NCBI GenBank assembly: GCA_951406725.2
Contig: OX597823.1
Span: 2,852,001 to 2,916,000, forward strand
DNA length: 64,000 nucleotides
From: Octopus vulgaris
Taxonomy: Eukaryota
Direction of reading: 5' to 3'
Within the stretch, counting starts at the first letter, position 1. Every line of letters begins with the position of its first letter. Made by a program: the position numbers and the translations under genes. Shown here one piece after another: positions 1 to 64,000 of this stretch. The notes under the pieces were generated by a model. That model searched no databases and was not told the DNA's origin. It saw only the letters and a program-made list of their open reading frames with translations.

Positions 1-229
1 TAGCAATACAGTTTTATAATTTTTTTGAACATTACAAGTTTGTATTAACTGAGACGAGTAAATTGAAATTCTAATGATTTTGTCCCAATTCACCAGAAAA
101 GAAAAGGAAAAGAAAAAATCTAAAACTTTGAGGTTTTGGGCAAATTTGTCAAAATCTAACTAATGTAAAATGTAACTAAAATTAACTTTACTGCACTTTT
201 AACTCTGTGATTTCTAATTAAAACCTTTA

Positions 230-1400
230 TTTGGAAAATACTTGAATACTTTTCTAAACGACTGTGCTCACTTTACTGTTAATTTGCTTGCGCTATTCAA
301 TAACCTGCAATTAGAGGTAAGAAAATGGAATATTTCTTCCAAGCAGAGATCACATTTCGAATTCCCAACAGTAGACGGCGAAGTGCTATTAATATTTGTC
401 CACTTAATATCATATATATCACCCCTATTCTTTAAAATCCAGATGAATCCACTCAAACTTAAAATTCATTTTCCCCCCATTTTTGAACGAAGAAAGGTGG
501 TTGCGTAAACTTTGTTTAAAATAAGCAGAACAAGAACATATGTAATAATCAGAAGTGCCATCAGTTGTTACTATACATCTAAAAACTAAGCATTTTTATG
601 AGACATTGCCTTCAAGTGGACATACTAATTTGTTCTTATAGTTACGATAATGCTTATTAGTACTAACTTATGCTTGCTACCGGTAGAAATATCATGTACC
701 CCATCTATAATGTTACGTATCACTTTATGGTTATTATCAGTTTCGCTATAGATTGAAGTAGATGTATCATTGCTTTTCCTTACTCAGCTCATTTAATTCA
801 GATGAGTGTAGTTTGGGCTCAGCTGCCTCCTTTATACTATCTTCTGTAGTTCTTTAGTGTTTTCGCTACTACTGCTAACTAAATAGTTCATTATCCCACT
901 AGAATCATTCATATTATGTTCCACCTTATCCGTATAGTTATTATTATTACTAGTTATATTACTAATATTTATATTGGTTTTATTATTTGTGCTTACTAGG
1001 TTCCTATTAGTTAATTCTCTAACTCTAAAAATTGTACGCTACAATAATTTGGGCTAGGTTCGTACTTGTATTAAAAGCAAATCTAATCGTGTGCCGATTG
1101 AAAATCTGACTCTATTTGTTAGATGGTGGAAACTTAATGCAGCGAAAAATTTTGCAGGTATATTTGCGACTATCTGAGTTCCGAAGACTGCATTATAATA
1201 TAATATATGTGTCTAGATCTGGCTTTTCTTTTAGTGGGTAGGGGTCACAGTTTTTGTTAACAACTTCATTTTTATATCTGTTGTATGTTTTCAAAATAAA
1301 TCTATTACTACATTTAGTACGGGATTTACTTAAAATAACATCGTTATCCATTATTCTTATTATTGTGGTGTTTGGCACGATGATGGACATTTCATTATCT
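230..1400 (-). mobile_element. Decayed Penelope-like element (PLE) 3' part: post-RT region and GIY-YIG endonuclease remnant
   Basis: Minus-strand translations give IFNRHTIRFAFNTSTNLAQII (~1040-1110), CPLEGN..CLVFRCIVTT..YYIC..FKQSLRNH (~500-625) and FIWILKNRGDIYDIKW..CDLCLEE..LLN (ORF 268-456), matching the PLE C-terminal pattern; frameshifts and stops present. Confidence 0.7.
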
Positions 1401-2212
1401 TTGTAGAGCTTTTTGTTTTATGCTCACTTATTTACTTATATCTGCTGGGTTCATAATATTAACCTTATTCAAATTTTATTAAGTCATTCTATGTTTAAGT
1501 GATATTAGAACTATAGCCACAGCGTATTTCAAAGCAAACTTTATTGGCATGTACCCTGAGTATTTTATGATCATTCACCTAGAATATACTTTAAGAAGGA
1601 CTTCCAAAAACTTGAATCCTCAATTCGTTTCATCCAGCCAAACTGAACAAAGCTGCATAGGAATGTCTGCCTCCGATGAATGTGTAACGCAAGTGAATCA
1701 ACTGAATGCTCATAAATGCTAGATCAAGGGATACTAGGACAGTTATCCAGCAGAAACACGTGTTGGATTGGTATTTGCTGAGAATAACACTTTAATAAAT
1801 AGATTTTGAAGATGTATAATTCTCCATTCTTCTTTATGATGTCTTCTTGATTATATATGTGTGTATACAGAACGGGTCTCCAAGCAGTTCGTGCCTATTA
1901 AATTCCACTTAGAGAACTACGTTAAGTGACACATGCTCTAGAACCACGCGATTGCCGCTGCCAGTTCTAATAAACCCACTTTTTCTGCTTCTTTACATAC
2001 TAAAAAAAATTACAAGAAAAGTCTAGGTTTTTACTGTATTAGAAAATCTGTTTATACATAAAAAAACAAACAAACAAACAAAAGAACTGAAAGGGAAATT
2101 AATATTAAAACTGTTTTAATATCTGTGGACCTCGGTAATGCCTAGCGAGCCCCAGATATTTAAATTATTGTTTAAATATATAATTGTTCTAAATAAGGAT
2201 CTGCTGACTTAC

Positions 2213-2313
2213 TTTGAAGGGATTTCTTCACACAATCTTATTGATTTGGGGTTACAACGATTAAGACGTTGATATCCAAACCACGTGTCTTCCTTCCAAT
2301 GCATAAAAGAATC
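2213..2313 (-). CDS. Lipoxygenase coding exon (last exon seen in window; phase 0 to phase 2)
   Basis: Acceptor ttgtctttgtcatacatacAG, donor GTaagt. Translates [33 protein letters not shown], matching the conserved LOX motif W-x-E/D-D-x-x-F-G-x-Q-x-L-N-G-x-N-P..I..C..P. Confidence 0.93.
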
Positions 2314-2399
2314 CTGTATGTATGACAAAGACAACAAAACTAAACATTGATTTCTAATATAGAAACAAGATTTCCAGTTTTATTTGTAATTGGGAGAAG

Positions 2400-2590
2400 G
2401 TTACATGCTGGCAGGATCGTTAGGGTAGCACACCGGACAAAATACTTAGTGGCATTTATTCCGGCTTTACATTCGGAGGTCATCTTTTTGTGGTCGATAA
2501 AGTAAGTTCCAGTCACTAACTGGAGTCGATGAAATCGACCATCTCCCTCCCCACAACATTTCAAGACTTGTGCCTATCGTAAAGAGGATT
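2400..2590 (+). mobile_element. Degenerate tRNA-derived SINE (family of 33289-33685)
   Basis: gctggcaggatcgttag...gtcgataaagtaagttccagt...ggagtcgatgaaatcgac...ttgtgcct aligns by eye with the reverse complement of the 33.3 kb and 44.5 kb copies. Confidence 0.6.
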
Positions 2591-2886
2591 TGTAGTAGGA
2601 AAGGTATAGTTAATTAAGACCCACTACCAATACATAATTTGCATTTCATTATCGACCCCCAAAGAATCGAAAGCAATCGTGACTTTGGTAGTAATCGGAA
2701 CGAGACCATAAATAAGTCTTATGAAATACCATAAAGAATTTTTGTACGACGCACCAGAAATTGTTGTCTATCGACTTAACTTTTGTTTGTCCGTGTAAAC
2801 CAGAACTCACTGTTCTGAAGCAAAAATATGTAACTAAACTTACATTAGAGAATTTAGTACTAGAAACAAGATACTTGAGGGAAATT

Positions 2887-2931
2887 GTGCTTCCCCGCCT
2901 CCTCCTATGCTTTCCTTATATATATATGTAT

Positions 2932-2985
<54 letters not shown>

Positions 2986-4014
2986 GTATATGTATGTATA
3001 TATATATACATATGTGTGTGTGTGTGTGTGTAAATAATAGTAATGGCATTTTTATATAAGCTTAAAGCTCGTGGCGATCATCGTACAATGACTAAGGAAA
3101 ATAGTGCAATAAAGTGGCGTATAAGCCCTCGACAGAATAAAGAAGGCTTTCCAATCGGTGTCATCGCACGGTAAGCGTTAAGCTTATATAAGAATACCAT
3201 CATTATTATTATTTAAAGGATTGTAAACTCGGCGGCGTATATAAAAAAAACATTCGCACCGAAAGCATATATATATATCTGATGAATTCCGTTGCTTCGT
3301 ACAACCAAATTTCCTTAAAAAAAAAACTGATTGGTCAATTCTAGACTATTAAAATCACATACTCCGGCTGCCGTGCTGTAAGATTGAATTAGGTTCAGCC
3401 TGATAGAAAAGGAAGTCTCCTTGCTACACAACTCTACCTTCAGTTTATCATTTATATTCTGACCCTTAAAATGTACTCTTTGGGTTAGATATAAATATTG
3501 TTATTGAAATGTATTGTTTGTTTTCAGATTCACTTCAACTCTGATAGAGCAAACGTTTTGAGCGAAAGCATTCCAGCCTTGTTCAGGTTGTCTTTTCTTC
3601 AGATTTAGTGCGTTTAAGTATGTATTAAACCCAATTTTTTAAGACGGTACGCATGACGCATGGAAGATTTAGCTATTACTTTTAATAGATCAAGCAACTG
3701 TATACAGCATTTGTTTTTTTAGTTGATCCATCGTCCTCTGATCAACAATCACCCTCCTAACCAGGCTACCGTCTGCGGCCTTACCTTCATTTTCGTTATA
3801 GGTATACATAATCATGTGATCTCGAGTGCTGTATATCTGAAATGAAATTGGATGGTGGGAATGTCTTTGATCATAGGTTTAGTTTGTTGGGTAGATCTAT
3901 AGCAAATGATAACTTTAGCCTATTTTGAATTTCTTGAGTTTCATATATAATTAGCCCTTGTTGTCATTTAGTTCTATACTAATCGCCATTGAGCAAACAG
4001 AGTATCAGAAGCGT

Positions 4015-4059
<45 letters not shown>

Positions 4060-4292
4060 TTTCGGTGCGAATGGGTTTTTTATACGCCGCCGAGTTTACA
4101 ATCCTTTAAATAATAATAATGATGGTATTCTTATATAAGCTTAACGCTTACCGTGCGATGACACCGATTGGAAAGCCTTCTTTATTCTGTCGAGGGCTTA
4201 TACGCCACTTTATTGCACTATTTTCCTTAGTCATTGTACGATGATCGCCATGAGCTTTAAGCTTATATAAAAATGCCATTACTATTATTTAC

Positions 4293-4345
<53 letters not shown>

Positions 4346-4397
4346 CATACATACATATATATAAGGAAGGAAGGCATAGGAGGAGGCGGGGAATCAC
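2887..4397. repeat. Long inverted duplication: arms 2887-3284 and 4016-4397, spacer about 730 bp
   Basis: 3031-3268 is the reverse complement of 4056-4291 with only a few differences; flanking microsatellites and the 'ttccccgcctcctcctatgc' segment are also mirrored. Confidence 0.92.
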
Positions 4398-4828
4398 GAC
4401 CTTCGAACCTTGAGCCTCACAGCACAGAGGCAATGACAAGAGACCGAGACCTTTGGAGAGATGCTGTGATTGTTGGACAGCATGCCATGCTTGAAAAGAT
4501 GAGTCAAGTAAAATCAAAATCAAATTCAAAATGGAAATTGTACTTGTGGCTGATGTCAGCTCCACCTGACAGGCACCCGTGCTGGTGGCACGTAATAAGC
4601 ACCATTCAAGCGTAGCCTGTGCTGCCTGACTGGCTCCTGTGCCGCAGGAATGTAAAAGCACCCTCTACATTCTCGGAGTGGTTGGCGTTAGGATGGGCAT
4701 CCAGCTGTAGAAACCTTGCCAGATCAGATTGGAGCCTGGTGCAGCTACCTGGCTTGCCAGTCCCCAATCAAACCGTCCAACCCATGCCAGCATGGAATAC
4801 GGACGTTAAACGATAATGGTGATGATCA

Positions 4829-4830
<2 letters not shown>
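4380..4830 (+). mobile_element. 3' end and tail of a LINE-related repeat
   Basis: C-terminal-like MTRDRDLWRDAV, then a GC-richer 3' region ending acgttaaacgataatggtgatgat (degenerate GAT tail) before (TA)n. Confidence 0.5.
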
Positions 4831-4879
<49 letters not shown>

Positions 4880-5068
4880 GTAGAAATAGGTTTCAAAGAG
4901 AAAAGAAACTACACTTTGTATAAATATGTAAAAACTAAAAATAAAAGAGAAAATGCACATTGCATATGAAAAAATATAGGCTTTTTATGAACAGCAATGA
5001 TAAATATATACAATTAAATGACCTGAGGTAGAATTAAGAGGTATAAAAGTCATTATTTTGTTAAAGAG

Positions 5069-5116
5069 ATTCAATGTCATACCGGTATTGTCAAAAGCTG
5101 TTCACTGTCTTTGAAT
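5069..5116 (-). ncRNA. Hammerhead-like motif in PLE pLTR (G3-C8 core variant, degenerate)
   Basis: ATTCAAAGACA-GTGAACA-GC TTTT GAC-AATA-CCGG-TA-TGACATTGAAT: stem I, core, short stem II, palindromic ACCGGT in place of stem III. Confidence 0.5.
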
Positions 5117-8100
5117 GAGCACCGATTTCCAAACGGTGTCGGGTCTACTCTTTGTCGGAGTGACATTCCTGTTTGCCCATCAGTACCCGCCAAAAGGTGG
5201 GGGCATGTGCCACAGTTAGGCCGCCCGTATTTTTCACTTTTGGTTCCTTTGTTAATAGATATAGTCTTGTGTTGGTTAATATTATTTTTAATGATTTCGG
5301 TTGCATTTTGCTCTTGATAATTTTGTGTGAGCCTAAAATTTTTTTCATTGTTTTATCTCCTGTGAGAATGGATAGATTTTGTATGATGATGTTGAAGGCC
5401 TCATTGTTTCTATGGTTGTGTGTGAAGTATGGGAGTATTTTAAAGTCTGGTTTGGTATTTCGGTTGACTTCCTTTAATGTTCGTATGTCTATTTCCTTTT
5501 CTCGTTTAATCCCATCAGTTATTAATGATGCTGGGTAATGTCTCTTGATTAGTATTGATCTGAGTTCAAGGAGTCTTCGTTCACGAGTATAGGTGTCCGA
5601 AACTATAGTACAGATTATTTTCGCTAGATTATAAGTATATTAATTTTTATGTGCTTGGGATGGCATGAGTTGAATAATAGGCATTGTTTAGAATCTGTGG
5701 GTTCATAGAAGATGTCTGTTTCGATATGGTTATTGACTATTTTAATTAGGATGTCAAGAAACGGAAGTTGTTTATTGCTGTGGTCCATGCTGAATTGTAT
5801 GTTGCTATTGATATCGTTGTGCATTATTTTGAAGTCAAGGAGTTTGCCCATGCTGCATTTCCAAAGTGTAAAGCAATCGTCCAAATACCTCTTTCAGTCT
5901 TCCTTTAAATAGCAATGAAATGAGGTGCCATATTTTTGTAGTGAGGATTGGTATATTTTAAGTGCTAGGTAACCCATTACAAGGTTCGCAATCACTGGGG
6001 CAAATCGAGTTCCCATTGCAATTCCACATTTTTGTCGATACTAAACTGTATCGAACATTAATTAGCTGTTCAGTAGGATGAATTTGAGTGCTGCAATTAT
6101 GAATCTGTGGTTGATGCAACCTGGGATCTCTTCCGGGTATTTTTCTAGCCAGAAGGTGATTGCTTCTATACCATAATCGTGTGGGATATTAGTGTACAAA
6201 TTCACCACATCGAATGATAATAACAGGGTTCCTTCATTTATTGTCTTCGGGAGGTGTTTAAACATGTCTAAGTCTTCCCTGATGAAGATTTTCACATATT
6301 TTAGAAACGGTTTGAGTAAGCTTTCGAGAAAGTTGCTCAAACGGTGGGTTTCACAAGCAGGGCTAGCAATGATGGGTCTGAAGTCAGTAGTGGGAGGTAC
6401 ATTAATGCATACGCTAGGAGAATTTTTGCAAGATTTACAAATATGTAGATTTTTGTGTATTTTAGGTACTCCGCAGAATAGAGTAGATCTGTATTTAAAA
6501 TTGAATAAATAGTTAATTTCATGTTTAGTGAGGCCCTTTCCATGTATTTGAAGTTAGGAGGATAAGCTTTTAAGTGTCTTCTGTGGTTTGTATTGTACTA
6601 TCTTCTCATAGTAAATATTATTTTCCAATTTGGAGAGTATAACATTTTTGTAGTACTCTGTGTCCATCACCACTGCCGCACTTCCTTTGTTGGCTTCTGT
6701 AATGGTGAGGTTTATATCATTTTTTAACTCGATTAGGTCGTTCCATTCATTTACATTAAGGCTTGATTTGATTCGTTGTTTTTGTAAGGTATTAAAAGGA
6801 AAACTGGTAATGTGTTCATAAAAAGCATCAAGTGCTTTATTTCTGCCTATTGTAGGACAGTATTCACTTTTGTTTTTTACTATTAAGTCATCTTCGCTGG
6901 TGTAGTTGTGAAGTGCTTCTGTGTGGCGTAATTTTCGGCAGAAAGCCATAGTGTTATCCTTAATTTCATTCGGGTTCGATCAGCAGGGGGCTGGAGTAAA
7001 TTTTAAACCTCTTGCTAGAATTTTAGTTTGTGTAGTACTTATGATTTTCTTTGATAAGTTGATTATTTCCAGTTGTTCATGTATATTTTGTTCCATTTCA
7101 CATCTCTGTTTCTCTGATTTAGGTTTAAAAAATGGTTGTAGGAGGTGGATTGATGTGGAAGGTCTGTATAGGAGAAAATGGTTGCACAGTGTGTCTGTGG
7201 TAGTATGTCTGTGGTGGGGTGACTCTGTAGTGGACTAAGTTATGGTTGTACTGGGAGTTGTTATATTGTCTATGGTTGATGTGGCTTGGGTTAAATTCAT
7301 TCTTAATTTTGTGATGTGGGTGGAGAGAGAAGTTCTGTTGTCTAGTTAGGCTGTGTCTAGTTGAATGCTTGAAGTATCCATGTTGAGGCTAGGTGTCAGA
7401 AGCAAATTTGTCCCTTATCTGAGAGTTGATGGGGGTAGATTGGTAGGTAGTGGTTCTCGAATGTTTGGGTTAGTCTGGAGGCTTGCGTGGATCTTTTGAT
7501 TTGTATGTTGGGAGCCTTGAAAATTACGTCCGGATTTTCTACTACGAGCGGATTCCCTGTTTGTTGTTTGTAAGTTATTTGTAGGTAGAAGTGAGGTGAG
7601 GTTGGTTGAGTTGTGTCCCCTAGATTGTCTGTGGTTTGAGCCAGAGAAATGTAAGGTCATTTTTGCGTGGGTTTTTGGTTTATCTTTCTTCAGGAAGGGG
7701 TTATCTGATATGTTTTCTATGTTGAACGGTGTTTCGTAGTATTGGAAACAAAATTAGCTTCTCTTTCCCAGCGTTGTTGGCAATTGATTTCTTCAGTTTC
7801 ACAAGTTGTTTTCCATTGTTTAAAAACACTCTCCAACAGTTGACCATCTCAATGTTTCCTTAATACGGAATATATTTCCTCATCTATGCTTTTAAATTTA
7901 TGTTCATTTCTTAACGCTTACGTTTAAGGATTTCCATTTCCGTTTTCCTTTTCTTCCAATGCTAGTCTCTCCCTTAATTGTCTTTGTTGGTCCTGTTCGT
8001 TTGGTATTAGTTTAATTTGAAATTTACGAGGTAAGATTACTGGAGTTGAATTTAACCAGCGTTCATAACTTTCTGCCGTGTAGTTGTTTTTAATAATATT

Positions 8101-9013
8101 CCAGAAAGAAAGTTTTCTGGCTTTAAGTTCCTCCTTCCAAATATGGATAATACGGTTTTTAATTGATTGCATTAACGTAGTGGATGTTCTATGGTGTGTA
8201 TCATCTGTAGGGGATTTTCATTTATGCAACAATTATGAGGTAACGATTGTAGAGTGGTGCATAATTCGGTCAAATGTTGATTGAATTGTTCCAGAGATTG
8301 CCCTTTCTCTTCTTGTGTAAATCGTTTATGTTCATCAATCTTATTAATTATGAGTCTCAAATTCGAGCTAATCTTTTTTAGTTCCTTTAGAGTATCTTCG
8401 TTGAAAGTTTTAACTGAAAAGTTTGGTATCTGTGGCATTTTAAATCTCACGTTTAGTAAAACACAATAGAAATAGGTTTCAAAGAGAAAAGAAACTACAC
8501 GCGGTATGAATAAGGGAAAAGAAAAAAGAGAAAATGCATGTTGGATATAAAAAATAAAGACCTTTTTATGGGTGCAGTAATCAATATATTGGGCAAACAG
8601 GAATGTCTCTCCGACGAAGAACAACTCTTCACAAAGAACAAATCCGTTATCCACAATACAGACAGATACAGGCCAGTGAACACAGAAAAATGTGCTAGGA
8701 ACCTTAAACCAAACTTCCTAATTTTCCCTTTCTATCAAAGTTCACAGTACACCTAACTACAGCAAAGAATGAATAAAGAGGCGACGTTCATTAATAAATA
8801 TCATCCAGAACTCAATATGAACACATAACATAATACAGGACACTACTAACCTTACCAACAATACCACTAATTTCCATGCATCCTATACACCAATCATATT
8901 ACAATATATATATCTACCCTAATTGCACCACTTCCAGAACTGCTTTCTTCCTTTGCATATAATCTTTTTACTCAGGGACTAGTAGACCCGACACCGTTTG
9001 GAAGTCAGTGCTC

Positions 9014-9061
9014 ATTCAAAGCCAGTGAATATCTTTTGACGATACCGGTATGACTTTGAAT
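9014..9061 (+). ncRNA. Hammerhead-like motif in inverted pLTR copy
   Basis: ATTCAAAGCCA-GTGAATA-TC TTTT GA C-GATA-CCGG-TA-TGACTTTGAAT; 10 of 11 stem I pairs. Confidence 0.55.
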
Positions 9062-9213
9062 CTCTTTAACAATTCAAAATAATGACTTTTATACCTCTTA
9101 ATTCTACCTCAGTTCATCTAATTGTGTATTTATATATATCGTTATTGTTAATAAAAAAGCCATTATTTTTATATGCAATGTGCAGTTTCTCTTTTTTATT
9201 TTTACCCCCCCCC

Positions 9214-9260
<47 letters not shown>

Positions 9261-9481
9261 GGTATGTATGTATGAATATATGTATGTATGTATGTGTGTA
9301 TGTGTGTGTGTATGTATGTATGTATGTATGTATGTATGAATGTATGTATGAATGAATGTATGTATGTATGTGTGTATGTATGTATGAATGTATGTATGTA
9401 TATGTGTATAAGTTTGAATATGTGTGTTCCTCCTAAAATTCATGAGGTATTTTCAAAAATAAAACTATTCTAAGCACATAC

Positions 9482-9610
9482 CTTCGGTTCCAGAAGAAGG
9501 CTGCGGCTGTATATCAAGTTTAAGTCATCTAGCTTCTCCAATGTCCATGTTGTCAATTTAGCATACAACTCTTTAATGTCGGTTTCCGCTACGTCCAATT
9601 CGATTCTCAT
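9482..9610 (-). CDS. Lipoxygenase coding exon (129 bp, phase 0-0)
   Basis: Acceptor cattttatttcAG, donor GTatgt. Open frame MRIELDVAETDIKELYAKLTTWTLEKLDDLNLIYSRSLLLEPK, in frame with both neighbours; W..L.DL..IY resembles the LOX segment preceding the W.ED..FG motif. Confidence 0.88.
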
Positions 9611-9804
9611 CTGAAATAAAATGTTACGTTTTATTTAAGGGTTGAAAAGGTCAAGTTTGTATGAGAGCAAAGAGACGCGACTGATTCGGACAGTACATAT
9701 ATTCGATACATGTTTTCTATATTTTCTATGGATACCTACTCATACATACAAATATAAGCACAAAAAATAGATGTATATTTATCGCGCTCCTCCCACTCTC
9801 TCTA

Positions 9805-9835
9805 TTTCTTCTTCATCTTCTTCTTCTTCATCATT

Positions 9836-9886
<51 letters not shown>

Positions 9887-9955
9887 TTCTTCTTCTTCTT
9901 CTTCTTCTTCTTCTTCTTCTTCCCCCCCCCTCTCTCTCTCTCTCACACACACACT
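9805..9955. repeat. Compound (TTC)n/(ATC)n/(CT)n microsatellite
   Basis: Direct reading. Confidence 0.9.
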
Positions 9956-10317
9956 TAAACGTAGCATTAGTAGATTCAACATTTTATTCATCATTTTCAG
10001 TTGATTGGGACTTCAAATTTTGCCTTAACAGACTGTTCAACTAGTTAGATTCACGCTGATATACTCAATTCAACATTATGCGTGATTCCATTATTTCACT
10101 CACTGATGGTTGAACTGTTATAAAAATTAGACTAATATATTAAGTTCTTCCTGTTGACTCTATTTATTCAATTTATATACACACACGTGCACATATAAAT
10201 ATATATATATATAGTCAATTCGAGGATGTCAGGTCTTCGTTAAGAATTAAGGAATCCAAAAACCTTTCAACCTCATTATATCATACAAATAAATTTTTAA
10301 TATATCCATAAGTCTCC

Positions 10318-10354
<37 letters not shown>

Positions 10355-10444
10355 TATACATACATTCATACATACACACGCACACTCACACACACACACA
10401 CGTATATATATGTATGTATAAATAAATATATATATATATATATT

Positions 10445-10615
10445 ATAAGAATCTTTTGCGTAATGAGATAAAAAACCAAGGCTGTGTAGATATTAGAACA
10501 TTTATAGACAGAAGGCCTTAGAGCTGTTTCCAGGATATTTAATAATTATATCCCTTCATTGGAGACAGTGTGAGAGGATGGTTGGGTCTCAAGGACACCA
10601 TTACCTCTTATAACC

Positions 10616-10618
<3 letters not shown>
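10445..10618 (-). mobile_element. Short pLTR-like repeat with degenerate hammerhead motif
   Basis: Minus strand gtct-CCAATGA-aGGGATAT..ATATCCT-gGAAACAGCTCTA-aggc between (TA)n tracts; 7-bp stem II, mutated core. Confidence 0.4.
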
Positions 10619-10659
<41 letters not shown>

Positions 10660-10679
10660 TGTGTGTGTGTGTATGTGTG

Positions 10680-11947
10680 TATCCTTTAAGTTCTGTCTAA
10701 ATTTTGAATAAAGGAAACAAGTGATCAAATGTTATATTTAATTGAAAGTTAATCATCAATGTACTTTCCCTGATTATCAATGACTTCCTTCCATCTATTT
10801 ACAAGCTTTTTAATCCCATCAATGTAAAACTCTTTTGTTTTCAAAGGGAAGAACTCTGAAATGTCAGTTTCGACCTCCTCCTGGCTTGCGAAAGTTACGT
10901 CCCCCAAATTATTCTGTAAACTACGAAAGAAATGGTAGTCTGAAAGAGCAAGGTCGGGAGAATAAGGTGGACGAGGAATTTTTTCCAACCAAGCTCTTCG
11001 ATCTTCTGTGATGTGATCTTTGCAGCGTGGGGTCGTGCATTGTCCTGATGAAATATCACTCCTTTTCGAATCACTAAAGCGGGTCTTTTTTTCTTCAAAG
11101 CTTGGTTCAAACGCTCTAATTGCTGACACTTGATTTGAACATTGATTGTTGAATTAGGTGGTAACAATTCAAAGTGAATTACTCCTTTGCAATCCGAGAG
11201 AAGAACTATTTTTCCATGAAGTTCCCTTCTCAGTTGTGGTTGAGTTTTTTCCCTTTTACCAGGTCACTGTTTACGACATTTAACATTTTGATAGAAGATC
11301 CATTTTTCGTCACCAGTCACAAGTCTATCCAAAAGGGGTGAAATGAGTTCACGAGAATGGAGAGAAGAGCAGATGTCAACTCGGGATTTGCGGTTGCTTT
11401 CGGACAATTCATGAGGCACCCATTTTCCAAGTTTAGAAAACCTTTCCAATTTGTTCAAGATGACTATGAATAGTTGTATGGTTTGAACTAAGCTTTATTG
11501 CCAATTCTTCAACTGATAATGCAGGATTTTCTTCAAGTAATGCCTCAAGGAGCTTATCATCAAACTCAACTGGACGTCCTGTTCAATCTTCATCTTCAAG
11601 GCTGAAATCGCCACTTCTGAGTTTTGCAAACCATCTTCATCAAGTTCTTTCATTCAAGCATTGTTTCCCATAAACTGAGTGTATGTTTCGAGTCGCTTCG
11701 GCTTCAGAGTTTCTTTTTTTGTACTCATAAAGCATTATGTGCCTCAAATGCTCTTTGAATACTTCCATGTTAGAAAGGATTTTAATCAAAGAAATTTTAA
11801 TTCTATTATTCTGTAAAATAATGTTTGATTAGTTTAAATGTACACAAATGCATAAAAGTAATTCCATTAGACGTTCTAAAATACTATTAAATTTCTTTTA
11901 ATTCCAAAAAAGGTAAAATTGGACAGAACTTATGGGATGACCTGATA
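10680..11947 (-). mobile_element. Mariner DNA transposon, near full-length, frameshifted transposase (about 11768 to 10749)
   Basis: Motifs KLGKWVPHEL, VTGDEKW, FHQDNARPH, PPYSPDLALSDYHFF; partial TIRs taagttctgtc(t/c)aatttt at both ends; TA-rich flanks. Confidence 0.93.
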
Positions 11948-11951
11948 TATG

Positions 11952-12029
<78 letters not shown>

Positions 12030-12035
<6 letters not shown>

Positions 12036-13528
12036 GAAGAAATTAAAAAAGGAAAATACGCACACTGACATTGTTATAGTATAATTTTTAATGTATTGAC
12101 CGGTTTCGCAATCGCTATTCATGATATAATGTTTAATTTATATGAAAATATATTTTTTCTTAAGAAGAAATATGGTCCATGTTATTTGTAATGAAATTCA
12201 CGAGTGAAAGATTTTACAAGTTGACAAGTAAAGGGAGGTAATTGGTTGTTATTATTGTTATTGTTGTGTATAAGTGAGATAACTGTTTAAGTTTTGGGTA
12301 GGGAATAAATGTGTACAGAAAGGAGACAGGTTTAAAAAAAGGGCCTTGTTTCTTAGGGGATTTATGTACAGTGATGTAGTGTGTAAAAATATAAAAATAT
12401 AAAAGTTGGTTATGCGTGCTTATTAAGATGCATTTTGTATTTTCCAATGAAAACAGTTTCTTTATTTAAGCGTTCTAGTTGAGAGATTGTGTCTTTGCAC
12501 TGGTAGAAAGGGAAGACTGTGACATTTGGTTTGATGTTACCTGCACATTTTTCTATGTGTTCACTAAGAGGAATTTGTCTGTATTGCGGGAAACGGATTT
12601 GCTCCTTATGCAGAGTGATTCTCTTCCTCAAAGTTAAACTCGTTTGTCCAATGTACTGATGACTGCAACCCGAGCAGGTTATTATATAAATTAGGTTCTC
12701 AGAGGCACAGGTGAAACTAGTTTTAATTGTGAACCTCTGTCTCGTTTGAAAAGGAAATCCGAGCCTTCAAGCAGGTGGGGGCAGGTTCCACAGTTTGGGT
12801 GTCCACACTTTTCAACTGTTGGTTTCGTGGTTGTTTTGTAAAGCTTCGCGTTTGTTAGTAGTCTCTTTAGCGATTTGTCTTGTTTTTTGCATTTGATGAG
12901 TTTGTGTGTTTTCAGGATGTCGTTCATTTTTGAATCTCTAGTTAGTAAAGGGAGAGTTTGCACAATAGTGTTGAATGCCTCACTGTTTCTGGGGTTGTGT
13001 GTTGATATAAAAAGTAATGTTTTGGTTTGAGGTGTGGTGCTATGTTTTTTGTTCTTAGTGTTTTTGTGTCTAATTGTTTGGCACGTTTAATTGCCTCGTC
13101 GATAAGAGAGGGTGGATATTGTCTTTCAATAAGTGTTGTTTTGAGGTCTTGAAGACGAAGGTCCCAAGTTGTTCTATCAGACACTATTGTGCAGATCCTT
13201 TTTGTTAAGTTAAAAGGGATGTTTATTTTTATGTGTTTCGGGTGGCATGAGTTAAAAAGAAGATATTGTTTGGAGCCAGTTGATTTATAATAAATGTCAG
13301 TTATAATTTCATTGTTAACTTTTTTTATATTTTTATATTTCTTCTTAAGAAAAAATATATTTTCATATAAATTAAACATTATATCATGAATAGCGATTGC
13401 GAAACCGGTCGATACATTAAAAATTATACTATAACAATGTAAGTGTGCGTATTTTCTTTTTTTAATTTCTTATATACATAACAATCTACCACGTGGGGAC
13501 AACCGAAATCCCTTTTTTCTGTTACTAA
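12030..13528 (-). mobile_element. 5'-truncated Penelope-like element with inverted pLTRs
   Basis: RT C-terminal TDIYYKSTGSKQYLLFNSCHPKH, CGHPNCGTCPH, GIY-YIG NLIYIITCSGCSHQYIGQT..RITLH. 12030-12172 is the reverse complement of ~13335-13480. Confidence 0.9.
13382..13414 (+). ncRNA. Minimal hammerhead motif, A3-U8 core variant (second copy on minus strand 12094-12126)
   Basis: TATC-ATGAATA-GC GATT GC-GAAA-CCGG-TC-GATA: 4-bp stem I, 2-bp stem II, palindromic ACCGGT, GUC triplet. Confidence 0.62.
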
Positions 13529-13602
13529 TATATATATATATATATATATATATGCATGCATATATGTGTAAACATAGATATAACATAAACATTCATTCTT
13601 AC

Positions 13603-13644
13603 CGTGTATATCAAATCTTTTCCGTTGCGTGGCAATGTTTCCAA
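13603..13644 (-). CDS. Lipoxygenase small coding exon (42 bp, phase 0-0)
   Basis: Acceptor ttttctgtttctacctggacAG, donor GTaaga. Encodes LETLPRNGKDLIYT and supplies the LP motif expected after G-F/L-P in animal LOXs. Confidence 0.8.
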
Positions 13645-15716
13645 CTGTCCAGGTAGAAACAGAAAATGGTTAAAATCAATTGTATTATTTAACTTATGAG
13701 CATCCTTCCAATTGAAATTGTGTTATTTAATTATGTTTCCTTGCGTCTTTACATCAAATGTTTCCACGATCCAGTTTAACTTTCCTAATTCCAGAGGAGG
13801 AGATCGATAATATAAAGAAGCAATCAATATCGGTACTGTTAAGGTCACCTGAAAATAATCTTTTCTACATTTGAAAAATCTTTATGAATTATTACACAAA
13901 GATAAAAGGTTAGCAATAGCAGCCAAAATTACCCTTAAATAACACAATCCAGTGCTGTGGAGCACGTCGTTCAATGGGACATCTGGACGGCTTCCGATTA
14001 GCTGAGGTTCTACATATCGTTTATAGTACTGTGTAGATTCGTACCCGTGGAAAAAAAATAATTTGGACTCCATAGTTACTGGTCTCAACCGATCGAGTTA
14101 TAAAATATGCAAACAGAGGAACACTTTCTGATTAACGAATGTTTCTTTCCGTTTGCAACGATGATATGATATCGTTCTACCTGCTGGAAATAGCAGTTAA
14201 ATACCACGCTACCACTGCTTAAAAATCATTTTATTCTGTAATACCAGGTATACGATCATACATGAAAGGTAAGACAAGGCTAGAATATTTATGATCCTAT
14301 ATCTGCCAGATTGACTTGGATTTAAGTTTATTTCGAGAGGAAAAAACCAAAGAAAGTCTCTATGCAGCGGCATGACCTGCTAGAAATAGCTGCCCCATAC
14401 CTCTCAAATCACAGGGTATCCCCTTTAAAAGTGGGACACATTGGAAAGTGTAATTATAGACACTGATGTGAAAATACGACAGGAGAGGTGGTCACAACTG
14501 GAACACCGTGATTATGCACTTGGCAACCAGTGATATTGATGCTTTATATCGCTTCTACTTACTATTTTATATAGCTTTCTGTAAAGTGTTATACGCAGGT
14601 GTTTCATTTAGCTTTATATTTTATACACTGCTCTTTCTGCTATTGACATGTCATATACAGGAAGAGCTTATATACAACCTTACTTTTTGATTATTGCTTT
14701 ATCTTTTATTTACAATGCTATACTTTATATAAAGAGTCATCAGTGGCATGCCCAGAGTGTTCAAGTTAAATTTGACGATTTTTTTATAATAGCTTGATCT
14801 ATTGATGAACACTCAACGGCGTTGGAGAGTATAATGATTACAGTTGTAACTGAAAAACAGTTAGGTGACTGGAAGTCATCTGAATATTGGGAAAGAGTTA
14901 TTTGTATCATGAGGATTCTCATCAGGTATCGAAATGCCGACTTCATCACTGCTGCTCAACTTACTAAGAACACTGTAAAGGATGTAAGACCTGACATGGA
15001 CAGCTAGAACGGAGACTACGAAGCTGTGCTCAGCAGGAAGGGACACACCAAGCGTTCTGATTGCGTCCGTACGCTGGAATATATCCAACAACTGCAGAAC
15101 AAGGTGATGGCAGATCCAAGCAAAAGAATCTGAGCCTTGGCGAAAGAGATGGGCGTTAGAGTGAAGTTGGCTCTGAATGAGGACCTTTGTACTACTACTT
15201 ACCACTAGTACAGGAGGCACAAGGGACAAATTCTGGTCAAGGACAGCCACTTGACAAAAGAAAATAGGCTTTTGAACAAGATGAGGCACCGTGTCGAGCC
15301 GAGGATAAGCTGGTTATTCTCAGAAGAATAGAACTTCTGCCGGAACCAGTTGCATAACACCTAGAACAACAAGTGGCTTGCCGGCAATCCCTGTGGTGTC
15401 CCATTTATCATGAACACCAAGTTTCCCAACCTGCAATGGCCTTTGTGTGTGTCTCTAGTCAGGTTGATGTCCTACAGCCCCATATCTTTGAACAGGGCCT
15501 TAGGCTCGAATCAGACGACTATGCGAAGCTGCAGGAAACTATGGTCAAATCCTGCTGGAAGGCCATAAGTTAAAGAACAGGATTTATCTCCTTGCCATAT
15601 TCCAGGAAAGAGTTAGAAGTGATTGTCAGAGAATTTCTACAACTTTATCAGCCCCAATTTCTAGCCTTCTCAGTCCCCCAATTTTGTGTGCAGTTTAAGG
15701 GCAGTTTAACTGCTAT

Positions 15717-16395
15717 GTTTAGCACATCTAAAGATCACCTGATATACTTCATGTTTCTACGTTACTCTGACGTATTGATGCTTTTCTATATTTCCCCCCA
15801 TAAACACACTTAATGGTCCCTTGCTGGAATTTAAGCAAAAAATTCGGACTGTCCATATTTCAAATTCTGATTTAAAAAAACATTCAAAAAATCCAGAAAA
15901 ATATTTTTATTTATATTATTTACAATTGACGGATATTTGTCCTCATCTTATTTGTTATTAACACGTTTCAGCTGATATACCCTCCAGCCTTCATCAGGTG
16001 TCTTGGGGAAATTTCAAATTTAGGTTCTCATTCCTAAGGTATCTTTCGATGTTGTTATTATTACTATTATTATTATTATTATTATTATTGTTATTATTAT
16101 TATCATTATTATTATTACCATTATCATTATCATTATTATTACTATTATTATTATTATTATTATTACTATTATTATTCAGGTCACTGCCTGGAATCGAACT
16201 CGGAATCTTGGGGTTAGTAGCCCGCGCTCTTAAACACTACACCATATGCACGTGGGCAAAAAAAAAATTTGCTTAAAAATTCGGAAAATTAAAAAAAAAG
16301 AATTACCAAAATCATATGAATTCCTTTGTGTAGAACTCAAATTTGCAAAATATTTTTGACAATTTAAAAAAATAAAAGGTTATAGGGTGCTTAAC
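15717..16395. mobile_element. Probable MITE nested in the Tc1-like element
   Basis: AT-rich block interrupting the transposase; imperfect terminal inverted repeats gtttagcacatcta / tagggtgcttaac. Confidence 0.45.
15905..16257 (-). mobile_element. tRNA-headed SINE-like element with internal (AAT)n and hammerhead-like 3' module
   Basis: Head with A box TGGTGTAGTG, anticodon-like arm and B box GAGTTCGATTCC (16250-16180); 3' part gacac-CTGATGA-aGGCTG..CAGCT-GAAAC-gtgtt (16001-15959). Confidence 0.72.
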
Positions 16396-17114
16396 GCAAA
16401 ATTCCGCTGAAGATTTTGCCAGAAACATAGTGAGGAACGCACGTGCCAGGTTGCAGAGCCGTCTTGAGACCGTGATGGGAGCTGTGGGTGGCTATTTTGA
16501 ATAAACTGCCATCTTTCTATTTTTATTTTTATATGAGATGTTATTTTCTTTTCTTTTTAAGCAGACTGTCAAATTTAACCTGAACATCCTTTATGTGATA
16601 ACTCCATAGCAATTAGATTATAAAAATTCTTGAGAAATGAATTTTGTCGTTGACCACTGGGTCAGTCCTGGACAAGAAAAACTATGGTTTTTTAAAATTA
16701 GATATTTGAACAATAGGAATGACGTATGTTGAGGGGAAATTTGGCTACTATTTCTAGCAGATTGAAGGGTTACATAATGTAGTTTCTTGGTTGCTCTAAG
16801 TCTACGATGTAGGTTTGATTCATGGCCAGAGAAATTTAACTGTAATGGGAAATTCAATTGCTAATAACAACTACCAAAGTAGGAAGTCTAAAATTATTTC
16901 ATATACAACGTTATTATAAAATATTCTCTTGAATTTTGTTTACAAAACACATAGCCGATCCCATTCGCACTAATCGGTAGTATGGTTACCAGGCAAGCGA
17001 TAAATTCATGGCTGGACTCAGCCATATAATTCTTACCATTTTGGGCTTAATCATAAATAGAAAACAAAACAATTAAAAATCATCTTTTTATTACAATACC
17101 AGATATATACTCAC

Positions 17115-17278
17115 CTTAAGAGGGAAGCCCTCTACGTATTTTAACTTATAGAGGTCACGATTCTTCTGCATTTCATTTATTCGTTCGGCTTTACATGGAT
17201 CTTTCTCTCGCGTTAATGGAGGAGGACCAATATTTGGTGCAGCTCCCTGGTGGGAGCTTGTCATCAGATCATCCATTT
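17115..17278 (-). CDS. Lipoxygenase coding exon (164 bp, phase 1-0)
   Basis: Acceptor ctttcattctctattttctaaaaacAG, donor GTgagt. Encodes (E)MDDLMTSSHQGAAPNIGPPPLTREKDPCKAERINEMQKNRDLYKLKYVEGFPLK; DP..ER..E....R..Y.....GFP resembles the start of the LOX catalytic domain (cf. ALOX5 RRKELETRQKQYRW..PGFP). Confidence 0.88.
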
Positions 17279-17358
17279 CTGTTTTTAGAAAATAGAGAAT
17301 GAAAGACTTGTGTCATATTACAGCAATAACCCAAACAGTTTTAGTTTTCTCAATATAT

Positions 17359-17429
<71 letters not shown>

Positions 17430-17889
17430 AGCTATACACACACACATACACACACACACACACACATATATTTAAGTCACAATATATGGCTTCAAGTAAT
17501 CCGGGAATATTCATAAAAAAGCTACTTAATGTATCATTCTACGAAACAGAATACAAAGGAAAATGATAAGGAGTGTATAACAATATAAATGACGGGAGTA
17601 AATATAATGATAAAGTTTATTTAACTATAAGAAAATTCAAATATCACAACACCTTGTTTTGTAATTTAAGGCATGTTAACATAATTTATTTTGTTATATT
17701 TAATAAATAAATTATTTATCTTCAAAAATCGTTTTAAACAATGCAGAAATTAAGCTACATCCTTAGATGAAAGAAAACTCTTTCTTAAATACTAAATACT
17801 TTAGAATCTAACAAAGATTTTTCTTTTCACCTGAGAATTTAGTTAAAATTTCTGCTTGTTTTAAACGATTTTTTGTATTAATGCAGACA

Positions 17890-19015
17890 TGTAAGTCACT
17901 CATATCGCTTGACCGTCGTGTCTTGTCCCAGACATTGGTCTGATTACGCTGGAGCTTATACTCCTCCGCTTCTTATGGAGGGGATGCGTCCCGGTGGTCA
18001 GGCGGTCTATCTGCTGTCAACACCCGCTGCGTGGTGGACTGAGCATGGTGGTTGATAATGTGCAGTTATGCACTGAGTCTACGAGAACTCCAGTGCTTCC
18101 TTGACGGTGAACAGGTGTGATTGGCATTCGCCAGACACGTATTTCCGCAGTTAGTTTCTTTAGCGGAGATGCAGTCCTTGGTAAAACAGAGACCGAGGGG
18201 GAGCATTTGGAAAGTGGAATGTCTTCAAGTGCTTCCCTCAGCTAATAGGGAACTGCTTAGGTGGAACATCCACTTTAGTATTTTATAGAGGATTAGTGGA
18301 GGAAAAGTGTGACAATGTTATTGGGGTGGCCTTGGGCATCGAGGGAGATCTGCTAGTCGCTCTTTTCCGGAGAACTTTCGGGCTGTGACCAATGGATAAT
18401 TTCTAAAAATCTCTGACCTGGAAGTGCTACTGGGTAGCTTTGCCTGTTCGGGATAAACTTTACAGGCACGGAAGTGTCGTCAGCCGAGCATGTCCGAGAT
18501 GCATGCAGGACGACGAGAAAGTCCTGCATGCACTCGTCCAGTGCCCGAGCATTGCTGTCCTCTGGGTTTATGTCGGACACCTGCTGTCGCGTGTGGGACG
18601 GAACCGGCTGTCAACTGAATCCATTGCGAAGATCACCCTGCCGCCTTCCCTTAGCCGGGAAGGAAAGGCTGTTTTTATATGTCCGGTGGCCATGGCGAAA
18701 GAGGTTGTATGGTGGACGAGATTGAAGGGACTGAAGACAAACACTTTTCTCTTTGGCCAATCCCTGTTGAACTTTTTCAAGTTTCACTTTTAGCCAGTTT
18801 GCTAAAAGGTGGATGAAAGAGGCGAGAATGGTGTGAGTGAACGAGCCTGCCCTGAGCATTCGCCTGTAGTTGGAAAAAAGGAAAGGAAAATAGGCACCTA
18901 CCCCAAAAGTCAGGGTACCCATGGTTTTTTTACGGGCTTTTTCCATGAGCATCCCTCGAACGTCTCCTCCCTACTGAGGATTACACAGCGTTGATTTCTC
19001 TCTCATTGAAAAAAA
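17890..19015 (+). mobile_element. L1/Tx1-like LINE 3' fragment
   Basis: zf-RVT-like LPVRDKL..CPRC...E...HALVQCP in ORF 18440-18793; GC-richer block with stops. Confidence 0.7.
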
Positions 19016-19151
19016 TTTGTTAGACTTGCTTACACACAAAATCCTTACAACACACTCTCACACATATACACGAGATTTTGTTTTGTCCTGAGCTGTCTAT
19101 AATGATTTTCTAACGTAAACCTTTGTGGTAAATAAAGAAATCATCATCGTT

Positions 19152-19238
<87 letters not shown>

Positions 19239-19249
19239 TAAAACAGTTT

Positions 19250-19725
19250 GCTTCAACCCCATGTGATGTAACGTTTTGTAGCAGAAGTTCGTCTCTTTCA
19301 TTAGATTACCAAATGGAGAAACACAGGAACTTGTATCCAGGTATGGGTGGCGTATCTGGTATTCCTTGAAGAAAATTGTCCGTTTAAAGTGATGGGATCC
19401 TTTTTCCTTTTTTATCAGTTTTGGGACAATGTTAAATAGGGGAGAGCCTGTTGAGGAAAAGTTGTGTCGCAGTGTACCTATATGTTATGATCCTGAATTG
19501 TGCCGGGTACGTATGGCCCGTGGTCCCAGCCTTGGATGAACCTTGAAACTAATGCCCAGGTCGTTTGGGCAATGCAGAATGTATTTTCTTCACATTGTGC
19601 AATTGATGTACCGCTCGCGGCGGCGCTGGAGAGAGTAGAGTTTCAAGGCTTTAAGCGGGGCCCAGTAATCGAGATCAGTCATGCCTTCAATTCGTTTAGT
19701 GAGTGCCCTCTGGGGTGATTCAATA
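19250..19725 (-). mobile_element. CR1/L2-group LINE 3' fragment next to (TAA)n
   Basis: ESPQRALTKRIEGMTDLDYW..LKALKLYSLQRRRERY, typical of the post-RT segment of CR1/L2-like ORF2. Confidence 0.75.
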
Positions 19726-20159
19726 TATATAGAAGGGGTGTATTTCCACGCGGGAAAAAGTATAGGAGAATTTGTTTTTGAATATGCACCTGACTTTGAA
19801 AAACTTGCTTTTAAATAAATTAATTTACATACATACCAAGCTAGTTTCAACAATTTTTTGTCAATAGTATAAACGTATATAAAACAATGCGAAGAAGAAA
19901 ACAAGTTTAAATGCTTAAATGTTCACAAAATTCAATAACAGGGGTAGATAATATCAAAAATGATCGGCGAAGAATATAAAAAATGTGGATTACTAGAAGT
20001 TCAGTGAAACTGAGTTATTATAGAATAAATGGACAAGAGAGAGAAAAGAAAAAAAATCTTGCGTGTTATTCTTTTTCCGTCGCGTACAGGGCTTTTCGCT
20101 TTTAACGGAATGTTTTGGAATTAGTGTATGTATGTATATATATATATATATATATACAT

Positions 20160-20361
20160 GTGATCTCGTGAGCACCGCCAGCAATTTTTTTCCTCTGTCT
20201 TCCCTTCTCGGGATCTTTCCTTCTCCTTTGTTTCCGACGAAGAGCTCCGCTCGAAACGTTGAACCCTCCTTCTTCCCTTCTTTCCTGGGCTTCCAATAAT
20301 ACTTTAATTGTTCCACGTCCTCGCGTTGCTGTGTTTTTTTTCTGTGTTTTCTTGTTTGGAT

Positions 20362-20367
<6 letters not shown>
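20160..20367 (+). mobile_element. Short non-autonomous repeat with minimal hammerhead-like motif (20230-20264)
   Basis: GTTT-CCGACGA-aGAGC TCC GCTC-GAA-ACGT-T-GAAC between (TA)n tracts. Confidence 0.55.
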
Positions 20368-20425
<58 letters not shown>

Positions 20426-20789
20426 TCTCCGCGGACGGATCTAATTTTTGATTCGTTATAATTCTGATCACGTCTTATTCTTTCTGATGGTCAAGTTTAG
20501 CGTTCTGCTTGGTTGACCCGGTTGGTTGATTCTCATAAAGGGTCAGTTTGTTTTCCTGAGGGTCCGGTTCTGATTGGAAGTAAAATTCCATTCGTCTAGT
20601 GATTGGTAACGTCAGCAACTGGTGTTTGAGAGGGTGTATGGTGTTATTGGATAGTATAGGTGTGTAGTTATTGTATAGAGTTGCAGTTTCGAAACCCAGG
20701 TGGAAGACTGTTACTAAAGTTTTCGAATTATGTCTGTTGTATCTGGTTGATTTTTTGTGGAGAAACTGAGCCTCTTCTACTTTCTGGTG

Positions 20790-21925
20790 TTGATGTTGTC
20801 AGCAAAACCAAACATCTTCAGGTATTCAGCGATCTAAGAATGAGGCGTCATATCATATGCCTTCTTAAAGTCAATCCAAGCCACAGACATTTTTGTATGA
20901 TGTTTCTTACAATGCCTCAAAACTGTTTTATCGATGACCAGGTGATCTTTGGTACCCTGAGAACTCTTCCTACATCCTTTTTGTACACTTTGTAGTATTT
21001 CTTCTTGTGCTAGGAAAGTGTATGTAGTTTCTCAAAATATTACCCTTTCTTCTATCTTTCATTACAAGTGTTGTCCTCCCAGTCACCATCCACGCGGGGA
21101 CTGTACCTTTCTGGTCACACTCATTCAATTGGGCTGCTAGTCTTTCATGCGCCGAGTGGCATCTCTTCAGCCAGAAGCCACGAATCCCATCTGGTCTGGG
21201 GACTTTCAAGTTAGGCACTTTAACCACTTGTTCTTTCACATCACCCGTCCTTATGACAATATTCCTTTATTTCTTACCTCCTTGTAATTTTGTCTTGATA
21301 GTCCCTATCCACATCGCATCCCTTTTATGCACCACCTTGTTTCCCTATAATCCACTCAAGAACTCCTGGTTTGATTTACATCAGGAGCAACATTTTCCCC
21401 ATTGTCTCTTTGTAACGGGCGGAAGAATTGCTTCGAGTTATTTTTGAACAATCAGTTCTCCTCGAACTGCTTATTTCTGTTCACAAATCTTCTGATCTTC
21501 TGGCTTTTTGCTATGATCCTCTGTTTTAACTGCTCTATTACTGTATCAAACCCGCTCTTCCGTATTTTATACTTCTTCCCTAATTTTTCTGTCGGTCTTT
21601 TTCCCATTTTTCCAGTTTCCTCTTAACTATTGCTCAGTTTTTCCTAGATCTTGCCTTACCCGTATTATGTCCCGTTTCAATGCGTTCTTTCCACCATGTT
21701 CTTTTGCTCCACCATTTTTGTTCCCTTAAGTTGTAATTTCTCCTCAACAAGTAGCGCAATAGCTCGGAGATTCCTTGTTTGTGTTATGTCCTCCGACTGG
21801 ATGTATGGTACAACAGTATTTATCTTTCGTGTTACTTTATTTATCATACTCCTATCTTTATCATATTCATGGGTATTTTTTTCTGAAGTCGGTGAGTCGT
21901 CTTTGAATTTCAAGCAATTCAATAT
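20790..21925 (-). mobile_element. Decayed R4/Dong-like LINE RT fragment
   Basis: PDGIRGFWLK, PAWMVTGRTTLVMKD, KGCRKSSQGTKDHLVID, AWIDFKKAYD; homologous to the RT at 24.7-25.2 kb. Confidence 0.78.
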
Positions 21926-21926
21926 C

Positions 21927-22393
21927 TAGTTGGTTCATTTCCCCTGCATGTCCACCCACCACAGTATCAGGGTTATCAAAAGACCTAATCAACAGCATGG
22001 AGTTCTTCTGCTGCACGACAACGCCTGCCCTCATATCGCCAATATGACCAAGAAAACCATTCAAACGCATGGCTGGGAAGTGCTGCCACACCTGCCGTAC
22101 TCTTCTGATTTGGCATCAACGAATTTCCATTCCTTTCGACCTCCATCAAATGCTATACGCGGAGTTTCGTTCAATACTGATGCGGAATTGAGAGCTTGGT
22201 TGGATTAACTTTTCGAGTCGAAATCGGGTGATTTCTACCAACGAGGTATTGAAAATCTTGTTGAACGTTGGGAAGAAGTTGTAAACAACAAGGGTGAATA
22301 CATTGTTGATTAATTAGTTGTTATTTTTTATTAAAACTTTTTAAAAATCTAAATTACAAAAAAAACGGTGGTAACTTAGTTGGCAACCCAATA
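21927..22393 (+). mobile_element. Mariner 3' fragment
   Basis: LLHDNACPH, HLPYSSDLA..FH; right TIR ggtaacttagttggcaacccaaTA. Confidence 0.85.
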
Positions 22394-22599
22394 TATATTA
22401 AGCACTGTTCACGTTAAGTTATCAAATATTCATTTATTTCATACATAACAGAAATAAGATGAATTTAGTGTTATCGCATTAGAATTAAATGTGAAACAAT
22501 ATTATATCACATCACAATATAGATCTCATTCTTTCACTTTTGACACTTAATACCGAACCAGTGCCAATGTTATATTGTTCTAATCCAAATGAAAAAAAA

Positions 22600-22870
22600 A
22601 TTACATGTTGACACTCAAGTATCCTAAATGTTGGAATCAGCACCGGTAGGGCAAATGCATTGTGGGATATTGTCTTGTAAGAGGAGAGAGTTCGGACTAA
22701 TATTTTTCTTAGTCTGGTGTAATAGTCTAGGGTCACTCTATCTTTATTCACAGTACCTTGGTATGATATATGTTCATCATTGCCAAGGTACCTGTAGCAT
22801 TCTTTGTATGTTACAGGTGAGATAGTGAAACCATTGATGCACAGGTTTTGTGTCTGGGAGACTGATTTTC
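22600..22870 (-). mobile_element. Old R4-like LINE fragment
   Basis: YYTRLRKIL..LSS..HNAFALPVL resembles the YYRRVRSILK.ELN..INTLAVPV segment of the 25.7 kb element. Confidence 0.5.
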
Positions 22871-23193
22871 CGCTTTTAAAAATTAGATTGTTTATATAAT
22901 TAATAATTTTATCTTAACAAAATTTTACTGCAAACACACACACATGCATATGTTTATAATTATATCATTAAAATGCTTATTTAATAATATTTTACATACA
23001 CACATATGTACTAAAGAAAAGACGGATATGTATGTAGTTAAATATCATGACTGATAAGCAGGCAGATACATAAACAGACAGACGGATGGACAGACAGACA
23101 GGCAAGCAGACAGAGACAGACAGGCGGGCACAGAGAGAGACAGACAGACAGACCGACAGACAGACAGACAGACAGACAGCCAGACAGACAGAC

Positions 23194-23266
<73 letters not shown>

Positions 23267-23363
23267 CAAACATAAACAGTAAATATGCAAGTAGATAGTT
23301 ATGAAAAGCGGGAAAATATTCCATTTAATTCCTATATGCAATCTTATCAAAAAACGTCCATAC

Positions 23364-23409
23364 CTGGTAGAAGAGTGTGGATGAAACAAATAAATCTTGA
23401 TTCTTGCAT
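23364..23409 (-). CDS. Lipoxygenase candidate first coding segment (within exon 23364-23474)
   Basis: Strong acceptor tttttttcttttctatttcAG (23475-77) and donor CAG|GTatgg. ATG at 23409 gives MQESRFICFIHTLLP plus G, in frame with the AA-ATG start of the next exon; in-frame TAA seven codons upstream. Confidence 0.62.
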
Positions 23410-23520
23410 GTTCCAGAAAAAAAATTCTTAGCCTACGATGTCTATTGGATGTTTCTTTTAGAAGTTATGAATTGCTGAAATAGAAAAGAAAAAAATTAAA
23501 TATGAGGAAAATTATATACA

Positions 23521-23651
<131 letters not shown>

Positions 23652-23698
23652 TCCTCTATTTACATAACATCGAGGTCTCATTCATTCTTTTGTTATCA

Positions 23699-23795
<97 letters not shown>

Positions 23796-23796
<1 letters not shown>

Positions 23797-26700
23797 GATA
23801 GTAAAACACGAAGACGAACGTAACATTTCCAATAAAAACTATGTAAACAAAAAACAACAAACCCAGACCGTAAGGATGCATAATAATGCACGACAAGCAG
23901 CAAGCCAAAATACGACAGGCAGACATACGAACGCGAAATAAAGCAACACAACTCTAAAACCTGGAAACAACGAAGGGGAGCCTAAAGATTATGATACTAT
24001 AAAAAGTAGAATAATCAAAGAACTGAAAAACTCAGATCTCAAAATGGACCACCGACCATACCTCCCAAAAATCAAAATAGACAAAAAAACAACATCAATT
24101 ATAAATAGCATAAACCTAGCCGTCACAGAACTAATAGCCACTAAAACAAATAGCGATATCACTTAGCTAAATGACATAATATATGCAGCAGCCACTGCAG
24201 CCACAATAGAAGCTGGATACTCCCTCAAACCCATCCAAACAGGAGTACCACCAAACAAACCCTGTAGATAAATAACATCTCCAAAAAATACAAAAAATGA
24301 GAAAAGATCTGTCGATTCTTAATGAAATCAGTAGACAATCAACGCTACTAAGAAACAAAAAGAAAACAAAAGTACTGTGCAAATACAACATCACAGAAAA
24401 AGATTTACCTGAGATAAAAGAAAAGCTAAAGCAAGATATCCTTGCCAAAGCACAAAGGATCCGCCGGTATGAGAAACGCCAACGTTTCTTTGAACAAAAC
24501 AAACAGTTCAACTCCAACCCCAAAAGTTCTACCAAAAACTTGGCAAAAAATAAAAATAGACATCACTGCAGCACCAACGGCAGAAGAAGTGGAAGAATTC
24601 TGTTAAGAAACATGGTCGGCGAATGAACAACCCCAAAAAAGGAGTATTAAAACAACAAACATAGCATCTGAGCAACTTTGGACCCCCATAACAACTGAAA
24701 GCTCACCCAGGCACTGCAAAGACTAAGCAACTGGAAGGCACCTGGGCATGACAAGATCCCCAGCTTCTGGTTGAAATATCTAACAGGTATGCACAAAAAG
24801 CTGGCTGAAAACTTTAACGACATACTAGCAGAGCCAGAGACAATGCCTGAATGGCTCACGAAGGGGAAAACCATCTTAATTCCCAAATTCAATGAGACAG
24901 CAAAACCAGAAAACTACAGACCTTTAATCTGTCTCCCTACAATGTACAAAGCATTCACTGCAGTAATATCACAAAGATTGAACAAGCACCTGGACGAAAA
25001 CAACCTGTTTCCAGAAGAGCAGAAAGGATGCCGCAAAGGCTCCTATGGCTGTAAAGATCAACTATTGATTAATAAAGCAATAACTGAAGACAGCCACAAA
25101 AAGAAGAAAGGCCTCAGTATGGCCTGGGTTGACTACAGAAAGGCGTTTCATAGCATCCCCCACACATGGATCCTCGAAACACTAGCCATTAACAAAGTAG
25201 CACCAACAATTATAAAATACATAGGACATTCTATGAATAAATGGCAAACAGTGCTACAGCTCCAAACAAAAGAGGGACTCGTGAAAACCAAAGCCATCCC
25301 CATTAGAAGAGGAATATCCAGGGAGACAGGCTCTCTCCACTCCTTTTCTGCTTGGCACTGTCACCTCTATATGATATGCTAGATAGAACTGGATGCAGAT
25401 ATAAATGTTACGGCAAAACGATCAGCCACCTTTTATATATGGATGACCTAAAACTGTACGCTGCAAATTACAAACAGCTAGAAACACAATTAAAGACAGT
25501 TCATGGAATCACCAAAGAAATAGATATGAAATTTGGAATAGAAAAATGCGTCAAATTAACCCTGAAGAGAGGAAAACTAGTTAAGAGTAGCAACATCACA
25601 CTAGATAAAGCCAATGAAATAAAAGAACTAGACCAAAGCCAAACTTACAAATATTTAGGAATCCATGAACTAGATACGATGCAACACACACAAATGAAAG
25701 AGAAAATAAAAAAAGAATAATTATAGACGAGTTAGATCAATACTAAAAGCAGAGCTCAATGCTAAAAACAAGATAATAGGTATTAACACTTTAGCCGTCC
25801 CAGTTATAAGTTACAGCCAGAATATCCTTAACTGGACACTAATGAACTAAGCAAAATAGATAGGAAAACAAGAAAAATAATGACAGGATCTAGGATGCAC
25901 CGCCCAAAATCTGACATAGAAAGACTATATATACAACGTATAGAAGGTGGTAGAGGCCTTATACAGCTGGAAAACTACTATAAAATAACCACCATCGGAC
26001 TGCAAAAATACCTACTTCAGAAGCAAGGAAAACTGATACAAATAGCGGCAAAACACGAGCAAAACAAAAAACTGTTCTCAGTATTTAAGGAAGCTGACAA
26101 ATACAAACAAGAAATCATACCTCCTAACAAATATGAAGAAGAAGAAGATGAAGAAAAAGAAGAAGAAGAAGAAGAAGAAGAAGAAGAAGAAGAAGAAGAA
26201 GAAGAAGAAGAAGAAGAAGAAGAAGAAGAAATACAACAAAAGGTATAAAACAAATGAAATCCAAACTAAAACTAGAACAGCAACGGACCATGATAAAACG
26301 ATGGCAAGAAAAACTAAATGCAGATGAAATAGATAAAGAAAAATCCCAGCAATGGTTGAGAAGCTCAGGACTCAAAGCAGAGACGGAAGGATTTTTAATT
26401 ACAGCACAAGACCAAAGCCTCCCCACCAGAAATTACCAAAAACATGTAATGAAAAGAAATATAACAAGTAACTGCAGAATATGTGGAGATGGACAAGAAA
26501 CAATAAATCATATTATCTCTGGCTGCCCAGTCCTGGCTAAGAAGGAATATATTCACAGACACGACAGAGTTGGGACCTACATACACTGGAAGCTATGCCA
26601 ACATTATGGAATAACAACAGAAAAAAGATGGTGTAGGCACACACCAGAAAAAGTTACAGAAAACGAGAAAACAACAATACTCTGGGATATGCCAATACAC

Positions 26701-27134
26701 ACAGATAAAGAAATTAAGGCCAACAGACCAGATATAGTTGTCAGAGATCATGAAGAAAAAATGCTTTCTAATTGATGTATCAATACCGGAAGATGACGAC
26801 GTGTCTCTAAAAGAAATGGAGAAACTTTCTAATTACAAAGACCCAGAAATAGAGGTAACTAGAATGTGGAATCTAAAAACAGAAACAATTCCTATCATAG
26901 TAGGCGCATTAGGCATGATTAAAAAGTATTTATACAAATACATAACAAAAACACCAGGACTAGCAAATATATATAACATACAGAAAATTGCACTACTGGG
27001 CACTGCACACATCCTACGCAAAACACTTTCAATACAATGAGAGTAAGAGCACCACAGCAAATCACAGCACATACCCAAGGCACACAGAGCTGCGCTCGGT
27101 AGTGAAGTGAAAGCAAGCTGTAAAAATAAAACTA

Positions 27135-27137
<3 letters not shown>
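23796..27137 (+). mobile_element. Near full-length R4/Dong-clade non-LTR retrotransposon (RT, CCHC, RLE), frameshifted, in (TAA)n
   Basis: NYRPLICLP, EQKGCRKG, AWVDYRKAF, HLLYMDDLKL, CRICG..ETINHIISGC, RHD, RPDIV..DVSIP, PIIVGALG; (TAA)n on both sides, the established Dong target. Confidence 0.92.
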
Positions 27138-27214
<77 letters not shown>

Positions 27215-27599
27215 CAAAATTTACCAAATTTATGAAAGGAGATAAATTCTACCACATATCTTGAAGTAAATTACGTAATAGCTTCTGGGTAAACAGCATT
27301 CCTTGTTTTCTGGTTTGGAGCAGAGATAAATAAGTTTTGCAAATTACCAACCCAGGCGCATGTACATAGCCACCCAAACCCATACCCATAGACACACTCA
27401 AATACTCACACGCACACATACATCACACGCACACACACATATATACGCACACACACATACATACGCACACACAACACACAAATATGCACACACTCGCACT
27501 CGCATACATATATACACACACACGTACATATATACATACAGACAGACATATATACATACGTGTGTATGCACATGCACACTGACGCACGCACATGCGCAC

Positions 27600-27815
27600 A
27601 ACCAAACAAACAAAAAGAACGCAGCTTCAATAACGGACAGAGTCAACAACTATTGGGGAGGTTACAAGAAGCAGCGAAAATTTTAGATGGAAAATAATAA
27701 ATGAGTGGAAATGGAACCGGTGAGTGTGTCGATGAATAAGACACAAGACATTAAAGCAGAATTACTCTGCCCAGTTACAACACACACACACACACAGATA
27801 CACACACACAAACAC

Positions 27816-27846
<31 letters not shown>

Positions 27847-28205
27847 TATACACAAAGGGATTTGTATGATTGTGTATAGAAGAATATATTACTCAAAGGA
27901 ATTCCAACTCTGCTATTCACGTTTTATTTATATTCTTATATAGGATATAAAATAATATAGTAAAAATAAATGAAATGAAGTATTGTCTGTTCTTATTGAA
28001 CAAATGAAATATTAAGTATTAAATATATGTTGTGACTGGGGAGGGTCATATTGTCTATGCCTTAATATCCATCACACTCACCGGTTTCATTTTTGATCAT
28101 TCATTATCGATATTTCTTCTTCCAGAATTCTCGTTGCTTTTGCAAGTTGTCGATGGATATTGACTCTGTCCGTTATTGGAGATGCGTTCTTCGTTGCCTG
28201 TTTGT
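27600..28205. repeat. Two diverged copies of a short repeat in inverted orientation (27600-27780 plus; 28030-28205 minus)
   Basis: Shared aagaacgca..caataacggacagagtcaa, aaccggtgagtgtg and cccagt(t/c)acaa blocks. Confidence 0.7.
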
Positions 28206-28449
28206 GAGCATATGTGTGCGTCAGTGTGCATGTGTGCAAATGTGCTTGTGTATGCACATGCATGCAATTATGCATATATGTATGAAAGTATGTATGCATG
28301 TATGTATACATATATACATGTATACACATATACATACACATTTGCGGTGTGTGTGTGTGTTCTTGCTTGTCCGTATTACCTATGTACCTATCTATTTCTA
28401 CTTAACTATGTATCTATCTGTTTATTTACATATCCATTTATCTACCTAC

Positions 28450-28480
<31 letters not shown>

Positions 28481-28492
28481 AAGTGGAGTTGT

Positions 28493-28529
<37 letters not shown>

Positions 28530-28537
28530 GCACATAT

Positions 28538-28812
28538 AATGGTATTTTCTATATAAGTTTAAGTTTATGGCGATCACTGTGCAATGACTAAGGAAGATAT
28601 TCTAATAAAGGGGCATATATACCCTCGACAGAAAAAAAGGGGAGCTTGTCTATCCGCGTAGGAGTCGAACCTATATCCCTTTGTTAACGCGACAAAGTGT
28701 GTTACCTTTGCACAAGTGAATCAGCCTCCCCATTTAAGTCAATTTTACCATTATTATTATTTACAGGATTGTAAAAACGGCGTCGTATAAAAAAACATTC
28801 GCACCGAAGGCA
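28538..28812 (+). mobile_element. Third, diverged copy of the 3035-3268 repeat, with an antisense tRNA-like module
   Basis: Shares tggcgatca..caatgactaaggaa..ccctcgacagaa and ggattgtaaa..cattcgcaccgaa; 28648-28725 minus has the T arm TAGG-TTCGACT-CCTA. Confidence 0.7.
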
Positions 28813-28822
28813 TATACATATA

Positions 28823-29250
28823 TATTAAGTTGGAAACTAAGTTCCCGCCGTTTATTCAAATTTTGGAATCTATTTTTTTTTCGAGAATTCTATTTTTAAA
28901 TCATTTTGGAATCTATTTTGTTTGTTTGTTTTTCTAGTTAATTTTAGTTACTTTTTGTTTATTTTCAGATCATTAAAATGGAATGTCAAGTTAAGAAAAA
29001 CGAGCATTTTCGACACCTCCTTCTTTTTGCATTTAATCAAGATTCTAAGGCTTCAAAAGCTGCTCGCGACATTTATGCTGTGTATGGAGAGGGTGCCATC
29101 GCCGAAAGCACCGCTCGTGATTGGTATGCCAAGTTCAAAAATATAAATTTTAACCTCAAAGACGCACCTCATTCTGGCCGTCCAGTTGAGTTCGATGAAG
29201 AGCGATTAAACCAACTTTTGCACGAAAATTCTCGTCAAACGACAAGGGAA
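28823..29250 (+). mobile_element. Mariner 5' fragment
   Basis: Left TIR TAttaagttggaaactaagttcccgccgttt; MECQVKKNEHFRHLLLF..WYAKFK..DAPHSGRP helix-turn-helix region. Confidence 0.85.
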
Positions 29251-29254
29251 CTCC

Positions 29255-30330
29255 AGCGCTTTGTTTCTTCCCTGCCGAGGGGATGGTGAGTGCTCTTCCC
29301 CTCTGTGACCTGGTGGGGCAGAATCTACTAAGGTCATGGTTGTCTAGATAGTTACAGTCATAGCTTAATTTAAGGAGGAGGCGCAGTTCCCTCTTGTTGA
29401 CTTCACGGAACTCTACTTAACTCTCACAGATAGTCTCAATGCGTTTCTCCACAGCAAAATCTATGTCTATAGATGGGTAGAGTGAAATTACATCCACACT
29501 ACCCACTACACAACCTGTCGTTGGAGTGGTTGCAACTACTGATTCTATTGAGGAGATCCTCCGGGCTCATACAGGCATCTAGGAACATTTCAGTGAGTGG
29601 TCGTAACATCTGTGAGAGGAAGTAAGATAGCCTATAATTGCTAGAGATATTCGCTCCGCAAACTGGCTGGGTTGGCGGCCCCAAAATAGGGTTCAGGTAG
29701 GGTTTATGGTCTATTCATAACCCGACATCGTTATTGAATGCTTGGAAATTTTGTGCAGTCTTTTTCCAGGGTGAAAGTGTGTTGCACCACATTCCCATGT
29801 GTGCATTGAGGAGTTTTTCCACTCTTTCATGTTCCTGTGGTGCAACTTCTCTCATGCTATTGATGAGTTGTTGCATGGTTTGGACATAGTTCTGTGAGAT
29901 GTCTATTGACAGTCTGCCAGGCTTGTCCGTAGGGAGGCACACTAATTCCCTGTTCATAATTCGCTGTTTCAGCTTTTGTAGGCCTTTGGCGACGATTGAA
30001 CTGAGTTGGTGGGCCACCCCTCATTATGCTTTTTAGTGGTTTTGTTGTATCGGTCCAAGATGAATCGGAGTCTATTTCTAGCTAAAGAAATGTTTGCCTC
30101 TGTCTCGCTGTCATTCAACCCTTGTGTTGAAGGGTAAGTCTGTGGGGTAGATCCTCGTCGTGTCGTACGATTTGGCGTTGGAGTTACAGAAGGCAGAGTC
30201 TAGGGTGCTACCGCTATCACTACTGTTGCAGCAGTTATTATTGTTGTTGCTGGTGTTGTGTTCATTGTCGATGTTGTTATTGATGTTGTTGTTGAGGTTG
30301 TTGTTGCTGGTGATGTTCATAGTGACAGGC
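29255..30330 (-). mobile_element. Penelope-like element RT fragment (distinct family)
   Basis: LVCLPTDKPGRL, P.T.PVCGA..S..RLSYFLS..LRPL, DVISLYPSID. Confidence 0.65.
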
Positions 30331-30364
30331 ACATAGACTGATAGATAGAGATTAGATGTGTGTA

Positions 30365-30410
<46 letters not shown>

Positions 30411-30442
30411 TGTGTGTGTGTGTGTGTGCATACGCATATACG

Positions 30443-30486
<44 letters not shown>

Positions 30487-30631
30487 CTACACACACACAT
30501 ATGTATAAGTAAATATATAAAAACAAACACAAATATATACGCACATACGTATGTACGTAATATATACATACATAAATACATACATGCATGCATACATACA
30601 TCGTAAATGCATGCAGGTATACATACACAAA

Positions 30632-30975
30632 TGGGGGCTTGGGATATGTAACACACTGCCTAAATACCGATCTTGAGAAATTAGGCTTCTCAAAACCATA
30701 AGACTAAAGTTCCAATCCATCACTGGAACTGTAAAAATCTGTAAAACATTCCAGAAGTTTATCATTTAAATATATATGAGCATGTTTATGTATGCAACTA
30801 TATGCATGAGAATACACAGATAAAGCAAAACATAAAAATCTGCACATATACATACATACAAACAAAAATACCCCGTTAATGATGTTCAAATTCCAATGAA
30901 GGAGGCTTGAATCTAGGTCAGAAACCAGCTCTTTCTCTATTGGCAAGAAATATTGAAATAAAACTGAACACTGGC
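30632..30975 (+). mobile_element. 3' end of an RLE-type LINE followed by (CATA)n
   Basis: GGLGYV..LEKLGFS..QSITGTVKICKTF; 3' UTR ends aaataaaactgaacactgg-catacatac; second copy at 40860-41240. Confidence 0.7.
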
Positions 30976-32223
30976 ATACATACATACATACATACATACA
31001 TACATACATACATACATACATACATACATACATACATCTGGTGTTGAAATCAGCTGCCTTCTGGACACCAATGTGCTCAGAAAAAACATAAGAGAAAGAG
31101 GATATTTATGGACAATAGTTACGCAGGTTACAAATCCAGTACCCAAGATACACTTTCAGTTTCATACGTATTATTGTTCGAACAACAGGATTCATACTAT
31201 CTCCTCTTAGCTTGGGTTCTTAAAGAGAGAACGCAAATTCTTAATTCATACTCTATAAATAATCTTCGATATCCGGGGCTTAAACAATTCTGCAAGACCT
31301 TAGCAATTAAAGTATGATGGTTAAAACCAGATACATTCCTTCACAAACTTGCTTCTTTTATAGCTGGTTTGGTTACTGCTTGTAGCCGCGTTTCCTTATC
31401 CTTTGTGTAACGCTACATGTATATGTTTCCTATTTGGAATTAGATAATAAATATATTTTACTTTTGAAGTAGGAATATATATTGATAAACACGTCACTTA
31501 TAGCTTACTTATAAGTGTTATCCTTATAGATAAATCCTGACTCCAGCTACATAAACACCATAGCGAGAAATATATACTCTGAAACGCTAACGAACATTTT
31601 ATGCGTGCATGTATGTTGAAGATAAACAAATTGGTGTTCTTTTAACTGCTATAAAAAAACAGTTTTACAATTGCAGAAATAAATTTCATTAACTAGTTGA
31701 AGAACGTGAAGAAAGAGAAAATAATTACTACATTATTTTATAAATGTGCTTTTAGCATTTATAGTACAATTGGAAAGTAAAGTCATTTTGTCGCAAAGAA
31801 TTACGACTTAAAATTCACACTAGCTAATCCTTCATACTAACTGCTAGAGTTTACAACAATTTACATAAGTCTTGTTGGATCTTTATCATAGACATGGCAT
31901 AAAGAATAGCCAATATCTCAAGGAGTGAGTGTCGTGCAGTTTAGCAATATTCCTACGAACACTGAGTAATCTCCCAAAAATCAGGGTTTTTATAACTGCT
32001 CATATCCGAATTCTAAGATCCGAACCGGTATTTCGTGAAAGATTTCTTTGACGAAAGTTTAGAATTCGTATATGGGAAATAATTTTAACCAATGGGATTA
32101 CCAACAATTAGGCTTGTTCGGGCAAACGACCATCACATCATATTGCCGCCTTTTATAACTTGCTACACGACTAAGGAGGTGGTCGGTCAAAGTTTACTTT
32201 GAATTAAAAGTGAAAAAGAAATC

Positions 32224-33033
32224 ATACACACACACACACATACACACATACACACATACATACATGCATACATGCATACATGCATACATACATACATACA
32301 TACATGCATACATGCATACATACATACATACATACATACACACATACGTACATACATGCATACACACATACATACATACATACATACATACATACATACA
32401 TACATACATACATACATACATACATACATACATACATACATACATACATACATACATACATACACACACATACATACATACATACACACATACATACATA
32501 CATACATGAGCACATACATACATACATACACACATACATACATACATACATACATACATACACACACACATACATACATGCACACATACATACATACATA
32601 CATACACACACATATACATACATACATACATACACACATACATACATACATGCATACATACACACATACATACATGCATACATACATACATACATACATA
32701 CATACATACACATACATACATACATACATACACACATACATACATACATGCGTACATACATACATACATTGATACATACACACATACATACATACACACA
32801 TGCACACATACATACATACATACATACACACATACATACATACATCCATACATACACACATACACACATAAATGCACACATACATACATACACACATACA
32901 TACATACTTACATACATGCATACATACACCAATACATACATGCATACATACATATATACATACATACATACATACATACATACATACATACATACATACA
33001 TACATACAGACAGACATACATACATACATACAT
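32224..33033. repeat. (CATA)n microsatellite, about 0.8 kb
   Basis: Direct reading. Confidence 0.97.
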
Positions 33034-33034
33034 C

Positions 33035-34455
33035 TCGGCTCTTTAGGGAAAGCTGTAAATATCTAGGTTATACTTTCCCACACAAGGAAGTATTGATGCC
33101 ATGTGAGGCTCGTATTGTGACACCGAAGCATCGGTTACAGTAGATGAAAGTGATCCGTGACCATAAGATTTGAGACCATGAAATCAATAACATGATTAGA
33201 ATTGCTAATGAACTTGAGGAGAGCTATGAATTAAGGACATTAGTAAAATCTATTTATCAGAAAAGCAAAATGAAAGAATGGACATATTCGTTTTTACTCT
33301 AGGCACAAGGCCCGAAATTTTGAGGGAGGGAGGCCAATCGATTAGACCGACCCCACTACGCAACTGGTACTTAATTTATCGACCCCGAAAGGATGAAAGG
33401 CAAAGTCGACCTCGGCGGAATTGAACTCAGAACGTAAAGACAGGCGACATACCTATTTCTTTATTACCCACAAGGGGCTAAACACAGAGGGGACAAACAA
33501 GGACAGACATAGGTATTAAGTCGATTACATCGACCCCAGTGCGTAACTGGTACTGAATTTATCGACCCCGAAAGGATGAAAGGCAAAGTCGACCTCGGCG
33601 GAATTCGAACTCACAACGTAACGCAGACGAAATACCGCTAAGCATTTCGCCCGGCGTGCTAACGTTCCTGCCAGCTCGCCGCCTTAAGAATGGATATATT
33701 TACTGAGAAGGTAGTACATTTGTATTTGGCACGTAAAACACAAACCATAGAAAGGATTGATCATGTCAAAAGCTCGGTATGGTGTACCGACAAGTTTATG
33801 ACATCTCACTTTGAAGGCTGCTTCCATTGTAATTCAAGAACAAAAGATCCCCACCAAGTATCTACTGAGTAAAGGGCGGAAAGCATTGACAGACAATAAA
33901 TGTGAGCTGTGCAAAACCAAGACTGAAGACATCAACCACATTATTGTCAACTGTGAGAGAATGTCTTCGTATGCGGCATGATATGATGGAGAGAAAAATC
34001 TGGAAGAAGATAAGAAAAGAAAACACCCACAGACGAAATTGACAATATTAAGGTGGATGGGTGAAAAGAATATTAGTGGAACTTATAAATTCTAACAGCC
34101 ACCAACTTACAATACAATCAACCAGATATTGTCGCGTGAGACCATAAAGAAAAGATATGTTCTGTTGTAGAAATCAGCTGCACCCTGGACACCGATGTGG
34201 TTAGAAAAATACAAGAGAAAGAGGACATCTATGGATCATAGATAAAGAATTTGCAAATATAGTACCCAATACAGACTTTTAGCTTCATGCTCATTATTAT
34301 TGTAATAACAGGATACACACCAACCCATCTGGAGCAAAGCATGCCTGAACTTGAGATCTCGGGGAGAGAGCGTAAATCCTTACTTCACATCCTACAAATG
34401 ATCACGACGTGTGAAACTAAATGAAATTTGCAAAATCCTTCTTAAGATTTAACAG
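33035..34455 (+). mobile_element. Old RLE-type (R4/NeSL-like) LINE 3' fragment
   Basis: CELCKTKTEDINHIIVNC..RHD, NQPDIV..KICSVVEISC; many stops. Confidence 0.72.
33289..33685 (-). mobile_element. Dimeric tRNA-derived SINE with 15-bp TSD
   Basis: Two tandem units of gagtt(c)aattccgccgaggtcgactttgcctttcatcctttcggggtcgataaatt; TSD aagaatgga(c/t)atatt at 33274-33288 and 33686-33700. Confidence 0.88.
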
Positions 34456-34568
34456 ATGACGAGCAAAACAAGATGCTTTCCGTTATTAAGAGGGTGGCCG
34501 GTCAAAACTTAAAAAGGGTGAAACAAAACATACATCCATACACACAAACGCAAACGAAACAAACTTAC

Positions 34569-34614
34569 CTTCTGAGTTGCTGAACCACAACGAATTGCGA
34601 AGCTGTCTGCAAAT
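34569..34614 (-). other. Candidate non-coding first exon of the lipoxygenase gene
   Basis: Ends in a consensus donor AAG|GTAAGT; no ATG; begins at Inr-like GCATTT about 30 nt below a TATA box. Confidence 0.6.
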
Positions 34615-34638
34615 GCGCTCAGGATGTAAAGCGCACGA

Positions 34639-34648
34639 CTTTTATATA
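34639..34648 (-). promoter_or_regulatory. TATA box (TATATAAAAG)
   Basis: Consensus TATAWAAR in GC-richer unique sequence, correctly spaced from the candidate TSS and donor. Confidence 0.6.
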
Positions 34649-34738
34649 CGCTGTTACTGCAACCACTACTACTACTACTACTACCTCCACCACCAACAGC
34701 ACTTCCAACAATACCATTAACACCACCACCACCTCTTT

Positions 34739-34793
<55 letters not shown>

Positions 34794-34803
34794 GCTGCTG
34801 CTG

Positions 34804-34853
<50 letters not shown>

Positions 34854-35159
34854 TTCACACGTACACCGACACGCGGTCGTACAATGAAATACATACATGT
34901 GTAGGTGTCAGTTGTGTCTTTGCATGTCAACCATAATATGCATATATATGTATGCATGTTTGTATGTGTCTAAGCATATATATATATATATATATATACA
35001 TTCCTTCTTCTTCTTCTTCTTATTATTATTATTATTATGTTTATATCAATAATAACAATATAATTATACTTATAGTAATCTTCACTAGACCATACATATT
35101 ATAATAGATTCTAACATATCAGAAAATTACGAAACAAGATTAAACATATATTTGTATAT

Positions 35160-36165
35160 ATATATATATAAAACTGAGAGTGTGTGTCTGTCTGACTGTC
35201 TGTCTGTGTGCTTCCCTAAAACTTGAGAACTACACAACCAATTTCATTCAAATTTTACACATGCCTTACTTAGGGTCCATGTAGTTTCATAGGCAAAAAA
35301 ATGTTCAACTTCTTGCCTAGAGCGAGCCCATAGCAATATCATATCTTCTCCACTATTTCAGTATTATGTGTTAAAAAGTGAAACAAAAATATTTCTCTAT
35401 TTTATGTCAGATACTTTCACTTTAACAATTAAAATAATAATAACAATTGAATTATATGTAGTAAGTGATAATTAAAATCATACTAAAGTATAATATAAGT
35501 AAAAATAGCAATTAGTATAAAATTGCATCAATGATTTGAAATTGAATAAGTGGTTTCACATGAATGGGAATAAATTAAAAATAAAATTAGCGTGCAGAAA
35601 TGGAATAGTCCAGATGGATGATAAAAAATTAAATTAAAGAAAAGACTATTGTCTATAAAGTATACAATGTGGAGAAAAAAGAGGATTTGAACACATGGAG
35701 GAAAGCACCTTCGAAAAGTGTCTTGGTGCGACTATGAAAGTTATCTAATCAGAGGCGGTAAATTCGCCACAATAGAAGCAAGGTTCGAGGGAGTACTCGA
35801 CTCGAACTTGCAAAGTGGAAATGTTTTATTTTTACCTTTATATCTGGGATGTAGGACGTCCCGGAAAAAATGTTTTAATCCCCCCCCCCACGAAGTAGAG
35901 GTAGGCTGGATTGTAGCCACACTTCTATACAAGAGGGAGGACAAGATACAATTAATCGAAATTATAAGAGACGGGCTAACAATTCCAGTCTGTTATATAT
36001 TTTGAGTATTGTTATCACTAGCGATATCAAGATATAACTTTGTATTTTGTATTTTATGTGTAGATGTATATATATAGATGTACATGTAATATGTACATAT
36101 ATATACATACACATATATACATGCACTAGCACTATGACCCGGCAACGACGGGTCTTTAATGCTAG
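35160..36165 (+). mobile_element. Non-autonomous Helitron-like element
   Basis: 3' hairpin gacccg-gcaacga-cgggtc followed by CTAG then T; 5' tatataaaa plus (GTCT)n. Confidence 0.7.
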
Positions 36166-36237
36166 TATATATCTATATATTCATACATATAATATATGTA
36201 TACAAATATAAATGAATATAAACATATGTTAGTTAGT

Positions 36238-36337
36238 NNNNNNNNNNNNNNNNNNNNNNNNNNNNNNNNNNNNNNNNNNNNNNNNNNNNNNNNNNNNNNN
36301 NNNNNNNNNNNNNNNNNNNNNNNNNNNNNNNNNNNNN
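36238..36337. other. Assembly gap (100 N)
   Basis: Run of N. Confidence 1.
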
Positions 36338-36717
36338 TCGAAATCAACACCTATCCCCTCTCTCTCTCTTTCTCTCTCTCTCTCACTCTCTCTCACTCAC
36401 TCACTCCGCTCCCTTTTCTTTTCGAGTGAAACACGAAACAGTCGATGAGGACTCGACCAAAGTGCGAAGCGTTTGCCCTCAAACCTTTCGCTCTCATCCA
36501 TCCATCCATCACACAACCTCTTTCGTTCTGGTCTCCAGACAGAGAGAAGACTGTTCAGAAGAGGTAGAGACAGACACGGAGGGAAAGAGAGCGAGAGAGA
36601 CGGTGAGGAAGAGAACGAGAGACCGAGAGAGAGAGAGAGAGACAGAGACAGAGAGAGAACACGGTGAGAGACTAATAAAGAGTAATGTGAAATGGCTGAA
36701 GATATGAAATGCAATAT

Positions 36718-36803
<86 letters not shown>

Positions 36804-36814
36804 TATTGAAACAT

Positions 36815-36847
<33 letters not shown>

Positions 36848-36854
36848 TACATAT

Positions 36855-36890
<36 letters not shown>

Positions 36891-36891
36891 G

Positions 36892-36970
<79 letters not shown>

Positions 36971-37484
36971 AGATGAATACATACATGCATAGGATATATG
37001 GATGCATGGATGGATGGATGGATGGATGGATAGTAAAAGAGAGGGAGGGGTGGGAGGGATTGAAGGAGGAAAAGATAAGGCAAGTATGAGTGAGTGAGTG
37101 AGGAAGAGGAAATGGGTGAGCATGAGTGTGTGCTGGAATATGAATGGAATGAGACTATCCATGGGTGTGAGGTTGTGTGCGCGCATGCACGCGCAGACGC
37201 GTGTGTGCACGCGCGCCTGAATGCGCGAAAAAGTAAGTCAAGAAGAAGGAGAGAGGAAGGAGAGAAGTGATGATCGGCAGAAAAGAGATTCGTACCGAGA
37301 CCCGATGTGTTGCAGGAGGCAGCAGACGCCGGTGCCTGGTTTCGGTTCTTTTAGTGGAATCGGTAACTGTTTCAACCAACACACAAATATTTCGCTGCAG
37401 ACCATTGCCTCTGTTTTATACATTCTTCGACACACACGGATTCGATGTATCTTTCTGGACCACATTATCTTTATGTGTGTATGG

Positions 37485-37524
<40 letters not shown>

Positions 37525-37879
37525 ATATATATATATATTGTGCCTCTGTAACAAAGGAACGCATCTGAATATTCACCACACATACAAAGTTCTACATACT
37601 TGAATAAATTCTAAGCAATAAAATTACCCCAAATTCAAAGAAAATTTCTCCCCACTCCCACTCCATACCAACCCACCCTAAAAACCTAATCATCACTCCC
37701 CCACTCAAACCTTCACACCCAAGGAAGATTTTAACCCAACAGAGTCTGTATGCAGTCCAATCAATGGTTGCTTAATTGGCCGAAATTTCGAAGTTGCTGC
37801 CAATACTAGTCTTGCTTAAGAATAGTATATGTGCCCCAGCATGGCCACAGCTTCTTGTGAGCTGAAACTAGATTAAAAA

Positions 37880-37937
<58 letters not shown>

Positions 37938-38026
37938 CGTCGATTCTTCTGTGGTGTTGTTTTGCATTTTTAATGAAATAAATATATACAAATTATAAAA
38001 ATAATTTTAAAAAATATACTGTACCA

Positions 38027-38190
38027 AGGCGCAGGCATGGCTGTGTGGTAAGTAGCTTGCTTACCAACCACATGGTTTCTGGTTCAGACCCACTGCGTGG
38101 CACCTTGGGCAAGTGTCTTCTGCTATAACCTCAGGCCGACCAAAGCCTTGTGAGCGGACCTGGTTGACGGAAACTGAAAGAAGCCCGTCG

Positions 38191-38242
<52 letters not shown>

Positions 38243-38499
38243 ATATATGTGTTTATGTGTGTGTGTGAGTGAGTGTGTGTGTGTGTATGTTTGTGTGTCT
38301 GTGTTTGTCCTCCCCATCATCGCTTGACAACCGATGTTGCTGTGTTTACGTCCCCGTAACTTAGGGGTTCGGCAAAAGTGACCCACAGGATAAGTACTAG
38401 GCTCACAAAGAATAAGTCCTGGGGTTGATTTGTTCGACTAAAGGCCGTGCTCCAGCATGGCCGTAGTCAAATGACTGAAACGAATAAAAGAATAAAAGA
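38027..38499 (+). mobile_element. tRNA-derived SINE with CORE-like segment and internal (TA)/(TG) tract
   Basis: ggcgcagg..tggctgtgtggtaag..ggttcag(a/t)ccc..caccttgggcaagtg; same family at 39181, 48946 and 62985. Confidence 0.88.
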
Positions 38500-38546
38500 A
38501 CAAAATCACTTCGCTGATTTTCACCAATTGCTGGGAGGGATTTCGA

Positions 38547-38612
<66 letters not shown>

Positions 38613-38623
38613 GTATATATATA

Positions 38624-38715
<92 letters not shown>

Positions 38716-38717
38716 TA

Positions 38718-38772
<55 letters not shown>

Positions 38773-38987
38773 TATGTGAAATAGAATGATGAATAATCTT
38801 GTTGCAGATTAATCAAAAGTTTAACCGATACCTTGGTAGCAAAAATCACAGCAGAAGACAGCACGGTTGGATGTACAACCATATGGTGTTGCAACCGTGC
38901 GTTGGTGCGGATAATTGAATTTTAATATTATTAGTGAATTGAAGAAATGGAGTTGAACGAAGATTGAACAGAAATCGTTTTATTTCA

Positions 38988-39067
38988 TTCTACACGTGTT
39001 TCGAAAGGCACAATTTACCAAATTCCGATTGAATAATGAGACCATATTGTGTCTTTCTCTTCAGGAA
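38988..39067 (-). ncRNA. Type I minimal hammerhead ribozyme motif with intact canonical core
   Basis: TTC-CTGAAGA-GAAAGaCACAAT..ATTGTGcCTTTC-GAAA-CACGTG-TA-GAA: 11 of 12 stem II pairs, palindromic ACACGTGT, GUA triplet; lies in a solo pLTR-like block about 38770-39170. Confidence 0.72.
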
Positions 39068-39180
39068 GAAATAGGAAATCCGTTGGAAAAAACAAAAACA
39101 GAACAGAGGCGGAGCAAAACAAATCGAACGAGGCTCCTAAGAGCCCATGGCCAAACTTCTCTGTTAAATATTTTAACACC

Positions 39181-39583
39181 AGGCGCGGGCGTGGCTCTAT
39201 GGCAAGAAGCTTGCTTCCCAATCATATGGTTTCATGTTCAGTCCCACTGCGTGGCACCTTGGCCAAGTGTCTTCTACTATAGACTCGGGCCAACCAAAGC
39301 CTTGTGCGTGGATTTGATAGACGAAAACTAAAAGAAGCCCGTTGTATATGTTTATATCTATGAGTGTCTTTCTGTCTGTTTTTGTCTCCCACCACCACAT
39401 GACAACAGGTGTTGGTGCATTTACATCCCCGTCAACTAGCGGTTTGGCAAAAGACACCGATATAATAATTACCAGGTTTTAAAAAGGAAAAGTACTGTGG
39501 TCGATTCATTCGACAAAAAGTTCGTCAAGGCGTTGCTCCAGCACGGCCGTAGTCTAATGTCTGGAACAAGTAAAAGATAAAGG
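39181..39583 (+). mobile_element. tRNA-derived SINE (family of 38027)
   Basis: Colinear diverged copy. Confidence 0.85.
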
Positions 39584-39784
39584 GTACTTCTGAACTTCGC
39601 CCCGTGTGAAAGCTATCATCCACATCATCACCAGCTGACCAAAATATCCACAAGGTGCTACGTTGCTAAGAGACTTCATATTGTTTACAATATTAAGTCT
39701 GTTTACAATGGCGTCCGTAGAAAGTATTGCCCCGGAAGTCATTGCAAAAGGTCCACCAGAACCGGATTCACACGTTTGAAAGTA

Positions 39785-39985
39785 AGAAACACGGCCAGCA
39801 ATTTCGGGGGAGGGGTTCAGTCGATTACATCGACCCCGTGCTCAACTGCTACTATTTTATCGACCTCGAAAAGGCGAAAGGCTAAGTCGACCCGGGGGGA
39901 ATTTGAAATCAGAACGTAGATACGGACTAAATGCCACTTAGCATTTTGTCCGGCGTGCTAACGATTGCAACCAGCTCATCGCCTT
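39785..39985 (-). mobile_element. Monomeric SINE (family of 33289)
   Basis: gtcgattacatcgacccc..ggcgtgctaacg..ccagctc. Confidence 0.8.
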
Positions 39986-40211
39986 AATTCGGGTAAAATA
40001 TCGCAATAATATTGTAGTTCAATATTAACACAACGAACCCTTACATTACTGCATGGATCAGGGACAAAAGTGATGCACTGGAGGTCCCTCATCGGAGTCA
40101 AATCTCTCTCGCCCAGAGTTTGCAAGGAAACAGAACACTTTGACTGACAAATAAGGAACTTACAGGTCTTATGTCCACGCTTATTGATGCGCATTGAATG
40201 CTTATTAGCAT

Positions 40212-40279
<68 letters not shown>

Positions 40280-40634
40280 TGAGGGTAATGTAATAACAGT
40301 GCGTCGCAACATCCACCATTTGTTGGTGATTCTTTATTACACCTGGCGGATGGCACCTTTGCACCACTTCGGTGACAACCCTACAACCCGTGGGTCTGTT
40401 TGGGTAGTTGTCGCTGGTGAAGGTTTTACGCGGTTGGAGTGCAAATCCTACGCTAACCTCTTTTAGTCGCCTTTGCGACACTTAGAAGAAACGTGGAGGT
40501 TATTTTTTGCCATGCCGGTCCCCGGGAGCCTGGAAGTTATGGATGCTTCCAAAGAAGAACAAAGCAAAATATTTCTGGATGGTCATTTTATTTATTATTT
40601 ATTTTTTTAATTTTTGCCAAATATACACACGCAC

Positions 40635-40684
<50 letters not shown>

Positions 40685-40859
40685 TTCTTCACTCGTTTAT
40701 TATTGTTGTTTTATTATTTTAATGCCTGTCCATTGTCCGGAAATCTTTCGTCACACACTTTCTTCAGCAACATTTTTCGTTTCCGTGTGTATTCTTGCTC
40801 CACTTCATTCTGTTTTTCTAAGATGTATATACATACATAATTACATACCTACCTGGATT

Positions 40860-41240
40860 ACAAGTTCGGGTTTATATCTATAATTACCGGGGCACTGAGA
40901 TATATAAGTACAATCTTGAGAAATTGCGCTTCTTAAAACCAAGAAGAAGAAAGCTTATTCGAAGATTACCGATTCAAGCCAGCAATGGAACTGTAAATAT
41001 TTGTAAAACTTTTTCAGAATTTTAGCGTTTAAATAAATATATGCGCACGAGAATACATAAAACAAATACTTAACACAAATCTGTACATACACTGATTCCA
41101 AATGCTGCACATATGCACACGAACATGCACAAATACCCTGTTGATGTTATTGAAATTCCAATGAAGAAACCTTGAGTCTAGGTTAGAAACCAGTTCTTTC
41201 TCTATTGGCAAGAAATCTTGAAATAAAACTGAACACTGGC
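40860..41240 (+). mobile_element. 3' end of an RLE-type LINE followed by (CATA)n
   Basis: FISIITGAL..LEKLRF..GTVNICKTF; same 3' terminus as 30632-30975. Confidence 0.7.
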
Positions 41241-41534
41241 ATACATACATACATACATACATACATACATACATACATACATACATACATGCATGCATGC
41301 ACACATACATACATACATACTTACATACATACTTACATACATACATACATACATACATACATGCATGCATGCACACATACATACATACATACATACATAC
41401 ATACATACATACATACATACATACACACACATACATACATACATGCATACATACATACATACATACATACATACATGCATGCATGCACACATACATACAT
41501 ACATACATACTTACATACATACTTACATACATAC

Positions 41535-41565
<31 letters not shown>

Positions 41566-41618
41566 CATGCATGCACACATACATACATGCATGCATACAT
41601 ACATACATACATACATAC

Positions 41619-41649
<31 letters not shown>

Positions 41650-41982
41650 CATACATACATACATACATACATACATGCATGCATACATACATACATACAT
41701 ACATACATACATGCATGCATACATACATACATACATATGCATACATACATACATACATACATACATACATACATACATACATACATACATACATACATAC
41801 ATACATACATACATACATACATACATACATACATGCATGCATGCACACATACATACATACATACATGCATGCATACATACATACATACATACATGCATGC
41901 ATACATACATACATACATACATACATGCATGCATACATACATACATACATACATGCATGCATACATACATACATGCATGCAC

Positions 41983-42013
<31 letters not shown>

Positions 42014-42166
42014 CATACATACATACATACATACATACATAACATACATACATACATACATACATACATACATAACATACATACATGCATGCATACATAC
42101 ATACATACATACATACATACATACATACATACATACATACATACATACATACATACATGCATGCAC

Positions 42167-42197
<31 letters not shown>

Positions 42198-42750
42198 CAT
42201 ACATACATACATACATACATACATACATACATACATAACATACATACATACATACATACATACATACATACATACATAACATACATACATGCATGCATAC
42301 ATACATACATACATACATACATACATACATAACATACATACATACATACATACATACATACATGCATGCACACATACATACATACATACATACATACATA
42401 CATACATACATACATACATAACATACATACATGCATGCATGCACACATACATACATACATACATACATACATACATACATACATACATACATACGTAACA
42501 TACATACATGCATGCATACATACATACATACATACATACATACATACATACATACATACATACATACATGCATGCACACATACATACATACATACATACA
42601 TGCATGCATACATACATACATGCATGCATGCATACATACATACATACATACATACATACATACATACATACATACATACATGCATGCACACATACATACA
42701 TACATACATACATACATACATACATACATACATACATACATACATACATA
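41240..42750. repeat. (CATA)n microsatellite with CATG variants, about 1.5 kb
   Basis: Direct reading. Confidence 0.97.
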
Positions 42751-42759
42751 AAAAAGACT

Positions 42760-43082
42760 AAAGACTCCGCCGGTTACGACGACGAGGGTCCCAGCTGATA
42801 CGATCAACGGAACAGCTTGCTGGTGAAATTAACGTGCAAATGGCTGAGCATTCCACAGACACGTGTACCCTTGACGTAGTTCTCGGGGATAATCAGCGTG
42901 ACACAGAGAGTGACAAGGCTGACCCTTTGAAATACAAGTACAACTCATTTTTGCCAGCTGAGTGGACTGGAGCAACGTGAAATAAAGTGTCTTGCTCAAG
43001 GACACAACGCGTCGCCGGGAATCGAACTCACAACCTTACGATCATGAGCCGAATGCCCTAACCACTAAGCCACGCGCCCTCA
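42760..43082 (-). mobile_element. tRNA-derived SINE
   Basis: Head gggcgcgTGGCTTAGTGGtta..GAGTTCGATTCCc, then gtgtccttgagcaagacactt. Confidence 0.88.
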
Positions 43083-43420
43083 CCATACATACATACACAC
43101 ATACAGACATACATACATACATACATACATACATACATACATACATACATACATACATACATACATACATACATACATACATACATAGGTATATGCGTAC
43201 GTTCGTACGTTCATTGATGGTTGCCTCATCTTGTCAAATGCCAACCATTTCCCATTCAGCCTGTTTGTTCTGATTCATTTTCATTTCTGCGCGGAAACGA
43301 CTTTTCGCGCAGCAAATCCATCGCCATAAGACTTTGGAAGACAAAAAGAAGCGGATCAAGAAATGAAATGACAAAAAGAGACGATCGTACGTCATTGGAT
43401 TTGAGTGACAAAAGCTTGTA

Positions 43421-43485
<65 letters not shown>

Positions 43486-43606
43486 ACATTATACACACAC
43501 ACACATACATATAAACAAAGATACGTTACGTACATGCAAACGTGCATATAATACATGCATGCATACGTACGTGCACACATTCAGACTTACATACATTAAC
43601 TCTTAT

Positions 43607-43688
<82 letters not shown>

Positions 43689-44517
43689 CTGCTGTCGCTA
43701 ATTATATTCGAAAGAACGTTTACATAACATGCTAAAATAATATTATCCAATGAGGGAAACTATGTCGGTTTGACCTTCCGTTAAACTGGTCGACATTGTT
43801 GGAAAAATAATCAACAACAAAATAAATAAAGATAAATGAAAAAAAAATGTCAAATTCTTCATTTCCCGATGAATTTATCTTTGCTGATGCAAACAAACAA
43901 CAGACATTATAGATTATAGTTTTTGGCTGTTGTTGTTATTTTTTTTCTGCCCTTGTTTCTTTTCGTTTCGCCAATTCAGTCGATGAAAAAACTCAATAAA
44001 ACGTATTGTCGTTATATATGTTTTACGGAACCGAAAAAACAGATACACCGGTGAATGGTGAGTGTCATCGTAACCTTGACTACATCAGAGAGCGTGTAGG
44101 TTCGAATCTAGTGAACAACCCCGGGCGCTAATTCAAATTGTTCCTTTTTCTAAAAAAAAAAAAAAAAAAAAACCAAGAAAAATACAAACGAAAAATGATC
44201 ATCTTTTATAATTTCACCCCCCCCCCTTTTAGATTTTTGTTGATGCTTTTGTATTTTTATTGTTGTTTTTATTTGACAAATCAATAAAAAAAGATTGTAA
44301 AAAGAGAATTTAATCTGTCCTTTCTGACTGTTTTTGTTGTTCGCTCTTCGGGGAATTCTTTCGGTTTATGATCACAAATGGAAAGAGGAAAATCATTGCC
44401 AGCAATTGGCATCGGTATTTTGGAGAAGATAGAATTGATGGTTTGATTTGGATTTTTCCGAAAATCGTCATCTCCATAATTTTAAATGTAGAACCAACAA
44501 CAACAATAATAATAATA

Positions 44518-44918
44518 ATCCTTTCTACTGGAGGCACAAGGCATGAAATTTGTGGGGAGGGGACTAGTCGATTTCATCGACACCAGTATTTCACTGGTAC
44601 TTAATTTCATCAACCCCAAAAGGGCGAAAGGCAAGGTCGACCTCGGCGGAATTTGAACTCAGAATGTAACAGCAGACGAAATATCTATTTCTTTACTACC
44701 CACAAGGGGCTAAACACAGAGGAGACAAACAAGGACAGACAAACGGATTAAGTCGATTATATCGACCCAGTGCATAACTGGTACTTATTTAATCGTCCCC
44801 GGAAGGATGAAAGGCAAAGTCGACCTCGGCCGGAATTTGAACTCAGAACGTAACGGCAGACGAAATACCACTAAGCATTTCGTCCGGCGTGCTAACGATT
44901 CTACTAGCTCGCCGTCTT
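44518..44918 (-). mobile_element. Dimeric SINE (family of 33289) in (AAT)n
   Basis: Same two-unit structure and linker as 33289-33685. Confidence 0.88.
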
Positions 44919-45139
44919 AATAATAATAATAATAATAATAATAATACCAGCGCAGGATAGCTCCCTTGAACTTCTACGAGTAGAAGGGCCCTTTTGAACT
45001 TTTTAAGACAATCCCCTCTAGAAACGGTGTCTTGATAAAATATTGGTGGATTTGACATATTAGCTATACTTTCCTCTACATGAGATTAATGAATAAGAGA
45101 ATTAACACAAACAATGGCATAAATGAGGACGGGACCACA

Positions 45140-45645
45140 GGTTATAGGGACTTTCGTCCAGAAGGTGGCCTGTGGGTGAGCAGCACAGGCTCGGTTGTCA
45201 TTATACAGTTGCTAGAACTAAATAAACTAAGACGATGAATGCAGCTGTCATGGAATGTTCTTTTTGGAGTAGATCCACTGATAATGAAGGGAGGCCCATG
45301 AAAGCATAAAAGAGGAAATTGCAAGAATGTGGACTATGGAGAGAGTGTCTGTCATTCCAGTAGTTGTATGGATACTCGGAGCAATAACGACTAAGTTCCA
45401 GAAATATGTCCAAAAAATCGGAACTGACATGAGAACAGAGCAAACCCTAAAACCTGCTCTGTTTGGGACAGCTAGGATTTTCAGATTGGTACTTGGATGT
45501 CGAATGTCTCCCAAGCATCAAAGCTTATAATGTGCGGAAAGAGACCCAATGAGATCTCTGACAGCAGGATGCTGTCCGCTCTTCTATAATCTACCAGAGT
45601 AAACAGGACCGGGCGCTCGGAGATGTGTAAAACAATAATAATAAT
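45140..45645 (+). mobile_element. R4/Dong-like LINE 3' remnant
   Basis: VIPVVV..LGAI..ALFGTARIFRLVL*, followed by a short (TAA) run. Confidence 0.65.
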
Positions 45646-46335
45646 TTACGAAAGAACAATAAAAACAAAAAAATGTGGAAAAAATATTGAAACGCTTTAT
45701 GAGTGATTTTGTTTTTTGCTTTGAAATCAAAGGAATCGAACGAATAGATTTCGGAGAAAAATGGTCGGAGGCGGGGTATCAATTGGACACGTCCACCTGG
45801 ACATTGGCGAATAATATCAATATTTATTTTGTGACCACAAAGTGAAAGTACATCGTCTTAGGTCAACTTTGACCGAGTTGGCTCATGGTCAAAGACATTC
45901 CAACCTTGACTACCCCGACTTTACATAGTTTACCTCATATGATATTATTAAATATGTCCCCGCCCCACCTCTTGTTGCTGTTTTGTCCAAGATCAACCAC
46001 AATCAGACAGAACTAGGATCACAGTCATTACAAGCATGACCTTCCCACTTTAATAATAGCATCTAGGATCATATTATCGAGCGTGTCTTTGGTACTTTTC
46101 TAAGGATTTGAAGGAGGTTTAGCTGCTATCTCTAGCAGGTCATGTGAATACATAAAATGTTCCTTCATTGATTCGGTCATCATCTAAAAATCGGGATAAA
46201 GTACCGGCGACGTCTTCGAAAATAGATGTGTTATCTGCTGTTGGTCCTTTATGTTAGCATGGTGGCCATTCCTGACTCGACATAAGTCACCAGCATTTCG
46301 AAACATTCACGCGCGCGCGCGCACGCACACACACA

Positions 46336-46369
<34 letters not shown>

Positions 46370-46689
46370 TGGAAGAGAGAGAGAGAGAGAGAAGAGATTG
46401 AGAGAGAAAATTGGAAAATTGAAAAAGAAAAAAGAAGAGAGAGAAATAGAAAAAGATGGAAACGAAGATTGATAACCAAACCACTTTATTTCAATATTTT
46501 GGTCTTCAAGAGCGAACTTTCTCCGGTTCTGAATATCGGCTGGCGTTATACAAAGCAGAACTGTACTTCCACATTACTCACAAATCTGGGGGCAGAGAAG
46601 CTGTTACACATCGCAGACCACTTATAAAACTTAGACAACTGGAAGTTCTGTCCCAGGTTTGTCAGCAATATATTCCTGTACAGAAAGGG

Positions 46690-46885
46690 CTTATCTCACA
46701 GAATCGTTACCACGCCGGATAGAATGCTTGGCAGCATTTCCTCCGGCTCTGTGTTCTGAGTCTAAATCCGACTTTACCTTTCATCCTTTCGGGTCGATAA
46801 AATAAGTATCAGTTGAGTATTGGGGGTTGATGGAATCGACTTAACCCCTGAACCGGCTGGTCTTGTGCCAAAATTAAAGCCAATA
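46690..46885 (+). mobile_element. Degenerate SINE (family of 33289)
   Basis: cctttcatcctttcgggtcgataaaataagta. Confidence 0.65.
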
Positions 46886-47341
46886 TATTCTTGAACATAA
46901 TTCAAATGTGTTTTGTATAGCGCCAACACACTGGTAGACCAGAGTCCCTTAATCTAAGAGCCTGCAAACCCCAACAAAGATTAAGTACGCCTGATTCATC
47001 CATCTCCTTTAATTTCATCTTCCTCATTGTATTCTACCACAAAACCTGGCTGTAAATTCTTCATCCGAACTTTTATCTTTCTTTCAAGATTCCGCACTTT
47101 TTTTTCTTTGTAGACATCAACCAATAAGAATTAAACCTGAACGTGACTTCGTTCACCTGCCATCTTCTGCAAATGTTTGTCAAGGCTCGAGGCATTGTCC
47201 ATTCTTCTAAAATGTCATAAAAAATGTTATATAGACAAACAAACAGTAAAACTGGTAAAAACTGCCCCACAAGTATTTCTTTGTATTCGGTGTATCAATG
47301 TATTTTTTTAAATGCTAGAGTAATATATATATGTATATATA

Positions 47342-48662
47342 CAGGCGTACCTCACCCTACGTCGTTAATTGGTTCCAGGAGACACGACTTAAGTCGAATT
47401 AACTTGTCTCTAGGCTAGACTAGGCTAAGCCAAATTTACTTACTTCTAGGCTAAACCGACAATAACCATTCCGAATTCTGCACTTTATTTATCAATGCAT
47501 TTTCAATAATAAATGGTTAATGAAAACCTATTTTAAGCTTACAAACCCGGGCGCTTTATTTATGAATGCGGTTTGCCAAAAGACATGGTAAAATAAAAGT
47601 CTTTTTTAAGCTTAAAAAACAAATTCACTAATTATTATTATTTTGAAAAAGTAAAAGATTTTAAATTTACCAATAAGTACATACAATTTGGTGGTTTGCA
47701 TCGCGTATATAGATGGCTGTAGATCGTCAACATCAACAGCTGATTCTGGCTGTTCTTACTGTTCGATGCGCTTAAAAAAACCGGTTGAGAGTTCCTTGAC
47801 CTGTCTTCTTCGTTTCCTCAAGAATTACATTATAAGGAACAAAAGCTTCGTGACAAGTCCCTATAATATTGGAAAAGTGTTAAGCATTTGGATCCATATC
47901 CTCGAACTTGGAAAGACCTTTTCGATATATGCAAATGCTTGCTGCATTTTCTTAATGGTAAAATGCTGCGACTTGGGTTCGACTTCCTCTTCTTCTTTAT
48001 TTTGCTGTTCGTGAAGCTCCATCAAATCCTCGTTCGTCAGAGGCTGCTTGTCTTTTACAAATAAACCTGTGAAATCTTCCTCTTCCAAATCCATTTCCAG
48101 TTCTTTGCTCGTAGTCACCAACGTTTGTTGATTCCAACATTATCAAGCCCCTTTAAATCATTCACGAATTGCGGGCATAACTTCTTCCATACGCCATTCA
48201 TAGCTGTGCTCTGTACATCATTCCATGTTGCTGCTATGTTCTGTACAGCCTTGTAGATATTGTATCTCTTCCAAAAGTCACGAAGTGTGATGGACTCATC
48301 AAGATCAGTTGCAGCTATTGCTTGCCGCAGCGTACACTTCATACAGTAACTCTTGAAGATAGCACTTATTCCCTGATCCTTTGGCTGCAGAAGAGACGTG
48401 GTGTTTTGAGGGAGGTATACGACGGTAACGTTGGGATCAAAATCTACAATGTTTTACGGGTGGCCAGGAGCATTATCTAAGATAAGTAAAACATTAAAAG
48501 GAATCCCCTTCTCCTTACAGTACTTCTCTGCTGCTGGGATAAAATAACTGAAGAATCTATCTTCAAAAACAACCACAGTAACCCATGATTTTGAATTAGC
48601 CATCCATATAACATGGAGAGATGCCTTGGATATGTTCTTCAGGGCACGGGGGTTGTGTGCAT
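47342..48662 (-). mobile_element. pogo/Tigger transposon 3' half
   Basis: PRALKN..W..NSKSWVT..LLILDNAPGHP..YLPQNTTSLLQPKDQGI (DDE_1); terminus TA-caggcgtacctcaccctacg. Confidence 0.85.
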
Positions 48663-48945
48663 GATATATACATCCATATACATACGATAGAGAGATGATT
48701 TTGTTTCACTTTTAACACGTAATACTGTATATATATATATACATCCATATACATATATATATACATGTATATATATAGATGTATATGTATACATGTATGT
48801 GTATAGATGTATTTCTATAGATATACATGTATATGTATACATGTATGTCTAGATGTATATATATATATATAGATGTACACATATATATACACATATATAC
48901 ATGCATACATATATACACACCTCCTCCCACACACACACATACATA

Positions 48946-49270
48946 GGTGCAGGTGTGGCTGTGTGGTAACAAACTTGGCTCCAAAACACATGGTCCTCAG
49001 TTCAGTCCCACTGTGTGGTAACTTGGCATGTGTCTACTGCTATAGTCTCAGACCAACCAAAGCCTTGTCAGTGGATTTTGTAGACAGAAACTGAAAGAAA
49101 TCAATTGTATGTATATGTATGTATATATGTAAGTCTATGTGTGTGTCTTTGTGTTTCTCCCACATCACTGCCTCAAAACTGGTGTTAGTTTATTTACATC
49201 CCCATAACTTACTGGTTTCACAAGAAGAAACTGATAGAATAAGTATCAGGCTTATCAAAATATAAAAAAG
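48946..49270 (+). mobile_element. Diverged SINE (family of 38027)
   Basis: ggtgcaggtgtggctgtgtggtaa..ttcagtcccactg. Confidence 0.75.
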
Positions 49271-49340
49271 CACTACGCAGTGTCTCATATTTTTGTTTGC
49301 CCACTCAGTTGTATCTATAAATTTATCTTTGTGTGTGTGC

Positions 49341-49394
<54 letters not shown>

Positions 49395-49400
<6 letters not shown>

Positions 49401-49775
49401 ATATAAACGGCAGTTTGTCTGTGTGTGTTTCTGTGTGTCTGTCAGGTTGTACCCTCACCCTGACCACTGCTTTCAACCGATTCTGATGAAACTTGACACA
49501 CACATAGCCCAATGTCATAATTCAAAACTAACGCAGCGAAAATTTTGAAAAGTTCCCCCAGTTCTGAAAATAATCGATAAATTCGACATGGGGTCGTGAA
49601 TCAGAAACACAAACCACAGACTGTCTAGGGGACGCAACTCCACCTTTTTAACTCTCAAAAAAAATTTACTATCATTTTTTTTCCATATTTTTGCTATTTT
49701 TTGGCTATAACTCTCTAAAAATGCTTTATAGTTATTTCCCTTACAAACCTGAGCAACGCCGGGCGATACTGCTAG
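49395..49775 (+). mobile_element. Short Helitron-like element
   Basis: 5' TC..tatataaa, 3' gagcaacgccgggcgatactgCTAG then T; terminus similar to 36136-36165 and 55251-55278. Confidence 0.68.
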
Positions 49776-49852
49776 TATATATATATATATGGATTTCGTA
49801 GACAGGAACTGAAACAAATCAATCGTATATATATGTATGTAAGTGTATGTGT

Positions 49853-52565
49853 TTTGGTATTGGCAACTGAATGACAATGGTCAGAGACTACTTGAATTTT
49901 GCACATACCATAACCTGTGCATTACCAACACATTCTTTGCCAACAAGACATCCCACAAGGAATCTTGAAGACATACAAGATCTCACCACTGGCATCAGCT
50001 GGATCTCATCATTATACGAAGACCCTTTCTGAATTCTGTTCAACTGACCCGTAGTTACCACAGTGCGGATTGTGACATACATCATTCACTAATAAGAAGC
50101 AGGGTGAGGATTCTGCCTAAAAAAGTCCATCACTCCAAGAAAATGGGCCGACCACGCATTAACACTGCCAGAACCTCGGACCCTACACTGCGAAAATGTT
50201 TTGCTCTTTCTATCAAGGTTGCCCTCAGTAGCTGCCCAACCTCCTCTGCTGAAAGTAGGTGGAATTATATCAGGGAAGCTTTGTATATCACATCAATAAA
50301 TACTTTCGGGATGAGAGAAAGGTAAAACCCAGATTGGTTCGGTGCTGGGCTCTCAGACCTGGAACCAGTTGTCGAAGCAAAGCGCGCAGCTCTGATGCAA
50401 TACAAGAGTGATTCTTCTATAAAGTCACTCGAAGAACTCAGAAAGGCAAGAAATAAAACCCAACTGACTGCCAGACGCTGTTAAAATATGTATTGGCAAG
50501 AAATCTGTCAGAGTATCCAGTCAGCTGCTGACAGTGGCGCCACCCAGGGGATGTATGCCGGTTTGAAGAAGGCCCTCGGTCCATCCCCAACAAAGTTAGC
50601 TCCTCTCAAATCAACTACTGGAGATCTCATCAAGGACCAAAGCAAGCAAATGGATAGATGGGTGGAGTACTATCAGGATCTCTACTCACGGGAGACCGCA
50701 GTAGCTGAGGCTGCAATCGAGGGTGTCAAGATCTTGCCAGTCATGTGTGAACTTGACAGTCTGCCATCTATAGCAGAGATCACTAAGGCTATTGATGCAC
50801 TAGCAAGTAACAAGGCTCCGGGAAAAGACGTCATCCCCTAAGAGATCATCAAAACCGGCAAAAACACTATCCTCCTTCGGCACCTTCATGAGCTTCTGTG
50901 TCAGTGCTGGGAACAGGATATGCGAGATGCTAACATCATTACGCTTTACAAAAACAAAGGTGAACGTGGTGATTGTAACAATTACAGTGGAATATCTCTT
51001 CTAAGCACTGTTGGAAAGGCCTTTGCTCGCGTTATCCTGTCCAGGCTACAACTGCTTGCTTCTCGAATTTATCCAGAATCGCAGTGTGGCTTTAGAAGCA
51101 GATCAACTATTGACATGATATTCTCCATACGCCAACTTCAGGAGAAGTCCAGAGAGCAGAAAATGCCATTATATATGGCCTTCATTGATCTGACAAAGGC
51201 CTTTGACTTGGTAAGTAGAAAAGGCCTCTTCATCCTGCTCCAAAAGATCGGATGTCCACCAAAGCTGCTGAGGATCATCAAATCTTTCCATGATGACATG
51301 CAAGGCATCATACAGCACAATGGTTCAACATCAGCCGCCTTCCAAATAAAATACGGGGTAAAGCAAGGTTGTGCCTTTGCTCCTACATTATTTGGCATCT
51401 TCTTCTCGCTGCTGCTGTCACATGCCTTTCAGACATCAGATGATGGAGTGTTTCTGCAAAGTAGAAGTGACGGGAAACTGTTCAATCTCTCGCGTCTGCT
51501 TGTCAAGACCAAAATCAGAAGCGTCCTGATCAAGGAGGTGCTATTTGCTAATGATGCCGCTCTGGTATCACACACAGGAAAATCCCTACGAAGGCTCATC
51601 AACTGTTTTGAGCAAGCATGTAGCGACTTTGGCTTAGTTATCAGCCTCAAGAAAACCAACATCATGGGTCAGGCTACATCAGACATCCCAAACATACATA
51701 TTAGAGACCACAGACTACAGGAGGTAGTGAAGTTTACCTATCTTAGCTCTACCGTCACCTACAACCTATCCCTTGATGCTGAGCTCAATATACGCATTGG
51801 TAAGGCAGCTGCTGCGATGGCCCAACTATCCAAACGGGTATGGGACAACAATAAGCTGACCAAGACCACAAAAATGAAGATTTACCAGGCATGTGTACTT
51901 AGCACTCTACTGTATGGAAGTGAGACCTGGACGCCATACACACGCCATACGACGCCATACGTCGCCTAAATATCTTTCACTTGCGCTGCCTCCGGAAAAT
52001 CCTTCGCATCAAATGGCAGAATCATGTCCCCAACAAAGATGTCCTCAAGCAAGCAGGAATACCAAGCATGTTTGCACTTCTCACACAAAGACGTATGAGA
52101 TGGCTTGGACATGTTAGCCGTATAGAAGATGGCAGAATCCCCAAGGATATACTCTACGGAGAGCTTGCTAGGGGCACTAGGTCTGTGGAAGACCGTTCTT
52201 ACGATACAAGGATGTTTTCAAAAGGGACATGAATGCCTGCAACATCAATATTACCAACTGGGAAGCAGTTGCCAGCAACCGTGGAGATTGGCGACGTACC
52301 GTAAAAGAGGGAACACAAAAAGTGACATAGAGAGAGAGGAGAAATGGAAAGACAAGAAAAGACGTCAACAAGAAAGTATGACATTACAACCAGCCAGGCA
52401 AAGTCTTCGCTACATTTGTGGCACCTGCCAGAGGGAGTGTTTGTCCAGGATAGGACTACACAGCCACAGCAGGAGATGTATTTGGACATGAAATGTAAAA
52501 GCCGGACTAGATTATTTTATGCGCAACTCCATTGTCTCCTGAGACAAAAAGAATGCCAACAACAA
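49853..52565 (+). mobile_element. RTE-clade LINE, 5'-truncated within the APE domain, with long target duplication
   Basis: NDNGQRLLEFC, HQLDLII, KAPGKD, NYSGISLLS, PESQCGFR, FIDLTKAFD, GVKQGC, LFANDA, LLYGSETW; (CAA) tail; flanking duplicate 49791-49852 / 52573-52644. Confidence 0.92.
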
Positions 52566-52889
52566 TATATATGGATTTCGTAGACAGGAACTGAAACAAA
52601 TCAATCGTATATATATATGTATGTATATATGTAAGTGTATGTGTGTGTCTTTGTCTCTGTGTTCCGCCCTCATCACTGCTTCACAACTGCTGTTCATTTA
52701 TTTACATCTACTTAACTTACTGGTTTCACAAGAACAAACTAATAGAATAAGTACCAGGCTTATCAACATAAAAAACGCACTAGGCTGTGTCTCATATTTT
52801 TGTTTGCCCACTTATTTGTATCTATCAATTTATCTTTGTATGCCTGTGTGTGTGTGAGTATATATATATATATATATAATTTCAACAAT

Positions 52890-53552
52890 TGAGAGAGATT
52901 TTCTTTAAGTATTAGAAATAGCTTTAAAAAAGTTTTTTAGCTGCTATTTCTAATGAGTTCAGTATGCGGCAAAGTAATTTATTTTACTAAGCCCTTTTAT
53001 ATAATGTAATAATTTGAATTCGCCTTAAATGGTCCCTTTGCATACTGAACACTTGGTGAAATTGATTAATAATTAATTAATTTTACCCTCAATTGTTGAA
53101 ATTATAATTAATCTCCCTCTAATTAATGCTTCGGATTTTACCGAAATAAGCATAGTGTTTGATGATTTTAACCCACGCTGGTGGAAAGGGGAGAACAGAA
53201 ATTCTTCGCTTGCTTATTTGGGTTTGTTGGCACTGTTAGTTACGAGCGGATCTTCGAAAGGGTATGTTCTTACTTTCAGTGTTTCCAAATCCAAACCAAG
53301 GAGTTTCTGAGCTGATGATAGAAGTGTTGTTTTGACTAATCTTGAAACGTACGTTCTCAAATAACCTTAGCATTTGATTTTTTGATGTCCTTACCCCCAA
53401 ACTTTTGTGAGTTGAATTAAGCAAACACTATATATGAGAGAGATTTTCTTTAAGTATTAGAAATAGCTTTAAAAAAGTTTTTTAGCTGCTATTTCTAATG
53501 AGTTCAGTATGCGGCAAAGTAATTTATTTTACTAAGTCCTTTTATATAATGT
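52890..53552 (+). repeat. 118-bp near-identical direct repeats (52890-53007, 53435-53552) around a non-coding core
   Basis: One mismatch seen between copies; internal hairpins; embedded in (TA)n. Confidence 0.85.
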
Positions 53553-53553
53553 T

Positions 53554-53630
<77 letters not shown>

Positions 53631-53632
<2 letters not shown>

Positions 53633-53936
53633 TTGAGGTGCAATGAACCAGTGGTTAGGGCAGCGGACTCGCGGTCGGAGGATCGTGGTTTCGATTCCTA
53701 GACCGGGCGTTGTGTGTGTTTATTGAGCGAAAATACCTAAAAGCTCCACGAGGCTCCGGCAGTGGGTGGTGATCCCTGCTGTACTCTTTCACCACTCTTT
53801 CTCTCACTCTTTCTTCTGTTGGCCTGCTCGCTTAGCTAGCGGGGTGGCGTAGTTCGAAGGCTAAAACAATGCGAACGCATTGTGACCAGCGATGTGTAGC
53901 AACATCTGATTGTCTGGTCAGTCACGTGATCACGTA
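53631..53936 (+). mobile_element. tRNA-derived SINE (another family)
   Basis: ccagtggttagggcagcggactcgcggtc..GGTTTCGATTCC head; ends cacgtgatcacgt in (TA)n. Confidence 0.75.
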
Positions 53937-53959
53937 ATATGTATATATATATATATATA

Positions 53960-55278
53960 TATATAAACACCCTAATGGGAGCCTTAACTCCCAAATTTTA
54001 GTAATTTCTTTTATGATCCAAAACTAGGTCATAAGTACTGAATGGATCTTTACGAAATTTGGAAATTATAATCTATGCAAAAGGGCCACAACCCCCATAA
54101 CAATTCATATATTTTTGCTGTTGAGGAAATTTTAACCATAGATATTAGACACAAATGAAGTAATATTTATAAAATTTCATCTTCTTACATGTTATAAAGA
54201 CCCCTCCATGGGGACTTAACACCCACAATTTTGTCATTTTATCTAACGAATACAGCTGTGCTCTTGGAAGCTGTGGGGTTACCCGAGCATAAAAGTTGAG
54301 CATTATTTCTAATTCAATGGTACAACAGTGTAAGAGTTTGCCTTGACATATACTTACATTGTGATTTCTGCAATGTGCTGCATAAATTGTTAAGTAAATG
54401 AGAGGCATCTTTGCCTCCACTGATTCAGTTGCAAAGTGTTGAGTGAAGTTATTTGATTGCAAAACTCCTTTCAGTCTTTTTATTATCACTGGGTCACACA
54501 TAGTCCCCAGATGGTAACATTGATTTCAAGGCCTTCCCAGATGAGTGACTGGTTATTCGGAGACATTTATAGATTGTAAATGTATTCTGCCTAGTTACGT
54601 ATCAGTATAGTGGTCATTTGCAAACTCCAGAGGCGACACTTTCATTTCTCCTTAGCCCTCACGTCCCACAGTTGTTAATGTCTATTCAGTTGGGTCACGC
54701 CCTTCCAATTGCTATAGATTCGTAATGCATCTTATTGCTGTGCCTGTCACCTGGATGGTGAGGAATGCTACATTGGAAGTGGTAACGACTAGGGTAGGGT
54801 AACTGACTGCTTATTGTGATCATTCGTCTTTTGGTTTCCTGTAGCTTTGCTCTCTTATACAAACCCAGTGAACATATATTTCCTATTTCAAAGAAATTCA
54901 AACAATAGATATAAGACCCAAGATAAAAAGATTCTCAACAGTTCAAATTCTCTGGCTGACATTAAGATGCCCATCCCCAATAGGGGCGTTAACTCTCACA
55001 TTTTAGAGCTCCATGACCTCCATGTTTCAGGAGCAAAATCTTTTCAACAGGTTCAATAAGACTGGAATTTTGGAATATGCGCATAAAAATTAGCAGTATG
55101 GGATAGACGTGGCACGATTACAATTTTGGAGGGGGGGATGTAAAGAGGGAAATAACCCTCATCTGCAATTTTGATGAAATTCGAAACATAGATATTCCAG
55201 TTCATTAGAGAAAATATAACAGAAAAGTCTAATTCTTCAGTTGTATGTAACACGGGCAACGCCGGGTAATTCTGCTAG
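53960..55278 (+). mobile_element. Helitron-like non-autonomous element (5' limit uncertain)
   Basis: 3' cacgggcaacgccgggtaattctgCTAG then T; internal ttaactcccaaatttt-like repeats. Confidence 0.5.
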
Positions 55279-55644
55279 TATATGTTTAATTTTGTTCTGG
55301 AATTTTAAAGAGAGAATATTGGTTAGAGTTGTTGATATTCATGGCTTTTTATGAAGGATTTGAAACGCTTCCAAATGGAAAGCGAAACTACATCGTCGAC
55401 TCCATTGAGAACCTCTCGCCCACTAACAAACAAAAATAGATATCTTATGAAGAATGAATTTTTCACATTCCTCCGAAAGAATCTGCTACACATTCTCTTC
55501 TTGTTTGAAGACTGCAGACGATTCTATCTTTCAACTAACAGCTAATGATTCATTCGGCCATTTATATAATAGAATCATAACAGAAAACTCCAAGACTGAA
55601 TTCTTGAAATGATTATTGTTTGAACCTAGAATCAAAACATCCCG

Positions 55645-55697
<53 letters not shown>

Positions 55698-55707
55698 TAT
55701 ATATATA

Positions 55708-56040
55708 AGGGTAAAGACCCCCTTCGGTCATGAATGACCATGGGATTGCACCTAGAAAGTTACCCTCCTAGACACAAGTCCGGGCAAGGTTGTTTATGGA
55801 AGACCAGCAGTCGCCCATGCATACCAGCCTCCCCTCTCCACGCCACCAGTGTTATCCAAGGGAAAGACAAAGGTCGATACAGCTTGGCACCAGTGACGTC
55901 GCAACTCATTTCTACAGCGGAGTGAACTGGAGCAACGTGAAAATAAAGTGCCTTGCTCAAGAACACAACACGCAGCCCGGTCCGGGATTCGAGCTCACAA
56001 CCTCACGATCGTAAGCTCGACGCTCTAACCACTGAGCCAT
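55708..56040 (-). mobile_element. tRNA-derived SINE sharing head and core with 42760-43082 but with a different tail
   Basis: TGGCTCAGTGGttag..gagctcgaatccc, gtgttcttgagcaaggcactttatttt. Confidence 0.82.
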
Positions 56041-56299
56041 ATATATATATATATATATATTTGGACATTATATACCTACGATTAATTTATCTAAGTTCTC
56101 TTTCATTTTTTAAAGGTGATAGTAATGGAAAATGCAGGCGATTTGTAGCTATTTCTAGCAAGTCAAGTAGCCATGTACAAACTTCCTCGATGACTCGTTA
56201 CTTGAATGATAGATGGCGATGGTATGCATTTACTGTCCATGCCATTTCCATACATTCTGTTTGTCTAAGACATAGGAAGGAAATCCAGGTGTAAAATAT

Positions 56300-56497
56300 C
56301 CTCTTCTACTCTAGGCACAAGGCCCGAAATTTTCGGAGAGGTGGGGGGGGGGCAGTCGATTAGATCGACCCCAATACGCAACTGGTACTTAATTTATCGA
56401 CCCCGAAAGGATGAAAGCAAAGTCGACCTCGGTGGAATTTGAACTCAGGACGTAAAGACAGACGAAATATCGCTAAGCATTTCGGACGGCGTGCTAA
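56300..56497 (-). mobile_element. Monomeric SINE (family of 33289)
   Basis: ctaggcacaaggcccgaaattt..gtcgacctcggtggaatttgaactc. Confidence 0.82.
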
Positions 56498-56889
56498 CCC
56501 AGGTTTAAAATATTGTAAAATGTTAATAGAAATTCTGCTTCTAATCGTGGTTCTTTTGATCATCCATATTTTTAGTAACAGAGAACGTATTCATTCATCT
56601 AAATGACTCCAATTGACTCAGATACAGAAGAATGTGGAGAGTCTTTGACTTCAAATGATGATGACATTTTCAAATAAATGTTTTAGTTACAATTCATGAC
56701 CTCAGATCAGTGTTCGTTGCCAAACAAGCGACTTAGAAATATCTTTTATTTCATTAATAGATTTTCTAAATAGTTTCCAAAAAATGAGAAAAATGGATTT
56801 GTTGTTCGACGTCCAACTGGAAGGTTGCGTAATTCTGTTAGGACTGGAAATTTATCCGGAAATCAAATCGTTGAACTGCATAAAGAGGG

Positions 56890-56898
56890 TGAAGAGAA

Positions 56899-56955
<57 letters not shown>

Positions 56956-57300
56956 AAAGAAGCGAGGGAAATAACTTAAAAAAAGAAGAAGAGAGGACGG
57001 AGAGGAAAGAGAAAGAGGAAGGGGAGACAGAGGTGGAGGAGGAGGAGGCGGTGAGGAAGAGGCGGTGGTGAGGAGGAGGAGGCGAGGAGGAAGAGGGGTA
57101 AGGTGGGGGAGGTTGCGGAGGAAGAAGGAAGAAGAAAAAGTAGAAAGAAAAAAGAAAAAAGACAGGATACGAAGGAGGAAGAGGAGGAGGAGGAGAATAA
57201 GAAAGAGGAGGGGAGGAAGAGGAGAAGAAGAAAGAGGAGGGGGAGGAGGAGGGGGAGAAGAAGAAGAAGAAGAAGAAGAAGAAGAAGAAGAAGAAGAAGA
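56890..57300. repeat. Polypurine low-complexity tract (GAAA/GGA/GAA)
   Basis: Direct reading. Confidence 0.9.
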
Positions 57301-57904
57301 CATTGTGTGAATCAACAAAAGCAAAAGAACAAGTGAGTTCTTGTGTAGACCCGAATGATGAAGATCGGCAGACGACAGCCAGAAACATGGCCGGAGTTGT
57401 ATTATGCAGTGAAAAACATAGCTTAAGGTTTGTTTGTTTGTTTTTGAGTAAATCTCTTGCTGGAGAGGTGGATTCAGTGCAGTTGTACTGAGTCCAGTGC
57501 AACAACAATAACACACACACACACACACAATGGCACACCTGCACGTAACAGCAGTCTCTGTTGTAATAGTCACGCTCTGATAACTGGGCTTTAAACCGGT
57601 TACGCTCCCTTTCACATAAGCTCAATTATTTGTTTCTGACAGATGTTACAAATAGGCTGTTGTTAAGCGATGGCTTGTTTACACACACAAACACACGCAC
57701 ACACACGCACACACACACATACATACAGACATACATACATACATACACACACACGTACATATATACATGCATACATACATACATTCATACATGCATACAT
57801 ACATACATTCATACATACATACATACGTACGTACATATATACATGCATACATACATACATACATACACACATACGTACGTACATACATACATTCATACAT
57901 GATG

Positions 57905-60900
57905 GTAGCAACTTCTTTACAGAAGGCCATCTCTTCAGTTAATAAATGCTGTCATGAGATCTTATATGACAAGCAAGTCCTGCAGATCTTTCAAATATTT
58001 TTAAGCAGAAAAGTGCCTGGGATTGTAATTAAGTCCTGTCTACGAAGTGCTCGTTTCAAGATAGATTGTTCAATTCTTCGAGCTTCAAATGCTTTACATC
58101 TATTGTAGATCGTTTGTTTCCAAACCGATCGATCTTGCATCATCTGCTCCCAGTCTTCAACTTTCACATTTAGAGCCTTAAGATTGCTTTTGACAGCATC
58201 CCTAAAACATTTCTTAGATTTATGTCTCGGATGTTTGCCAGGTTGCAACTCCCCGCAAAACAACTGCTTTGACAATCTGTCATCCTGCATCCTAGCAAGG
58301 TGCCCAACCCAAAGTATCTGATTGCGTAAGAGAATCATTTCAATACTGGATGTGTTAGCTTACTGATGAACAACGGTGTCTGGTGTTAAAGACTTCTATT
58401 TTGATGTCTAGTATTCTCTTTAGGCAAGTCTGATGGAATCTTTCTAAAACCTTGATGTGGTGCCGATATGTAGTCCAGGTCTCAGAATAGTACTGGAGGA
58501 CCGTTAAAATGCAAGATTCGTAGATACTAAGCTATACTTCTATCAGACCACATACGATTTTCAAGCCTTCCAAATAGTTTTCCAGTTTTTTTCAATTCTC
58601 GGGTTTATTTCAGAATCAAGGGATCCATCTCTAGAGAGAGTGCTGCAAAAGTAGATGAACGAGAGTCAACCACGTCTAATCTTGTACCCGGGACGAAGAT
58701 GTTAGGTTCCACATAAGGTTGACCTGGGAGCTGAGAGGACATGATCTTTGTTTTCTTTAGACTGATGCTAAGTCCAAAGGCAATACAAGCTCTCGAGAAG
58801 GGATCCAATATAGCCTGCATGCCCCCCTCGGTGTGAGCAACGAGATCTACATCATCAGCATAAAGGAGCTCACAAACAAGGGCCTGGAATGTCTTCGACT
58901 TTGCATTAAAGCGTTTAACATCAAAGACCTTACCTGTGGTTCTGAAGCAAATATAGACTCCGATATCACAGTCTTGGAAAGCGTGCAAGATAGTTACAGC
59001 AAAACATATGGGAAAAAGTGCTGGAGCAGCAATGTCTCCTTGTTTAACTCCGTTATCGATGGAAATTGGATCCGACAGTGATCCATTGAAGTTAAGACGG
59101 GATTTCATATCACTATGAAGTTGCTTAAATAAGTTGGACAAATTGAGGTGGACATCCAAGTTTACCAAGAATGGTCCAGAGAACGGTCCTAAATAACAAT
59201 GTCGAAGGCTTTTGTTAAATCGACAAATACTTGGTAAAGAGCCAAGCGATGTTCGATGCATTTCTCCTGGAGTTGACGAGCAGAAAAAAATCATGTCCGT
59301 TGAGCCACGATTGGATCTAGAACCACACTGAGTCTCCGGGATGACAGAGGGGCATATCCATATTGTTAGCTGATTAAGTAAAAGTTTTGCAAAAACCTTA
59401 CCGACAATTTCAAGCAGGCTTATACCTCTGTAATTGCCACACACAGATTTGGATCCTTTTCCTTTGAACAATGAAATTAAAATGGCATCAACCCCGTCCT
59501 GGGGAACAAAAGCACCCAACCAAATGTCTGATATTAAATGGTGGATCTCTACAGCAAGCCTATTACCCTCGTAGAGAACTATTTCAACAGGAATACCGTC
59601 AAGACCTGGTGCCTTCCCAGTATTGAATTCTTTGATTGTCTTTTCTTTATCTCATCTATAGTTCGATGTTCCATCATCTCATGAATGATATTCTTTGGGG
59701 GCAGATTACTGATGACATTTTCATCAATAACTGAAGGATTATAAAAGAGATCGGTGAAGGGCTCAGTCCAACGTTTCATGAAACCCTCATGATCCTTGAA
59801 GAGAAAGCAACTGTCTTTAGACTTGAGTGGTACCACAAATGAAGACCGAGGACCAAACACTTGTCCGATCAAGTGATATAGTTTCAGATCTTTTCTATCA
59901 TACGCTTACTGGACTTTTTCAGAAATATCCGACGACCATTTGTTTTTCATTGGTCGTATCTTTCTTTGGAGTGATGATTTTATCCTTTTGAGAGACTGCA
60001 GTAAGGGCTTTTTATCCTCATCTGGGGCACCGAAGTAATTCTGGTGCAGCTAATTTTTATCTTCAAGAAGTTTATCGATCTGTAGATCGTTTTCATCAAA
60101 CCAGGCCCGGTGTTTCTGTTTCTGAGACCAAGAACCTCAACTCCAACATTGTTAACAGTAGTCTTAAACTGATCCCAAGTTCCATCACATTCCGCTTCTC
60201 CAGTAGCATCTCCAAGATTCGCCTGCACTTTAGTGTCCCTTAATTTCAACACATCAATAACGTTTAAAGATTTTTATTCTTCCAGATCTTATTCTACGCA
60301 CGACGCGGAGTTTCCATTTACCGCGTATCAGCTTATGGTCAGTCCTACATTCTGCACCTCGCATGACTTGGACAGTGCAAGCATCAGGAAGGTCTCGTTT
60401 CCTGGTGATAAGGTAATCAAGAATATACTCATGTTTGAATCTTGGTTGCGTCCAGGTGGCTTTGCGGATATCCTTCTGATGAAAAACAGTGTTGAAGATG
60501 AGTTCAAGTTCAATGCAGAGCTGAAGAAGATGGATAATATTAGCGTTCATTTTGCCCAAACCATGTCTCCCCAGTGCATCCCAGGTCTCATAATTGCATC
60601 CAACACAGGCACTGAAATCGCCAACAAGGAGGATCTTATCTGCATTTTGGAATCGAAATAATATGAAGATCTGAGATCTTCATAGAAAGCCATGACAGAT
60701 TCACTGCTGCTACCAAGAGTAGGAGCAGAAACAGAAATAGCAGTTATAAAACGATTGGATGATAGAGGAGCTTGAAGATACATAATCCTACCACTGAAAC
60801 CATTAGGTCTTTCTATTTTGTGGGTTAACTTGGTACGAATGGCAAAGCCAACACCCTCTACTCGTTTATCGCCCTTTGGTTTATCCTTCCAAAAGAAAGT

Positions 60901-61690
60901 GTAGCCAGCACCTGTTTCTGTCAATTGATCTCCATCCCTCAACCGAGTTCCAGAGAAAGCAGCAATGTCAATGTTATACCGAGCCAACTCCTTGGCTATT
61001 ATGCCAGTTCGCCGTTCAGGGTTACTTGACCCTTCATGATCAAGAAGTGTCCTGACATTTCATACACATATCTACAATCTATATTTCTTGCTTGCATGTT
61101 TTCTCATTGTATTCCTCCTGCTGTCGTGAACAGCCATCAGCTGCAGGTTGCTGACTAGCTTGATGGTAGAACAGGCATTTGTTTTCGGTCACCTTTTCTG
61201 GCCCTTTCCTAGATTTCTGGGTGAGCAGTGCTACCCTAGAGAGGGTTTGCTCAGACGCTCTCTACCTGACCGAAGCATGCTGCTGTTCTTTCAAAAATGC
61301 AGTGACGTTAGATGGGCCCTGAGCCGCCCACATGCAGGTTCAGGACTATGTGCTCCGAGCCCGTGAAGCCTGTACATGTTGCCATTATTCCATCGCCGTG
61401 GGACTTGAAGAGATATCTGTACATTTAAATATCAATGCCACACGCTTGTACGAAGCGTACAGCACTCACTCCTCCCCCCCCAAATCTGACATCCAGTGAC
61501 AAATCGAGGTAAGATGATTGGGTGATTATAGAGGTCGCATGTCTTATTATCCTGGAGTTTAACCTCTCCAGTAGTTTTATATCAGAGTGTCCTTCTCCGA
61601 GTTTTTGCGCAACCAAAGGCTAACTGCAAGACAGCAGTGAAGGATTTGAATTCGGAGTTACCCTCCCCTAGACGGATTGCTTTTCCCACG
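57905..61690 (-). mobile_element. Near full-length decayed RTE-clade LINE
   Basis: APE: ELARYNIDIAAFSGTR, SAPTL, LDYLITR..TDH. RT: NYRGISLL, PETQCG, GVKQG, LLYADD. C-terminal W.GH.ARM.D.R..KQL..GEL. Many frameshifts. Confidence 0.9.
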
Positions 61691-62292
61691 GTTTTATTAA
61701 ACCTAGGAGCTCCATCTACCCCTTTAACTATATCCACAAATACACACAAATCAAATAAAAGAAAAGTAAAAATACAAATATATTATATATAAAATATCCG
61801 TAGCCTCAAAGATGAAAGAAAATAAACACGTACACGCAGTATACACGTAAGATATTCAAGAATTAAAAACGTAAATAAATATACATAAATATACACACAC
61901 ATACAGATCTCCACACCAAACACACACCTAGCACACACATCCACAATTCATCCAACTATATATATATATATGTACATATAATAATTGGATGGTCGTTGAC
62001 TCTTAACAGTTCTTCCGCCCTTTTACAGGTCTTGTTTTAAGCCTGCAGGGTGTCCAATCCACCCCATCCTCATCAAGTGGAATTGGTGGGGGGCGGTGTA
62101 GTCGCCGACGACCCGACCACGCGACAAGTAGTACTGAGTTACATGGTACCAGTCGAGTAAACGACCTGACCTCATACATACATGCATACATACATACACA
62201 CACGCACATACATACATACATACATACATACATACATACATACATACATACATACATACATACATACATACATACATACATACATACATACA

Positions 62293-62927
62293 TACGAGGT
62301 GGTGTCAAAAAGTTCCCGGACTAGTTCTGTAGCACGCCAACAGATGGCAGTACACGGTTGAGAGCGCAGTGAGGACTAGCAGTGACCTTCATGAGACATT
62401 GGGCCAAGCTGTGTTTTACTTCGCAAGTTGTGAAATTTGTGGTTTTTGCGATCACGTGTAAACTGTAGTCTGCCATTTTTGTCACGGAGAGGAAGTTGGA
62501 ACAAAGAGCCAACATGAAATTTTGCGTTAAACTTGGATGGTCTGCTACAGAGACATTGAGCATGCTTTGGCAAGTTTAATGAGTCATACACTACTTCGAG
62601 TGGCAAGGGCGCTTCGAAAGCTGAAGAACGTCCCCGAAAGACGATGAGCGATCTGGAAGACCGACCACAAGTGCCACTCTTAGAAATGTGGTATTGTGTA
62701 TTGAGAATTCGTTCCCCAGGGCCAGACCACCAATCGTGAGCTCTACTGCAACGTTTTGAAGCAGTTGAAGGAAGAAATTCGGTGAAAGTGACGGGTCTGT
62801 GGAGCGCAAAAATTGGATTCTTCACAACGACGATGCACCCTGTCACCGAGGTCTCCTCGCTCGTTAGTTTCTCACCAAGATATTCCTTATTAGACATAAC
62901 TACTCCTGGAACTTTTGATACCAACGC

Positions 62928-62931
<4 letters not shown>
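62293..62931 (+). mobile_element. Internally deleted mariner
   Basis: TIRs ggtgtcaaaaagttcccgga / tcctggaacttttgatacc; EQRANMKFCVKLG, DDERSGRP, WILHNDDAPCH remnants. Confidence 0.8.
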
Positions 62932-62979
<48 letters not shown>

Positions 62980-62984
62980 TATCT

Positions 62985-63405
62985 TTTCTCTCTTTACCCT
63001 TTTACTTGTTTCAGTCATTTGACTGAGGCTATGCTGGAGCACTGCCTTTAGTCGAACAATTCGACCCCAGGACTTATTCGTTGTAAGCCTAGTACTTCTT
63101 CTATCGGTCTCTTTTGCCGAACCGCTAAGTTACGGGGATGTAAATACACCAGCATCGGTTGTCAAGCGATGTTGGGTGGGGGACAAACACAGACACACAA
63201 ACACACACACACATATATATATATATACATATACATATATATGATGGGCTTCTTTCAGTTTCCGTCTACCAAATCCACTGACAAGGCTTTGGTCGGCCTG
63301 AGAATATAGTAGAAGACACTTGCCCAAGGTGCCACGCAGTGGGACTGAACCCGGAGCCATGTTGTTGGTAGGCAAGCTACCTACCACACAGCCACTCCTG
63401 CGCCT
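62985..63405 (-). mobile_element. tRNA-derived SINE (family of 38027)
   Basis: Full colinear reverse copy. Confidence 0.88.
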
Positions 63406-63407
63406 AT

Positions 63408-63446
63408 AAAAAATATGGAACGCTTCATGAATTTGTGTGTCATCCT
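63408..63446 (-). pseudogene. U6: U6 snRNA 3'-end fragment
   Basis: AGGATGACACaCAAATTCaTGAAGCGTTCCATATTTTTT versus U6 AGGATGACACGCAAATTCGTGAAGCGTTCCATATTTTT; two CpG-type changes. Confidence 0.88.
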
Positions 63447-63846
63447 ATATATACACACACGTATATGGTATGTGTTGAGAATTTATGGAAAGGTATCCCA
63501 TAGACACTCCCCAAATTCTTAAAGATGGGAAAGAGAAGATATTAGTATTTTTAAAAGAATTTTAATACATGCATGCGATCGTTTCGTACAGCAATATTAA
63601 CATGTAAATAACATGGTAGAATAATTAGAAATTAATTAAATTAAATTAATTACATATTACTGTTCTCCTCAGTGCAAAATAGAATACATAAAAAAATTAT
63701 TATCATTGTTACAGACGACTTGATGGAGGAAGTAGCAAATAACATATTTGGATATTCTTATGAAAGATCAAGAGCACATGCCACCTACCTACCTGCCGAT
63801 TAGCAAATGTACCTATGTACGTGCTCTGATCAATAAGTATCGGACT

Positions 63847-63960
63847 GTTGCCATAGTAACGAAGCTAAAGCGCGCAGAGTAAATCCACTTGGCACAGACT
63901 GGCCTTGTACTCTGCTGTGCATGCGCACTAAGTTTAAACGTTTCCGGCTCACTTCCGCCG
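63847..63960. promoter_or_regulatory. Promoter-like cluster: RFX X-box, NRF1-like and ETS sites
   Basis: GTTGCCATAGTAAC (63847-60), TGCATGCGCA (63918-27), TTCCGG (63942-47), CACTTCCG (63950-57) in CpG-richer unique DNA. Confidence 0.6.
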
Positions 63961-64000
63961 TTTACAGCAGTGTTTGGAAGGAAGGTGATCGCCGCATTGA

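Follow-up and report, generated by a model that had tools for sequence, protein, structure and literature searches.

We found hammerhead motifs in the terminal repeats of two decayed and mutually related Penelope-like elements (PLEs), here called A and B; the core pair 3-8 of these motifs is flipped to a purine at position 3 and a pyrimidine at position 8. Both elements lie in the window, the 64,000-nucleotide stretch of Octopus vulgaris DNA that was analysed. The literal C3 and G8 are replaced by A3-U8 or G3-C8, and the two positions form a Watson-Crick pair, A-U in element B and in a sister subfamily of A, and G-C in subfamily A itself (positions unphased). Because numerous related copies share the flip across four sequencing runs, natural ribozyme variants are likely, and we hypothesize, with a probability of roughly 0.62, that flipped hammerheads belong to these related elements as such, the A3-U8 form likely being a slow cleaver and the G3-C8 form with U14 likely being impaired. 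The features on which this reading draws are as follows.

4881..9204, minus strand: element A, a near full-length but decayed Penelope-like element whose 5' end bears an inverted 3' piece
5069..5116, minus strand: A-left hammerhead motif, with G3-C8, G10.1, A12, U14 and A17
5173..7096, minus strand: main ORF of element A, with RT, thumb and a CxxxxCxxC linker, five stops and two frameshifts
8570..8816, plus strand: element A, GIY-YIG fragment within its inverted 3' piece (tblastn)
8987..9013, plus strand: hairpin predicted by folding, immediately 5' of the A hammerhead and retained in both arms
9014..9061, plus strand: A-right hammerhead motif, with G3, U8, U10.1, G12, U14 and A17
12032..13520, minus strand: element B, a Penelope-like element truncated at the 5' end, whose inverted arm of 142 nt is followed by 44 nt and (TA)n
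12092..12128, minus strand: B-left hammerhead motif, with A3-U8, GAAA-CCGG-UC and a broken pair 1.1-2.1; 4/6 pairs in stem I
12410..13310, minus strand: ORF remnant of element B, with thumb, Zn linker and GIY-YIG, and two frameshifts
13380..13416, plus strand: B-right hammerhead motif, the best-preserved copy, with A3-U8, G10.1-C11.1 and GAAA-CCGG-UC; 5/6 pairs in stem I

Element A is bordered by (TA)n at both flanks, and a deletion near 5150-5180 removes most of its GIY-YIG domain together with the start of the 3' UTR. Its ORF matches residues 1-642 of the relative P0003 (53% in the longest segment, tblastn) and P0001 at 62%; RVT_1 is weak (Pfam, E 0.02), and the linker, GRPNCGTC, lies downstream of a frameshift and fits CX2-5CxxC. 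The ORF of element B matches P0001 at 70-78%, with a GIY-YIG domain (Pfam, E 1.1e-07) and a linker, CGHPNCGTC, of the same Zn-finger-like form. In both elements the inverted arms make up a pseudo-LTR with an inverted 5'-truncated copy (4936-5149 and 8981-9204 in A, identical at 194/212; 12032-12173 and 13335-13476 in B, identical at 138/142). Both map along P0001 and P0003, with the RT followed by a C-terminal GIY-YIG, and they share a cluster with P0001 and P0002 (bootstrap 100%), although A and B share only 56% of amino acids; the tree holds no named reference elements, and the assignment is to the Neptune/Nematis type with the two clades taken together. Elements of this type, as described by Craig et al. 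(2021, PMC8557442), share the C-terminal GIY-YIG, the two cysteines between motifs, the CX2-5CxxC linker, the inverted 5'-truncated piece, the (TA)n flanks and a hammerhead near the 3' end. Among the viral contigs searched, no relative of the elements was found.

All four motifs of the first-pass annotation were found where it had placed them. The cores in element A read GUGAACA..AAUA-CCGG-UA at 5105-5080 (minus strand) and GUGAAUA..GAUA-CCGG-UA at 9025-9050 (plus strand), about 200 nt downstream of the ORF on the sense strand. The 11-bp stem I claimed for them holds as arms of 11 positions, but only 9/11 are paired on the left and 10/11 on the right. In element B, both cores read AUGAAUA with a 2-bp stem II, at 12122-12098 (minus strand), where the core begins 288 nt past the ORF stop, and at 13386-13410 (plus strand). 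Element B keeps U4, G5, A6, A9, G12, A13 and A14, and B-right also has stem I, G10.1-C11.1, A15.1-U16.1, a palindromic stem III and H17; the broken 1.1-2.1 pair of B-left, which adjoins the core, is decay. The sequence attributed to both copies of B, A3-U8 with GAAA-CCGG-UC, is correct, but these copies are the arms of one insertion; since this applies to both elements, A and B count once each and not as independent cases. The stems of A and B differ, yet U4, G5, A6 and A9 are kept in both. Both arms of A have U14 in place of A14, and A-left also carries G12A, a decay change by which the general base is lost. Judged by these cores, and by a covariance model of relatives that misses both copies, the element A motifs are classed as hammerhead-derived and not as members of the minimal type I hammerheads of PLEs. 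Reading the A motif on the opposite strand was ruled out by the absence of a UGANNA box.

A loose hammerhead pattern accepting all four motifs, which was composed after they had been seen, matched the window 4 times, whereas 200 local shuffles gave 0.21 matches on average and 2 at most. With a covariance model trained on 25 relatives only and run on the 64 kb, B-right ranked first at 22.8 bits, with a rough E of 0.04, and B-left came fourth (E 0.95), while neither A copy was recovered at E up to 10. Rfam models run over the two elements returned no hammerhead family at E up to 10, a negative of little weight, uncalibrated by canonical minimal relatives; over the whole window, the 150 of 303 Rfam matches listed were mainly microsatellite noise. 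The predicted minimum fold is not the hammerhead form for any of the four window copies. U14 creates a 10-nt palindrome, and predicted dimers engage A13, U14, A17 and U1.1 in it.

The state of the A lineage was read from contigs of four runs, each from a separate study and with its own organism label, aligned to element A only and with positions unphased. C8 accounts for 85, 92, 84 and 96% of depth at the element A core, and G10.1 for 79, 89, 79 and 90%, so that both are family states, and U8 and U10.1 of A-right are private breaks; taken at family level, A has the stem I, G10.1-C11.1, A15.1-U16.1, palindromic stem III and H17 seen in B-right. No G-to-C change at 10% or more occurs at any place in any run among the variant rows listed, and both G-to-T places lie elsewhere, therefore C3 or U3 is held under 10%, and subfamily A is G3-C8; G3 may change to A at 10% or more. 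The G.U combination of A-right is private decay and was rejected as a family trait, leaving of the proposed natural 3-8 covariants G3-C8 in many A copies and A3-U8 in the sister. The canonical CUGANGA consensus that the first-pass annotation had set against its own proposal is not the state of the A lineage. Its suspicion that U14 marks an inactive or atypical form stands, and U14 predicts weak or no activity. The change is multi-copy and not private: in all four runs, more depth at 9043 reads a base other than A than is aligned through the core.

Of the depth at 9060-9079, only about 3% continues in alignment across the core. Among the loose-end rows listed, eight of the nine that cover the core read a purine at 3 and one is unreadable. 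A3 is read in X1, X5 and X9, where three rows reach U8 and one continues through GAAA-CCGG-UA; a low-agreement row (X9, 0.59) reads A3 with C8. The sister subfamily, as seen in loose-end consensus rows only, is A3-U8 and keeps U4, G5, A6, A9, G12, A13 and A14. On these contigs, the 3-8 pair switches between G-C and A-U from one sister subfamily of the A lineage to the other. Beyond the listed rows, the runs contain another 19 rows of variants and 353 of loose ends.

Hammerheads were readable in 49 of 85 related loci, with C3-G8 in 41 and U3-A8 in 6; the 49 include near-duplicates, and many of the 36 loci without a readable motif are incomplete. Position 3 is a pyrimidine in all 49, which come from other hosts, and none has a purine-3/pyrimidine-8 core. 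The 3-8 pair is kept in 25/25 relatives (21 C-G, 4 U-A). Their hammerheads lie 72-285 nt past the ORF and combine GAAA with a palindrome of 4 nt and UH, a position and architecture that A and B match. Weak purine-3 matches in related loci (a second one in L004; antisense in L051, L062, L066 and L076) were rejected as off the expected site and at shuffle-control level, 2.1 matches per set.

Penelope hammerheads are slow in vitro and have even been regarded as possible parasites of their element, and Lunse and colleagues reportedly described about 150,000 PLE hammerhead variants in 2017. The minimal type I hammerheads of PLEs resemble ours in their terminal-repeat location, short stem II, palindromic stem III, G10.1-C11.1, second opposite-strand copy at the 5' end and predicted dimer action, whereas ours have a purine at 3, a pyrimidine at 8 and, in one subfamily, U14 (Cervera and De la Pena, 2014, PMC4209133). 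Fig. S3 of that study gives 56 representatives, C3 in 53 and U3 in 3, all with GAAA, and U3-A8 covariant families are already published there, so that the literal C3/G8 requirement had already been relaxed to a Watson-Crick pair. Natural 3-8 covariation is likewise treated by Perreault et al. (2011, PMC3088659), whose text, figures and supplements aside, names only U3-A8 and does not name A3-U8, G3-C8 or U14. Neither natural A3-U8 nor natural G3-C8 was found in the literature examined, the scope of which stops short of several key papers and supplements (PMC3088659, PMC8557442).

Under the preferred reading, the flip would have arisen once, in the common ancestor of A and B, after which G-C and A-U would have interchanged through transitions. 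The active fold may be under selection, given that descriptions of the 3-8 pair place it solely in the active hammerhead structure, which is stabilised by tertiary contacts (PMC3884650). The A3-U8 form likely acts as a dimer via palindromic stem III, likely aided by the element's protein, and cleavage after N17 would trim tandem or read-through transcripts. A C3G/G8C swap partly restores cleavage in the Anolis Poseidon hammerhead, where cleavage needs protein (PMC11167929), and of the double mutants of this region in a type III hammerhead, scanned pairwise in full, only the G:C swap was rescued (PMC9901934); these engineered G3-C8 hammerheads are partly active laboratory mutants, whereas the natural G3-C8 subfamily adds U14, and changes of A14 lower hammerhead activity more than 100-fold (PMC4075628). 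The other double mutants of the 3-8 region in the type III scan, among which A-U would be included, had low activity, an observation that speaks against activity of the A-U form (PMC9901934).

Alternatively, the flip might be real and family-wide without any cleavage, stem I and the palindrome serving as a dimerisation or protein-binding structure after catalysis had relaxed. We regard this as rather unlikely, although multi-copy U14 in all four runs and the lack of A-U rescue in the pairwise scan favor it, as does the requirement of two transversions, via a mismatched state, to turn C-G into purine-pyrimidine. Further, in another Penelope element the ribozyme is dispensable for insertion in vitro, which is independent of cleavage, and no reads end at the cut site (PMC11167929). 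However, 3-8 complementarity is kept in two forms, G-C and A-U, at a pair that is part of the active structure, and all other core bases are retained by B and by the A3-U8 sister.

A bolder extension, which we consider improbable on present sequences, is that a whole retrotransposon radiation uses purine-3/pyrimidine-8 hammerheads, completing the set of four Watson-Crick pairs, and that even the G3-C8/U14 form cleaves, either with A7/U14 replacing the sister's U7/A14 or with protein remodelling the core. If true, this form, a hammerhead found in nature, would carry substitutions at three positions supposed to be invariant.

It is decidedly improbable that canonical active masters remain unseen and that the purine-3 subfamilies are passively amplified offshoots with an unselected ribozyme. 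In favor of such masters, about 97% of flanking depth is not aligned through the core, canonical subfamilies may exist beyond this aligned fraction and the rows listed, and position 3 is a pyrimidine in all readable relatives. On the other hand, CUGANGA is absent from all 24 loose-end rows listed, the best-supported core rows among them read A3, and purine-3/pyrimidine-8 is common to three distinct subfamilies, namely A, B and the sister of A. Least credible of all is that canonical cores decayed at random after insertion in just these copies: plain decay is present in A-right (U8, U10.1), A-left (A12) and B-left (pair 1.1), and the family-level data cover the A lineage and not B, but decay is already refuted for that lineage by the many G3-C8 contigs in four runs and the A3-U8 sister, position 3 is common to both arms of each element, and the rough odds of a neutral double change in one copy are very low, 1e-5 to 6e-4.

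If the preferred reading holds, families with natural A3-U8 and G3-C8 cores would be evidence that a two-transversion gap was crossed in a ribozyme core with the pair kept, arguing that Penelope hammerheads are under selection for the active fold, and the sister subfamilies would serve as ready-made natural controls. Searches for CUGANGA or UUGANAA would miss entire families, and therefore reports of hammerhead-less elements may need a rescan.

An avoidance of pairing between N17 and N3 would fit the three subfamilies (G3 with A17; A3 with C17 or A17), but it was not counted, since three of the six U3-A8 relatives have A17. Contig depth peaks at 8960-8999, around the element A hairpin.

Elements A and B are decayed Penelope-like retrotransposons (PLEs), both on the minus strand, and the four hammerhead motifs that the first-pass annotation had claimed for them were all found where and as described. 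Most of the endonuclease is deleted from the A ORF; B, truncated at its 5' end, retains the thumb, the linker and a GIY-YIG domain that Pfam detects at E 1.1e-07. The main features are as follows.

7096-5173, minus strand: A ORF, matching residues 1-642 of the related protein P0003 (753 aa), with 5 stops and 2 frameshifts
8570-9204: inverted 3' piece of A, retaining the 3' UTR and part of the GIY-YIG domain
5069-5116 (-) and 9014-9061 (+): A hammerheads in both arms, with G3 in both, C8 left and U8 right, (A/G)AUA-CCGG-UA and long stem I
12122-12098 (-) and 13386-13410 (+): B hammerheads, with core AUGAAUA, 2-bp stem II and GAAA-CCGG-UC

A loose pattern, devised after the motifs were known, gave 4 matches in the window vs. 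0.21 in shuffles. The proposed 11-bp stem I of A holds as a long stem but not as a fully paired one (9/11 pairs left, 10/11 right). The arms are identical at 138/142 positions in B and 194/212 in A, and since each arm pair represents a single insertion, the window alone gives two independent observations, not four. Three of the four copies carry private breaks in core or stem, and the window copies themselves are dead relics. Judged from its sequence, the B motif fits the structural definition of a minimal type I PLE hammerhead, whereas A fails at A14 and is classed as hammerhead-derived.

In a tree of 48 rows and 300 columns, A, B and the related proteins P0001 and P0002 were grouped at 100% bootstrap, nested in a 94% clade containing a protein that bears the label Argonauta hians; 56% of residues are common to A and B. 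Both elements have (TA)n on either side and the cysteine linker, features that fit the Neptune/Nematis type as presented in PMC8557442. In A, about 1.3 kb precedes the RT ORF, beginning with a short ORF (8172-8460 (-), after the 5' repeat), and the upstream hammerhead of the related locus L001 likewise lies 1330 nt ahead of its ORF; having a further ORF upstream may therefore be typical of the clade.

For the family of A, contigs of four sequencing runs, each from a different study and under a different organism label (X1 is possibly the same sample as the window), were aligned to 8920-9200 at 80% likeness, yielding 821, 791, 368 and 550 records. In these family-level data, which cover element A's region with bases scored singly and unphased, with depth not equal to copy number and only about 3% of depth at 9060-9079 passing through the A core, C accounted for 85, 92, 84 and 96% of depth at position 8, and G for 79, 89, 79 and 90% at position 10.1. 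Since C8 and G10.1 are dominant, the right arm of A owes its U8 and U10.1 to private decay, and its G3.U8 can no longer be regarded as a natural covariant. G-to-C changes of at least 10% were found at no place in any of the four runs and both G-to-T places lie elsewhere, so C3 or U3 is below 10%. The A subfamily aligning through the core is G3-C8, although the G3-to-A share could be at least 10%. At position 14, A made up 30, 62, 53 and 53% of depth; in each run, bases other than A account for more depth here than passes through the core, and therefore the A14-to-U change noted for A is a multi-copy trait in all four runs.

A sister subfamily appeared in the loose ends, the contig ends overhanging the aligned part. 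Among the rows listed, those from X1, X5 and X9 have A3; three A3 rows also include U7 and U8 and show a paired stem I and a stem II of 3-4 bp, one A3 row (5 contigs) carries GAAA-CCGG-UA, and one with agreement 0.59 has A3 together with C8. Eight of the nine listed rows covering the core have a purine at position 3, the ninth being unreadable, and CUGANGA occurs in none of the 24 loose-end rows listed. A hairpin immediately 5' of the A hammerhead (8987-9013 (+) and 5117-5143 (-)) is kept in these loose ends, and might be a tertiary contact or protein site.

The purine-3/pyrimidine-8 pair is found in three related subfamilies (A, its sister and B) and in two forms (G-C and A-U), and the idea of natural covariants at 3-8 is supported by the family-level data in the A lineage and, for B, by parsimony. 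We infer a single origin for the flip, after which G-C and A-U would interchange through transitions. Among 85 related loci retrieved with a profile of 32 proteins, a sense-strand hammerhead was readable, by script or eye, in 49 (some near-duplicates): 41 C3-G8, 6 U3-A8, one U3.G8 and one C3/U8, with no purine at position 3 in these 49. The C3/U8 mismatch (L053:1531) and the U3.G8 wobble (L014:1929) lie in otherwise good hammerheads, and are possibly intermediates or decay. In closer relatives the ORF is followed after 72-285 nt by the hammerhead, which has GAAA, UH and a short palindrome; the window shows the same layout, with distances of about 200 nt for A and 288 nt for B. A model built from 25 aligned relatives, all of which keep the 3-8 pair, placed the right copy of B at the top of its matches in the window (rough E 0.04) and the left copy fourth (E 0.95), and detected neither A copy; Rfam gave no hammerhead match over A and B. 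Six loci (L080-L085) are PLEs on short contigs within bacterial genome bins, probably animal contamination.

According to PMC3884650, the 3-8 pair is present only in the tertiary-stabilised structure and absent from minimal ground-state crystals, so its retention suggests that the active fold is under selection. On this analysis, B and the A sister, which have A3-U8, are expected to cleave slowly after N17, with dimers via the ACCGGU palindrome as the predicted cleaving unit and perhaps depending on the element's protein. Dimer action has been proposed for minimal PLE hammerheads (PMC4209133), and PMC11167929 describes an Anolis element whose hammerhead needs protein for cleavage and is partly rescued by C3G/G8C. 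However, in a type III hammerhead scanned by pairwise mutation (PMC9901934), only the G:C swap was rescued, which counts against A3-U8 cleavage.

The G3-C8/U14 form is likely impaired, because A14 changes cost over 100-fold in activity (PMC4075628) and U14 lengthens the palindrome to 10 nt, so that A13, U14, A17 and U1.1 pair in predicted dimers; the canonical control L001 has an 8-nt palindrome too. A7/U14 in the A subfamily vs. U7/A14 in its sister could be compensation, but A7 with A14 is common, so this is no more than a lead.

Natural U3-A8 is already published (PMC3088659 and PMC4209133). In Fig. S3 of the latter, 56/56 representatives have C3 or U3 and GAAA, whereas A and B have a purine at position 3. 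Natural A3-U8 or G3-C8 was not found in the literature searched, which missed several relevant papers and supplements, and there is about one chance in three that others have already noted it.

Elsewhere in the window, a canonical-looking type I hammerhead at 53306-53361 (+) has C3-G8, GAAA, an 8-nt palindrome and stem I; it lies near a 118-nt direct repeat (52890-53007, 53435-53552), with no nearby ORF related to the PLE proteins used here. Fragments at 10749-11263, without a Pfam match, resemble a mariner transposase by motif. An element at 2963-4363 with 320-nt inverted repeats (94% identical), in which no hammerhead was seen, has partial copies at 28411-28825 and is possibly a MITE. Two copies of another repeat (49204-49264 (-) and 52712-52772 (-)) show GAAA, weak stems and a U3-A8-like box, and may be due to chance.
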